A stretch of 62,948 nucleotides of DNA, the filler included, from Licmophora abbreviata (lineage: Eukaryota), in NCBI GenBank assembly GCA_900291995.1. It is 17 parts of 17 records of this genome, joined end to end, with 100 filler letters (N's around TTAATTAATTAA, not from the genome) between each part and the next. Parts side by side here need not be neighbours in the genome. Positions count along the whole stretch, not along the records: positions 17,142 to 21,910 come from OLMU01003444.1; positions 22,011 to 28,130 come from OLMU01003445.1; 15 more parts are not named here. One strand, given 5' to 3'. Shown here piece after piece: positions 1 to 62,948 of this stretch. The notes beneath the pieces are model-generated. The model ran no database searches, had not been told where the DNA came from, and saw only the letters and a program-made list of their open reading frames with translations. Within the stretch, counting starts at the first letter, position 1. Each line of letters opens with the position of its first letter. The position numbers were made by a program, and so were the translations under genes.

Positions 1-147
1 CGCCTTACAACAACACCTCGACGAGGGCACAAAAGGCATCATAACAGATGACAGCGTGAAGTTGCGGCCTAGTCATCGTGAATACTATATCTTGAGACGC
101 ACGGGTCTCTTTCTAAAAGCCTGAAAACAAGCTGGTGTTGTCGCACA

Positions 148-2136
148 ATGAGAAAATCTAAGTTTTTAAATTGCTCTCTGACATGGTGGCTGACCTCGTC
201 AGTTTCCTGCTTGGCTCTGGTGTCGACTTCGTTTCCCACCAAGTCTGGCAGCAGCACATTTCTACGACGAGAAAGCGGACGGGCTCCCAAGAGTGCAGCT
301 ACTCCACAAGTCGTTGATGAATCTGATACAGCTGTAGAGAGAATTTCAAAGGAGTCACCGCTTGTTCGGGCTTTGGAGATTGCCGGTATCGTTCTTTCCA
401 AGGTCGTTCTTCCGCTTTCCATGTCGGTGGTCAAGGACGGCGTCGTTAGAGACTGGAATGAATTCTGGGCTCGTCCAAATGGTGCACAGACCAACGCAGA
501 ACGTCTCACCGATGCGCTAGAGCACCTGGGTCCTGTCTACGTAAAAATTGGACAAGCACTGGCCTCTCGACCCGATCAGATTCCCAGGACTCTCGCAGAA
601 AAGATGTCGACACTGCAGGACAATATGCAGCCGTTTAGATCCGACTTGGCCAAGGCTATCGTCATGGAAGAACTAATGCAATCTCAGACCTTGACTCTTG
701 CGGATATGGAAGGACTGTTGGAGTGTCTGTCAGACGAACCCGTCGCTGCGGCCAGTGTCGGGCAAGTATACAAGGCGCGAATAGGGTCAAAGGCGGTGGC
801 GGTCAAGGTGCAGCGACCCGGCATTCGGACTGTCGTCGAGCGAGATGCCGCGCTACTGCGAGCTGTCGCTGCATTCATCGAGTCCATTCCAGCTCCGCCG
901 TTGGTCAAACAGGGCCCTCGGTCCAAGAATCGCTTGATAGCCACCGACGTCGTAGATGCCGTAGAGGAGTTCATGTCGCGCATGTTTGAAGAACTTGACT
1001 TTCGAAACGAGGCTGCGAATGCAGCGACATTTGCGAGCTTGTATTCCCACCGAGGTGGAACTTCCACTAAAGTTAAGGTCGCTGTGCCTGAAATATATCC
1101 AGACTTGTGCTTCAACAACGTGCTCGTCATGGAGTGGCTTGACGGTACGAAACTAACGTCGTTTGAGGAAGAGGAAGCCAGTACGACTGCCGAGAACCTG
1201 GCGCTGATCGAGAGCGGAATAGAGTGCACCTTGAGTCAGCTTCTGGATACAGGAGTAATGCATGCGGACCCCCACGGCGGAAATTTGTTGAAGATCCAGA
1301 CACCCGATGGCCCCGTACTGGGATACTTGGATTTCGGGCTCTTGTCTTCTGTACCCCAGTCGGTGCGCGGTAAGCAGTGTGGGATTGACGTGCTGTTGTA
1401 CTAGCCAAGCTACCCTTGAAACCTTTTACAGCTCAATGTTATGCCTTCCTGCTCGTCTCCAGATGCCTTAGTTTGCTCTGTGGCGCACCTCGTGTTTGAT
1501 CGGGACATGGAAGCTGTGGCGACTCTCTTTGGAGAACTTCAGCTCGTACCGAGATATGTTGTCGAGGACCCATCGGAGCGAAGTGCCTTGACGACCGCGC
1601 TCGAAAGGACAATGAATGAAGCTCTCGTGTATAAACCTGATCCGGAGTCACAGGGTTCTGGGAGAACTCAAGTCCCAAGATTGCGGTTTGACAGGCTGCT
1701 GGATAATATGGCGCTGCTCGTTCCCCGCTTTCGATTCCAGCTCCCGCCATACTTCATGAACAACGCCCGTGCATTGAGTACATTGGAAGGTATTGCCCTT
1801 TCGTTAGATGATGACTTTAATGTTCTGGATGTCCTCTATCCGTATGCCTTGGATCGTATGGTGGCGAACCCAACAAAGTCGCAGGTTGTCGATGATACGC
1901 TACAGTGCCTGATACGGTCCCATGAAACCGGCAATGTGGAACTTTCCAGAATACGGCAGCTGCTGAACGACGCCGCAATTCTAACTGGGTACGGGAGGGG
2001 CATGCTGATTCGGGATCTACTAATGAAGAGCGGAGGGCGTCGACTTGCCCGGACGGTGATTCGAGAGAAACTGAGTCAGCAATTCAATGGGTTTGCCGGC
2101 GGCAAACAAAAGAAGACTCAACTGATGCGACTATAG
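148..2136 (+). CDS. ABC1/ADCK (UbiB) atypical kinase, probably plastid-targeted; 2 exons (intron 1370-1462)
   Basis: Motifs LGPVYVKIGQ, AAASVGQVY, VAVKVQRP, ELDF, HADPHGGN, LDFGL. A GTAAGC...CCAG intron joins ORF 148 to ORF 1441 in frame (R-D-A-L-V-C). The N-terminus is a hydrophobic signal followed by a Ser-rich transit-like segment. Confidence 0.9.
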
Positions 2137-2222
2137 AGAGTTGGAACTGTGTTCACTAAATAACTCCGGAGCCGAGTTGTTGGCATATACCTTTCTATCT
2201 TTTCCAAAGTAATGGCCGCGGT

Positions 2223-5200
2223 TTACGTGAAGTGGCCCGTCACAAACATATATTCGTCTAGCACATGGAGCTGCTTCGCAACACCGACCTGAAGGGGCCG
2301 AATGAAATCTGCGTTGAGGGCACGTACTAGTCGAAACTTTGAACGCTTCCAGTAAAAGTCAATGAACTTTGGCTGTCCTGCCTTCACGCCGAAGAACGGA
2401 CGAAGGTCGACTTCTGACGAGTCGAGTGCATTCAGTATCTCATTCTTGACGAGAATGGCGACATCGTTAGCCCCGAGCGTCACATTCTGCTCTGCGCAGT
2501 GGACCCAGGCTGCGAAACAGCACACAGAGCCGAGCGCCTGTACACAGCGCCTTGCTTCGGATGTGCAACGTCGGAGGGTACCGCCCTCTACTACGTCGAG
2601 CAACTTGTCGTCGAGAAACTCATTCAAAACAAAGTGGCCAAACTTTCTCCAAAACTTCGCCAGCGCGTGCGCAATGAACTTGAGCGAATCTCGAGTATGT
2701 CCATGCCCTTGATCTCGCAAAGCTTTGACTATGGGTACATCTCGGTACTTGTTGGAGCTGGCGGCATCCGGATCGCGCATCACCGGGCCCAATTGAGTCT
2801 CCATGAGAGTTGCGACAAGGTCGAGACCACACGCCATCACGTGCAAGGACTTTCCAACTCTCGTCAGGGAAGCAGACGAGGCGCTGCAGAAATCTACTTC
2901 GGTGCAGTAAAGCTCGGCGTCGATTTGGAGAAGATAGCTTTTGAGGTCGTGCCAACTCTGTGGAGTGGAGTTAACGACGCTGGTCGACAGTGAAGCATCT
3001 CTCACGATCTTAAGTACAAAGTCCGAAGTCAGGGCCATCTTGCTTGAGTCCGGGTAGAACGTCCCATTCGACTGAGGACCAAGCTTCATTGCATCAAACA
3101 ATTTCTTCATTTGATTCCCCTGAGGGATCTTCCCGTCGACAAATGCATAATGGGTCAAGAGTTCGGCTCCTAGATGAGGCTCTGCCGAGTTGAGGGCTCT
3201 AATAGCAGCGTTTGCGAGGGTGGGACGTAGACTCATTGCGTTCGTAAGAGTTGACGCTTCACATGGCTCTTTCTCGCGGGATATTGAGGCTTCGAGGCCA
3301 GATAGATCAACTTCCTTGTCTAAAAAGTGAGATGACATCTCATCTGGCGCATCCCACAACACCTCGCGATCATGACGCTTTCCACCTGCTCGAGGCTTGT
3401 CAGCCGCTTTCCGCTTGGGCGCGGCTTTCTTCGTCGCTACTGGCACGGTGGACTTTTTCTTGGCAGCTGCCAGCTTGGTGGTTGCCCTCTTGTCGCGCTT
3501 GCCAGCGTTCGATCTTTCTGACGATTCATCATCCGGCCATTCAAGCACGCCCTTGCCCGCCTGAGCTTTCTTCCGGAGTGAGCCCAGAAGAGATGCGACA
3601 GCCTCTTTGTAGGTCTGGATCTCAAACCTTTTGCCCGATACTACCTTGACTCGGACTTTATCGTATTCAGCGTCGGAATAGCCGTATTGGCCTATCTTCA
3701 CGATTGTGCCGTTACGGCGCCCCTTCCGAAACGGGACCTTGAGATTCTCCAACCAAGCAAGGTTCGCGTAGCCACGACCCAGAAGTCTTATCTTAGACTG
3801 GCGCATCGGGATGCTGACCTCGCACTATAATGAAAGCGGCGAGCAAATAGAAGTTGTGAAATGAGCAAGTGCACCCGCATATTGCGCTTTCGTCGTTAAG
3901 TCTTACATCTCCGTCGTCGTATACGACGTCACACGTATGTGCCATACTGTCTACCGACATGACTCGCCCCCGGAACCACTTATTAGGAAGGTATAAGCCG
4001 TTCTGAGCAAAGCATTCGACAAGATCTCCGGGATAGAGCTCTTCGGGATTCGTGTCATACACAAGCTCACGCGCTGGACTGGTACCGTCGTCACTCGGCG
4101 GGAACTCGACGAAAAACTGACCATCATCCGTCCCCGTGAGAATCTGAACCACCCCGGAGCATTGGTAGTCGACGGAAAACTCTTTGTCTTCATCTTCGAA
4201 TTTTAGGTGCAACGTCCACCAACGTTCGATGGTGTCCTTCTTTCGACCGACCCTTTTCGTTTTCATGTCGACTCGACTCGCACAGCCAATGTACCTTAAA
4301 GACAAGTAGGATACAGATAACGATATGGCTGGATCAACAAAGTCTCCGGACACAAATCTCTTCAGAGCCGTCTCCCGTTACTTACCAGTTGAATGGATCG
4401 CGTCCGAAAATTCCACAAGGGCCTGGGTTGTAGTCAAATACTACTCGGAAGTAGTCGCCCACACGAGGCTCTCGGAAAACCGCATCGCCATGTCGAAGTG
4501 CGAAGACCTTGGATGGTGTGAGCTTTCCGTCGGGCGTCGACTTGCGCTTGATCGTTGGCGTGATGCTCTTATTAATGCCGACCGGAGTATGATTGGCCTC
4601 GTCTTCACCAGTTGTTTCCTCAGAAGGCACGACGGGTGTCTGTTCGCCTGCTGCTGCAACTGCACTCAACGCGAACGATTCAGTGTCTTGCGTTTCTAAA
4701 ACTGAAGCATGGATGATCGTCCCATGCAGAGGTGAAACATCGACAGCAACGCCACCCGTAGCACCAGTCATCGCAACAACACGAAATGCATGGCAGGAAG
4801 GGCGTCGATACTCGTCCATGACGAGCACATCCCCGGGGCGCAGCACTGCGCTGCTTCCCGCGGAAAGGAGCTCTCGTTTCGACATGTCTTGCTCGGCAGG
4901 ATCGTATCGAAAGATTGCCACATCGTTCGGTGTCTTTGTCATTGCCTTGATTTCCACCGACGCTTCCCGACCAAGGCCAATGGAGTTGATCCTGAGCTGT
5001 TTCCGAGAGACACCGGTGGCATCGGGGCCGATGCCCAGGTCAATCTTGCCGTCAGTGGCAGCTGCGTTGGTCGAGGCATTTCGACCCAATACCGAATCTG
5101 GAACAAGCTCAGACACGTCATCGCCAGAAGTCGCAATCAGAGAAACAGGGAGGAGAGCCACGTCGAGGGATACAGGGATCCGCATCAGTCCGATGCCAAC

Positions 5201-5587
5201 TATGTGCTCGGGCAGGTTTCGGTTGCTTGCATTGCTGACGGGAAAGATCTCGGTCGTCTCGCTCCTGAAGCTAACAGAAGTATTGGAACTCGACGGAACG
5301 CTCGCACCCCTCCTCAGGACACCAGAATGCCTAGGTTCGACCGATCCACTTGACATATCTGCGCCTCTCTGCGAAAACGGACGTGCCTTGGCGCCCCCCG
5401 TTTCAGCTGTGCGCGAGCGCTTGCACGAGGTGTCGTTCTGTTGGTTTTCTGCGCCTTCCAAAGTTCGTTTTTCGTTTCTAAAATGTCTCGTTGTTGCCTT
5501 TAAAGAGAAACAAGAGCCCTTGGGGGGAGAAGATGCGTTGGGAGGGGCTCTGGACGTCGTTTGCGACGATGTAGATCCCATGGTCAT
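2223..5587 (-). CDS. Large putative nuclear protein: FHA-like domain + Tudor/Agenet-like domains + helical C-terminus; 3 exons (introns 4295-4385, 3825-3906)
   Basis: Three ORFs join in frame through GT-AG introns (N-W|Y-I-G; G-D|C-E-V). FHA-like segment LGR...GVSRKQ...LRPGD. Tudor-like PGDLVEC...WFRGRVMSVD...CDVVYDDGD. Basic NLS-like stretches. Start codon uncertain. Confidence 0.65.
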
Positions 5588-6321
5588 CGCAAGTCTGGCT
5601 TTGACGAGAGTGTGTGAGAAAATAGAAGACACGCCGTACCGCGTCTACTCTGAAATCTCGTATGTAGATCCCCGTAGAGCCTTCCTACAAAGTTCGTTTT
5701 CGAATTTGGCGCGCCATCCAGCTGATCAGCTCTCTTGAAACGAACCAGGCGACGATGAGTGAGCCTATCATGCGATGAGCTCGACGGTAGACTAGTAGAT
5801 ATTGTAGCCACTAGTCCAAGACATAGCAGAGCCAGCAGAGGGCTTGCCAATGATCCTCGTCGTCGACGCCATCTTGTTCCAAGCAACACTGGACCCGTGC
5901 CAGAATTTCCGAGTTCTATGCAAGTATTCACCCTGGTCTAGAGATCTGCTTCGCCCCCTGTTTGACTGCCGTTTGCTTTGTTCCAGATCGTTGGGTTGGA
6001 AAACTCTTCTTGCTATCGTTTCACTAGTCAACCAAGGCATAATAGCACACTCAGGAGGTCGTCACATAAACGCACATGCATGTATATTCAAAACATTGCG
6101 ATATAACTTAGTTGGTCCCAACACCATATCATCACTAACCGCTCCAATGTATGAACAACCATCAAGTTCAGCGACGACAGGAAAACCATCTCTGAGCCGA
6201 GCCGTATCGTCGAGTCTATTCATATTATTTTAAACTTCAGGTCATATTCACCATGTCACCGTCAGATCTAACTCGACTCCCAGTTATTCATGAGAACGTC
6301 ACAATTCCTTCCATCCTATAA

Positions 6322-6661
6322 TCAGAGGATTGAGCACCACTCGCATTCTCCCGGAGTAATGGAATTAAACGTGGAACAATTGGCACACCGCCACGACGTC
6401 GCACGATCCGGAAGATCGTATGGCTGCATGGAAAAGAACGAACGCACAGATGCGATGAGAGAAATACTTCACATCATTTTTGTATATTCAAACTTTTGTG
6501 GTTTCAAACGATCCGCAACGCACCGCATGACACTTGGAACAATAAAAGCGACTGTGTCCCGCGGGAATTGGCGGAGCTCCATCGTTGGCCGGCACAGCGT
6601 TCGTCACGGCAATCTCCGGCTCGACTTCGTTCTTGTTTGGGTCGTCGTATTTCTGTGTCAT
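6322..6661 (-). CDS. 79-aa zinc-ribbon protein with C-terminal CaaX (CSIL); intron 6424-6523
   Basis: Exon 1 ends FYCSKCHA at a GTGCGT donor. Exon 2 after a CAG acceptor reads PYDLPDRATSWRCANCSTFNSITPGECEWCSIL*. This gives two CxxC pairs plus a CaaX box. Confidence 0.8.
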
Positions 6662-7156
6662 GATGTGTTGACAGGGCACTGTAATGAATTGGGTTTGATT
6701 GAGCAAGTCTCAAAAGCGGCAAGCGAATCAAGCGCAGCGATCAAGGCAGATTGAATCTTGGGATGCACTACTTCTTTTCTTTGACGACGGTCGCGAGAGA
6801 TCGCATAGCCGCCGCGGTTGTCATCAGATCTGAGATTCGCCAATTCCGGAACTGACCGAAATGACTCCAAACTGCTAGAAATTTTGGAATGTGTACTGGC
6901 CAACGCCACTATCACCCAGAAAATGGTTTGGAATTACACTTACTGTATGTTGTATTCAGCCATGAGGACTAAAATCTACTTGTGTTTTGGACAGAAATCG
7001 GCCAAAAGCTAGCTTCTTTTCATCGATTCAAAGAATCTCACAGAACAGTTCACCTCGACGCTCATGATCACGGCTGAGGACTGTGGTCCATGATTTCGTT
7101 GGCGCTCTTTGTCTCGAACAGCTCTGTTTCTGCAAGAAGTCCTCTCGCAAGGACAC

Positions 7157-8238
7157 ATGACCTCTTCTATCGCGAGCATGAGTCGCTCAGAGGACGTGGA
7201 AATGAATAGATCTACCGGAAGTACTACAAGCGACGTGCAGCAAGACGTCACGGTCGAAAGCAGCATCCGCCCGCCGTCGTCAGGCTCCATCAACCAACGA
7301 CACAGTAATCACGTTGTCAGCTCACTGGAGGATGTCTCTCCTGAAGACGTACGCCCAAAAGATTCAGTTATTTCCAATCCCAAGTTGACCCCGCCGTCGA
7401 CTCCCAAAATACAAGTCGATGTTGGACAGGCCTTGGAGATTGACAGGAACAACGACGAGGACCTCGACGATCTGATGGCGATGGACGACGATGACAATGA
7501 CGACGTTGATGCTGACTTGGAGAGGTTGCTGGGAGACGTGCGTTCCGAGACAGATGTGGCGATCGCCAACAGTCGTACTGCAACACACGCTCAGGGACCC
7601 TTCTCTTCGTGCTTGTGCTGTCGCGGCCTTACTCGTACTGGCAACACGCTCGTAATTTTCCCAAAGATCTACGCCAAAACTAAGTGGGGTATGGTTGGTC
7701 CACATTACTTTGGACCGATTTGTGTGTTGATGATATTGTTTGCTGCTTCACGCCACTTTATTGGAGAGGCCCTGCGGATCGGTCCTGTCAGTACCTGCGT
7801 TTGTGTTGCGTTTACATTCCTGACGACATTCAATCTGTTCTCCGTTTCCTTTCGAGACCCGGGTATAGTCACGACTCGCTCTCATCCACCCGAGACCATA
7901 ACGAATCTGTCTCGCTGGAGATGGTGCGACTTGTGCAAGTAAGTTTTGCGAACGGCGATGTCGCCAATGTGACGACGCGACTTTCTTTACTTATGCGTTC
8001 TTCCCGCGCGCTCTTTCTATGTAGTGTTTATCAGCCACCTGATGGGCAGCACTGCCCGGACTGCAATGTGTGCATTGAAGGTTACGACCATCACTGTGTT
8101 TGGATGGGAACGTGCATCGGAAAAGGGAACATGCGACAGTTCATCCGGTTCAATCTATCGTGGCTTTTCTATCTCGCTTACGCCATAGCTTGGGTCACCA
8201 TACTGGGACCGCAAATGTATCATCAGAAGAACTCATAG
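7157..8238 (+). CDS. DHHC palmitoyl acyltransferase; intron 7939-8024
   Basis: DPG motif, then WCDLC|NVYQPPDGQHCPDCNVCIEGYDHHCVWMGTCIGKGN across a GTAAGT...TAG intron. Flanking TM helices. Confidence 0.93.
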
Positions 8239-8489
8239 CTGGCTTGATGATGGTGCTACTCGAGAATGTGACGCCAGCGTTAAACGAATCTAAGGATAGC
8301 ATGATCAGTGTGTCGACAAGAAAGAATCGTTTCCTCTCGTCGTGTCTGTGTGTTGTGTCAACGCGACAAGGTCTGCCCGTCCTTCAACTTTAAAGCGGCG
8401 ATGACGACAAGAATAAGACGCACACACACTAAAACCTCTTGTGTCGGCGACCCATTCTGTGCAGTTGTGTTCCTCTCTTTGACAACTGA

Positions 8490-9989
8490 ATGAGCCGGAC
8501 TCCCAGAATGCAGACCAGAAGGCTGAGTGCATTGAGGGAGTTGTCGGAGCCCGATGAAAAGGAAAAACTCCGAGATTCCACCCCGCGAGCGGCGGCATCC
8601 GACGAGAGTCCCGAAACGGACGACGCGGCTCTGCCTATCGCATCTCTGAATGAAACGAGCGGTACAACTGCGACAAGAATCGTGCCGACAGAAGACCCAT
8701 TGCAAAGGGCTGCCTTGCTATTCAATGATGGTGAGCTGAATCGACTGCATGCTCTCACATCCGACGGCAAAGCATCCGAAGTCATGACTTCGAGGTCCAC
8801 CGCCTTCTCGCCACCGTGGTACACGCCGTACCCGGCAACGCTGACCCTCCTTCTACTCCTGCATGTGCTTTTCTTTTATCAATGGAACACTCGAAAAACG
8901 AAACGTCAGGTGCTGGTGACCTACCGACAGCTAATACATCAAAAGCAGTACTACCGTGGTGTCGTCGCATTCCTATCTCACCCTCCTGCTGATACAGAAA
9001 ATGGTGGCCGATCTCGCGATGCTGCCTTGGCGGTTGAAATGGGCAACGAAGAGACACAGAGAGCTGGGTACCTACGACAAGCGCAGGATCGTTTACACCC
9101 CCTTGTTAAGGGGCACTTAAGCGGGTTGCCACTGTTGGCCTACAATGCACACATACTGTGGACTTGTCGAGCTCTCGAACCCCTATGTCAAACGTCATGG
9201 CACTACGGCAGCATGATGCTGGTTCTGGTGCTGGTGTCTCTCGCACTGGATCTCAAGGTATCAGCCAACTTGCTGCGGTCGACTCGAGCACTGGTCGGGG
9301 TGGGAATGTTGGCAAATGACACGACAGCGACTAGGCGACATGCGCTGCAACGAACCATGGGAACTCCAACCGCATTGACGTCTGCGCTTCTGCTTCTCTA
9401 TCGAACTGCATTACCACATATCTCCCTACCCATCCTGCCTCTATTGCCGTTTACATTTCTTCTGTCTCCGACCTTTTCATATGGAGTATGCTTGGCAATC
9501 CTCACTGTCTTATCGTGGCCGAGCCATCCTCTTCTCTCTGTATTCTCCGGTACGACGTCGGCATTCTTCTGGACTCTCGGTGTTACCCACTTTCTTGCTA
9601 CCGGCTACTGGGCATCCTGTCTTGTTTTATGGATAGGAGTGGCGTGTGCTATCTCGCTTCGCGGAAGCGAGTCGCTGCATGGGTGGGTGCCATGCATTGA
9701 CTATGTGGCTTGGGATGCGAGAGGCGCCATTCGGTCTCGCGACGACGCAGCCTCAACCCGACTAGGATCACAACATGCCGACGAAGATGACGATGAGGAG
9801 AATGGCAGTGATCAAGATCCAGAACGACAACCTCTGACTTCAGGGAGTGATGCTGCCATTCACGGACGAGTACCGACAATGAATATGGACGACGATGCCA
9901 TCGAGCTTCCTAGACGAACCGAGGCGCCACTCACTCGACAACGACGAGGGGGCGGCAGCAGTCTTCTTGAATCGGATGCTCAACGGTGA
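8490..9989 (+). CDS. Multi-pass membrane protein, rhomboid-like, probably catalytically inactive
   Basis: QYYRGVVAFLSH and LAYNAHILWTCRALE resemble the rhomboid WR loop and TM2. Several TM helices. No recognisable GxSG or catalytic His. Confidence 0.6.
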   Translation: MSRTPRMQTRRLSALRELSEPDEKEKLRDSTPRAAASDESPETDDAALPIASLNETSGTTATRIVPTEDPLQRAALLFNDGELNRLHALTSDGKASEVMTSRSTAFSPPWYTPYPATLTLLLLLHVLFFYQWNTRKTKRQVLVTYRQLIHQKQYYRGVVAFLSHPPADTENGGRSRDAALAVEMGNEETQRAGYLRQAQDRLHPLVKGHLSGLPLLAYNAHILWTCRALEPLCQTSWHYGSMMLVLVLVSLALDLKVSANLLRSTRALVGVGMLANDTTATRRHALQRTMGTPTALTSALLLLYRTALPHISLPILPLLPFTFLLSPTFSYGVCLAILTVLSWPSHPLLSVFSGTTSAFFWTLGVTHFLATGYWASCLVLWIGVACAISLRGSESLHGWVPCIDYVAWDARGAIRSRDDAASTRLGSQHADEDDDEENGSDQDPERQPLTSGSDAAIHGRVPTMNMDDDAIELPRRTEAPLTRQRRGGGSSLLESDAQR

Positions 9990-10151
9990 GGTCGCTAACG
10001 ACGATCGGTATACACTAGAAATAAAACTCAAAGACCGAGACGGGTGTGTATCCGTACAACATGCATGCTATTGCACGGGATGAGTAATTTTTATGCTAGC
10101 GCCCAATCATGCACGGCTTTGTAGTAGTGTCGTGTTCCCTTTCCACCACAC

Positions 10152-11455
10152 TTACTCCTTCAACCCGAGAGCATCCCTAAGTTTCTTCTGCTTTTCCGCT
10201 CCGAATCCAATCCAGTCGAGATAACCCTCGACGCTCCCGTAGTTCTCGCGGATCGTCAAGAGCACTTCTTGCATAACATGCGGAGGAGCACCCAAGAATG
10301 TCTTTGCGTCCAAATTTCTCTGCGACAGTGCACCCACCATGGCTTGATGGTCGTCCATTTCAGCATACACGTTGGCTGATAGACTGTAGTCCTCTACAAT
10401 ATCTTCATCCGGCACTCCCAACAAGCTGAGAATGAGGGCGGCGATCATGCCCGTCCGATCCTTACCAGCGGTACAGTAGAATGCAATGGGATGTCGATTC
10501 GGATCCGCGCAGAGTTCCAAGACATATTTGATCCCAGGAGCTCCATATCGCAGCAGCAGCTCGTTCAACATTGTCAACCCACCCTGATTGATGGTATCGA
10601 GAAAGGGCTTCTTACACGACACACGGACCCTTCGACTGACAATGGCACCAGGACTCTTCAACAGGCTTCTGGCAGTGTCGCGCTTTCTGACTTTCTTCAT
10701 GGTTCCTTTGACGTATTTGAGTTCATTCATGAGACTGACAAAGTGACGTTCTTTGCGATTTGCTTTGTACTGCTGTTCCAAGAACTGATCGGCCGGTACT
10801 GCTCCCTCATCACAGACATCGCATTCGTCCTCAATGAAAGTAGACTGAGATTGTATACCGCTGCCACTCGCTTGCAGCAATCGTCGTCGCTTGCGATGAT
10901 ACAAGGGCGATTCCCCGTCCAGTAGCTCTCGCACACACCCTGGTTCCTTGCGCGACTGAATTCTAGCTTCGCTCCAAATCAAATCTGTAAAGTTGTGAAA
11001 TACCTCTTCTCTCAACAAAGTGGGGTCGTCTTTGAGTTCGGTGGGAGAACGCAGATCGACCAGTGTGCTGATATTAAGCTCGTGCAATAGAAGTTGAATG
11101 TCTTGTTCCGAAGCATCGGAAACTCGTCCCATGCGATAGACCTTGTTGGGTTGGACAGGATTGGAAGACGTCACGGCTACACTGGCGAGGTCTCTGGCAT
11201 TTTTGACACTGGTGAGTTTGAGATTGCGCGTGTTACACAGTTCCTTGGTCCTTTTCTGAAAGTCTACTTCGTCCAAGCTTGCGATGACGACGAGGAAGGC
11301 GACGCAACCATAGAGAGGGTGCTGGCTTTGAGTGTTGCTGTTGTTGACGGCACTCTTACCGGAAAGTTATTGGTGGAGGGCACAAAGGCAACGGTCGTCG
11401 ACGTCGTGACAACGAGACACAAGAGCAACAGTGACAATCGATTTATTGACTTCAT
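10152..11455 (-). CDS. PtpB/Y_phosphatase3-type Cys phosphatase with bipartite plastid presequence; apparent frameshift near 11277
   Basis: NARDL, VDLRS, P-loop YCTAGKDRTG, EDYSLS. The upstream ORF 11455-11264 (MKSINRLSLLLLCLVV...VAF-VPS) is a signal plus transit peptide in a different frame. Confidence 0.85.
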
Positions 11456-12031
11456 CCTGATTTATTCAGAAAACAGTGAAATAAAAAGTGCTGCAACACC
11501 GTATCGCAACGACAGGGCAAAAGAGAATAGAGATTCGTGCCAAGTGGACGCTGAGATTCGCTTCGTTCGTTTCCCTCCGGCGGTGGTGTGTTCACCGTGT
11601 TTGCAAATTGAAAATGCGTTCGCGACGTGGCTCGTATCATACCTTTGTGTGGCGCGCGCTGCATTTTGAGTGTCGTATCTTCTGTCTCAGCGACACGACG
11701 ATGACGTGTGGCAGAGGAATAGGGAATTTCCAAGCTTGGCGCGGGAAAACACACACCAGATGTTTTGTTTGTTCGTCGCGACGCGTTGGATGCTCGCGAT
11801 TCTCATTCAAGACGACCGCACTTGCATGCTCGGGTGTCAAAGCTAGAAACACACGACGTGTCGCAAAAGAGGCGATCGCAACCTTGCTGTGCTGCTGCAG
11901 TAGTCATTGGCGAAACAGAAATTGAGTCTCTAGACCCTAGAGAGGACGAAACCTAAACTGCTATCAAACGAGGCCAAGACAGATTCATCCGTTGTTCTTG
12001 TTTTCTTTTTTCTAGGTATCGACCGACGAGA

Positions 12032-12766
12032 ATGTCGTTCTTGTGCGCTTCCCGTCGAGGACAACGGCTGATCCTTACGAATATTCGACATCATCACCAT
12101 TACCGATTCGGCGCTCGCACCGTCAGTAGCCGTAAATCTTCGACCATTACGAATCCGACGTTTCTCACATGGTATTCCAAGAAACTAGACACGCATCCGC
12201 TTGCGACCAAAATGATCAGCGCTGGAATTGTTGCCTTTTCCGGTGATATTTTAAGCCAGCGCATTCGTGCCGTCAAGACAAAAGAGCCCTTTGCGTGGGA
12301 TGTCATTCGGACCATGAAATTTTCTGTTCTAGGCGTCACTTTCATTGCTCCGCTCACGCACTACTGGTATGGCTACTTGTTGCGACTGTATCCCGGGACG
12401 TCAATCAAGTCTGTGGCGATTCGGGTGGCGATTGATCAATTCTGTTTTGAACCAGTGTATGTCCCCTCCTTTTTGTCGGCGGTATGGATCTTTGAGGGAG
12501 AGGGGATTGACGATATCAAGGATCTTTTGTACGACACGGCCCCAAGGACGCTTGTCGCCAATTGGATTGTCTGGATTCCAGCGACGGCTGCTATTTTTAG
12601 ATACGCTCCAGGAAAGTTCCAAGTGCTGGCAGCCAACATGGTCGGATTCTTGTGGAATGCATACGTGAGCTTCACAGCGCATGCAGCAGAGGACGAACAC
12701 GATTTAGAAAAGGGACACGATGCTCACCGTCATCCTCGCGGTGGAGGGGCGGCAGGCTGGCATTGA
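12032..12766 (+). CDS. Mpv17/PMP22 family membrane protein
   Basis: HPLATKMIS...GDILSQ, HYWY, DQFCFEP, ANWIVWIP, NMVGFLWNAYVS. Arg-rich, mitochondrial-like N-terminus. Confidence 0.92.
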   Translation: MSFLCASRRGQRLILTNIRHHHHYRFGARTVSSRKSSTITNPTFLTWYSKKLDTHPLATKMISAGIVAFSGDILSQRIRAVKTKEPFAWDVIRTMKFSVLGVTFIAPLTHYWYGYLLRLYPGTSIKSVAIRVAIDQFCFEPVYVPSFLSAVWIFEGEGIDDIKDLLYDTAPRTLVANWIVWIPATAAIFRYAPGKFQVLAANMVGFLWNAYVSFTAHAAEDEHDLEKGHDAHRHPRGGGAAGWH

Positions 12767-13246
12767 AGGACGATCGTGCAGTTGAAGTATGGTGTACTGC
12801 ACAAGACGATAGACCTTATGAATAGGAAGCGACATAGAATCTATCTTCGTATTGTGTATAAAGTAGTTCCTGAAGAAGATGCTTTCGTCGTATTGATAGT
12901 GACGGCGTAGCTACTACTCAATTGGGTCGGGGTGACGAGACCTTGCGTCAAGTCTAGTCTCCAAACTCAGCACTACCGCATCGCAAAGCAGTACTTTTGG
13001 CAAGTTAATTCCGGATTTGACACTCTGCCTAACGTGGAGAAGACGGCGTCGTGAGCGTGTAACGATTTGTGTTGCAGGTGCTATGTTGAATGTGGTGATG
13101 AGTGGCCATTCGGCGTTCAGTCCGTACTTCGTCAACCAATGACGATCGCGCCCGAATTTTGAATTTTGTGTTCTCAGTTTTGCTGCGTTGCTTGAGACCA
13201 TGACGATGACGGCGTTCCGGCCACCGGCGCTCTCTCCAGATCAATC

Positions 13247-14647
13247 ATGATGAAAGGAGCGACTGCGAATGCAACGGGCAGAGCATCCCCTGATGCGGTT
13301 GTCGATTTTTGTCTTAGCTCGGCGAGCAAGACGACATTCCTGAGCTCCACTCCCGCAAGACACACCACTACATGGGCCACGGCGACGAAGCGACTATTCT
13401 TGGCAACTCTGTGTATCGCTCTCTACCTCTACGTGGTTATCAATCGACCGCAACAGATACTGGAACGATATTTACAAGAATCTGTAGATCAGTCGCTGTG
13501 GTACCAGCTGAAGCAAGCAAGAGCGCCATCCCTTATCCTGTCGCATCGATACCTAGTGTTTGTTCCTTTTGGTCCAGGACAAGGGACAGGAAACATCATG
13601 CATGGATTGCTGGCTGCACATTTGCTGGGACTCGAATTTGATCGGATAGTCTGTGTCTCGTCGAATTACACAGAATTTCATTGGGCCTTTGAATGGACTC
13701 CTAGCATCAGCAACAACCACGCCTTGCAGGCGTGTCCAACTTTGCCGCAATACGACGAGACGCCAGATCACTCCAACACAATTGAACTCGTCAGTTACCG
13801 TCCACCGCCGCCGAATGAGCGTGTCTTACAGCAGCGACTTCTTTCCAATACGACGGTGCTCTATTACTTTGGCAATACTTATCCGCGATGGCCAGCGACC
13901 ATCCCGCGAGGCCTATTCTTCCAGTACTACCGACCGACAAGAGCGTTGCAAGCCTTGCTACCATCATCGTTGCCTTCCATCGTGGTGCATCTACGACAGG
14001 GCGACTCTTCTACCGATTCTCGCAAGGGACTGGACGAAGCCACGTTTCATGCCCTGGGGCGATACTTGCAGGAATACAATAGCGTCTCGTCGTCACGCAT
14101 GGATGACACGCATCCCTATCTGGTGACGAATCGCGTAGCATGGTACGAATGGTTCGCTACTCATTACGCCTGGCAACACCCTGACTGGCTGGTAGTGCGG
14201 CATTCAGCCTTTCATTCCACCTTGTGGGGGACGCGAGGCAGTGATGCCAGTCGTCGACCTGTCAGCCTTACGACGAAACACACCAATAAGACGAACGTAA
14301 ACGATTACGGGCAGGCACTCCAAATGTGGAGCGATTGGTACGTCTTGTTGAATGCACATTGCGTCGTACATACACATAGTGATTTCTCGCTGTCGGCCGT
14401 ACACTGGAACAATGTCAACAGTGCAACGATCGAGGGAGTCAACGTTAGTACGGGTCGACTGGAACTTGCAGAAGAGTTTTGGCGGCGTGACACAGACGAA
14501 CCACCACAAGATTACTTGGTCGATCGGAGTATGGAGCAACTACAAGTAAGTGAGCATGAACCCGATAGTCGATTGCCTACGCGAATACGAGATCTGTATC
14601 TTAGACAACAGGCGCGACGAAAGGCCGAGGATGCAGAAACACTGTAA
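13247..14647 (+). CDS. Type II membrane glycosyltransferase, fucosyltransferase-like (GT-B)
   Basis: Single N-terminal TM anchor. GQGTGNIMHG, VVHLRQGD and HSDFS correspond to the GxGN, HxRxGD and SxFS motifs of GDP-fucose transferases. Confidence 0.65.
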   Translation: MMKGATANATGRASPDAVVDFCLSSASKTTFLSSTPARHTTTWATATKRLFLATLCIALYLYVVINRPQQILERYLQESVDQSLWYQLKQARAPSLILSHRYLVFVPFGPGQGTGNIMHGLLAAHLLGLEFDRIVCVSSNYTEFHWAFEWTPSISNNHALQACPTLPQYDETPDHSNTIELVSYRPPPPNERVLQQRLLSNTTVLYYFGNTYPRWPATIPRGLFFQYYRPTRALQALLPSSLPSIVVHLRQGDSSTDSRKGLDEATFHALGRYLQEYNSVSSSRMDDTHPYLVTNRVAWYEWFATHYAWQHPDWLVVRHSAFHSTLWGTRGSDASRRPVSLTTKHTNKTNVNDYGQALQMWSDWYVLLNAHCVVHTHSDFSLSAVHWNNVNSATIEGVNVSTGRLELAEEFWRRDTDEPPQDYLVDRSMEQLQVSEHEPDSRLPTRIRDLYLRQQARRKAEDAETL

Positions 14648-15213
14648 GTGCAAAATCGACGCTTATGTACTCTCTCTAGAGGAGAGAGAGCGATATAGCT
14701 CTACTAGCTAGTAGTGCCTACTCATAAAGACTAGCGACCCTTCGATTAACTATCAGGTATGCGTTGGCAATTGATCAAGTCGAAAGCCGACATGCTTGAG
14801 ACTACCTCTAGTTAGTCTAGCTACCAAATGCTCAATCGTACCAGGTACCTCGGAGATAGACGTGCCGTAACGGGTATAGACTATTCGCACTAGTAGAGGT
14901 ATGATACTCATCGTCTCTCTCTCTCTCTCTATTCTACGGTAAGTCGGCTATTCTTGATTGTCTCTTAGGTACGGTTTAGGCCAATCAGAGTCCTCGGTCG
15001 CCTGTACGCACAAAAGGTGTTATGAGCAGATGCCGATCCACGTCATCAATACTTAAGGAAAGGACAACTCGCTGACACCATTGCGTCAGAAACGCGCTGG
15101 TCGAGACACATCCAATCGCGAATTCAAAAGATGCCGGAAGATCGCCAGCATCATGATGGTCGAACATCATCACAAGCCCCCCCAGAACAAATACCGAAAG
15201 TCTTCCTATCGCG

Positions 15214-15596
15214 ATGCTTTCTCGTCTCCTCTCTGTGATTGTTTTGCTGACCATGGCTGCTGGCATTTTGGTTGGCGCCGCCAAATCGCCCAAACCGTCG
15301 AAGGCCTTTGTCGAGACGTTCCCCATTCGGAACTCGTCCACAGGTCTTCCTGGTTTCGTCTATCATCAGAAGGACATCAAGACGGTGTCAAATAAAAAGG
15401 ATGGGAAGCTCAAGAACGGTAAGCAGACATAGGCTGCAGCTTTTACTTTTCCAATAGCATGTGTCTCTTCCATTCTCAAATCAACGCCCTCGTCGTCTAT
15501 ACCTCTGTGTTTCTTGCAGGTGGCATTTCAAACTCCAGGCGAAAGTTTTCTCGTCCCATGGCCAGTGGGACGTTTGCTGCGCATCATTATGATTAG
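15214..15596 (+). CDS. Small secreted precursor protein A (93 aa); intron 15419-15519
   Basis: Signal peptide MLSRLLSVIVLLTMAAGILVGA. Phase-1 GTAAGC...TTGCAG intron. Exon 2 reads GGISNSRRKFSRPMASGTFAAHHYD*. Paralogous to gene B. Confidence 0.75.
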
Positions 15597-16281
15597 GACA
15601 CCAGTTCTCGTCATCCATACGATGCCTCATGGTTTGTAAATAGACGGCGGACACAGATAGATCGAGTTCGGCCCCCCTTTTTCATTGAGTCTCAGCTTCG
15701 CCCTTGTCATCACTCACCAAAGTCACCGACAGCACCTCCAAGTCAATTTCTCGTTAGACGGACCAACATTCACTATCATGATATACCAGAGAGACACCTT
15801 GTAACAAATAACCCGGTATTTTTATTACTTCTGTACTTGATCATCGCTTCGTTGCGATGACGACCTCAATTGATTGTGTAGCATATTCTTACTATGGGCT
15901 AGTTATAGTAAGTCGACTACTGCCTTCTAGCGCATTTAGCAATACGGAGGCAATCACCGTGAAGTATGTGCCTACATAGCTTATGTCTAACAGTCAACCT
16001 AAGCCTACAAGGCGACCACTCCACGATAACAAAGAGCGTCATTGGCCTCTTGTAGGGACATGGCGAACAGGTTGGTTTAGCGGCTGTCGTTCAAGACACC
16101 GAAGAGCCCCACTGACAGAAGTTCGCTTATGTATATGACGTCATGTTGACACCAATTTGCGCGCCTGCCGAAAGACATCGCTTTCAACTTCAAGAGCCAT
16201 TAGATGAGAAGCGCGAAGCCACAAAAGCGATCACGATCACTTTTTCCCACAAAGAAGTTGAGCAAGAACCACTTCCAAACA

Positions 16282-16693
16282 ATGCAAAGACTCATTTTCA
16301 CCCTTTTGTGCGTGGTCGTCATGTTTGCTCCGGTCGATTCGGACAAAGCGGCGAAGCAAGTAGGATTTGGGACGAAGGCCTTCTTGACAAACGCGGATCT
16401 CGTCCGGGACAAGTCTACGGCACTTCACTCATCAACAGGACTGTCGGGGATGAGCCATCACTCTAAGAGCGTTGCGGAAGTCTCTCTTAAGAAGTGCAAA
16501 GATGTGGGAACAGGTAAGTGAGCAGATGGAGAGAAAGTAGGCCCCTCGACGAGATGCGCTTGGTCTCAAGATGCGTAGGATTCATATTCAAATTTCACCG
16601 TTCAACTTTCGAACAGGTGACATAACCCACTCAAGGAGGTCGTTTCGAAAGAGTTCACATCCATACGCCAGTGGAACATTCACTGGTCAGTAG
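16282..16693 (+). CDS. Small secreted precursor protein B (102 aa); intron 16514-16616
   Basis: Signal peptide MQRLIFTLLCVVVMFAPVDS. Phase-1 GTAAGT...ACAG intron at the homologous position. Exon 2 reads GDITHSRRSFRKSSHPYASGTFTGQ*. Confidence 0.75.
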
Positions 16694-17041
16694 GGACGAC
16701 CGGACACTCGCCCATGGAATATCTTCTGAAGACCGTCGATAGACACAATTGTTGATGTCAAGATAGATCTGGTGCTTAGATACAATGTACTGATACACTT
16801 AAGGCCTAGTAAATATACAAATCTCGCTGATGCAGCAAAGGCGGCGTGATATATTGGACGTACTCTGCGCTCACTAAGCCCAGCGCGTTGTACGTTGGGT
16901 ACATCAGCTCATCGATGGATCAAGCGCCTGGCGCACTCTTCTGACTTTTCTGCCCGAAGCGAAAGTTTCCGAAGACTCGTTTCTTGTTGTCACTTCCGAG
17001 CTTGACAGTTGGAGTACTCTGGGTTCGATTCTTGAATTTAT

Positions 17042-17141
17042 NNNNNNNNNNNNNNNNNNNNNNNNNNNNNNNNNNNNNNNNNNNNTTAATTAATTAANNN
17101 NNNNNNNNNNNNNNNNNNNNNNNNNNNNNNNNNNNNNNNNN
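17042..17141. other. Artificial scaffold spacer N-TTAATTAATTAA-N, first of 16. Others at ~21911, 28131, 31832, 37528, 38755, 43109, 44695, 46071, 49377, 50578, 52296, 53694, 57512, 58711, 61519
   Basis: Identical 100-nt N blocks with a central six-frame stop linker. Some interrupt genes whose flanks overlap. Confidence 0.98.
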
Positions 17142-17320
17142 AGAGCAGCTTGCACTTTGTAGCCGAAGCAGCGCAGGCCGCCAAACGAAAGAACATAGCA
17201 GGAGTTGACAAAAGTGCGATGCGCAATTAGTCCTAATTTAAAAAGATCTGTGGCCAACCTAGCCTCTAGCACTAGTGAAATCGACATGCTTTTTTTACTG
17301 TACTACGTCCAACTTGGTTC

Positions 17321-18986
17321 TTACATGTCAAACATATGAGTCAGCGACTTCCCGTTCAGCAACTCCAGTAGAACCGTACCCACCACGCCCAAAATAGCGA
17401 CACGTCCATTGATACGTTCCTTATCGCGCAATCGTTCCACCGCAAACAAGTCGCCTTCCGCTCCGACGCCACCCACTCCCTCGCTAATGCGCTCATCAAT
17501 CGTCTTGAGATCGGCGTCCCCACAATTGTTGGCAACACACGCCTCCGTCACAGTCTGTGCCGGTTCTTGTAAAGCGTCCATGACCATATCGGCCATATCA
17601 TCAAGAAAAGCCTGATCTGTGTTGAGAGCAGGACATCGTCTCCAATTGCTAATGCCGCTTTCTTCTGCTAGTTCACGATATTCAATATCAATCTCTTCCA
17701 AGGTTTCAATATGCTCACTGACAAACGAAATGGGCACCACGACCAGATTCTTGACTCCCTTTTGTCCAAGCTCCGGCAACACATCGTCCGTGTAGGGTCG
17801 TAGCCATTCAATCGGACCGACGCGTGATTGATAACTCAAGTGAATCTTAACGTTGGGATCGTCTGGCAGCGCTGCACCGATCCGTTCTACACACTCTTCA
17901 ATCTGCCGTTGGTACGGATCACCGGCATCGATATAACTGCGAGGCACACCATGTGCAGAGAACAATATATGCTTTGTAGGACCCTTCGGCGACGCCATAC
18001 TCAATTCCTCATTGGTAAAGGAGTCTAGCTCGTGTTGAATCAGATTGGCCATGGCTTTCACGTATCCTGGCCGATCGTACCAACACGGGACGACGGTATG
18101 AACCAGCTTGTTGGGACCATACCAGTCGACGTTCTTGGCAAATTGTTCTTGCAAGACACGAAGAGAAGAGCCTGACGTCGAAATACTGAACTGAGGATAC
18201 AGCGGGACGATGACCAAGGCCTGGATAGCATCGTTCCGAATTTGGTCAAGCGCTTCCTCGGTAAAGGGATGCCAGTATCGCATGCCAATGTATGTGGACA
18301 CGTCGAGTCCATGTTTTGACTTGACCGTTTCGCGGAGCAAGTCCGCCTGGGCATTGGAATATTTGAGAATGGGAGACCCCCCACCGATGGATTCGTATGC
18401 AGCCCGCGAGTTTGGGGGCCCGACGCTTGGAGATGAACAAGGCAATGGCATTTTGCAAGGGAGCAAGAGGACCGGGCAAACGAATAATGTCGGGATCGGC
18501 AAAGAGATTGTACAAGAAGCCTGTGCGGTGACGAGAGTGAATGAATGAATGAATGGGGTGAGATTGACATCAGATAGAAAGGAGCAAAGTATCCTAGCTT
18601 GACACGAGCTAGATCAAGGCTCTCTATGATCTAACGTCGGCGGGACGATAGAACGACACCACATGAGCAAACGCACCTTCGACGTCTTCTCCAGTTTCTG
18701 GCCCTCCAAGATTCAGCAGAAGGACTCCAACCTTGAACTGCTCGTCCTCTTGCGACACCTCCGTCAAGCCAGCGGTGTCAATCGGCAGTGCCGTAGCCGC
18801 CAGATGCCGTCGTGTGACCTCCGTCCGACAAACATTCGATTGGGAGGGAATCCAGCCATTTTGAGCTATTCTTGGACTTCTTACGAACGCATTGACACAT
18901 AATGGCCCTATCGATGAAAAGAGGGAATAGATAAAGAGCACACAAGGCCTCCGTCTCGCCGTGATGGCCGCCGTCGCTTTCCCCAT
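17321..18986 (-). CDS. hemH: Plastid ferrochelatase with C-terminal CAB/LHC motif; intron 18521-18676; apparent +1 frameshift near 18411
   Basis: GVLLLNLGGPE, FLYNLFADPDII, IGGGSP, MRYWHP, LYPQFS, FSAHG, YQSRVGP, FVSEHIETLEEID. Tail ERINGRVAILG. VNAF presequence cleavage motif. Confidence 0.95.
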
Positions 18987-19202
18987 GGTCCGTGCGTCAG
19001 CTTCTCGGAGAATGTGCTGTCCGCCGATGAGATGCGCGCCACAGAAAGGAGACGACACCTTCGACTCAAATTCGATCACGACTTCGCGAGCAAGGCATTC
19101 AGGCTTCACCATGATCGTTGATGTTATGATAGTCATCTTGGTCCCTTTGTGACACTGTATGAGCTTATTCTCTTCATAGGGAGCCGCCATCACTTCTCTA
19201 GT

Positions 19203-19973
19203 ATGCCATCGTCTACCCCTGTACAAGAAGGAATGGATAAATCCGCCTCTGTGGCCTCCCGACAACGCTGGTTTCCACTCGAGTCGAATCCATCGCTCAT
19301 GAATGCCTATATTCAGAAACTGGGCTTTGACACGGCCTTGTACGAGTTCACCGATGTCTTCTCCACCGAGTCTTGGGCACTTCAGATGATTCCTCAACCT
19401 GTCGCCGCCGTCATAATGCTATATCCTCTCACTGACAAGCAAGAATCCTATCGAAGTCAAGACGAGATCGTGAGCTTGGTGAGTGACGATACAGTCGATA
19501 GTCGACCGTGGTTCATCAAACAGCGCATTGGAAACGCCTGCGGAACGATTGGACTGCTACATGCCCTGATGAACGTTCCTGAGGGACTCAAGGAGATGTC
19601 AGTGCTGCCTGATTCCTGGTTACATCAGTTCATGACACACTGTCCTTTCACTATGGACCCGGTCAAAAAGGCGGAACTGCTCGAGTCCGACGACACTGTG
19701 GCAACACTGCACGACCAAGCCACCTCCGATCAAACACACAACCAAACATCGCGTGGGAATATTGATGACAACGTCATTACGCACTTTATCGCGCTGGTCT
19801 GTCAAAACAGTCAACTGCTCGAACTCGATGGACGCAAGGACGGACCCGTCACGCACGGTACGACGACACCGGAAACGCTGCTACAGGACGCTTGCCGTGT
19901 CGTTGACACTTTCATGCACCGAGATCCAGATGAAATGCGATTCACTATTCTAGCGTTAGCGCCAAAGGTATAA
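19203..19973 (+). CDS. Ubiquitin C-terminal hydrolase (peptidase C12, UCH-L3-like)
   Basis: WFPLESNP, KQRIGNACGTIG (Gln/Cys), THFIA (His), ELDGRK (Asp). Confidence 0.95.
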   Translation: MPSSTPVQEGMDKSASVASRQRWFPLESNPSLMNAYIQKLGFDTALYEFTDVFSTESWALQMIPQPVAAVIMLYPLTDKQESYRSQDEIVSLVSDDTVDSRPWFIKQRIGNACGTIGLLHALMNVPEGLKEMSVLPDSWLHQFMTHCPFTMDPVKKAELLESDDTVATLHDQATSDQTHNQTSRGNIDDNVITHFIALVCQNSQLLELDGRKDGPVTHGTTTPETLLQDACRVVDTFMHRDPDEMRFTILALAPKV

Positions 19974-20456
19974 TACGGAGTACTAGAAAACTGGGCTCTT
20001 GGCTACTGCTTGCAAGTATCGGTACCCACTACTAGGATGCTAGACTACTCGAGCTCTTGTTGTCTCGTGAGGGATCGCTTCCTCGTGATGGTTGCCCCAG
20101 CAAAGCCGGTGCCCGTCTACTGCACAGTGCAACGATACATAGGGATGAGACGACGACAATGAACACGCGCTGCGCGATGTTGCGCTACGAGTGACGCGGA
20201 CTTACCGCGGAACAAAACCTCCTGCAATCTAGCTACACCTTGCTTTGATGGCGATGACTGACACCCGCGCTGCTCGTTTAGTTGTCTCTACTACTATAGA
20301 ATTTTACATAGCTATTTCAAAATCAAGATACCTGAGTGAATTGCTTGTCGGTGAGCTTTCGGGGTCTTTCGTCGTGAAGAACACATGCATAGAATGGCGA
20401 CGCTGGTGAATCGAGTCTTGAGAAATCTTCATGTGTCGTCACTCGTCCTTATCAGC

Positions 20457-21101
20457 CTACGACATGATAGGTCCCTTCATCTGAGAAATGTAGGACTGGA
20501 GCATACTTCGCGATTGATCAAGTTTGGAAGATAGTGTCGAAGTCGGCACTGGAAAGATGGAACGCGTGCAAGAGTCGTCGCTTCCACCCAGCTGTTTCTG
20601 ACGACGAATAATCTCATTGCGACTCTCCTCGGAGCGTTTCATTGAAGAAGCGAGCTTCACAAGCGCTGCATCGATGTCAACAGTGGGGAGATCGGCAGTA
20701 AGCTGAGAACTCGTTACGAGTAGCTTAGGCGGTGGTACTGGACTCGTCGTCGTGCCTTCCATCTCGGTGGAGCGACGCTTGCGTCGACGCTGTTTGGGCG
20801 GAGAACGTCCCTTGCGATCGGCGATAGGTTCGGAGAGTGTGCTTGCGACAAATGCTTCTTCGTCGCTTGGTTCTTGAAGATTGCGTGGTGGAGTGAACAT
20901 GGCTGTAGGAGCCAGCGTGGAATCGACGGTATCTTTTGCAAAGAGAAGACCATCGAAGTCGTCCGCAATCTTGACTCCGTCCATCGCCGTATCGAAGACG
21001 CTGTCGTCGCAATCGTAGAACTTGGTGAGATCGAGCTGATTCGTTTCTTGGAGGATACTGGCGTCCATCATGGCGTTGTCAAACAAAGAAGTGTCGATCA
21101 T
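20457..21101 (-). CDS. Hypothetical disordered protein with basic NLS and LASSMKRSEESR helix
   Basis: Open ~214-aa ORF with an acidic N-terminus, KQRRRKRRS and two amphipathic C-terminal helices. No recognised domain. Confidence 0.6.
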   Translation of the reverse strand: MIDTSLFDNAMMDASILQETNQLDLTKFYDCDDSVFDTAMDGVKIADDFDGLLFAKDTVDSTLAPTAMFTPPRNLQEPSDEEAFVASTLSEPIADRKGRSPPKQRRRKRRSTEMEGTTTSPVPPPKLLVTSSQLTADLPTVDIDAALVKLASSMKRSEESRNEIIRRQKQLGGSDDSCTRSIFPVPTSTLSSKLDQSRSMLQSYISQMKGPIMS

Positions 21102-21735
21102 CGTGTCGCTTCTTCTCGGATGTCGTCGTGTTGTGGTTTGTGGCGGGTTTTGTGATGGAAGCACGCAAGATGCGTCCCATGCAAAATTTGAAATACAGAT
21201 TTATCCTTTGGGCCAGGGTATCCCCCAATCGTACTGAAGATACGTCAAAGTGCCGTAGAAAATTTCAACTCTGACCTTGCAGTCATTGTGACACACCTCA
21301 AAAGCCTCTGAAGCATAGGTACCGAGCAGAATGACTTTTCGGGGGCTATTATGATGATCTTGCTTGGGCCTGATTATGACTCTAGAGCTAATGACCGAAA
21401 CCAACGCCACTTTTTTACCCGACGGTGTCTCCGGGACTCGACCCATAAAAAGACCGAAAGCAAGAAGCAGACACTTGTATAATATACGATTACATACATA
21501 ATGACCCTGACTGGCATCCACAAGCGATTGTGTCCTTTGCCCCACTATAGCCCCAAGCTGCAATACAGGAACGTTTGATGCGGGACAATGATGGTGTCCG
21601 AGCAGAAAGCTACTGCTTACACTCCAGCGGTACTCTAGGCTAGCTATCGTTGGACTCGCCTATACGAAAACTAAGTCGACGCAGCGGCAGCCTACAACCA
21701 ATACAGTAGCTTGAGATAATCCATGGTTTAGCTTT

Positions 21736-24700
21736 TTAAGCAGCTATCTTGCCATGTTGCTTCCCTTTTGGTTTGCTTTTCCGAATTGTATCAGTCTTCC
21801 ACTTGCCTTCGTTCTTTCGTGCCGACTCTATGGAACGCGCTGCTCCGTAAGTATCCTCCCCACCTGAATGCCATGGATTCGCGTTGTTCCCATTTTTGTC
21901 TACTAACTTGNNNNNNNNNNNNNNNNNNNNNNNNNNNNNNNNNNNNNNNNNNNNTTAATTAATTAANNNNNNNNNNNNNNNNNNNNNNNNNNNNNNNNNN
22001 NNNNNNNNNNCGTTGTTCCCATTTTTGTCTACTAACTTGCCCCAGCGATTGCGCTTTGTTTCCTTGACTCGCAGTTCGACCGGCCCATGAGCAAAGACGC
22101 ACTTATTCTTTCGTCGCATCGGACAGAAGGTCCCTTCACTAACGTCCCAGTGATTACACAATCTCGTGCGAAATTTGGGATCCTCTGCGCAACGTTTCAC
22201 ACTATTGTCTTTCTTGCAAATGCTTGCCCCTGTGCGTCGTATCCACTCGTCATCTGATCGGATCCAACCTCTGCAGTTGAAGGTTTTGGCAGCTGCACTG
22301 CCTTCCCATATCACGATGTCTTCTGGAGCCACGTCTGCCGTTGTTGTGGTATCTACAAGGAATGCGGCCCGTTCTTTCGTTAACGCTTCGGCCGTGGAAA
22401 GACATTCAATCTCGTCGGATTCTTGAGTTTCAACCCCACCACCAACCTGTGGAATCTCCCACTCTGTAGAAAGCGTGGTTGCGTTCTCGTCAGGTATGTC
22501 CTTCGAGACGAGAGGCGACACAGCAGAGATCCCCACTGAACCCAGCGGCGTCTCTGGTTGAACTCGAGAGATTCTAGACTGGTCAATGAGTTCCTGGGGC
22601 TCCTCATCGACACTGATACTTGAAGTTTTCATGTGTCGCTTACCGTCAGTCGGAATACTATACTTGGCGGCGATGGGGTCGTCGGCTGTCGTAAACTCGC
22701 AGCAGATCGTGTAACAATGTAGCACAAGACGGGGAAATTGTGCTTCGAAATACGGCATCAGACCATCTGGGTTTGATCCAGTTCGATCCTTCACGCTACT
22801 GGGCAATTCATCGTAGTGATGATGCTTATTCCGTATCAATCGGAGACAGTCGCGAATTGAAGACGGGTCATACGTTCGGAAACGTGAGACATTGTCGAGC
22901 AAGTCGTCGTCGAGCTTCTTGTCCCAGGCGATACCGACGACCTGAGCGGCATTGCGTTCAATGACCAGTGAGTTTCCACTGAGGGGCAGGCCTTGCCCAG
23001 GATCTAGGTCAGCCCCTGATTCCAGTCGATCGGAAACGTCGCATAGAAACGCTAGTCGTCGATGCGCGCTCCAGAAGAATGGATGGTTGCAGACCTGCTC
23101 CGCTGTGGGGCGTGCTTTTGGAGCACGTTGGATCATTGAGGATACCAAGTGATGCGCATCCGGAGAGATCTTACTGAGGTCATCAATACAGGGATTGTTT
23201 TTCATTATGTTTGCTTCTCGTTCGTACCAGTCACCAAACGGATGCGTCCCTGGCACAAGAAAGCAGTAAAAAATACACCCCAGAGAGAATATGTCGGAAG
23301 ATCGACTCGTCCGTGTACTTGCGGCCGCGTCCAATGGCGAGGCATCAGCGAAAGAGTCTTGGCCTTGTGAGCTGCCTTCGGAAGGAGTGGAGCTTACATC
23401 GAGTGTCCATCGCTGTACCATGACTTCAGGAGCTTGCCAGCCGACGCTACCAGGGCCAGCACCGCCAAGAGTCGATCCGCCAGCGTTTGATACACCTGTC
23501 AGGGATGCATTCCCTAAAGTGCTCAAGCCAAAGCTACTCTGTCCTGCCAACTGCTTGCCAAGGCCCATATCAGAAATCTTGGCAATATAGTGGCCATTCT
23601 CAAAGTGTGCGTATATGCACTCATCGTTTTGTTCGCTGGAGTCTCGTCTTCCCAGCTCCTTTCGCTTCGTGCTGGACTTGGCCAAAAGAATATTGGCAGG
23701 CTTCAAGTCTCGATGTACAATACGCAGTCCATGAATATGTCTGATCCCAGAAGCGATCTGCAACAGCGTCGATCGCACTGCGTCCTTCGCAATGTCATGT
23801 TCACTGTGAAGACTTAATCTCCCGATCAGATCGTGTAGCGACAAGTCGCACAGCTCTAATGCCAAATATACAAAGTCGCCTCGGACCTCCTTGAGGAAGT
23901 AGCGAACGACATTTGGGTGTCCGTCACTTTCGATGAGAAGAGAAATCTCGCGATCGGCGCTTGCATGGTACGTCTTGAGCATTCTCTTGACAGCAACCAT
24001 TCGACCCTCCAACATGCCTCTGTAAACAACCGTCCCATGTCCTCCATAACCAAGGACTTCTTCCGTGACCTGTATCACGCCAACATCTCGGATAACCGCC
24101 CCGGAGCTGTCTAGTGATAGCATTTTGCTTGTTGCATCTTCAAGGCGACCGGCAACCGTTTGTCGGTTTTGACGCTGGCGTCTTCCAAGCTCAAATGATA
24201 AGAAAAACAGCAGTATCATTGTTGAGGGAAGCCATGACGCCATGATACGAAAGAACGCTCGCGATTTCTTTCGATTCTGCAAGTCCTGCATATCTTCCTG
24301 CGCAACGTAACCAAGTTGCGGATGGTATTGAATGGTGACTGCGCCATTCTGATTGAGGGCAAGTGCATTTTCGCCTCCGAGAAAAGACTCTTGTTGTGAC
24401 CGCCCCCCTAAGAGGTCAAGATTGTGAAAGGGACCCACGAGACAACCTGGGAAACCAGGGCTTGTCGGGTTGCAAGTTCGTTTTCGCTTGTCAGCGCCAG
24501 CACGCGAGTGGGCTGAGACATCCTGGACGTGAGATGAAGCGTGTCGACCAGCCAAAGCGGCAACATCAGTATGCATTGTCGACACGAGAGCCGATGACGA
24601 GGATGCTGCTGCGGTGTGTTGGTGCGGCAGGCCCAGCGGATGGGTGTGCTTGGAGGCTCGACTGATATCTCGTCTTCCAAGAGGCATGGCGTACAGCTGA

Positions 24701-26001
24701 CCAGTAGACAGGGCGTTGACAATCGTCCGCGGCCCGCTCTCATCCGGATGATCACGGAACTCCTTAATCTGTCTCTCAAGTTCTTGTGACAGGTACTCCG
24801 CCGACCCACTCGGAACTGTAGCGTCAGGAAGGATTTCGACCCCAAGAGACGCACCCGACGACGAGTCCACCGCAAACGCCACCGGCGTGTCGAACGCCTC
24901 TTCAGCTACCCAACGAATCTGTCCCGTCTCCGGATCGCGCATGGCAACGTTTCCACTCGGCGTTGCTATCAGTAGCGACGACTTGGATGCGGCAGCGAAA
25001 GAGTTTGAGTTACCAGCCGTTGGTAACAAGAGTGTCGTCGCGAGTTGCTGACCGGCAGAGTGAGACCCGCTTCCCGTCATCATGTCATTAACGCTCATGA
25101 CTTCCGCAGAAGAAAATTCGACATCTGAATCACCACTTCGGGCGTCGTATAAAGATACTGAGTAGTCGACCCTTCCCAGCCAAACGACGTTTCGTCCATC
25201 CAAAGTGGTCTTGTCCATACTCTCAGTTTGTTCTGGCGACACTATACGTAGGATCTCCCCCGTCTCGCTATCCAGCGCAGCAGCTGTTGAATGTCTAGAT
25301 CCGACATAGAAGCGCCCTCTTGCGTCGACGAAAGGCGCTCTCGCGACCAGTTCTTGTACGGTTGTGCTCGCAGATAGGTCTTTTGGCGATGTGCCACTCA
25401 TTTCTCCTCGCCCAGCCGTAAGATAAACCCTGCCGTCTACACTGGGGACAGCCGCTGTTCTCCACTCCTGGCTGCTTGAAGTAGATTTTATCGTAGTTGT
25501 TGTCGACACTAGAGGACTCAAAAGACGACTATCACTCTCATTGTCGAAAGGGTGGCTTGCCCGATGATCTTTCGATGACTGAGGCCTCATGTAATCGCTC
25601 TTCTTTTCATGCTCAGCGCACTCGTCCGACGTATTCACTCGTTGTGACTTGCTCTGCTGTTTCCAAAGCGTCTCCCCAGTCCTTCTGGACAGCCCCGCCA
25701 GCGTCCCATCGACCGTCGCGACAACGATCACGTGTTCGTCGTCAGGACTCCTTCGTTTCGAATCGCCCCGCCAGTTCTGCGCCAAGTCTTCCAATTCTAC
25801 AGATTCGTCCGATTGCTCTGGCAAATTCAATTGTTCCTGTACACCATGATTCGGGGAAGTAGCGACGGCGTGACAAGTCTCAATCTTTCTGTGAGAAATT
25901 GCCAAACTGACCAGCATCCAAGTGTTGATCCAGAGAGCTCGACGCAGCGACCGTCGAGTTCCCGACTCCCTCATTGTCACTTTGTTTTGGTCGCTTTCCA
26001 T
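21736..26001 (-). CDS. IRE1: IRE1 ER-stress sensor (luminal domain, TM, kinase, KEN RNase) with C-terminal CCCH zinc finger; spans spacer 21911-22010
   Basis: Luminal VATVDGTL...TGETLWK. TM WLPSTMILLFFLSF. Kinase LGYGGHGTVVY, SDGHPNVVRY, HRDLKPANIL, SDMGL, WQAPE. KEN DCLRLIRNKHHHY. Contig ends overlap (KLVDKNGNN), so the frame continues to TAA at 21736. Confidence 0.95.
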
Positions 26002-26392
26002 TTCTGGATCTCGGTCAGACTTTTTCCTCTCTTGCACCTGATGTTATGTTTCTTTTCGTCGTTGAGAGTCTCCTATGTATGCATGAGGAAGCCAGAAGGT
26101 TGATCACAGACACCGGCGCGTGATGTGATGGTGTAAAGTTTGACAAGAACAACGAGGATCACGATATCGACTGTGACGACGGCCAGACTCGCAAGACTGA
26201 CGCGGAACCGCACATTTGATGAGGTTATACAGGCGAGTCGAGTCTATGATAAGCCTACAAACCGTAGGGTAATTGATGTAGTACCTTATAGGGCGATTAC
26301 CACGAGCTGCCTATTCTCGTTCAAGCCTACCCTTGTTGAACGGCAAGCTTAGTTACTATAGTATATCATCCCTTTTCAATTCACTAATGCAA

Positions 26393-27640
26393 CTATCTGG
26401 TCATCTCATCGAATGTAGGACCTAGCTGATCCAAAATGTCCGGAGCCGTCATGGCACGACGCTTGCCTTCAAAGGCTCGTTTCGTAGCTAATTTTGACCA
26501 CACAGCAAGCTGACCAGCATGAGAGTGGGAGATCGACAGCTTTTCCTTCATCTGACAAGATATGATTCCAAGCGCAAAAGGTTCCTAGGGTGCCGGCCAA
26601 AATATCTCCGATCCCACCACTGCGCTTCAACCCGCCTTCCTCGTTGCAGATTAGCGTCTTGTCACCAGCCAAGATCTCGTCGTACTGACCCTTCTTCACA
26701 ACAATGGCATGGTCTGGGATGAAGGGTTTGCCCAAATCTCGATGTTGTGCATCCATGAGTCGTTTGAACTCCACAACATTGGGCGTCAGAACGACGTTTC
26801 GATAGTCTCTTACTAGCGATAACAGCTCGTGGTAGCGTTCCAGAGTCAACATGTAGAGCGCGTCAGCATCCATGATCAGTGGAAGATCATGTTGTATGGC
26901 TTGCTGTACGATACGTGAGGTTGCCTCCATAACCAAAGGACATCGTCCGAGGCCAGGTCCCACTACCAAGGTATGCATGCGAGGAATCATGGAGACAACC
27001 TCTGAGACCATCTTGCCCAAGAGAGCTCTGGCCAAACGACGACACGATCGTGGTTGTGTGAGAACCATACACTGGACATTGCGGTGGTTACACACATGTG
27101 GAGAGTGACTTACTCTGTTTCTTCCTGTTGCTCGCTCCCTTGCTCAACTGCTCTATCAAATAGCTTGGCACTATACACGGGTGAGACCATGAGTTCCGGT
27201 GAATAGCACTTGATGGCGTTCGCGGCTTCTTCCGCACAAAACACATAGGCCAAATCTGCCCCCACTTTTAAACTGGCCATAGCTGCGTAGTATGGCGCTC
27301 CCGTATATCGTGCACTTCCTCCTAGGATACCAATACGTCCCGACGAGCCCTTGTGTGAGGAGGAGGAGAGCGGGACAATACATTTTTGAAGGGCTTGTAT
27401 CTTGCCATCGTCCCACGATAACGTTGATGACGACGACAGGACCGTTCTAGGAGTCATACCGATACAACGTTGTCTCCCAGGAAGCCATCCGCACGCGGTG
27501 ACGAGTGAGGTACAGCGAAATGAAGTGCAGTCGCAGAAGTGGGACGAGACAGAGAACGCTGCGGCAGATTTCGTCGTGGTGGACCCAAGATACGCAGCCA
27601 GAGAAACAGAAAATGTTCTCCACGAGCCGCGTGGTAGCAT
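26393..27640 (-). CDS. NAXD: ATP-dependent NAD(P)HX dehydratase; intron 27028-27113; apparent +1 frameshift near 26492
   Basis: [62 protein letters not shown]. The C-terminus (ATKRAF...AMTAPDIL) lies in the next frame. Confidence 0.93.
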
Positions 27641-27918
27641 TTATTGTTCTACTGAATATAATGGAGGACAGTGTGCTTAGAACACGAGATCTTGGTTCCG
27701 AGCTGTCGATATTGTCATGGTCGCGTCGAGAACATTTTCGACTTGCGACATGATGGAAAAAGCGCGCCAAACATGATAGAGTCGAGTGAGTCGACATACA
27801 TCAACTAGCACCCTCGGGTCTATCATCCATCATCCACTATCCATTACTAGAGCTACTTTGCACTAATTGTTCGCCTATCCCTGCCCTTGGCGCCTAAGCT
27901 TGTTACCTCGGTCCTACT

Positions 27919-29819
27919 CTACTGCTGTTGCTCGGCGTGGAGGGTAATGCGATCGTCGATACGGAGAATCGTAATGGCCGCCTCCGTGGCGAATCGTAAA
28001 CTCTTGATCTTTGACATGGCAGGTTCGACAACACCGGCGGCGATATTATCCCGTATTGTGCCGTCAATCAAGTCCAGCCCATAGTACTTGAGGGATTCGT
28101 CTTCTCCATCCTTTTGACTTTTCGCATGGANNNNNNNNNNNNNNNNNNNNNNNNNNNNNNNNNNNNNNNNNNNNTTAATTAATTAANNNNNNNNNNNNNN
28201 NNNNNNNNNNNNNNNNNNNNNNNNNNNNNNCCGAACGGAGTCGAGCCACTAGCTCGGAGCTGTCCTTGGCTGCATTCACGGCGAGCGTCTTGGGGATCAC
28301 CAAGAGTGCATCAGCATACTCTTGAATCGCAAGCTGCTCGCGCGTGTCGAGCGTCGTCGCATACTCCTCGAGATACACGGACAAAGCCGCTTCCACAGCT
28401 CCTCCACCAGGAACGAGCGTGCTGGATTCCAACATGCGTTTGACGACACACAGAGAATCATGCAAGGCACGGTCCATCTCGTCTAGCATGTACTCGTTGG
28501 CACCCCGAAGCACAATCGTGGACGCTCCATGACCTTGACAGCCATACACGTACAGCATTTCCCCATCACCCACACGCACTTCTCTCACCGCCTCGCACGT
28601 TCCGATACACTCGGTATCAAACGACTCGTTTCCTTCCATATCGGCCATCGTCACCACTACCTTGCCACCCGTTGCCTTCGCGAGACGCTTCAAGTCATCC
28701 TTGTCACAACGGCGAGCACAAATGACTCCTGCTTCCACAAAATACTTCATGCAGGTGTCATCCACTCCCTTGGTAGTCAGTACGACTTTGACTCCCGTAT
28801 TGAGGATCTTTTGAATACGCTCTTTGGTAATATCCAATTCCCGCTGGCGAATGTTTTCGATTTCGGCAGGATCCGTCACGGTAATTTGAACACCGAGTCC
28901 CATACGATGACGCTGCAAGTTCATATCCAACATGGCAATCCTGACATTACCGCCTTCGACAAAAGTGGGCATGCCTTGGGCAGCGCGTGTGGCATTCAAG
29001 GCGAAACCTCCAGATACCAAGTGAGACTCAGCAGAACTCTTGCCGTGGGCCTTGAGAATGTGAATGGCGCTAAGAGGGTACTTGTACTTGCCTCCGGCTG
29101 CAGCGCTCTTCATTTGGACGGATTTGACGGCGTCCACCGCGAGTTTTGCAAAGAAATCGGAATCTGTTCCGATAATCTTGCTTGACATGCTCGTCTTGGC
29201 CGCTTGCAAGAGATGTTCGTCCCCAAGTTGAGATACCTGTAGAACCATGGTCTGTTTGAGATAGGCGACAGCAGCTTTGAGCGCGACACGGTATCCAGCG
29301 AGAATGGTGGTGGGGTGAAGTCCCTGCTTGACGAGTTCATTGCCTCGCTTGAGTAGTTCGGCGGCAATGAGGACGACCGACGTGGTCCCATCTCCGACTT
29401 CTTGATCTTGCAGTTGGGCCAGATCAACCAAGACACGCGCAGCAGGATGTTCGACTTCGAGCTGTTGAAGAATGGTGGCGCCGTCGTTGGTAATGGTCAC
29501 GTCGCCGATATCGTCCACGAGCATCTTGTCCAAGCCGACGGGACCGAGCGACGTCTTGACAATATTGGCCACAGCCACGGCGGCGGTCACGTTACCAGTT
29601 CGGACATCCTCTCCCGATTCTCGAGAGCCATTGAAAAACTAAGTCGATAGTAAGAGAGAGAAGGGGCGTGCCGGTGAGATACTGTAACTTCGTTGAGCGC
29701 AAAGCAGCCAAACAAGGTTTCGGGAGTGCCGCGGCTCCTTTCATTTTTTCAATTTTAGACAACACGCACGAACTCATCCATACACGTACCAGTCCAGTTC
29801 CAGAAGATTGAGACTCCAT
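27919..29819 (-). CDS. CCT1: T-complex protein 1 subunit alpha; intron 29639-29789; spans spacer 28131-28230
   Basis: [44 protein letters not shown]-terminal [27 protein letters not shown] lies beyond the gap. Confidence 0.96.
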
Positions 29820-30076
29820 TGTATTGTCGCAATAATTTGATCCGGCCGAAGCGAGTATCAGAGACCAAAACGAATGTCTACCGCCTTAGCTGGAGATGCA
29901 ATGCGCTTGTCGAGTCGCCAGTTTCGTGAGAGCGTAAAAAGTGAAAAGTGAGGATGGACGCGCGAGAGATTCGCGCGTAGAAAGAAAATTTGTGCGGCTG
30001 ACAATGGACCTCGCAAGGGAGGATAGAGCTCGCATAACAGTAAAGGCACTAACCCGGACATTCTTTGCGCTGTGCG

Positions 30077-30655
30077 ATGATGCCGCACAACACGAACGCG
30101 AAGAGTACGACGATGATGACGAGAACGACGACACCTTTTGCGGGCTTTGACGCTTCCAAATGGCAATCGGTGCTGCTTATTCTATCTCTATTGCTATGTG
30201 GCAGTAATGGATTGTCGAAATCGAATGGAATAACGACGAATGAAGTCACAGAAGCGGACAATATGGTTCACAACAGTAAGCATCACCGCCGAGAAATGGT
30301 GGGGGCCTATTTTCCTGCGGATCCAAAAGATCCCTTTGTCCAAGAGGCCGTGCGATTCTGTCTTCCTCAAATTGCATCTCAGAAGGACTATTCATTTGTC
30401 GCCGGTCTTCCTCACGACTTTCACTATGAAACGATTGACGCGCAGCAACAGGTCGTGGCGGGACGAAACTACAGGCTTGTGATTGAATTAGTGTCAGATG
30501 ACATGACAGACAACGCGAAGAACTGCCTTGGAGCGTTCCACATCACTATTTACGATCACTTTGGAGAATTGAGCATCACACATTGGGGTGACGAATTGAC
30601 CTGCACGGAAGCGACGAAACTCAAGGAAAAGCTTGCCAACGAGAATTCTGACTAG
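30077..30655 (+). CDS. Secreted cystatin-like cysteine protease inhibitor
   Basis: Hydrophobic signal, conserved N-terminal Gly (MVGAY) and QQVVAG (QxVxG) followed by NYRL. Start codon uncertain. Confidence 0.85.
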   Translation: MMPHNTNAKSTTMMTRTTTPFAGFDASKWQSVLLILSLLLCGSNGLSKSNGITTNEVTEADNMVHNSKHHRREMVGAYFPADPKDPFVQEAVRFCLPQIASQKDYSFVAGLPHDFHYETIDAQQQVVAGRNYRLVIELVSDDMTDNAKNCLGAFHITIYDHFGELSITHWGDELTCTEATKLKEKLANENSD

Positions 30656-31503
30656 GTCTATAGAGCAACTCTACTGTTGGTGCGTAGAGAGGTCGAGGCG
30701 GTCTCATTGGTCGACTCTGTACTTACGATATTGTAAATAACTTATATTTGCGCAGCAGAGCAGGTGAAAAGCTGTTGCCGCCGCCCGTAGTGCCTCCGAC
30801 TTTGTAATAGCAATTGCCTCCCTAGTAGAGGTCCACAGGAACCACGCAGACTAGGTTGACCAGCCTGCGATCCACTGCATCTCGTCAGCTGGAGCTACAC
30901 TCAAACACAGACTCGACTCAGGCCCAACTCAACAGTCAACATCATCATCATCATTGTGTTTGACTATCAATCCGGAGCTACTGTAGGGCGATGGGCAGAC
31001 GTATCGCGATGAGAGTGAATCATAACCTCAATATGATACAGCCCTGATTGCCACTATGGCTAAATATATCAATTTAGTATTGACCATCTCGGAGTGAATT
31101 GTTCCTTACGAAAGATCAGCTGGTTCGCTGTTCTGGCAGTCCACACACCATCACAAGGACCGTTTAGAGGTGCGTGAGATGACCGTGACCGATTCTTTGC
31201 ATGACGCTTCCGCCGCTTGTATGGATGCCTGGCGTCTTTGTACATTCCAACGGAAGACATGACTTCACTTTGGGAAAAGAAAGAGGTCAAGGGCGCGACA
31301 GAAACGCAATCGCTTTTCACGTGTCACACTCGGACATGCCTTCCACGAAAGCTCGTGAGACGGAGCTCGATAGCACGTTCTGTGGCGCGTCTCGAAAAGC
31401 TCTCAAGTGTACGGTCAATTTTGCTTGCAGCTTGTAGCTAACATGTCCATTCTCGGCTCTTTTCCGCTACCGGTACGCAGACGTACAGGCACAAAGAAGT
31501 ATC

Positions 31504-31764
31504 ATGTCGGAAGAAAAAGATAAGCGTCAACCTAGGAGCAAGGTTTGCTACAACTGTGGCGAGGTATGTCGAGAAGGCTAACATAGCCTACGTCGGTGTT
31601 TCGCTGTTTCTCACGTTTCCCGCGATCTCTGTATGATCCCAATCGTATTTGGTGCAGGCGGGCCACATTGCCAGGGGATGTTCCAACCCACGTTTGGAAG
31701 GTGACGACAGGGAGAAGATTAACTCTGCTCGCATGTCCTATCGTCGCTGCTTCAATTGCGGAAA
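31504..31764 (+). CDS. CNBP/Gis2-like CCHC zinc-knuckle protein, 3' truncated by gap; introns 31564-31657 and from 31765
   Basis: Spliced reading MSEEKDKRQPRSKVCYNCGE|AGHIARGCSNP...RRCFNCGK gives CX2CX4HX4C knuckles. Confidence 0.85.
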
Positions 31765-32305
31765 GTAAGTTCCTTCCATTCGCTAATGCACGCGTTATTT
31801 TGAAGCACGTTGTACTAACTCACCATCACCANNNNNNNNNNNNNNNNNNNNNNNNNNNNNNNNNNNNNNNNNNNNTTAATTAATTAANNNNNNNNNNNNN
31901 NNNNNNNNNNNNNNNNNNNNNNNNNNNNNNNTACTCACTTCTATATGTAAGTTTTATTACAAGGAAGAAACAACTACCGTCCTTCAGATGATGCGGCCAT
32001 TGCGCCGAAAATAATACATATGTTAGAACGGTGTTCGATTGCCGAGAATTTCCAGTTTGACTGATGGAGAGAAGACTTGTGCCCTCGAGAAGTGCCTGAA
32101 TGTAACCACGGTTGTCCCCCATTACCTCGCCTTCTCACGAGTCATTGCTCCCCATATCACACTCTTAAATTGCTCCGTAGGTTAAGGAGGGGCGCGCGAG
32201 CTCACTGGCCGACCAGAGAATGAACGAGCTCCTATTGTGTTTCCATTTCTGTCGCTTCTCCTCAAAACGGTATGGCGAGAATGAAATCAAGAATAGATAT
32301 CGCAA

Positions 32306-33916
32306 TTATGTGTTACCTTTTGCATTCTTGTATTCACGACGTTTCCACTGCCGAAACACCCGGTGTCGTTGCAGCAAGCTGTCCTTGGCACGCTCGTAAT
32401 CTGACGAGACTGAACGCTTGAGCTTACGCAAATCTGAGAGTGAAGGCGACACCTGTTTGCTGCACTGTTTAGTCCACGATCTCGATTGACCACTAGATGG
32501 AGCGGTGCCGTAGTGAAAATACTGTCGCGTCAGTTCCGCAGTACAGACGAGAGATGGACACTCGATTCGTTCGCCGCCACATCCCGGATCATGGCTGCTG
32601 CTGGAAGAGTCAGAGGCCAGACCCGTAGTCCCATCAATACACTCTGCCATTCGACTCCTATCGCGGCGCTCCTCTGCGATCGAAACCCACCAGACCCACG
32701 ACAGAGTCGAATCGAATGTCACATCCTTCCCTTTCAACTCGGCCGCCGCCATGTCGAGGACTCCCCCATCATCCATGTAGACGGTCGTACCCATAATTGC
32801 GGGATGCTGAAGTGAATACGGCTTGTTTGCATCCGTGCTAACACCCTCGTTCTTGGGGATACACATTTCGGGAAAACCATGAGCTCGACAACAGAGGGCT
32901 CGCCGACAAACGATTGGTGTCAACTTGCGTCCGACTGTGACGCTCGTCAAATACAGCGGTGCGGCAAAGACGGACGACAATAGTGATCCCTGCACCCCCA
33001 AGCAGTTCCAGCGACATATTTTATCCGAGCAAGTGTGCAGCGATCCCTTGTGGAACGATGGTATCGACGTTCCTGGCGGACACCAATCGTCGTTCGCCTT
33101 TGAGGGCCATAACTTTCCTTTTGGCACGTGGAACTCACGACTGTCTAGCCCCTCGTGGGGTGCAAACACATCCCTCTTGACAAGCAAGGCAAAACCTCCC
33201 AGTTTGATGGAATGTGTGGGAATCAGTTCGTGATTGGAATGTGGCCATTCATCCGAACCCAGGGAATTGTCAAACGTTTCACGTTGCATCTTGGTAAACT
33301 TCTTCAGAGTAGCATTACCACACGGAGCCGAGCTTGAATACAGGTGCAGAGTCACGCCTGGCCTCAACTCAAACAAAGGATTCTCCTCCTCGGTCGGCTG
33401 CAAGATCGGTCGACTCTCAGCCATATCCTGGAGCTGGTTCTTCCCATGATCACTACTTCTGTGAGTTCGCATTCGCAAAAGCTCCAGCCCCATTTGTCGT
33501 CGTAGCCCTCGGCGCGCAAGTACTTCTGCATGGCAGTCCCGTACTCTCCAGCCATAGCCATTTAAATCAGCATCGCCATTGGTTTGTTCCGAAACATGTA
33601 CTCGTCCCTCTTCTTCCCGTAGTTTTTCTTCCGTCAGGAACTTGGTTCCGACCCCGAGACTCAATACTTGCAACTCCCCAGTATCCTCAAAGTGAGCGAC
33701 AATGGCAGCCACGACCGTCTGCGGCTGTTTCTCTCGAAAGCTTGTCGGCACACACGTCCGGTAGGTATCGAGAGAGATGCGCGCTACACGATCGGCAAAC
33801 TGACATGTCCCTGTACGACGCTTTTCGACGTGTCGGACAGCGCCTGGGGAGTGCCGAAGCTTCTTCTTGCTTTGGGGGTCAACGAGATTCGAGACACTGC
33901 CTGTCTCGCCCGACAT
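32306..33916 (-). CDS. Adenosine deaminase of the ADAT1/ADAR catalytic family (no dsRBD)
   Basis: LGVGTK, DCHAEVLARR, SSAPCGNA, TCSDKICRWNCLGVQGSLLS. C-terminal Y..AK..L...F..W. Confidence 0.9.
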   Translation of the reverse strand: MSGETGSVSNLVDPQSKKKLRHSPGAVRHVEKRRTGTCQFADRVARISLDTYRTCVPTSFREKQPQTVVAAIVAHFEDTGELQVLSLGVGTKFLTEEKLREEEGRVHVSEQTNGDADLNGYGWRVRDCHAEVLARRGLRRQMGLELLRMRTHRSSDHGKNQLQDMAESRPILQPTEEENPLFELRPGVTLHLYSSSAPCGNATLKKFTKMQRETFDNSLGSDEWPHSNHELIPTHSIKLGGFALLVKRDVFAPHEGLDSREFHVPKGKLWPSKANDDWCPPGTSIPSFHKGSLHTCSDKICRWNCLGVQGSLLSSVFAAPLYLTSVTVGRKLTPIVCRRALCCRAHGFPEMCIPKNEGVSTDANKPYSLQHPAIMGTTVYMDDGGVLDMAAAELKGKDVTFDSTLSWVWWVSIAEERRDRSRMAECIDGTTGLASDSSSSSHDPGCGGERIECPSLVCTAELTRQYFHYGTAPSSGQSRSWTKQCSKQVSPSLSDLRKLKRSVSSDYERAKDSLLQRHRVFRQWKRREYKNAKGNT

Positions 33917-34226
33917 GATCGCGTACAGGTAGAGTAGCGCACAGTACGACTGGACAAGGCGCTGATGCCTTTCGATGGCAGATCGTCAACATCGCACCAT
34001 GGTTGTGCGTCGAATACCGTCGTCGCGAAAATGTGACCCAACACTTGTGTGTACATCTTCGTACGATTTCTACTCAGACGAGCTCCAATCACGACGGAAA
34101 TCAACTGGAGCTCTCGGTCTGGTTTGAGTACCTTTTCGCGATCAACATGATGGGCGTCGAAAGAGAGTGGCGGCCTTCGTTTCCACAATACCGATCACCT
34201 TACTCAAGATATCATTGAACGTTACG

Positions 34227-35261
34227 ATGAAGTTCCTTCCTCAGTCGACCGCTGTGCTTCTCGTCCTACTAATATCCCCTTCACTCGCAAGTGGTTCGAA
34301 TCTACGTTCTGGCAATGCATTGAGCAACAAACTTCTTCGCCATGCCGTATCCGAATGGCTGAGCAATCGAACGAGCGCAATCCAAACATATGGTCACATA
34401 TCGTTTTGGGATGTTTCTCGAGTCACCGACTTCTCCCGTTTGTTCATCGGCATGTCAGAGTTTGACGAGGACTTGTCCGCTTGGAACATGCGCAAGGCAC
34501 AGGACACAAGCCATATGTTCAAGGGAGCGTTGTTATTTAAGAGTGACTTATCCAAGTGGAATACAGCCAATGTCCGAGACATGAGCCACATGTTTCACGA
34601 CGCTGCATCCTTCACAAGCGATCTGTCCGCCTGGAATACCGACAAGGTGTTTGATTTTTCGTACATGTTTTCCGGTGCCACACTGTTCGATGGAGATGTC
34701 TCAACATGGGACGTAACGAACTCGCACACTCTCAAGTATATGTTTTTCAATGCAACAAGTTTTCGTGGGGACGTATCGCGGTGGACCATTCCTAAAAAGA
34801 AGGAAAGTAGTGAGCCGGTGACAGGGATTCAATACAGATGGGCGCAAAACATGAGATCGATGTTTGAGGGAGCAGTTTTATTCAACAGCGATCTTTCTCA
34901 ATGGGAGACATGGTCGACCTACAATATGAATTCCATGTTCAAGGATGCATCGAGCTTCACAGGCGGTGAGGATGGTTCCCTTTCAGGATGGAATGTGAAA
35001 CACGTGGAAGATTTCCGGGAAATGTTTGTCGGGTCAAGGTTTGACCAAGAGCTATGTTGGACTGTAAAGTCGGATTCCAATACAACTGGGATGTTCGACG
35101 AGGCCGGTGGGGCACTGCGATCGGAATGTCAGACGATCCGACACACCGGCGATGACGGGCAAAAATGGCCACAGGAATCATCGGAGGCTGCAAGCCCAAT
35201 GTCTGCGGCGCTTTTAATGTGCGTTGTGGCTACCCTTGGGCTCGTAGCTAGCATCGTGTAA
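34227..35261 (+). CDS. Secreted/surface DUF285-type (BspA-like) repeat protein with hydrophobic C-terminal anchor
   Basis: Signal peptide. ~25-aa repeats of the type DLSxWNTxNVxDMSxMF. YGHISFWDVSRVTD cap. C-terminal hydrophobic tail. No introns. Confidence 0.85.
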   Translation: MKFLPQSTAVLLVLLISPSLASGSNLRSGNALSNKLLRHAVSEWLSNRTSAIQTYGHISFWDVSRVTDFSRLFIGMSEFDEDLSAWNMRKAQDTSHMFKGALLFKSDLSKWNTANVRDMSHMFHDAASFTSDLSAWNTDKVFDFSYMFSGATLFDGDVSTWDVTNSHTLKYMFFNATSFRGDVSRWTIPKKKESSEPVTGIQYRWAQNMRSMFEGAVLFNSDLSQWETWSTYNMNSMFKDASSFTGGEDGSLSGWNVKHVEDFREMFVGSRFDQELCWTVKSDSNTTGMFDEAGGALRSECQTIRHTGDDGQKWPQESSEAASPMSAALLMCVVATLGLVASIV

Positions 35262-35667
35262 AATCTGTTAATTGTGCAATCGAAACAACACTGGCCGCAG
35301 CATTTCTTTCCTTTGAACTTGAAGCGATCGTATCGTTCATGCGCGGTGAGATTGATTACTACCGCACTACAAACGGGCGAGTGATCGAGCGAGCAGCACG
35401 TGATCTCCGACGGCATCCGTTTTCTACAAAGCTTTGCAGTACTGAAAATTCGTTGACAAAATTCAAATCCTCGTTGCCCTTGTATTGTCGTTGTTTTGTG
35501 GCGTTGAAGTGACGCGACTCTTTGCCCATCGGCGACGGCAACAGAGAGGCTTTCCTCGTTGTTTTCTCTTGTTCCAGAGTTCGTCGCACATTGATTTCGT
35601 GGAAAGCACAGAAGAAGAGACCCCGTTGACCCGACTCGTCCCCGTCTGCACCAGAAAACTGAGAATC

Positions 35668-36401
35668 ATGACTTCCGTCTTTCCTGGCTTTCGCTACAGC
35701 GTCGACGATGGTACGTTGCTTCCTTGTCGTTGACTCGTCGTTTCTGTCCTGTCACTGGAACGACTGTCCGACTCATCCCCTTGCCTTATCGATATTTCTC
35801 TCACCCAGAGCCGACCGACAGCTGGACTGTGGAGGAGCTCATGCAGTGGGTTTTGCTACGAAGCCATCAAGCCACCGATCGCAAGCACGACGAGCTCGTC
35901 GCCGAACTGGACTGTCAGATGGAAGAAGGCGAAGCCGAAATCTGGACTTGCCACGAGCAAGCTCTCAAAGCAGATGATGTGGTCGAAGAGACCGCCGAGA
36001 ATGCAGATCCGCAACAGTCGTCGGGCACAGACAGCAGCAACGCCAAGCAGAAGAAGACCTCTTCTCGAATCAACACCATTCACGTCGTCGTGGCCGAAGG
36101 TCCCTACGACGGCCAATCTTTTAAGCTTCAGCTCCGACCGCGTGCTCCTTGTTGGGTGGGTCGTTCCGCGGGCAAGAAATTTAGAGAGCGTGGTATCAGT
36201 CTTGCCAAGGACGCGGAAGTCTCCACTACACATGGCAAGTTCGAGCTCATCTCAGGCAAGGCGTACTTTACCGACACGGGATCTACCAACGGGACGCAGT
36301 GCAACGGACAAGATATGGACCCCAACGAACCAATGGAACTGAATAATGGGATGCTATTGAAGATCGGTGCCACGCTCGTCAAAATTACGTTGGAATCGTA
36401 G
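35668..36401 (+). CDS. FHA-domain protein; intron 35711-35808
   Basis: WVGRS...KDAEVSTTHG...DTGSTNGT...LKIG is a canonical FHA domain. GTACGT...CCAG intron restores the frame. Confidence 0.9.
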
Positions 36402-36700
36402 AGGCGTAAACTGGGTCCGGACCGATGATGCCAGTACCAGGTTGGCGCAAGCTGTCGAAGGGTTCTGCATCATACCCCACTGTAATTTATAAACATTCAC
36501 GAACAGCAAAAGAACTCTGTAGAAAAAATTACTATCAATGTCCACCCTCATATTCTACGTCAACCCGGCGATGCTATACTATGCCGTAGACAACCGACGA
36601 ATCCAGCTTCTTCGTCGGGAACAGACACACGATCTATACCTGCGTCCTCCACTCCAGTTCGCGGCATATCGTAACACTCGACTCTGTACGCTTGACACAT

Positions 36701-38362
36701 CTAGTCCGTAAGCTCAAACTGCACTCCAAGCTTAATCTTTTCAGCCTGCTCTGCAATTTGCGCTACCGCCACAGCCTTCGTCGCAGCATCCTCCAAGTCG
36801 CTCGCCAGAATCATTCGGTATCCGCAACTCTCAATCAACATTTTGGCTTGATCGACATTGGTTCCCTGCAAACGGATCACAATGGGCTTGCGAATACCGA
36901 TCTCTTTCGCCGCATTGATGATTCCGTTGGCAATAATGTCGCAACGCATGATACCGCCAAAAATATTGACGAGAATAGCCTTGACATTGTCGTCGCTGTT
37001 CAAGATCTCAAACGCTTTCTGAACCTGCTTCTCATTGGCACCGCCGCCGACATCCAGAAAGTTCGCTGGCGAGCCACCCTTGAGCTGAATAATGTCCATG
37101 GTGGACATGGCAAGTCCAGCTCCGTTCACCATGCATCCGATGGATCCATCGAGTCCAATGTAGTTGAGATCGTACTTGGAGGCTTCGACTTCACGAGGGT
37201 CTTCTTGGGTGTAGTCGCGTCGCTCAAAGATGGTCGACTGACGAAACTCGGCGTTGTCATCAAAGTTGACCTTGGCATCGCAGACCACGACATCGCCGTC
37301 GGGCGTTTCGGCAAGCGGGTTGACTTCGACTTGTGTGCAGTCGCACCCCTCAAACATATTGTACAAGTGCTTCATAAGGTCAATTGCCTTGTTGTACGGG
37401 CTACTACCAGGTTCCAATCCGAGGTTAGCAGCCATGCGTTCGCACTGCTCATGCTGCAATCCTTCGATAATGTCGATTGGTTCAGTAAAGATAACTTCGG
37501 GGTTAGTTTCAGCAACGTCTTCAATGGNNNNNNNNNNNNNNNNNNNNNNNNNNNNNNNNNNNNNNNNNNNNTTAATTAATTAANNNNNNNNNNNNNNNNN
37601 NNNNNNNNNNNNNNNNNNNNNNNNNNNAAAGATAACTTCGGGGTTAGTTTCAGCAACGTCTTCAATGGAAGTTCCGCCACGAGGACTGGCCACCATGAGG
37701 GGTCCCTGACTGGCGCGATCCATGAGAATAGAAAGGTACATTTCGCGACGCATGTACATGCGCTCCATCAAGTAGACCTTTCCACAATGAATTCCATTGG
37801 GAGCTTGCTTGGTGATAAGGTCTTCGCCGAGCATCTGGGAGGCGTAGTCGCGCGCTTGGCCCTCCTTGGTGACCATGTGGACTCCGCCCTTGAAACCATT
37901 CTTAAATGTTCCGAGTCCCCGTCCGCCCGACAAGACCTGTGCCTTGATGACGACGTCCTTGCGGTTCTTTGGATCTGTCAGCAGAAAATGAGGCAGGGGG
38001 CAGTTATGAGAGGGCGACTGCACACTGGTGCTGGACACATAGCGAGCGTCAACAGCGTCGCTGATAGAGATGCCGTCGTATCCAGAATTCTAGAACCTGA
38101 AATCAGCAGCACGCAATTTTCATTCTACTTCACACTCATAATCGTCGATAGAGCACTCACCATGATTCAGCTGATGCATGTAAATGTTCTCCGCTTCCTC
38201 TGGATTGGTCGCGACGTATCCTTCGGGCGTGGCAATCTTGTGATTATTCATAATTTCCATGGAAATGTACTCGTGGACATTGAGGTTTCGGACAGCGCCC
38301 AGAGCCGGAATGGACGTCCGGCGAGCCACCAGTTTAGTAGCAGTCTTCAAGGAAGATAACAT
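36701..38362 (-). CDS. Mitochondrial succinyl-CoA synthetase beta subunit; intron 37975-38160; spans spacer with overlapping ends
   Basis: RNLNVHEY, VIKAQVLSGGRG, EVNPL, DAKVNFDDNAEFRQ, GCMVNGAGLAM, ANFLDVGGGA, VNIFGGI. Confidence 0.96.
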
Positions 38363-38558
38363 GCTTGTAATTTGGTAGAAGAAATGAAGCAGACAAGAAC
38401 GAGCAGGGCGAATACTTCAAGATCCATGCGGACGATGATGAATGGCAGGCAGCAGTGTGATGGCGAGAGACACGCCAAACAGAAGAAAGATCCGGAAGTA
38501 GAAAAGCAGCGAGCGGCAGGCAGACACCGGAGTTCGCAGAGGAATGTCAATCGATGGT

Positions 38559-39041
38559 GACGCGCGCGATCTTTTTTTAGCGCGAGCACGCGGTATCTTG
38601 TCTTTCCAAAAGTTCCCGCCAAACCACACAATCTTTGAATCTTTGACTTTCGCGCCATGGAACCACGAGACGGCGGTGTAGATCGAAACTTAACTTTGTA
38701 GACACAGAGCATTCTCAACATGAGTGGCGATTCGACGACAGTACTGGATAAGGANNNNNNNNNNNNNNNNNNNNNNNNNNNNNNNNNNNNNNNNNNNNTT
38801 AATTAATTAANNNNNNNNNNNNNNNNNNNNNNNNNNNNNNNNNNNNNNNNNNNNGACGCGCGCGACTTTTTTTAGCGCGAGCACGCGGTATCTTGTCTTT
38901 CCAAAAGTTCCCGCCAAACCACACAATCTTTGACTTTCGCGCCACGGAACCACGAAACGGCGGTGTAGATCGAAACTTAACTTTGTAGACACAGAGCATT
39001 CTCAACATGAGTGGCGATTCGACGACAGTACTGGATAAGGA
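38559..39041. repeat. ~190-bp direct duplication across spacer (38559-38754 vs 38855-39041), probably allelic contig overlap
   Basis: Near-identical copies differing by two substitutions, an 8-nt indel and a small indel at a T-run. Confidence 0.85.
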
Positions 39042-41253
39042 CGAAGATGCTGTAGGAATTGTCTCATTCCTGTCTCCCGATGCACACGGTGGCTTTACGG
39101 CCGTCTTGAAGGCACGCTACTCTGATTTTATAGTCCATGAAGGTACGTTGTACGCGATGAGTTGACGGACTAGAATGTGGGAGAGTCATGCTTAAGTTAA
39201 CTGGTTTCGGTAATTTTGTACTGGCTACTGACGCCATTGTCTTTTGGTCGTCGTCGCCTTCTTTATCATGGCAAAAGTTGGGCGCGATGGAGAGGTTGCC
39301 AAGCTGGAGTCCCTCGAGGTTCCGGAAGACATGAAGCCACCACCAGAAGCACCGAAAGAGGCCGCGGAAGAAAACAGTGCAGAGGAAGCGACTGCACAAA
39401 AGTCCCGAAAACGAAAGTTATCTGCTGATGACGATAAGGAAACCCCAACGGGGACAGAAGAACAGGAACAGGATTCGTGGTCAATCGCACTATCGAAGCT
39501 TTCCAACAGCGTAGGGTCCGACTGCGCTGAACGAACAATCACTATGCTACGTTATTGGGACGAAGAACAGGCACGTACTACAGGCAGCAGTGTCCACAAT
39601 AGCCACACTCAGGGAAAGTATCACATTATGCCCGCCTTACCGGATAAGCAAGCACGTCGAACTTTGCACGAACTCGTTCGATCGAAGCTATCCTTTTGTG
39701 CTCTTGCGGACACCGAGCAGGGACGCGTTCGCATATGGCACAAGCGCTTCGAAAAGGAAATGCCCAACTATGGAAAGTTTGATCGAAACGGTAGTCAAGC
39801 TGGCAAACCAAGAAAGCCCAAGGCTCAATGGAGAACGTCGACACGAGTGTGGCAACCAAGGAGGTTACGTCGTCGGTTGTCTCAAGGTGGCAAGCGCAAG
39901 GTTCAGATTGGCTATGCTGGTATGAAGGATAAACGTGGTGTGACCAGTCAGTTCTGTACCTTGTACCGTCAAGACCCGTTCGACTTGTTATGGATCAACG
40001 AACAAGGACAGGGAGGCGGCAATACAAACTCCGGTCGGGTCGGTGCTATTCGCGTTGGGAACTTCCGTTACGTTCCCAAGGAAATCCGAATGGGGGCATT
40101 GAAGGGGAATCGTTTTCACGTTACCCTTCGCAACGTGGAGGTACTGCAGAAGGCAGACACGGACTCAACGGCGCAGACGGAGGAAGATCGAGTATCGAGT
40201 ACGGAAACGTGTTTGGAGAACGCAGCTCGTGCGTTTCGGGAACTCGGCTTCATCAACTATTTTGGCATGCAGCGTTTCGGCAAGTACATTGACACTCACA
40301 AGGTTGGAATCGCTGTAGTGAAGGGAGACTTCGAGTCTGCTGTGAATATCATCATGAGACCCAAACCTGATGAGCAGCTTCGATCTGCAAAGGCTCGTAA
40401 TGTCTGGGCCCGGCGCTTTGATGCCGTCGAAGACATTGCCGACCGTGAGGCCAAGGCCACAGCCGAGTCGTCCGGAGCCAAGGAGTCACTGAAGGACATG
40501 GGGAGATTTATGACTTGCGAGGTTGCAATCCTTCAAAGCTTATTGCGAAAACCATTGGATTACAAGCGTGCATTCTGCTGCATCCCAAAGTCACTTCGAC
40601 TGATGTTCCTGCATGCGCTGCAGAGCTATGTGTGGAATCGGGTTGCGTCGCAGCGAGTCAACAGTGCAGGGTGTGACGTGATTATGGGCGATCTGGTGCT
40701 CATAGAAGATAAGGATGAGGCTGGTGGGGGCTCCGGTACTTCAGGCCTAAATGGTAAAAAGGTCAAGGTTGTAGACGCCGACGACGTGGCGAAAGGAAAG
40801 GTCTCCATTGTGGATGTTGTGTTGCCGCTCATGGGAACAAAAGTGCAGTACCCAACAAGCGATATGGGCTCTCTGTTTGAGAAGATACTGGAGGAGCTGG
40901 GACTTCGCAAGGAGCAGCTTGGTAGTATACAGGATCGAGAATTGAAGGTGGGCGGTGACTATCGAAAGCTAATATGCCGTCCAGCCCATGTCGAGTTCAA
41001 CGTTGTTCAGTATACCGATCCACTGCAACCTCTATTGCCGACAGACTTGATGCTGATGAAAAACGAACCACTTGAGACGATGGAAAATGCGATAGACGAA
41101 TCGAAAGATGTGATTTTTGGAATGTCAGTCGAGTTCACTCTCCCTCCCTCTTCATATGCAACGATTGCTTTACGGGAACTAATGAAAAGACCAACATCAA
41201 GTAACTACCAGAGCCAATTGAGACTGGAAAGGCCACCAAACGACACCCAATAG
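39007..41253 (+). CDS. PUS7: TruD-family pseudouridine synthase; intron 39143-39277; local lesion at ~39830-39870
   Basis: LKARYSDFIVHE, GYAGMKDKRGVTSQ (catalytic Asp), LKGNRF, GFINYFGMQRFG, HALQSYVWN, GDYRKL, FTLPPSSYATIALREL. Confidence 0.93.
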
Positions 41254-41831
41254 CCATCATACAAAGCCGTTTCGCATCACCAAATCCTACTTACAATAGA
41301 GTTTCGATAAGTACTCTTGCAATGATCCATAATGGTTGGTACACAGCTCGAGCTCGAGCTCTCGCGAGAACTCTTGCCAGCACCTTTAGATTTATAAATG
41401 CAAACAGAAACACTTCAGATGAGAACAAACAATAGACGAAGTCCACGTTGAGAAATATGACTTCCCTATGACCGATACGTCACGCCTTCGTAGTTCTCAA
41501 ATCGCAATGACTGGCAGCGCAAAGGAGACGTTCGCTTGGGACTTATCCTGTCCAGTGCAATTAGACGGTTCGAAGCGAGAAAAGGACAGATCGGGTCAAT
41601 TGTTTATATATAGGCACGACGCAAAGCGATTGTTCAGTTTTATCATTGGGGCCCAAAGGACCGCCTACTAATTATGGCCTCTTGTCTCCCATCACAAAAT
41701 TCACCCCTCCGACAGTGGCATCACATTTTTTCCGAGCCGTGGCCACCAGCGTACCAAAGTCTCCTTCTATCCCACCCCTCTTTCCCTTTGCTCACATTTA
41801 CTGCTCACACACAAACACGCACACACATATA

Positions 41832-42752
41832 ATGGCCAGCGAGCTTGGTGGCAAGCCGAGATGGTCGGACATCGAGGTGCTCGTCGGTGACAAGCTCCTG
41901 TGGAGAGAATTGCAGACGAGTCTATCGTCCTCCAACGCTATTACGAGCATGGCAATCAACGAACTAACTCACAGCTTCATCGATGAGAATCGCGCCTTTC
42001 TGGAACAGAGAAGGGCCGCCATGTCAACTCATTACTTAAATGACGAGGCTAGTCACTCCCCTGAGCAGATGAAGATGAAATCGAAAGGAGATCCACGAGA
42101 TAGCCAGAAGTCATCGGCGCCGACAAGACTACCACTGTCCCACCACCGCTTAGCCAATGTTTTCAAGAGATCAAGCTTGTCTCCACCGCCACACAAGAGC
42201 GTCACTTCCTTTGGATTAAGAGGAGGAAGTTCATCTGATGAGAACACATCAACCAAAGGGAAACGCGCTTTCTCCCTTGGTATCACCTCTGATCTTCCTC
42301 TCCCCAGTTTCGCATCCACAATGAGTGACTCATCAATAGACTCAGAGGATGATTGCTCAGTTGGAGAGGACATGCTGCCCATCCGAAATACCGAAATATC
42401 CATTACGAATCTGGGGGAAGTCTTCGATGATATGAAGTCTCCCCGAAAGTGGTCATCGAACGGTGTTAAGACAGGCAGAATCAGAGAGCTTGGCATGGCT
42501 ATTTCCCTATCAGACAAACTTAGACGCAATCCTGGCTTTGCCAAGGCGTTGGATAACTTGACCGTCGCTGTTGAATCGCACTGCGGGACGACATTGACGT
42601 CTTCCGACGATTCCGTCTCTTTAACCATGCAGGAACATCCCGAGCTTTGCAGCAATGATGATGACTCTTTGCTCGTCGATTTCCCTGAACGACCTCGCTC
42701 GCCAACTCAGACTTACTCGTATTTCACCCCTCCTGTTGCCACGACTGCATAG
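41832..42752 (+). CDS. Hypothetical Ser-rich protein
   Basis: Long ORF with ATG after a CA-rich leader. Helical N-terminus (PRWSDIE...LWRELQ) then low complexity. Confidence 0.6.
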   Translation: MASELGGKPRWSDIEVLVGDKLLWRELQTSLSSSNAITSMAINELTHSFIDENRAFLEQRRAAMSTHYLNDEASHSPEQMKMKSKGDPRDSQKSSAPTRLPLSHHRLANVFKRSSLSPPPHKSVTSFGLRGGSSSDENTSTKGKRAFSLGITSDLPLPSFASTMSDSSIDSEDDCSVGEDMLPIRNTEISITNLGEVFDDMKSPRKWSSNGVKTGRIRELGMAISLSDKLRRNPGFAKALDNLTVAVESHCGTTLTSSDDSVSLTMQEHPELCSNDDDSLLVDFPERPRSPTQTYSYFTPPVATTA

Positions 42753-43822
42753 TCGCTGTCAACTTTGATCCCCGTATGAAGTACAGCTTGTACCGAGATT
42801 TCGTGTCTGTAATCAACTAGCATTTCTTGTGAACTTGTTCTCACTGTGATACGCAAATGTGACCTCAATGGTTTCCTCATGAGGTGCGAACATATCTCTA
42901 GCTAGAGTCGGAAACGGAGGCAACACGGTGTCTGCTACATGTCATGCCAAACTCCGCCACAACACTCCAAAATCTACCTTACGACGGCATTCTACGAGAG
43001 GCATCCCAAATCGCATTTGTGTATCGCCATTGATTCTTGATCACCTACGTTTCGCAAGAGACGCTATGCCGGTATTGGTACGACACGACGTTCATGTCGA
43101 GACATGGTNNNNNNNNNNNNNNNNNNNNNNNNNNNNNNNNNNNNNNNNNNNNTTAATTAATTAANNNNNNNNNNNNNNNNNNNNNNNNNNNNNNNNNNNN
43201 NNNNNNNNCATCGAAAGTATGCATCCAAGCAGTTTCGCCTCAGGCAATTGACGTTTGCGGAACTGGAAGAAGAGAGACGGAGAGAGCTAAGGCAAACATG
43301 GCTGCGGAGTACGATCGAATCATGGATAAGCAGACCCAAGCGTGAGCAGCGATACGTTCGGAAAGGGGCACCGGGGCAATGAATGATCATGAATGATGAA
43401 CGATACATGAGAAAGCGAGTGACAAGCCATTCCCACAGAGAGGATAAATGGCGATAAAAGTTTGGTTTACAGAGCTCTGACATCTGTATCGTCGTAATGG
43501 ATCTTAGACTTGTCGAAAAAGCAACCTGGGTTGTCGCTCCATGAAAGAGGGTCCGACTTGACCCGTGATGTGAAGCTTGACGCGAAAATGGATTCAAAAT
43601 GTCTCTTGAATGATCTCTTCGACTCAGAAATATCTCCGCGCGCGAGCACACAACATGACATTATGTCGTCGTCGCCGCGATGCCGTGCGATCATGGCATA
43701 TCATGATGGCGCCGTGTACGAGTAGACCTGTAAACTACGGCCGCCCCGAGAATCATTTCGCTCGGCTAATTCGTTGCCATCTTTCCAGTTTGAGGCTATA
43801 AAGGGTCGTATCGAGTGAACTA

Positions 43823-45187
43823 ATGAGATGGAATCGCGATAAATCTCTCCGTCTGAGCGCTGCCGCGCTGCGTACAGTCGGTGGGTCAAGGATACGAGGC
43901 GACAGCAGACTCATCCTGTCACCAAAGCAGCATTCGTCTCCGTCTCCCGCCACCGCTACAACGGTGGAAGGAGACGCCCCGAGAGACCGGTGGCGAGCGG
44001 GCGACCTTTCGACTCCGCCAAGGCCGATTTTCCCTTGGCGGCATGATCCGAACCCACTGCCTCGTCTTGTGGGAGAACACGCAAAGCGAGGGGGCATACT
44101 GGGACCTGATCATCCGATTCTATCTCCAACAGAAACAACGGTGATATCGGCCATTTGCTCGCAATTTTGTGGTTATCTTCTTAATATCCCATGGTATGAG
44201 CGCTTGCTTACCTCGGGCTGGAAACAAGAGTTGGCGGAAGCAAGTGGGTGGGCGTTTGCCCAGGCTGTCGCAGGAGTGTTGTCTAATACGTACCGAGGTG
44301 AGTTTGACTCAATTGAGACAAGAGAGACATGATTTGAAGACACGTCAGTCTCTTACAGCATACAATTTGTCGCTCCAGTCCCCTTTGACGGCATCATGAA
44401 GAACGCCGACACAGAGAAAGATGCCGACTTGCAAAACTCTGTCAATTTCGAGCACACAACAAGCGCTCGAAAGCTGGAAGACGCAAACGCTCCATTTCCA
44501 CAAGCAGACAACATGATGGAGGAGAAGCTCATCAGCTTGTACGAAGCGGCACATGATTCGGGCAAGGAGCAGATGCTCATTCAGCTACTGACCAGACCGG
44601 TTTCGTCGCGACTTGTCAGTCTTTACCCGATTCCCTGCCTGACACGCAAAACTGTGAAGGAAAATCCTGCTCTTCAGCGTACGTATCACAATATNNNNNN
44701 NNNNNNNNNNNNNNNNNNNNNNNNNNNNNNNNNNNNNNTTAATTAATTAANNNNNNNNNNNNNNNNNNNNNNNNNNNNNNNNNNNNNNNNNNNNTATCAC
44801 AATATGCTATCTCAGTTGCAAGAAAAAGAAGAGGAACTAGGACGCGTGCTCAGCCACGTGGAAATAAGTCAATTTGTATCATATCGAATGATGGATCTAG
44901 CGAGAGAGCGGTTCGAGTTGCACCCCGACGGCTATGGACTGCTTGAGCATACGATAGTAGCACAGGTACTTGTGCACTGTGATGAAGTGTTTGGCGTAAA
45001 AGATCTCTTGACAGATAAGATGGTGCAGGGCGACGGCCTCCGACGAATCGTGCCACATCTGATACGCCTCGAAATGGATGGCCAGTCGCGATTCGAGCGT
45101 TCAAGATCATCAGCGACGCACCACCTGGGCTCGTGGATCATAACAGATTGGGACGATTTGCTAGGGGGTAACGTATGGCTCGGATAG
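43823..45187 (+). CDS. Putative mitochondrial protein with possible Tim44-like C-terminal domain; intron 44298-44378; spans spacer 44695-44794
   Basis: Arg-rich presequence. GTGAGT...CCAG intron joins ORFs 43823 and 44396. Contig ends overlap (tatcacaata). C-terminal AQVLVHCDEVF...H..RLE...WIITDWD resembles Tim44-type folds (inference). Confidence 0.6.
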
Positions 45188-45489
45188 ACACAATAGAAAT
45201 CATTGCGATCAGCATTAGGTTAGCACATCATCGTGAGAGTAAGTACTGCCTGCGGTATAGACTGTTCTCGTCTTTTCCGTTATTATGACTCGAGTCTTGA
45301 GTCATCGAGTCCAATCATGAGTACAATATGGACGGGCGGTGACAGACAAATCGTCCCACAGCCGCAGAAAGCTTGTCGTCGTCCTTCAGAACGACCAAAC
45401 CTATGAAATCGCCGCGGCGCAGCACTTGAGAGACGACACAGCACTTTTCTCTCGACTCACGAGGGCGTAGTTCCTGCCGGTTGACGACA

Positions 45490-46070
45490 ATGGTAAGTAT
45501 ATTCGATTTTCTATGCGCTGATTCCCTTGTGTGAACAGATTTCTATGAATGCTGCGACTTTTTCGTGCAAGGGCGGCTTCTCACCATTACCTCGACCCTC
45601 TGTCGCGTACCTTTTGCCGCAGCCGACTGGAAAAGGGAGCAAGCTTCTGCGATATGTGGAGCACCGTATGCGTGTGACGCTCCATGATGGACGGGTCATT
45701 ATCGGAACATTTCTAGCGTTCGACAAGCACTTGAACCTTGTGCTGAGCGAAGCGGAAGAATTTCGTACACTTCGCAGCAAAGGCGGCGCGGCTCTCCTGG
45801 AAGAGCGCACTGAAAAGCGGAGTTTGGGGCTGGTGCTATTGCGGGGCGAAAATGTGGTTAGCTTGGCTGTCGAAGGACCTCCTCCGCCGAGTGCGTCGGG
45901 TAAACTCATGCCGGGTGGCCCAGGAATGGCACGGGGTGCTGGTCGCGGGACAAGTGCTCCAATGCCTCCTCCGGGCGGAGCGCCCATGGGACTGGGCGCC
46001 GCTCCTGTGCATGGAGTAGGAGGACCGGGTATGATGATGCCTCCTCCGCCTCCTGGTGCAGGGGGACCTC
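45490..46070 (+). CDS. SNRPB: snRNP core protein SmB/B'; first coding exon is ATG only (intron 45493-45622); 3' truncated
   Basis: ATG|GTAAGT...[13 protein letters not shown]. Sm1 [14 protein letters not shown], Sm2 [13 protein letters not shown], and a GRG/poly-Pro tail. Confidence 0.95.
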
Positions 46071-46170
46071 NNNNNNNNNNNNNNNNNNNNNNNNNNNNNN
46101 NNNNNNNNNNNNNNTTAATTAATTAANNNNNNNNNNNNNNNNNNNNNNNNNNNNNNNNNNNNNNNNNNNN

Positions 46171-47204
46171 TGCCTCCTCTTACCTTTGCATGCCATTCGG
46201 CGTGTGATCCAAGCATTGTCGTTTCTCTTGCTTCAGCACACCCTGACGCTACACTATACCAGAACTTGCAAGGGAGAAACGTCTTTCATCAATGTTGCCG
46301 GCTTCTCGGCGAATGGGGCTCCAAGAGCTCGCCCATCGCATCCATATTGTCGACCATTCAACCCGACCAAGTCCGAAGCGCACTTTTGTCTTTGGACCAA
46401 AAAGGACGCGCTCCAATTCATATTGCTTGTGGCAACCATAGCTCTATGCCCAACTCTGAATTCACCGCACTGGTCCACGCAACGCCAGTTGGTGCCTTAC
46501 AGCAGTCTCCATTGGAATATCTTTTGAACCAGAATGCCAAGGCTCTTCAGCAATCACTTAAGAATACGAAGCTCCCTAACAAGGAGATTTCGAACGGCGA
46601 CCCATCCTTGTATTGCAATGAAAGAAAGGTGATATCCGAGAAGAGCCTTTGGCTTTGGCGCCATAGTGAAAGTTATATTTTGTGGAGGTGTCTACGCAAG
46701 GCCTTTGTCTTACTGGGATATCGCGAGAACGAGGCGTCGACCTACCCGATGCTTCATTCCTCCCTGGAAATGGACCGCCAGTGCGAAACGTTTCTGGCAG
46801 AATGTATCTTACACCTCAATCCATTCTATGCTTGCCAATACCGGGCATCGGACGGTGCGCTCCCAATTCACGTCGCGTCGAGGTTGGCAAGAGATGCGAC
46901 ATCCAAAGAAGCATCTGATCAGTGGAAAGAAAGGATACGAAAGCTCCTGGTGCTTTATCCAAAGGGTGCATCAATATCGAACTTGGACGGAAGGTTCCCT
47001 CTACAGCTTCTAGTCGAACCGCATGGCTTTGCTACTTGGAGCCAAGTCCATCTGTTGTTGGAATCGCACCCTGTGGCCATTTCTCGACTTGACCTATCAG
47101 AGGCGATGTATCCTTATCTTCTCGCTCATCTCTGCAAAGCGAATCGCTTAGATTGTGTGTTTGAAATTCTGTGCAACACCCCGTCTCTTATCGAGCGACG
47201 TTGA
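46171..47204 (+). CDS. Ankyrin-like repeat protein, 5' truncated by gap
   Basis: Frame is open from the gap. Repeats GRNVFH, GRAPIHIAC, GALPIHVA, GRFPLQL. Confidence 0.7.
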
Positions 47205-47539
47205 ACCGTGTAGTCAAGTGTGTCGAGCTCACTCGGCGCGACGAGCATCGTCGTTCTGGATGAACTTTACTAAAAGCGCAGAATAAACTGAGTTTTTCTA
47301 CGTTATAAAGCTTTTCTCATGGATTGACTTAAGAAGTGGTCAATTGAAAGTGAATCTCGTAAGATTGCACTTTGGTAATTGCCGGACAGAGAGAGCAACC
47401 ATCATTGCAAGATAGACAGCGTACACACTAGCGAGCTCCCTCTCTTCCAAAAAAAATATGCCACCAATGACGCGTATGCTTTCGCCCTCCATCATCGCTT
47501 TTCGATGCACGACAAAACCCCGCTGCGGCGTCACTCCTC

Positions 47540-48298
47540 ATGTGCATGGACGACGGGTACACCATGGTCTTTCCTGCTTCCCAATTAGGGTGCTTTCGAC
47601 GGGCCTTCTTTGACTGCAGACATATGGCTTGGGCTCGTCGCTGCATTGTGACTCATGAGCCGCCGTTCACAATGACGTCTATGCGGCCATGCACGGTGGT
47701 GCTGACAGAAGATCGGTCCAAGATTGAAGCATCCTGGCATGACGTCTTTCTTCAGGATCTTCCAAATAAACGAGGATTGGAGTATGGATATCTAGAGGTG
47801 AAAGGAGATACACTTCAGGAGCGATTGAGGACTTTTGAGCAGGAGCTGGCAGCGTTGCCTAGTGTCGTGTTGGTGGCGCGAGGGCCTCTGGTATCCTGGC
47901 TGGCGCAGTACTATCTGGAAAGCTCACCGTTGGCTGGACTAGTCATGGTTGACCCTATCGATTATGATGCATTGCACAGCAATCCTCGTTTTAGAGATTT
48001 GCTCGAAGTTTGCCACCGTGGAAACGAGTCGGATCGTAATTTTGTGGATCGAATCCTGAGGAGAATCGAGACAAGGCCGTTGAAACTGGAGCCTGGGCCT
48101 GTACCAATGTTTGTGATTCAATCTTCATGTGATCCAGAGATTCTCGAAATGGCTCATGAGGTAGCGAGACGACACAGTGATGCCGATGGGACCTTCGGCG
48201 ACGTTCCGATCCGAACTATCAGACCTCCAGACTCAAAAGGAAACAACGATGACGCCATAGAGATCATTTGCAACTGGATCGACGATGTAGTGCTTTGA
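47540..48298 (+). CDS. Alpha/beta-hydrolase-fold-like protein, nucleophile apparently absent; start uncertain
   Basis: VVLVARGPLVSWLAQYYLESSPLAGLVMVDP resembles the elbow-helix-strand of a/b hydrolases but has no GxSxG. Confidence 0.5.
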   Translation: MCMDDGYTMVFPASQLGCFRRAFFDCRHMAWARRCIVTHEPPFTMTSMRPCTVVLTEDRSKIEASWHDVFLQDLPNKRGLEYGYLEVKGDTLQERLRTFEQELAALPSVVLVARGPLVSWLAQYYLESSPLAGLVMVDPIDYDALHSNPRFRDLLEVCHRGNESDRNFVDRILRRIETRPLKLEPGPVPMFVIQSSCDPEILEMAHEVARRHSDADGTFGDVPIRTIRPPDSKGNNDDAIEIICNWIDDVVL

Positions 48299-48616
48299 TA
48301 TGGTCGCATTGAGGTCTTACTATAGTACCTCAGGTCTTCAAGAGTACTATGATGCGAGTATGGTTGATAGCGTATACGGAGTAGACTACGAAGTAATCCA
48401 CTCATCATAACGTTTACTCATAGTCTGCTCATCGTGCGTGTGGGGCACGCGGCGACGAAGCGGCGTCATCTATGATAGAAATCATTGCAAATAGAAATCG
48501 ACCATGATTGTGCGGCGGCATCAGCCTGTATCGGTATCCTTTCTTCTGTAACTCTCGGAGTACGCCATCCCTGTCACAACTTCGCCCGCACATCCCTCCT
48601 ATCCTCCGACGATTCG

Positions 48617-49376
48617 ATGTTTGTCTTAACGACCATAGTTGACACAGTGCGGATCCCTCCGCCGATGCTGGCCCATCCGACTTTGGTCAGTGTACACAAG
48701 GAAATGGACCGAAAGTATCCGAATCGCGTCATCATGGATGTGGGACTAGTCATATGCCGCTATGGTACGGCGCTGCAGGTTGGCGATGGGGTGTGCGTGG
48801 CAGGCGATGGCGGCGCACATCATGAAGTGATCCAGAAGTTCATCGTCTTTCGACCCTTTGTCGAAGAAGTGTGCGTCGGGACGATCCTCAAGAGTACCGA
48901 AGCTGGAATACAAGTTTCAATGGGATTCTTTGAAGATTGTTTTATCCCTGCATACTGGATGCTAAGACCAAGTCACTTTGATCAAAAATCCAGTCTGTGG
49001 GTCTGGACGCCTTCGTACTTTGAGGAGGAGGAAGGGAACGGTGCGGCAGACGACGACGACAATGGTTTCGAGCTGGAGGTAGGAGCACAAATACGTTTCA
49101 AAGTGAAATCAATCAACTTTACTCGGGTCATCAATACGGCAAAGGGGGTACAGGCGACGACGACCACAACATCACAGACACGTGCTACAATGGACCGATC
49201 GATGAGCGTGGGAAGTTCAGGAGAGCATGACGGCTCATCGCCCGATCGGCCAGTCAGAAAGCGGAGTACATCTATCGATCTGACTTCATCAAACGACATA
49301 CCTGCTAGCATGCATATTGTGGCGTCTATTTGCGAAGAAGGGCTTGGGTTGACGAGCTGGTGGACATCGCCAGACG
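48617..49376 (+). CDS. RPC8: RNA polymerase III subunit RPC8/RPC25, end in gap
   Basis: MFVLTTIVDTVRIPP, KYPNRVIMDVGL, VFRPFVEEV, GFFEDCFIP, GLGLTSWW. Confidence 0.93.
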
Positions 49377-49476
49377 NNNNNNNNNNNNNNNNNNNNNNNN
49401 NNNNNNNNNNNNNNNNNNNNTTAATTAATTAANNNNNNNNNNNNNNNNNNNNNNNNNNNNNNNNNNNNNNNNNNNN

Positions 49477-49900
49477 ATTGGATCTGTCGGTGGCGCTGTG
49501 GGAGTATCAACCGGCGGCTCCTTGGGGGGTCTACAGGAGGATCGAATGGTGGCTCTACCACCACCGGTTGGTCGGTCGGGGGATCCACCGGTGGTTCAGT
49601 CGGAGGGTCCACAGGCGGCTCGGTCGGAGGGTCAACAGGTGGTTCAGTCGGAGGGTCGGTCGGGGGATCCACCGGTGGTTCAGTCGGAGGGTCAACAGGC
49701 GGCTCGGTCGGAGGGTCAACTGGTGGTTCGGTTGGTGGATCCACAGGTGGTTCAGTCGGAGGGTCAACAGGCGGCTCGGTCGGGGGATCCACCGGTGGTT
49801 CAGTCGGAGGGTCAACAGGTGGTTCGGTTGGTGGATCCACAGGCGGTTCTGTAGGAGGTGCGACCGGTGGCTCCGTCGGAGGATCGACAGGCGGATCTGT
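49477..49900 (-). repeat. Coding tandem repeat, 24-bp unit encoding PPTEPPVD (~15 copies)
   Basis: Recurrent + strand units such as ggtggttcagtcggagggtcaaca. Confidence 0.95.
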
Positions 49901-50563
49901 TTCGGAGAGTGCAAGACAGCAGTTGTTGTCTTCGCCTGCTTGCTGGGCCAACGCACATTGGAAGGAGCTAGGATGATAGCTGGGTACAATTTTGCTCCCT
50001 AGGTCCCCACAAGTGAAACCAAATTCGGGAACTGGGGTGGATGGATTTCCAACAGATGACCCTGGACATAGTTGGCATCCCCGCAATTCTCGACTTCGTC
50101 TGTCTTGCAAGCTCGGACAAAGGCACCAAGACGCCAGCGACTGATAAGCAAGACATTCACGCGAGGATGAATGTTCTGACAGTGACGCGGCCCTTTCCTC
50201 GACCGAGCCACATGTTTTTCGTCCCGTCGATGTCACAGCTGCTTCTGGCAAAGATCGACCGGGAAACGGGACTCTCGATCCGTCGGGACAGATCGGGCAC
50301 GAGAAGCTTGATCCTGCACACTCGCAAAAGTCGGCATAGACTCTGTAGTCGTCAAGGCAGACAGCTTCAAAAGCACCAAGATCCGATGCTTTTTTCTCGA
50401 GATCCCCGCAGGTCACTGTTTCACCGTCAAGACCATGGAGGATGACCTTTTCGTTCGCCATCACTGACGCTGCGGACCCGCAGACATGACACGCCATGTG
50501 CGCCTCTGCCGCTCGCACGGCCGCCACCAGGGCACCCCAGATCGCGATTCTTTCCCACACCAT
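49477..50563 (-). CDS. Secreted Cys-rich repeat protein with Pro-rich stalk, 3' truncated
   Basis: Signal peptide. Three ~60-aa CxxC...TCG...C...C modules. PPTEPPVD tandem repeats. Confidence 0.85.
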
Positions 50564-51155
50564 GGGAATCAGTTCCTNNNNNNNNNNNNNNNNNNNNNNN
50601 NNNNNNNNNNNNNNNNNNNNNTTAATTAATTAANNNNNNNNNNNNNNNNNNNNNNNNNNNNNNNNNNNNNNNNNNNNGCAGGTAAAAGTACTGTCTGTAT
50701 TATACCCGTTACCTTACAGAGCGTGACGACTTTTGTGTGAGAGGGTGGTGAGAGACGAAAGTCTACAGTACGTGCGAATCAAACCCACGGTCGCAACATA
50801 GCTGTACCATGCATAGCCGTTAGACCTATTCTCAACCGCCTAATACTGCAGTGGCAGATGAGACTGAGCGTAAGTGTATCATTTCCAATCGTAGGGGAGG
50901 ATCAGACTGAATTGGTTGCAGGCCGATGGTCGTTGCTCGTCGCGAAGTGAATGATGGCTAGATCGATGCTATAACTAACTATGACTCGCCTACTTTCGCG
51001 CATTAACTTTGCTTTACAGTTATGGAATAAGAAATGCAGCGGCGGACACCGACCTCCTGTGATACATCTAGCTCGTATCATACAACTAGTATCAATGCAG
51101 CAAGCGACATTAGTCTTGGCAGTGCGCAATGACAGATCAAATAGTCTAAGAGCGC

Positions 51156-52241
51156 TCATTGATTGTCTTTTGTAGCTGAATCGCCTCGGAGAAGCTGACG
51201 AAAGTCATCGTTTCGTCCGCGACCGGCGCCGCCGGCGCCCCCTCTTCCACCTCCACCGTACGGCCGATCACCTGTACCAATTAGCGCAGGTGCTCGAGTT
51301 TTTCTCTCTGGTACGACGAACCCCGTCGGTGCCGAAGAGAAGCTGGGGCCGCCGCTTGGTGCGAAGCTAGGTTCCTCGCTTGGTGAATTCGACGGAACAT
51401 AGCTCGGCACTAAGCTCGGAACGCCGCTCGAAAGTAACGACGGCATGGAACTAGATTGGTCGCTGGGCGACAAAGAAGGCAACACACTAGGAGAAATACT
51501 CGGCATCAGGCTTGGCTGTTCGCTGCTCGACTCGACTGTGCTGGCAGTCGGGCTACTGGATGGCGTCGCAGTACCAAACGGATCCTCAAGGAAGGCGCAA
51601 TCGCATCCCTCCGCCCAGGGTCGTGTCGTCCCCGAAAGCTTCGCGTTCAAGCACTGATCTGGATCACGCAGTGCTGGAGTGACAAAGTCCAGCTCTGTGC
51701 ATGTTATTCCGAAGTTTCCTATGAAAACATCGGGTCTCGTGATAGCCTGTCCAGTGGGACAGAGAGTACAAAATGGTTCTACGTTGTCACAGCAGATGGG
51801 GGCGAGACGCTGTGCGTTATAACACTGCTCCTGTCGTTCCGGGAGCGTTGTCCCCAGCAAGTTTGCGGTCGTCTCAAAACCACCACATGTACCCTTTGGG
51901 TATGGGAGCTCCAGCGTCGGGTCTTTCAGCGGAGCACCATTAGGACAGATGTTGCAGACAAAGCTGTCAACTTTGTTGGAGCACTCGCACTGGAGCGCAT
52001 AGACACCATACTCCGCTTCACAGTCTGCAGCGGTATACGTGGGATCGAGATCTCCAATAAGGACCGCAAGGTCGTTGAGACTCTTGCAGGTGATGGATCC
52101 TCCACCGAAACCCCCACTCAAAGCCAGTTTGTCCTCGTTGAACGTCGCAGAGGGATCGCCACAGATCGAACAAGCCCCATCAACGCTGCCAGGCGCGACG
52201 AAAATGAGGAAGGCAGCGACAAGCCAAGGTATACACATCAT
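51156..52241 (-). CDS. Secreted Cys-rich repeat protein (paralog of 49477-50563) with PSxxPS stalk and G/R-rich tail
   Basis: Signal peptide. Three CxxC..TC modules. Repeats PSLMPSISPSVLPS. Tail GGGGRGGAGGAGRGR...LLRGDSA. Confidence 0.85.
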   Translation of the reverse strand: MMCIPWLVAAFLIFVAPGSVDGACSICGDPSATFNEDKLALSGGFGGGSITCKSLNDLAVLIGDLDPTYTAADCEAEYGVYALQCECSNKVDSFVCNICPNGAPLKDPTLELPYPKGTCGGFETTANLLGTTLPERQEQCYNAQRLAPICCDNVEPFCTLCPTGQAITRPDVFIGNFGITCTELDFVTPALRDPDQCLNAKLSGTTRPWAEGCDCAFLEDPFGTATPSSSPTASTVESSSEQPSLMPSISPSVLPSLSPSDQSSSMPSLLSSGVPSLVPSYVPSNSPSEEPSFAPSGGPSFSSAPTGFVVPERKTRAPALIGTGDRPYGGGGRGGAGGAGRGRNDDFRQLLRGDSATKDNQ

Positions 52242-52661
52242 GTGTGTTCATACGGTGCCATCGATCTCACACATACATGCAACGATGTCAATTTANNNNN
52301 NNNNNNNNNNNNNNNNNNNNNNNNNNNNNNNNNNNNNNNTTAATTAATTAANNNNNNNNNNNNNNNNNNNNNNNNNNNNNNNNNNNNNNNNNNNNGTGTA
52401 AAGGAACTCACTACCCCATCAACGGTACAACGCAAAGATACGAATTGGAAAGGTTTTACGCCATGCATAGGAAATAAATAAGCTTATGAATCCTACAGGA
52501 TACGCAACACTACTACGAAGAATATGCTGGACAAAGAGAGCTTTGCTCGTAAGTTGTCCGTCCGCTCGGTAGAGTTACTCGTCTCAAGACGCTCTCAGCT
52601 GCCACTGCCACGATTTTGAGCTCGGCTCAGGGTCCCCAACAGCCCACTACGCAAGAAAAGC

Positions 52662-53899
52662 CTAAGACGTAGGAGCCGCGTCGCCGCGCAAGCAGCCTTC
52701 GGTTCGACTCAGACGAGCGGATTCCCCGCCTACACCAGGCGTGCCGCGTCCCCTGCCACGGCACCGAAACGGAGATGGTTGCTCCTCCCTTCTCAAGGGC
52801 ACTGGTGGAAAAGAAGGCCGAGGACTCATTGTCGGAGCCGGCATAACTACTGGCGCGGCAGTGGGGAGGTCAGTTGCAACAGGAACGGTCGATGGCGCCG
52901 TGGAAGGGTCATCAACAGGTGCTGCCGTTGGGTGGTCTGTGACTCCTGCCGAGAAGACACAAGTCCATGTTGCGACCGGAAGCACATCCACACCGGAACT
53001 GTCGAGGAAAACACCAGTAGAAGGAACTGTGGATGGTGTCAACTGGAAAATTGGTACCTTGGGATTCGTGTCGATATTGGATGATCGATAGGTTGTGCCA
53101 CTATCTGTTCCGGCGTCGTATGGGAACGTGTCGATGGTAATAGTGCTGAACCATGTGTTGGTCTCGGTATCCGCCATCATCAGATCGTGAAAGCCAGAGA
53201 TCCAATCAGGGCTGAAAAGAGTGCGGTGATTGAATAATGAGAAATGCACGTTCACAGGAAAGCCGAGCGTCATATTGATGCCTTGGAATCATACCTTGGC
53301 GCAATCATCGAAATCGACGACAGAAGGCGGTGAGCAGCATCGACATCAATGCCTGCAATCATCTGAGACGGTTCCCCTGGTGGAAACATATCAGTTCCGA
53401 TCTGGACATCTAGAACCTCTGCTCCCGCATTTGCCAGCTCGCCACGAAGGACACCAGTCGCTCCTGTCTGCATCAAAACCAAAAAACAAAAAAATGATGA
53501 GCAAAATTGTGGCGTGCAATTCACCAGTGGTCGATGGCTGACACCCGCCCATTTTACCTCTGCCACCCGCTGAACTCCCGACGTAGCAAGAATACCGGCC
53601 TCCCACATCGTGTAAGCGCTCGAGTGCGAAGCAACGACCGGCGGACTCCAGTGGGCACCGCTGGGATAGTCTGCAATGTGGCGAGTTGCCGTCNNNNNNN
53701 NNNNNNNNNNNNNNNNNNNNNNNNNNNNNNNNNNNNNTTAATTAATTAANNNNNNNNNNNNNNNNNNNNNNNNNNNNNNNNNNNNNNNNNNNNGCAGTCG
53801 TACGCGACGGGAAGGTTAACACTAATGTTGCTAGTGACGGTGGCGAATGTTGAAGTCATGATGGGCGATAGGAAGAGTGATGAAGAGCAGATTCGACAT
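52662..53899 (-). CDS. Spondin_N domain secreted protein with Pro/Thr stalk; introns 53468-53557 and 53212-53294; N-terminus across spacer
   Basis: YPSGAHWSPPVVASH, GVQRVAE|TG, SMIAPS|PDWISG, PYDAGTDSG. The likely N-terminal piece (...VAYDC) lies at 53794-53899 and needs a frameshift to reach its putative ATG. Confidence 0.88.
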
Positions 53900-54260
53900 C
53901 GAATGAAACAACGAAAAGTGTCCGGGCAGAATGTGAGCTCGTTTCGAATTTGGCGATTCACTTTGAGAACCGGTTCATCCGTTGAGCACTTTTAAAATCG
54001 TATGGATTGCTTATTTGCGCTATAGTAGAGTTTATTGATCAAATTGCTGGATATAGTATATCTACACACGGGCAGCGTCCTGACGGTTCAAGGTCACGCG
54101 ATGGCAGCCAACCATCTGCTCAGTGAATGATGTGGTCAACGACGCCGGGACGCCGCCATCAGCCGCCAGAAGAAAGCGGGAACAGCGAGGCGAGGCTACA
54201 ACTCTGCTCGGTGGAGTCTACGTTCCAACATTGAACGCGTTCAACCACTGCCAAGGCACC

Positions 54261-55124
54261 ATGAAAGAGAAACGCAAGCTGAGAGAAATGATAGGAGACG
54301 CTGAAGAAAAGAAGCGAAAGAAGAAGGACGAGACGGCTGCTGACATGTCGTCTGATGACGACGACGCCTCTCTCTTGGCAGCTGCGGGCGAGTGGGCGAC
54401 AGTCGCTCGAGGAGAAGAGGGGGGAAATCGTCAAGAAAGATCCGAGACAGTAGAAGATCGAAAGACGGAAAATGGCAAGAGATCTTCTTGGTCCTTGCAT
54501 GTGACGCAGCTGTCGTTTGATGTTACAGAGTACGACTTGCGAACGCTCTTTGTGGACCATGGATGCTTCGTATCCTCGGTTCGGTTAGTATACGACACGG
54601 ATCCCTATTCCAAGCACCGCACGTTTCGGGGCGTGGCATTTGTGGATGTGTCTGACGAAGACTCCTCTCTCAAGGCTCTGAAACTGGATCGAGCTGCTTT
54701 GAAGGGGAGGAAAATTAATGTTCGACCGACAAGGACCAAAACGGAGCTCGCGGAAATTGTGAAGCAAACTAGAGAGCGAGTGGCTTCAAAGATCGAGCAG
54801 AGCAAAGATAAGGCAAAAAACAGTGAAAGGATTGGAGACCCAACGAATAGACGGAACGAGAAACGCAAGAGACCGAGCAATCGGCCAGAACGACGCGATC
54901 ATGAACGAGAAGCGCGACAGCATCATGGCGGTTCCCGAGGCCGCAACGATTCTATCGAGTTGAAGAGCGGACGTTCGCTACCTGATGGAACTTCGAGCAC
55001 AGTAGAAGCATCAACTTCTCATCAACAAGCTCATCGCCCGAGGAAGATTGGGAGCGATCGAAAACTGACAAAGAAGGAGCGGAATCGCCGTGCTGCAATC
55101 ATTGCCAGCAGGAGACGAAAGTGA
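54261..55124 (+). CDS. Single-RRM basic protein, probably nucleolar
   Basis: RNP2 LHVTQLSF and RNP1 FRGVAFVDV, with K/R-rich termini. Confidence 0.85.
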   Translation: MKEKRKLREMIGDAEEKKRKKKDETAADMSSDDDDASLLAAAGEWATVARGEEGGNRQERSETVEDRKTENGKRSSWSLHVTQLSFDVTEYDLRTLFVDHGCFVSSVRLVYDTDPYSKHRTFRGVAFVDVSDEDSSLKALKLDRAALKGRKINVRPTRTKTELAEIVKQTRERVASKIEQSKDKAKNSERIGDPTNRRNEKRKRPSNRPERRDHEREARQHHGGSRGRNDSIELKSGRSLPDGTSSTVEASTSHQQAHRPRKIGSDRKLTKKERNRRAAIIASRRRK

Positions 55125-55187
55125 TACCGGTTTTGTAATGAATGCTCCATAAAGGCGCAATAACAACTCTAGTTTCATTCAAGCTGT

Positions 55188-57207
55188 CTAAAGGCGAGTA
55201 ATATCACGACCGAAGATCTGTCGTTTCAGCCAGTCATTCAGAACCAGCAATCGATTCCTCCATGAAACCTGCTTTGTCAAATAGACGCTTTTCCAGATTG
55301 TGTTTCCGAGCATACCCGTTCCCTTGATTGGATCCTTGTCTGGAACGACAGCCACCTGCGCAAGGGCAGAGCCACCACCTGTGTAAGCCAAAATACCGAG
55401 ATTCCAAAATTGGAATGGCTTGCTGTATTCTGAGTTCGCGATAGCGAATGCTGAAATCGATTCAGAGATGCTCGAGCCGTGCTCCGGTGTTTTCATCGGC
55501 GGAGGGAAGATACCATCGGTTACCGGAGGGCTCAGGATATACTCCTTGTTCATCAGTCCAGCGACGAACTCCGCTTGCTGGGCAGCGACTTGAGCTGTTG
55601 CTGGGAGCTGCCCATTAGTTATACAGGAGCAGTCGCCAAGAGCAAAGATCTTTCCTTCTCCACCAACGCATCGGAGCCATGGATCCACAGCGACGCGTCC
55701 TCGAGCGACCTCCTGTTCCTTCTTTTGTTCCTCTCCTAGTGACTCAATGAGGTCTAGCGTCAAAGGCAAAGGCCCATTTCCAGCAGCCCATACGGCGAGA
55801 CCGTACTTTGTTTCCCGTCCGTCGTTGAGGTAAATGGTATCGAACGTAACTTCCTTGACCGCACAACCTAGACACACCTGCGTCAGTTCAAAGTTCGGCG
55901 GAAGCAAATCCCCATGCTCTGGGTCAACGAGCGTCACCGTTCGCTTCATCTGTCTGACAGCTTCTTCCTGTAGAGCTTTATCGAAAGGTGCCAACACAGA
56001 TCCCGCTGCCTCAATCACTTTGATGCTAATGTGCTTTAGCAATTCCGGATAGTACTTGGGCCCATCCTGCTCGATAAAATCACGCAGCTCCGCGGCAAAC
56101 TCGACACCAGTGGGACCAGCGCCAATGACAGCAAAAGTCAAGGCGTTCTTCTTATCTGCGTCTGACGTGTTTGGGAGATTGGCACGCTCAAAGCAATTCA
56201 CAATGGCTGTCCTGATGCGACGGGCGTCTTCGACCTGTTTGAGAAAGCAGCAATGCTCTCGCACACCAGGAATTCCAAACGTATTTGTCTGCGCGCCAAT
56301 GGTGACAACCAGTCGATCGTAGTCTACGGAAAAGTCGTCAATCTCGCAAGAGTTCCCCTCGCAAGCAACGGAATGGCAGCTCACTGTTCTGGTGTTTACG
56401 TCAATCTCAGTCGCCACGGCTTCGAGATAGTTCGCTTTGCGATTCAGCTACGCATAAAGTTATGACCGATGTGATAGAATAAAAGGTTGAGTGGGAGGTA
56501 GGGTTCAAGGTTGAGGATCGTTCATCGTTCTTCAAGTGTCGTGGTGGACGTACCTCGCGGACTGGTTCGGTGATACTACGGTATTCGACAGATCCCACGG
56601 TAGCTCCGGCTAGCATGGGTGTAAAGAGAAAGTAGTTCCGAGGAGAGACAATCGTGACATCGTACAGATCCGTGTCAATATCCTTCAGAAATGCCGCAGC
56701 ACCCCATCCGGTTCCAAGCACGACGACCTTTTCCTTCGTCGTGGGACTCTGTGTGTGTTTCTTGAATGCCTTCCCGACAAGACCCTCGGCAATTTCAGTG
56801 AATTTCTCCGCAAGGAAGAGAGGATAGGCACGTGGCTTCGTCATACGCTCCATCTTGGCCTCAAGCGAGTCTCTGGAGCGCTCCGAGGGTGACGCACGCG
56901 CCACATCGACAGCGTCGGCGGCGTTTACGTATGCGCCCTCCATATTGGCGCCGTCCAGCACTCCGTATTTGCCCTCGTCTTCCTTGTTCAACTTGCTTCC
57001 CCGTTTCTCTAGTTCCCGCCGCAACTTCTTTTCCTCTCCTTTGGTTTGACTGGAGTACACTGCTGTCGTTGAGAAGGGACGTGCTGCTGTTGTCGTTCCG
57101 ATGATGGAATGCTGACTGTGCCGAATTGGGGAAAAGCAACCGACCGAGCGTGACGAGCCCGACAGTAGCAGCAGCGACAGAGCGAAGGATGCAGCGGGGA
57201 TCTTCAT
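55188..57207 (-). CDS. Type II NADH dehydrogenase (NDH-2) with bipartite plastid-type presequence; intron 56448-56553
   Basis: VVLGTGWG, SPRNYFLFTPML, VIGAGPTGVEFAAE, FALGDC, PATAQVAAQQ, WKSVYL, IFGRDI. Signal peptide followed by C-FSP. Confidence 0.93.
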
Positions 57208-57249
57208 TTGTGAATAGTCGTTTGGTAAGACGGGAACTGCGTTGTTTTC

Positions 57250-57279
<30 letters not shown>
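57250..57279. repeat. (TTG)n/(CAA)n microsatellite upstream of NDH-2
   Basis: About 10 tandem TTG units. Confidence 0.9.
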
Positions 57280-57280
<1 letters not shown>

Positions 57281-57638
57281 GTATTATGACGAGAGACGAA
57301 ACTAGACCTATGATATCTTGCAGTTCGCATTCTTGTCCAGTACATGCGCCACGTCTTTCCCGAAGCCTCGGCGAAATCCCAAGAAAGGCCTTTCGCGCTG
57401 CCGCGCATGGGGTCTAACCAGGTACGCGGCCTATATACGAGTATACCGGTATATACATGAATGATGCTATGCAGTCCAAACCGCATCCATAACACTATAC
57501 GAGGTAATTTTNNNNNNNNNNNNNNNNNNNNNNNNNNNNNNNNNNNNNNNNNNNNTTAATTAATTAANNNNNNNNNNNNNNNNNNNNNNNNNNNNNNNNN
57601 NNNNNNNNNNNTGGAGCTCGTATGACACACTCTTCAAA

Positions 57639-58457
57639 CTATTCCACAAAGTTGGTGCCGTCAATCGGCTCCCAGCCCGATTCTATCAAGGACTGTTCCA
57701 GAGCAACATCCTGCGTCTCGTCATCAGCATCACCATCACTTTGCTTGTGCAATAGCTCGACGAGCCCGCCATCGGCATCGTACAGAAAGGCTAGTTCATA
57801 GACGTTCCCTCCAATAATCTGTTGCATCGGTTCCAACGCAATTCGCAGCGACTTTCCAAATACGTCCTTACTCTTGTCGTTCAACGCTTGGATCCAATTT
57901 GAGAGCTGACCCCCATCCTGTACGGCGAGTTCGTTGGTGACATCCAATGCTACATGATTCCACCCTAGCAAGTCCTGTCGTTCCATCATATCAAAGGCCC
58001 GTCGCTTCTTTCCGTCGGGTTCTTGCAGCATGTGCGATGGTACTTCGATGAGTTCCAGACGACAGCTAGAACCTCGTATACTGCTACTAGCGTTGCGCGT
58101 CGTCAACCAGGCAGCTCGTGCGGGCCCGGCGCGGAACTTGGCCTCGACGTGGAAGCCCAGCAGACTGTAGAATTGGAGTGCCACTTCCAGGTTGCGAGTC
58201 TTGAGAGCCGTATGATGTAGGGTGAGCGATGGAACAGGAGCAGTGGTAGACGACGACGAAGCGGACAGAGGAGAAGGTCCATGTGGTTGTACTCTGGACG
58301 CGCGCAGCACCGTGAGGCGTGCGTCGAGTCTTGGCCGCCGATTCACGGAGACGAGGAGGAACCCATTGCATCTTGGGAGCATTAGAATCATGCACCATAC
58401 ACTCAAGCATGCCATAGAAGTCGTCCGTCGCTCATGATTCGCCATCATCATCGTCAT
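57639..58457 (-). CDS. Glyoxalase/VOC family protein, probably plastid-targeted
   Basis: LHHTALKTRNLE..FYSLLGF, RLELIE, GWNHVAL, FLYDADGGLVEL. Signal peptide followed by G-FLL. Confidence 0.88.
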   Translation of the reverse strand: MTMMMANHERRTTSMACLSVWCMILMLPRCNGFLLVSVNRRPRLDARLTVLRASRVQPHGPSPLSASSSSTTAPVPSLTLHHTALKTRNLEVALQFYSLLGFHVEAKFRAGPARAAWLTTRNASSSIRGSSCRLELIEVPSHMLQEPDGKKRRAFDMMERQDLLGWNHVALDVTNELAVQDGGQLSNWIQALNDKSKDVFGKSLRIALEPMQQIIGGNVYELAFLYDADGGLVELLHKQSDGDADDETQDVALEQSLIESGWEPIDGTNFVE

Positions 58458-59115
58458 GTTGAATATGGTAGTCTATAAACACACACACATCCCTCTCTTC
58501 GGTGCCGCGTTTCAAACTCTCGTCATGCATGTCTGTTCCTAGCACTACACGTCATGATCACGTCATCATGAATCATTCTCGAGAGTGCGCATGCATCATC
58601 CAGACGCGTGCGGTGTCAAGTCCCGTGTTCAATGTTCACATTGCACCTACGAGTACTCGTATGCTACATTTAAACATCGCGGACATTCCATCATCATCAT
58701 CACATCAAAANNNNNNNNNNNNNNNNNNNNNNNNNNNNNNNNNNNNNNNNNNNNTTAATTAATTAANNNNNNNNNNNNNNNNNNNNNNNNNNNNNNNNNN
58801 NNNNNNNNNNTTTGATTCAAGATGCGCGCCGCGCGATGAGCCCGTAGCATAACATAAGTGATCACAGGGTAACCTTCATGAACTAATCGGAGTGTGCAAC
58901 AAAGGGTTTTCCCATTCTCTCCTTATACCGTAGAGGCCATCCCTAAGATGAGCAAACTTTGTAATCAGCCATGAGCTCAACTGCAGTCTCAAGCACCGGA
59001 TCGAAGCAGAACAAATTTTGTAACAACCTCTATAGGGGTTAAACAGTAGTCGTAGGTTACTACGAAGTATTCGACACACAACAAAGCATCGCGACTCAGG
59101 ACCCAACCATTTTTG

Positions 59116-60988
59116 TCACGAAATCATCATTGCGGAGCATGTCATGTCGCTATCGCAGTCGTCCAGTATATCGTTGCTGTCCACAAGCGGAAAATCTACA
59201 GTCTCGAAAACGGAATCTCTCTCTTCGGCATGTAGTGCCAAGGCCATGCCGAGCGACCATTCGACTTCGTTTCCATCAACCAAAAAAGTAAAAGTGATAT
59301 CTCGAGACGAGGGTTCGAATCCGAACCCATCACGCAGCAGGGTGACCATGTACACACTTTCCAAACACCTGTGCGGCAAGACTTCTGCACGGGTGTATGC
59401 ATGTGCGTCGTGCTGGATCTCTTCCAGGTCCTGTGGCACGTTCAAGAAGAGGGGAATACGGTAAGCTCTGCGGTGTACATTCGCAGGCAAGGACACCGCC
59501 AAAAACAAACAACTGCGGCTACAATGGAACTTACCCCTATCCAGCTGCGTGAGCACAATCCTTCAAGAGCGTTGAAAAGCTCTTCGATGCTTGGGTTTGG
59601 CCACGAAACGTTCAGCGCTTCGTGCGCCTCCTTTGACGGATGTGAGAGAACCCGCAGACTATCGAGCGAAAAGAAGTACAGTGACATGGCCTTGAACTTT
59701 CCGCGCACAGGCGGATGTTCTACACCACCGACCTTGCTCCCCGGAGAGTGGTCGGAAGGATCAACAGTTTCTTCGTGATGGGGAATCAAGCGCTGCACCT
59801 CGGACACACACTCATGGGCGTCTCCAGTCCCGACAAGAATGTAATCTCGCCACTCAATTTCATATCCTTTGAAGGTGCAAGGGTTTGCGATCACGTTGGA
59901 ACTGCATGTATCCACGCATTCGATGTCCTCGGCTTGTCGCTCTGCCACCCACGTGTCCCATAATCGCTCTCGAAACTGATCGACACCGTACGACAGGTAC
60001 GATGTCGAGAAGAAATCGTCGCCTTGCAACCGGAATGGAACGCTTGATCCACTCGACTCTTCGACGCATCCTTCTTCGTCGTTGCAAGAACTAATATCGG
60101 GCAAGTACACAATCTGCGTTGACGAGCCGCCCATGTCGAGCGCTCCCAGAGGTCCGTGCCCCTCATCCGTCCCTGATTTCGTATGAAGCCTCGCGTCAAT
60201 CACCCCCTCCAAGTAGTTCGCGGCAACGGCTCCATAAAATCCCTCCAGTTCACCACTCAATGTCGAAATGTCGCCTCGTTTCATGTTGCGAAAGACAAAG
60301 GAGTCCGCCGTCACTAGTCCCTCGTAGAGAGCGTCGTATACAGCCTCCTGTTCCTGTTCCTCCACGAGTCTCATCCCTGCCGTGGCTTGATATTTCACAA
60401 CAGTGGAGGGATAAAACTGTGACGGAACGATGTCTGCAGCATACTTAAACAGGGGCAGCAGATGGGCTGCCACATAGGCTGCGTCGAGTGGTATGTGCTG
60501 GTCCGACGGCAGTCGGGCGTAGAAAGACATGGGAACGTCAGCACGCGCAGACCCTCGTCGAATACACTCTGAATCCGTTGCATTCGATACAAACTCAAAA
60601 ACATGAAGTCTGGAACCAGTGGAACCTCCATCCAGAATCTGCAGGAGTAGAAGACAAAATTGGTGAGTGAAAAGGAATCTAGGAGAGAATTTTCGATTTC
60701 GGCCCTCCTCGTAGATTAATCGCGAGATCTGACGACTCTGCAAGGCCTTCCTCTGTTGAACGACTGCGATGGTCCTAAGTTTTACTGAGAGCAACCACGA
60801 TAAGCATTCTCGGGTCACGTGGAGGGTCACGCAACGGACACTAATTGGGCGAGAGATTGCGTCTGCGGCTCGACAATTCTACTTACAATCGAATATGGTG
60901 AGTGCTGGGGAACGTCGTCTGCAAGCACTGCTCGACCAAGCCATAGTGGCACTGCTGCCCACAGCGAAAGGCCGTATACGCTTCTCAT
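59116..60988 (-). CDS. GDA1/CD39 nucleoside phosphatase (apyrase), secretory; introns 60639-60886 and 59431-59534
   Basis: Signal exon MRSVYGLSLWAAVPLWLGRAVLA...YSI|ILDGGSTGSR (ACR1), ATAGMR (ACR2), GELEG (ACR3), DMGGSSTQ (ACR4), EWSLG (ACR5). Confidence 0.94.
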
Positions 60989-62175
60989 GACAATATGATG
61001 AGTTGCTTACGTCGCACTGAGAAACGAATCGGAGCGAGATTCGGTCAATTTTCTTCCTCAAAAGTCCAAGTCTAGACAAGACCCTCTCTCGCGGTATACA
61101 CAGAAGCAGTAATGCTATCCGAGACGACGAATTAAGCGAAACAGCGTTCCAGTTGCGTTGCGTCGCGACAGCACAACGCTTATTGCTCTGCCTCTTTCAT
61201 TTGGAGCAGTGGAAAGCAATTTTCCCGCTTCGCCTTTTTCTGTTGCGTGGATGTGGTGTGTGGCAAAAAGCGGGACTGCGGCGTGTGCTGGTAAACGACC
61301 TACAGCTAGTACGCCGCGCTCACACGTGGTGGAATTTTTGAAAGTGCGGCGGGCTCTAAAAAGTGTACATCGCAGTCCGCGCCGGGCACGTCTGAATAGA
61401 AATAAAATACTCCAGATACTAATATTACATAAATCGCAAACTGCTATCAAAATCTAAGAGTATGAGCCAAACGTGGATGGAGTAGAAATGAATGTGTTAT
61501 GATGCATACTACCGGTATNNNNNNNNNNNNNNNNNNNNNNNNNNNNNNNNNNNNNNNNNNNNTTAATTAATTAANNNNNNNNNNNNNNNNNNNNNNNNNN
61601 NNNNNNNNNNNNNNNNNNTTGTCAATGCGGATGCCTTTGACATCGATGATAGCTTTCCCAGTGCGAGGGCCATGCCCATCATTCCGAGTGCGTCCAGTCG
61701 GATCATATCATATGGCCACAAAAAACGCTGCATTGGTGCTTTTCAAGCAATCTCCTTGCTACTACATCCGTTTATCACATCAAAAGTTGCTGATTGTCGG
61801 ACGTCCCTGAGAATGGGGGCATGGAGTAAGATTCACCATGAAGGACGGATGCTGAACAGAAGGAAGGCGTCATGCGAGAAAGTGCACATCACTGTTGTGT
61901 GACGAATACTCTGGATTTTTTGCATTCGCGCACCCCACGGCAAAAATGATGATCGAGGCTCATGGTCGCATTGAATACAATATTTGCAGCTTTCATATAG
62001 AAAATATCCAAAAGGCCCAACACGTGAAGTATTTGAACGACGTACGGACGCGTCATTTTTTGGCGCGCCGTGATGAACGAATCGAATCATCAACTCACAT
62101 CAAACTCAAAATTCGCGTCGCATTGATGCATGATACATTGACTTTTTTCAATTTGCATCAGCGACGTCTCGAACA

Positions 62176-62710
62176 ATGGTTTCTCCCACTTCCACGGCCC
62201 AAGACGTCTCGTCTTCCGCACCCATGATTCTCAAGATTCATTCCCCAGAGGAACCTCCGGAATGGGCGATGATGGAACTGAATGGAGAGCTTATCCTGCC
62301 GATGGCGCAGCTGCCGAACACGTCGGCATTGGGCAACAGCAGGGACGAGCAGAGCCACGAATTTATTGGAAAGGGGCGTCTAGAGCTAGGATCACTGCGT
62401 TTTTCCAGGGAGGTACGTTTGTTTTCTGCATGTGTCCGAATTGCGATGTTTACATGGAGCTGAGCACTAGTGGAAGATGGTGTAGCTCATGGTGTGTTGC
62501 ACTTTCCTCAACTCTATTATCTATCTTTTTCAGGGAGCTCCTACGATGATTGTAGGGAGTCATGAACTCAAGGGCACGTCTGTAGACCTGAAAGAGCCAT
62601 TTGCCATTCTGAAGAAACGGAAACGTGACGAGTCGACCGACTATGAGGTGGTGGGGATGGTAACCAAGAAACTTTTGTTTGACCGGTATCCCAAGAGTAT
62701 CATGCGATGA
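62176..62710 (+). CDS. CTF8: Chromosome transmission fidelity protein 8; intron 62413-62533
   Basis: EWAMMELNGEL, LELGSL, MIVGSHELKG...LKEPFAIL, KKLLFDRYPK. Confidence 0.9.
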
Positions 62711-62948
62711 GATAGTATTGTAAGTGAGGTACCTGTAGGATGATTCTGCTGGGAGGTTGCATCCTATGATGAGGAGCTGTCAGCGGCGATATCTTCGTGG
62801 GCTCTTAGAGGCAGCTACGAGCTACACAATGACGCAAGGTGCTATTACAGTAGCTAGTGCTCAGCTGTTATGGAATACCGCTCTAGCTTTCTGCTTTCGC
62901 TTCGCGACAGTAGACTAGTGTTATTACGTCTCTTTTTTCTTCGTTATT

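Follow-up and report, generated by a model that had tools for sequence, protein, structure and literature searches.

The locus raises two linked questions: whether two short reading frames lying in tandem on a contig of Licmophora abbreviata are working, spliced genes and, if so, whether their products are precursors from which a peptide is released outside the cell. An earlier note had described them as a pair of secreted pre-pro-peptide genes and as a candidate undescribed family of diatom signalling or defence peptides. The window analysed here is the whole stretch of DNA, 62,948 bases in length, and consists of 17 contig pieces chained by 16 linkers of N44-TTAATTAATTAA-N44. Both genes, designated A and B, are on the + strand of the first contig piece (1-17041). 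This piece ends 348 nt past gene B, so further downstream copies are possible and the term pair is to be read as a lower bound.

The two spliced models, with products of 93 and 102 aa, were verified on the sequence: each has a phase-1 intron (101 nt in A, 103 nt in B) in the corresponding position and a second exon of 77 nt. Their parts, and the intron of a neighbouring gene used for comparison, are as follows.

15214-15418, + strand: gene A exon 1, 205 nt, 68 codons plus 1 base, with the ATG at 15214
15419-15519, + strand: gene A intron, 101 nt, phase 1, GTAAGCAG...TTGCAG (GTAAGC donor)
15520-15596, + strand: gene A exon 2, 77 nt including the stop; whole product 93 aa
15534-15542, + strand: gene A S-R-R codons, with the 17-codon C-terminal segment at 15543-15593
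16282-16513, + strand: gene B exon 1, 232 nt, 77 codons plus 1 base, with the ATG at 16282
16514-16616, + strand: gene B intron, 103 nt, phase 1, GTAAGT...GAACAG
16617-16693, + strand: gene B exon 2, 77 nt including the stop; whole product 102 aa
16631-16639, + strand: gene B S-R-R codons, with the 17-codon C-terminal segment at 16640-16690
1370-1462: ABC1 kinase intron, 93 nt, homology-proven, donor GTAAGCAG, acceptor CAG

The first exons of both genes comprise whole codons plus one base, so that both introns are in phase 1 and a Gly codon is split as G|GT. The donor word of the gene A intron, GTAAGCAG, is identical to that of the homology-proven ABC1 intron. The equal length of the second exons is a coincidence, in that a 3-codon gap in A is offset by a stop 3 codons later, and does not reflect a strict register. 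For gene A an in-frame stop is located 60 nt upstream of the ATG with no in-frame upstream ATG, and three out-of-frame ATGs occur within 85 nt. A 13-nt indel at 15156 disrupts an alternative 80-aa ORF overlapping the start of gene A, which agrees with 15214 as the start. For gene B an in-frame ATG is present 78 nt upstream (16204) and would add a 26-residue basic extension.

The relationship between the two genes was evident at the protein level. BLASTP of the exon-1 products gave 14/31 identities (E 2e-6), and when the window was searched by tblastn with the spliced products, each matched only the other (E 7e-5 and 1e-4). A degenerate pattern composed of a splice acceptor and the tail motif G-x-I-x-x-S-R-R-x-F ... 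P-x-A-S-G-T-F had exactly two matches in the 62,948 bases, at genes A and B, against 0.00 expected. One other stretch, at 43563-43637 (-), matched the tail over its first 11 positions with 13.5 bits (20 shuffled windows gave at most 10.6); it was not counted as a third copy, being without an acceptor or a signal and lying in a frame that stays open beyond it. The DNA of A and B was also aligned region by region and scored against shuffled sequences.

Exon 2: z 8.7, score reached by 0 of 300 shuffles
Exon 1: z 3.9, score reached by 2 of 300 shuffles
Intron: z 2.5, score reached by 8 of 300 shuffles
100 nt before the ATG: z 0.0, score reached by 152 of 300 shuffles
100 nt after the stop: z 0.9, score reached by 60 of 300 shuffles

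A and B have the same residue at 34 of 88 aligned codons, and 20 of these 34 residues are encoded by different codons; for exon 2 alone the figures are 13 of 22 codons and 8 of 13. Synonymous divergence was saturated overall (pS 0.77, with pN 0.41), while exon 2 gave pS 0.68, pN 0.26 and a dN/dS of about 0.18, in line with the purifying selection on this exon that the earlier note had named as a check. The predicted frame contained 28/61 identical residues over four ungapped blocks, the range over the five remaining frames being 13/57 to 22/57, and mismatches by codon position were 28/20/39, an excess at position 3 (chi-square p 0.04). Both genes retain their splice-site pairs and intron phase, although the intron sequences can hardly be aligned. 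The persistence in frame of the exon-1 core and exon-2 tail when synonymous sites are saturated argues for spliced coding genes under purifying selection. The predicted splicing is strongly implied, since the constraint runs across the predicted junction in the phase expected from it. Taken as sequence evidence, these results point to old duplicates maintained by selection on the protein.

Public sequencing data were consistent with this, to a limited degree. DNA nearly identical to the locus occurs in contigs of three public runs, of which two are marine metagenomes, and 5 of 9 public runs, none listed as RNA, contain a small share (0.07-0.17) of the locus words. Thirteen contig pieces from four runs were aligned to the locus, with no splice joints among them; those of run X4, presumed to be RNA, span only 15000-15183, 16109-16228 plus 16620-16800, and adapter-like sequence is found at the ends of some pieces. 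This coverage is uninformative on splicing and expression. None of the 14 listed substitutions, nor the single 13-nt indel, fell within the 197 covered coding bases, with about 1,009 non-coding bases covered. The substitution-free coding bases are a weak population-level hint (binomial p about 0.08), and single low-depth contigs can err.

Two short words recur in the flanks of both genes.

15073-15080, + strand: upstream word TGACACCA, 141 nt before the gene A ATG
16147-16154, + strand: upstream word TGACACCA, 135 nt before the gene B ATG
15655-15663, + strand: downstream word AGATAGATC, 59 nt past the gene A stop
16761-16769, + strand: downstream word AGATAGATC, 68 nt past the gene B stop

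The upstream word has four copies in the window, two of them at these similar positions ahead of the genes. The downstream word has three copies against 0.37 expected, and two of these flank the genes. Given the saturation of silent sites, both words may be common promoter or 3'-end elements.

The same contig piece also encodes an ABC1 kinase, a Y_phosphatase3 protein, an Mpv17/PMP22 protein and several ORFs without a family, and the next contig piece encodes a ferrochelatase with a chlorophyll a/b-binding tail and a UCH hydrolase. In a search covering proteins of 771-2200 aa, the best named relative of the ABC1 fragment was from the diatom Cyclostephanos (45% identity) and the best relative overall was an MMETSP transcript (48%). 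These relatives fit a photosynthetic stramenopile, probably a diatom. Directly upstream of gene A is a further ORF.

13247-14647, + strand: ORF of 466 aa

This ORF had neither a Pfam nor a PDB match, and its nearest Atlas cluster is most frequent in Bacillariophyta. Its language-model neighbours were fucosyltransferase-like clusters (FUT8_N_cat, GT11, O-FucT, XG_FTase), which is a lead only.

Relatives of the two genes were very rare in public libraries. In Pfam-A no family scored above the gathering threshold for any of four queries (the exon-1 ORF and the exon-2 frame of each gene); a match to ATP19 was rejected as being at chance level (E 0.11; 13.2 bits, cutoff 27). Searching 1,835,955,588 representatives with a profile built from both exon-1 products returned four matches at E <= 1e-3. 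Three were rejected, each owing its score to many weak stretches: P0003 and P0006 are tandem-repeat hypothetical proteins from fish genomes, and P0005 is a repeat ORF. The remaining match, P0004, is the one true relative among the 1.84 billion representatives. It is a singleton of 83 aa on a 659-nt ENA metagenome contig (E 3.2e-7, profile positions 6-74 on residues 2-72). Its alignment to A and B extends over exon 1 from the initiator Met to the exon's end, with 14 columns invariant among the three, and it falls between the two. P0004 had no usable Atlas feature match.

Word-indexed searches extended this result. Gene B exon 1 gave no candidate against 5.8 billion clusters, and the three-member alignment recovered only P0004 among 540 candidates. 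In the metagenome contigs, exon-1 patterns matched 216 stretches, none of which was confirmed; three viral-contig loci were rejected because the match did not go beyond the pattern word and was read antisense to an ORF of 607 aa. A tail pattern search of the kind proposed in the earlier note, run as a degenerate DNA pattern in the metagenome contig collection, gave 0 matches. The large protein libraries were searched with exon-1 products, and the tail was searched as a DNA pattern only. ORFs shorter than 100 aa are dropped by many annotation pipelines. Within large-library protein searches made by exon 1 only, the family thus appears to be very narrow or very fast-evolving. The claim of an undescribed family was borne out to this extent, and A and B are best seen as a family new in sequence that belongs to a familiar class, the lineage-restricted small secreted proteins with a precursor-like layout.

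The protein features were compared across the three known members, A, B and P0004, the last being represented by exon 1 alone. A Met-x-Arg-Leu start aligns in all three. Signal-like segments, called from hydrophobicity and the -3/-1 rule without a trained predictor, comprise residues 1-22 of A and about 1-20 of B. Kyte-Doolittle maxima over 11 residues were 2.75 (A), 3.18 (B) and 2.72 (P0004), all within residues 4-15, and after residue 30 no window exceeded 1.2 in any member. Small residues fitting the -3/-1 rule follow at residues 21-23 (A), 20 (B) and 16-20 (P0004), so the signal-like N-termini of A and B described earlier were recovered. The mature parts are rich in Lys, Ser and Gly and are basic, with pI values of 10.5 (A), 10.0 (B) and 10.2 (P0004) and with 0, 1 and 0 Cys respectively. 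AlphaFold modelling of the exon-1 product (three sequences) gave a mean pLDDT of 55 and no fold, with one helix at 2-15 and another, short, at 64-74. At a pLDDT of 0.43, the Atlas model of P0004 yields no meaningful structural matches. The products are predicted to be small, basic, nearly Cys-free and intrinsically disordered.

Conservation is concentrated in two islands. The first, in exon 1, is K-A-F plus [R/H]-[N/H]-S-S-T-G-L-[S/P]-G, invariant in 3/3 members. It appears in A as K-A-F and R-N-S-S-T-G-L-P-G-F ahead of a Lys-rich end, and in B as K-A-A-K-x-V-G-F-G-x-K-A-F and H-S-S-T-G-L-S-G. An N-x-S sequon is present on this island in A and P0004 and absent in B. The second island is the exon-2 tail, where S-R-R is invariant in 2/2 (A and B) and is followed by exactly 17 residues containing P-x-A-S-G-T-F in both; other di-basic pairs (K-K in both A and B) vary in position. 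All of the common motifs listed earlier, K-A-F, S-S-T-G-L-x-G and the G-x-I-x-x-S-R-R-x-F ... P-x-A-S-G-T-F tail, were thus located. Part of one motif needed correction, as the extension of S-S-T-G-L-x-G had been given two residues between the Gly and the conserved His, and there are actually three (G-x3-H-x-K).

The layout therefore resembles the proposed precursor in its short length (below about 150 aa), in exon 2 being the better conserved part (13/22 identical residues against 34/88 overall) and in a dibasic site followed by a short conserved C-terminal peptide. The description of the middle as a variable pro-region stood only in part: it has diverged between A and B, but the S-S-T-G-L-x-G and K-A-F island within it is invariant in every member. 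The C-terminal peptide is consequently not the sole constrained part of the protein.

The best explanation of these observations is that A and B are functional, anciently duplicated two-exon genes of a lineage-restricted family. The N-terminal hydrophobic segment probably serves as a cleavable ER signal, which would mean entry into the secretory pathway and action outside the cell or in the wall. We lean, somewhat less firmly, towards the combined statement that both are real genes with products entering the secretory pathway. The opposing possibility, that the locus is a duplicated stretch with chance or decaying ORFs and introns that are never spliced, is highly improbable. The short, low-complexity products, the upstream ATGs ahead of both starts and the lack of a tail-bearing relative in public data (the tail having been searched as a DNA pattern in metagenome contigs) would suit it. 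Against it, 13 of 22 exon-2 residues and the 14 three-member columns are unchanged while silent sites are saturated, the pattern is frame-specific, splice-site pairs and phase are kept while the introns are nearly unalignable, and an independent relative (P0004) exists elsewhere.

Two alternatives accept functional genes and differ in the fate of the product. An unprocessed wall or surface protein would be secreted whole as a basic, Lys/Ser-rich disordered product and bind the silica frustule or extracellular polymers in a silaffin-like manner, with the conserved islands as modification or binding motifs. We consider this unlikely. The signal-like N-terminus, the pI of about 10 and the composition (10 Lys and 9 Ser among the 71 mature residues of A, 9 Lys and 14 Ser among the 83 of B) are all compatible with such a protein. 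Silaffin-type proteins are recognized by an RXL protease motif and a pentalysine cluster of 5 Lys in 12-14 residues (PMC9650480), and gene A, with 5 Lys in 12 residues, has such a cluster. Among the three members, however, the cluster is present in one (5 Lys in A, 4 in B and 3 in P0004 per 12-14 residues) and the RXL motif in none, which makes the silaffin-like reading doubtful; repeats are absent, there is no likeness to any Pfam family, and the conserved parts differ from the Lys-rich parts. Alternatively, the N-terminus could be a signal or anchor directing a resident protein to the ER, the periplastidic compartment or a vesicle membrane, with the C-terminal motif as a sorting or interaction signal and no released peptide. 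The hydrophobic run of gene A, at 19 residues, is long enough for a membrane anchor, and the stretch behind the signal is basic, Ser/Thr-rich and transit-peptide-like. The hydrophobic cores of B (13 residues, L4 to A16) and P0004 are too short for a typical membrane span, acidic residues directly follow the B signal (D-S-D-K), and an ER-retention-like C-terminus is absent from the sequences. The bipartite plastid presequence rule calls for F, Y, W or L at +1 of the signal-peptide cleavage site (PMC12136025). The +1 residues at the core-adjacent -3/-1 sites are A, I, A, A and K in A, D in B and A, V and N in P0004; with none of F, Y, W or L among them, plastid import is not predicted by the ASAFind rule, although according to the description in PMC12136025 the aromatic +1 residue is lacking in periplastid proteins too. 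Residence in the endomembrane or periplastid system is very doubtful.

For functional genes with secreted products, maturation as a pro-protein is the favoured mechanism, though a tentative one to which we would give well below an even chance. The N-terminal ER signal would bring the product into the secretory pathway, where, by analogy with other organisms, a protease specific for basic residues could cleave after the invariant Ser-Arg-Arg motif, releasing the last 17 residues, the conserved segment with the P-x-A-S-G-T-F core. Diatom genomes have been annotated with subtilisin/kexin-type convertase genes (PMC13149256). Given such genes, this model explains most simply why an invariant basic pair stands right before a conserved end. 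The exon-1 island (K-A-F ... S-S-T-G-L-x-G) could then be a recognition site, a modification site or a second active segment. As that island is equally invariant, the protein may act whole via short linear motifs, and a whole-acting protein of this kind would fit the invariant motif in the pro-region as well as a precursor does.

The products may serve as signals, in defence or as wall components, and a signalling or defence role is suggested by analogy. In its fullest form, the 17-residue peptide would be an extracellular cue in mating, density sensing or defence, and the genes would be the first diatom case of a secreted peptide signal that is made on ribosomes and processed by a convertase, a proposal that we regard as distinctly improbable as it stands. 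Under it, the two diverged tandem copies could represent two specificities, and the common promoter and 3' words would couple the expression of A and B. Most of what is known of chemical communication in diatoms concerns small metabolites, diproline (PMC8027222) for instance. Among the papers listed in our literature searches, none describes a gene-encoded secreted peptide signal in diatoms, which does not prove its absence.

An orphan family with the full precursor layout, purifying selection and a tandem pair is a concrete and cheap target. Products of less than 100 aa with a short second exon evade ORF-based gene calls and many automated ones. The importance of the locus would grow sharply if spliced transcripts and the free C-terminal peptide were found. 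If the products are ordinary wall or surface proteins, the locus adds one more lineage-specific small secreted protein and is of local interest only.

Among known systems, diatom silaffins are similar in having an ER signal, here signal-like, and small, basic, Lys/Ser-rich products, and silaffins and other biosilica proteins are made by precursor proteolysis in diatoms (PMC9650480, PMC3820600). The present family differs from them in the absence of RXL from all three members, the Lys cluster being confined to one, the lack of repeats and the position of its conserved motifs outside the Lys-rich parts. The likeness to diproline of Seminavis robusta is that of an extracellular diatom cue, a role that is hypothetical here; as described in PMC8027222, diproline is a diketopiperazine thought to be the product of a cyclodipeptide synthase, with no ribosomal precursor, and sex-inducing pheromones are used as culture filtrates.

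The combination of a putative signal peptide, a pro-region and paired basic residues before a conserved peptide, recognized here from sequence alone, is that of animal and fungal pro-hormones and pheromone precursors. Kexin/furin-type convertases cut after paired basic residues. Unlike those precursors, A and B each contain a single peptide copy, have no terminal Gly-basic amidation signal and lack a Cys framework.

The plant precursors of the CLE, RGF/GLV/CLEL and IDA type are likewise below about 120 aa, with an N-terminal signal, which is putative in A and B, a variable middle and a conserved short C-terminal motif. Plant small-peptide precursors are matured by subtilases at basic sites, and their families are often tandem and hard to detect by homology (PMC4082320, PMC7162652, PMC4983112, PMC7552357). 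Genes A and B have no sequence likeness to the CLE, RGF or IDA families (Pfam 0) and are without a Pro-rich, Tyr-sulfation or hydroxyproline-type core. They further differ from these families in that the exon-1 island, within the supposed pro-region, is the most invariant part of the protein and in that the host is a stramenopile alga.

The window is made up of 17 contig pieces with linkers of the form N44-TTAATTAATTAA-N44 between them, and is not a single contiguous locus:

17042-17141, 21911-22010, 28131-28230 and 13 more across the whole window: linkers

As the pieces were joined, genes lying across a linker from one another, such as the ferrochelatase gene, need not be genomic neighbours.

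The tail encoded by the second exon of genes A and B, the tandem paralogues for small predicted secreted proteins, was used as a profile within the window. A weak third match to its first 11 positions was found at 43563-43637 (-), in the piece 43209-44694, with the residues G-D-I-S-x-S-K-R-S-F-K. It scored 13.5 bits (E 0.006 within the window), compared to 10.6 for the best of 20 shuffled windows and 6.8 for the next real match. At this position neither an acceptor nor a signal was found, and the reading frame continues past the tail-like match. The match is either a chance occurrence or a remote relative of the motif. Scans with short motifs give rise to false positives, as in three phage-like viral contigs (L001-L003, 3001-3204), where the pattern-found 'relatives' were the gene B exon-1 word H-S-S-T-G-L-S-G antisense to a 607-aa ORF and were rejected.

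Two words were read in the sequence 5' of the genes, both upstream of a common TGACACCA word:

15040-15045 (+): ACGTCA word, 5' of gene A
16136-16143 (+): palindromic TGACGTCA, 5' of gene B

TGACGT-type words are bZIP sites. The distance to TGACACCA is unequal by our own count, 28 nt for gene A vs 4 nt for gene B, and the placement of both words may therefore be coincidental. Also in the gene A 5' region, a contig from the public sequencing run X4 lacks 13 bases relative to the window at 15156. This strain-level indel would frameshift an 80-aa alternative ORF (15153-15395) overlapping gene A.

The small genes have an upstream neighbour:

13247-14647 (+): 466-aa ORF

Pfam and PDB searches with this ORF gave no match. 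By Atlas features it lies near fucosyltransferase-like clusters, and its best cluster is most frequent in diatoms. It has a hydrophobic stretch at the N-terminus and contains the word H-L-R-Q-G-D, which resembles the fucosyltransferase motif H-x-R-x-x-D.

Two further features were assigned by homology:

1370-1462 (+): ABC1 kinase gene intron, 93 nt, GTAAGCAG...CAG, homology-proven
17324-18613 (-): ferrochelatase with C-terminal chlorophyll a/b-binding-like stretch (PF00762, PF00504)

When the gene was aligned to three relatives, the intron showed up as a gap of 31 residues that contains in-frame stops. The ferrochelatase matched PF00762 at E 1.4e-90 and PF00504 at E 2e-4, slightly below the PF00504 cutoff. 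The enzyme is of the plastid type found in phototrophs.

Follow-up and report, generated by a model that had tools for sequence, protein, structure and literature searches.

Does the IRE1 of a diatom carry, behind its RNase, a domain with which it could read RNA? The question is raised by a gene of Licmophora abbreviata in a window of 62,948 nucleotides (assembly GCA_900291995.1, 17 parts joined end to end by spacers), for which a reading made from the sequence alone had proposed an IRE1 fused at its C-terminus to a TTP-like CCCH zinc finger. The features of the gene are summarized in Table 1. The protein is an IRE1 by its domains: the luminal sensor, a single transmembrane helix, the Ser/Thr kinase and the KEN RNase are all present, in that order, and the kinase has the motifs VAVK and HRDLKPAN. 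Its DFG motif is DMG (23571-23563, minus strand), which is invariant in a 117-sequence alignment; plant IRE1 kinases likewise have DMG for DFG. The minus-strand frame stays open from 26043 to the spacer, and the Met at 26001 is assumed as the start, which is not established (the following Met is at 25974). In the organism's own genome (29.2 Mb in 7734 contigs) KEN has one match and the C-terminal module likewise one, both counts being lower bounds.

The proposed fusion is confirmed, since the same frame runs from KEN through the linker into the finger on one contig (minus strand: IVIWEGS at 22317, KFRTRL at 22176, Cys at 22158, 22125 and 22101, His at 22089, then GPVELR). The linker is acidic as described but measures 125 aa, not about 100. 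The finger has the claimed spacing C-x10-C-x7-C-x3-H, and its lead-in is K[FY]R[TS]RLC rather than YKTxLC. A spacer (21911-22010, TTAATTAATTAA in its middle, identical at all 16 gaps of the window) interrupts the coding sequence behind the finger. Its flanks share an exact 29-nt overlap, and when this is collapsed the frame closes and runs to a TAA at 21736-21738, 67 aa beyond HGPVELR. The distance from RWG to SGGED after the collapse is 14 residues, the same as in 235 of 235 homologues. The conserved unit is about 130 aa long, includes the part beyond the gap, and is more than the finger alone. A look at expression in two runs yielded a single piece of 263 nt (22970-23232), which leaves the module uncovered and has no bearing either way.

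Table 1. Features of the Licmophora abbreviata IRE1 gene, in window coordinates
Feature	Position	Strand	Basis or remark
IRE1 gene	21736..26001	-	single open frame, no intron required; ~1378 aa from Met at 26001
ER-luminal sensor domain (bounds approximate)	24673..25740	-	PQQ_2 E 2.6e-9; mean identity 0.34 to homologues
Transmembrane helix, then juxtamembrane GRRxR	24190..24246	-	hydrophobic stretch in translation; column profile
Ser/Thr kinase domain	23068..24081	-	Pkinase E 3.8e-35; GxGxxG, VAVK, HRDLKPxN, DMG
KEN RNase domain	22690..23058	-	PF06479 E 9.2e-32; RNKHHH at 22833
Acidic linker, unconserved, 125 aa	22318..22692	-	mean identity 0.07; 25 D/E, 9 K/R
Pre-finger subdomain IxWxGS...RGWxR...W, Trp-rich, no known family	22177..22317	-	mean identity 0.59; pLDDT 79-90 in first half
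Single CCCH finger C-x10-C-x7-C-x3-H, K[FY]R[TS]RL lead-in, FAHGPxELR tail	22069..22176	-	mean identity 0.87; pLDDT 92-93
Post-finger conserved segment RWG...SGGEDTYGAARSIE...GKW, split by spacer	21799..22068	-	predicted helix at end
Artificial 100-nt scaffold spacer	21911..22010		flanks overlap by 29 nt
Variable basic 20-aa tail and TAA stop	21736..21798	-	7 K/R of 20

Elsewhere in the window, the flanks of the spacers at 37528-37627 and 44695-44794 also overlap exactly, by 41 and 11 nt, and genes at these two places may therefore be falsely split. A ferrochelatase (17321-18613, minus strand) ends in a chlorophyll a/b-binding motif that scores 22.2 bits against a Pfam cut-off of 22.3; plastid-type ferrochelatases are known to carry such a motif. 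Two long open frames of 247 and 483 aa (20457-21200, minus strand; 13196-14647, plus strand) have no Pfam match, and a DUF285 repeat protein is found at 34128-35261 on the plus strand (E 5.9e-65).

The module recurs in a large number of IRE1 proteins. With a 113-aa segment as query, 140 of 174 candidates match at E<=0.001, and the 120 matches listed are 62-84% identical and all contain kinase and KEN, so the match is not due to chance; no CCCH family is annotated on any of these 120. Exactly one C-x10-C-x7-C-x3-H is present in each of 121 proteins, the window's included. A search among shorter proteins matched 231 of 275, and a profile run against 1.84 billion representatives matched 367 at E<=0.001 and 210 at 1e-10. 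Among the proteins collected, near-duplicates included, 379 of 403 score above 40 bits on the finger, KEN is present in all 270 matches whose finger lies at residue 400 or later, and by pattern the spacing is 10/7/3 in 343 of the 379 and 8/5 in none. From the end of KEN to the finger the median distance is 157 aa and the longest 341 aa (n=307).

Source names, which for the profile search cover the best 150 of the 367 matches, place module-bearing IRE1 in pennate and centric diatoms, Corethron, Triparma and Mallomonas annulata; a piece of only 144 aa from the brown alga Hapterophycus also contains the module, its length leaving no room to show the fusion. Most of the distant matches are unnamed, and many group with Mallomonas; in trees the window protein groups with diatoms. 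The range of these names, from pennate diatoms to Mallomonas and Hapterophycus, indicates its presence in two or more main branches of the ochrophytes. The combination of kinase, KEN and CCCH finger recurs in the orthologs of diatoms, Triparma and Mallomonas. Six MMETSP open reading frames marked complete (P0040, P0045, P0075, P0084, P0087 and P0111) each encode kinase, KEN and finger, and therefore the transcripts of those diatoms do not stop before it. A match labelled Alexandrium (P0110) adjoins Cyclotella in the tree and was treated as a likely contaminant. A stand-alone form of the module was considered and rejected: there are 72 matches without KEN, and in none of them does the finger begin further than 216 residues from the N-terminus, as would be expected of fragments. 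By these searches the module appears to occur only on IRE1. The fused protein would be the normal IRE1 of ochrophyte algae, on the basis of searches that started from the module and in which IRE1s without it could not appear.

Conservation is concentrated in the module and the catalytic domains. Averaged across 104 long homologues, identity to the window protein is 0.63 in the kinase, 0.55 in KEN and 0.07 in the linker, compared with 0.59 in the pre-finger part, 0.87 in the finger and 0.81 in the post-finger part. In the 117-sequence alignment, distant members included, at least 90% conservation is reached in 103 of 350 kinase columns, 32 of 131 in KEN, none of 105 in the linker, 43 of 132 in the module and 21 of 37 in the finger. 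Judged by these alignments the module seems at least as conserved as the RNase, with figures that are biased upward because the homologues were found through the module itself, and it appears to be under strong selection. The KEN motif RN..HH is kept in 99 of 105 long homologues. Among 298 distinct fingers of this spacing, all four ligand positions, the Phe and the AH pair are at 100%, though C, C, C, H and AH are already preset by the search pattern; along the tail the values are F 100%, G 95%, E 98%, L 99% and R 99%.

The 130 residues of the module include 27 K/R, 16 D/E and 7 Trp, and the finger region has 12 K/R to 4 D/E. An AlphaFold model built from 109 diverse sequences has a pLDDT of 76.2, rising to 92-93 in the finger, and a pTM of 0.48, so that the arrangement of the subdomains is unsure; one built earlier from 38 close sequences was of poor quality, with a pLDDT of 51. 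A complex prediction of kinase-KEN with the module, in which the alignment was not used, gave no answer (score 0.00). Structural searches matched no solved fold to the flanks of the finger. In the ESM Atlas the best score was 0.86, with all CCCH-type leads below 0.9, and KEN plus module gave no usable match. The pre-finger part is not a decayed second finger, since beyond the diatoms its Cys residues are not conserved.

What kind of finger is this? A profile of 24 distant members finds TTP first among solved structures (E 7.3e-6), followed by 9y10, POS-1, TIS11d, MEX-5 and Unkempt. With TTP/ZFP36/TIS11d (1m9o, 1rgo) and POS-1 (6nzl) it shares an aromatic-basic lead-in and the CxFAHG..ELR tail, and K[FY]R[TS]RL aligns with the (R/K)YKTEL of TTP, with Arg for Lys and for Glu. 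It differs in being fused to an enzyme, in being single, whereas fingers of the TTP/TIS11 family come two in tandem, and in two 2-residue insertions that turn the C-x8-C-x5-C-x3-H of TTP into C-x10-C-x7-C-x3-H. It also has Met (in 96% of the 298 fingers) where TTP has, after the second Cys, a Tyr that stacks on bases. Unkempt (5elh) resembles it in a non-standard long spacing and a similar tail, but has clusters of fingers and a RING domain where the ochrophyte module has one finger and no RING. The Unkempt model PF25427 matches weakly in 31 of the 38 members aligned, at 13-15 bits where its cut-off asks for 31.1, and no Pfam CCCH model reaches its cut-off on the ochrophyte finger, the best scores being these same 13-15 bits. 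The finger is best classed from its sequence as TIS11/Unkempt-like; with one finger, another spacing and Met for Tyr, it is not a member of the TTP family. The sequence-only reading saw a TTP/ZFP36-type finger; TTP, TIS11d, POS-1 and Unkempt are the nearest solved relatives, but the finger does not show what defines the TTP family. In the predicted structure the finger is modelled with confidence, and TIS11d and POS-1 are its best folds, though at E values of 0.42 and 1.7 (Z 2.5, rmsd 6.5 over 56 aligned residues) both matches are weak.

The architecture has a precedent in green algae. PMC11077094 describes at least one CCCH finger on the cytoplasmic side of green-algal IRE1, unlike land plants, suggests mRNA recruitment as its role and cites Yamaoka et al. 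2018 (Plant J 94:91) for it; a 2013 survey (PMC3710099) lists the pairing of KEN and kinase with the remark 'CCCH in some'. To take it that IRE1 stops soon after KEN is to overlook green algae, in which, as in Chlamydomonas CrIRE1, kinase and KEN are followed by a cytosolic CCCH finger in the same order as in the diatom; land-plant IRE1 has no finger. Both the IRE1-CCCH architecture and the idea of mRNA recruitment are thus already in print for green algae. For stramenopiles, literature searches whose coverage leaves out most subscription papers found no description of an IRE1 finger. New here are the range across ochrophytes, the module of 130 aa and a finger of a different type.

To compare the two we turn to metagenomes, where a KEN motif scan yielded 72 loci, 71 of them translated. 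A C-x8-C-x5-C-x3-H finger lies within 2.3 kb downstream of KEN in 37 of the 71, and these loci are presumably green algal. The 21 distinct green-type fingers have a P.RPG lead-in, in most cases K[FY]G after the second Cys, and an HP tail; the three tested all pass Pfam zf-CCCH. Green-type IRE1 thus carries one such finger, or two as in loci L042, L044 and L091, without a flanking module, while the ochrophyte finger sits inside 130 conserved residues and below all Pfam cut-offs. On green-type fingers the profile of the ochrophyte finger does not exceed 6.2 bits and those of its flanks do not exceed 0; in the other direction the green profile reaches no more than 3.9 bits on module-bearing proteins, compared with self-scores of 66-86. 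A kinase-KEN tree, which has no reliable root, parts 24 module-bearing from 17 green-type sequences (95/85). The different finger type, the lack of a flanking module and the low cross-scores suggest that the ochrophyte and green-algal fusions probably arose separately. A single old IRE1-finger fusion with later replacement of the finger is conceivable, and would agree with the fast divergence of short fingers and with the green-type finger also having TTP as its best solved match.

What might the module do? In yeast, according to PMC4279078, luminal clustering activates the kinase and KEN, and a basic [+]-box between the transmembrane helix and the kinase is needed to dock HAC1 mRNA before cleavage. 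Diatom IRE1 has the luminal sensor, transmembrane helix, kinase and KEN of the canonical IRE1 of yeast, animals and land plants, with intact motifs, but whereas the docking box of yeast lies before the kinase, the finger module of the diatom follows KEN; in the 117-sequence alignment the linker from the transmembrane helix to the kinase has no conserved basic box beyond GRRxR. The reading we prefer, with about even confidence, is that the module is a tethered mRNA-docking module made avid by the clustering of IRE1. The finger would bind zinc, and the module would bind single-stranded mRNA, weakly as a monomer; ER stress would cluster IRE1 so that many fingers act together, and target mRNAs would be held beside the KEN active sites for splicing or decay. 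The module would in this way do the job of the yeast [+]-box, a job also proposed for the green-algal finger. In favour of docking, the nearest solved sequences and folds are CCCH proteins that bind single-stranded RNA, and the module is basic; against it stand the one finger without a tandem partner, the Met for Tyr, the Pfam scores below cut-off, the weak fold matches and a search of 20 bZIP loci that found no twin-hairpin substrate.

It is somewhat unlikely, yet well worth weighing, that the module binds protein instead, recruiting a ligase, decay factors or the ribosome or translocon, or folding onto the kinase-RNase in autoregulation, with the finger mainly structural. For about 90 of the module's 130 conserved residues, those outside the finger, no relative is known, and these long flanks may therefore serve a protein partner; the seven Trp, the Met in the position of the TTP Tyr and the presence of an RtcB ligase gene in the genome (in two pieces on one contig) point the same way. 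The lead-in, the Phe and the FAHG..ELR tail of RNA-binding fingers are kept, however, and the tether is unconserved and so variable in length that it fits reach better than a fixed dock.

If mRNAs are docked by the module, a spliced bZIP transcript is one thing to look for. No twin CNGxxG hairpins turned up in any of 20 bZIP loci, whether the rules were strict or relaxed (0.9 expected in shuffles), and no Rfam family reached its gathering score in these loci. The assembly is in 7734 contigs, four loci have less than 650 nt to scan and one only 71, and the counts are lower bounds. One locus (L013) has, 321 nt after the bZIP match, a hairpin of IRE1 type with a CAGCAGC loop and a 5-bp stem, which lies beyond the first in-frame stop, has no partner hairpin and could be chance. 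A search of the genome for a Trl1-type ligase had no match anywhere and is uninformative. TTP-like fingers mark mRNA for decay, and the absence of twin hairpins and Rfam families would agree with a module that binds RNA for stress-independent surveillance and decay of ER-bound mRNA, with no splice of HAC1/XBP1 type and IRE1 mainly a finger-guided decay enzyme. We consider this improbable: RtcB is present, and the bZIP test is weak because of the hairpins expected by chance, the short loci and a Chlamydomonas IRE1 substrate that, according to PMC11077094, is without the full motif. An artefact is scarcely credible, be it read-through, a wrong join across the gap or a neighbouring gene of its own, for despite the scaffold spacer inside the module and the lack of RNA of this organism over it, finger and KEN share one contig and one frame, the collapse reproduces the spacing of the homologues, and these homologues, with the six complete MMETSP frames, already refute it.

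Returning to mRNA docking, a bolder version, which is doubtful on present sequences, would have ochrophytes separately gaining a 130-aa RNA-reading module that finds targets by sequence and not by twin hairpins, with an unfolded protein response (UPR) of finger-guided decay or of a novel splicing substrate. The way in which IRE1 reaches its mRNAs is understood only in part and varies among lineages, from the basic box of yeast to the stalling of ribosomes in animals and flowering plants; a conserved and separable module on what is apparently the sole IRE1 of diatoms is a clean handle on it. Current annotation misses the finger, with no CCCH family on at least 120 listed proteins. Our literature searches found no description of the UPR pathway in this major algal group, and what the module captures would name its UPR targets. 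Different CCCH fingers added at one position in two algal lineages would suggest that selection has favoured a built-in docking domain more than once.
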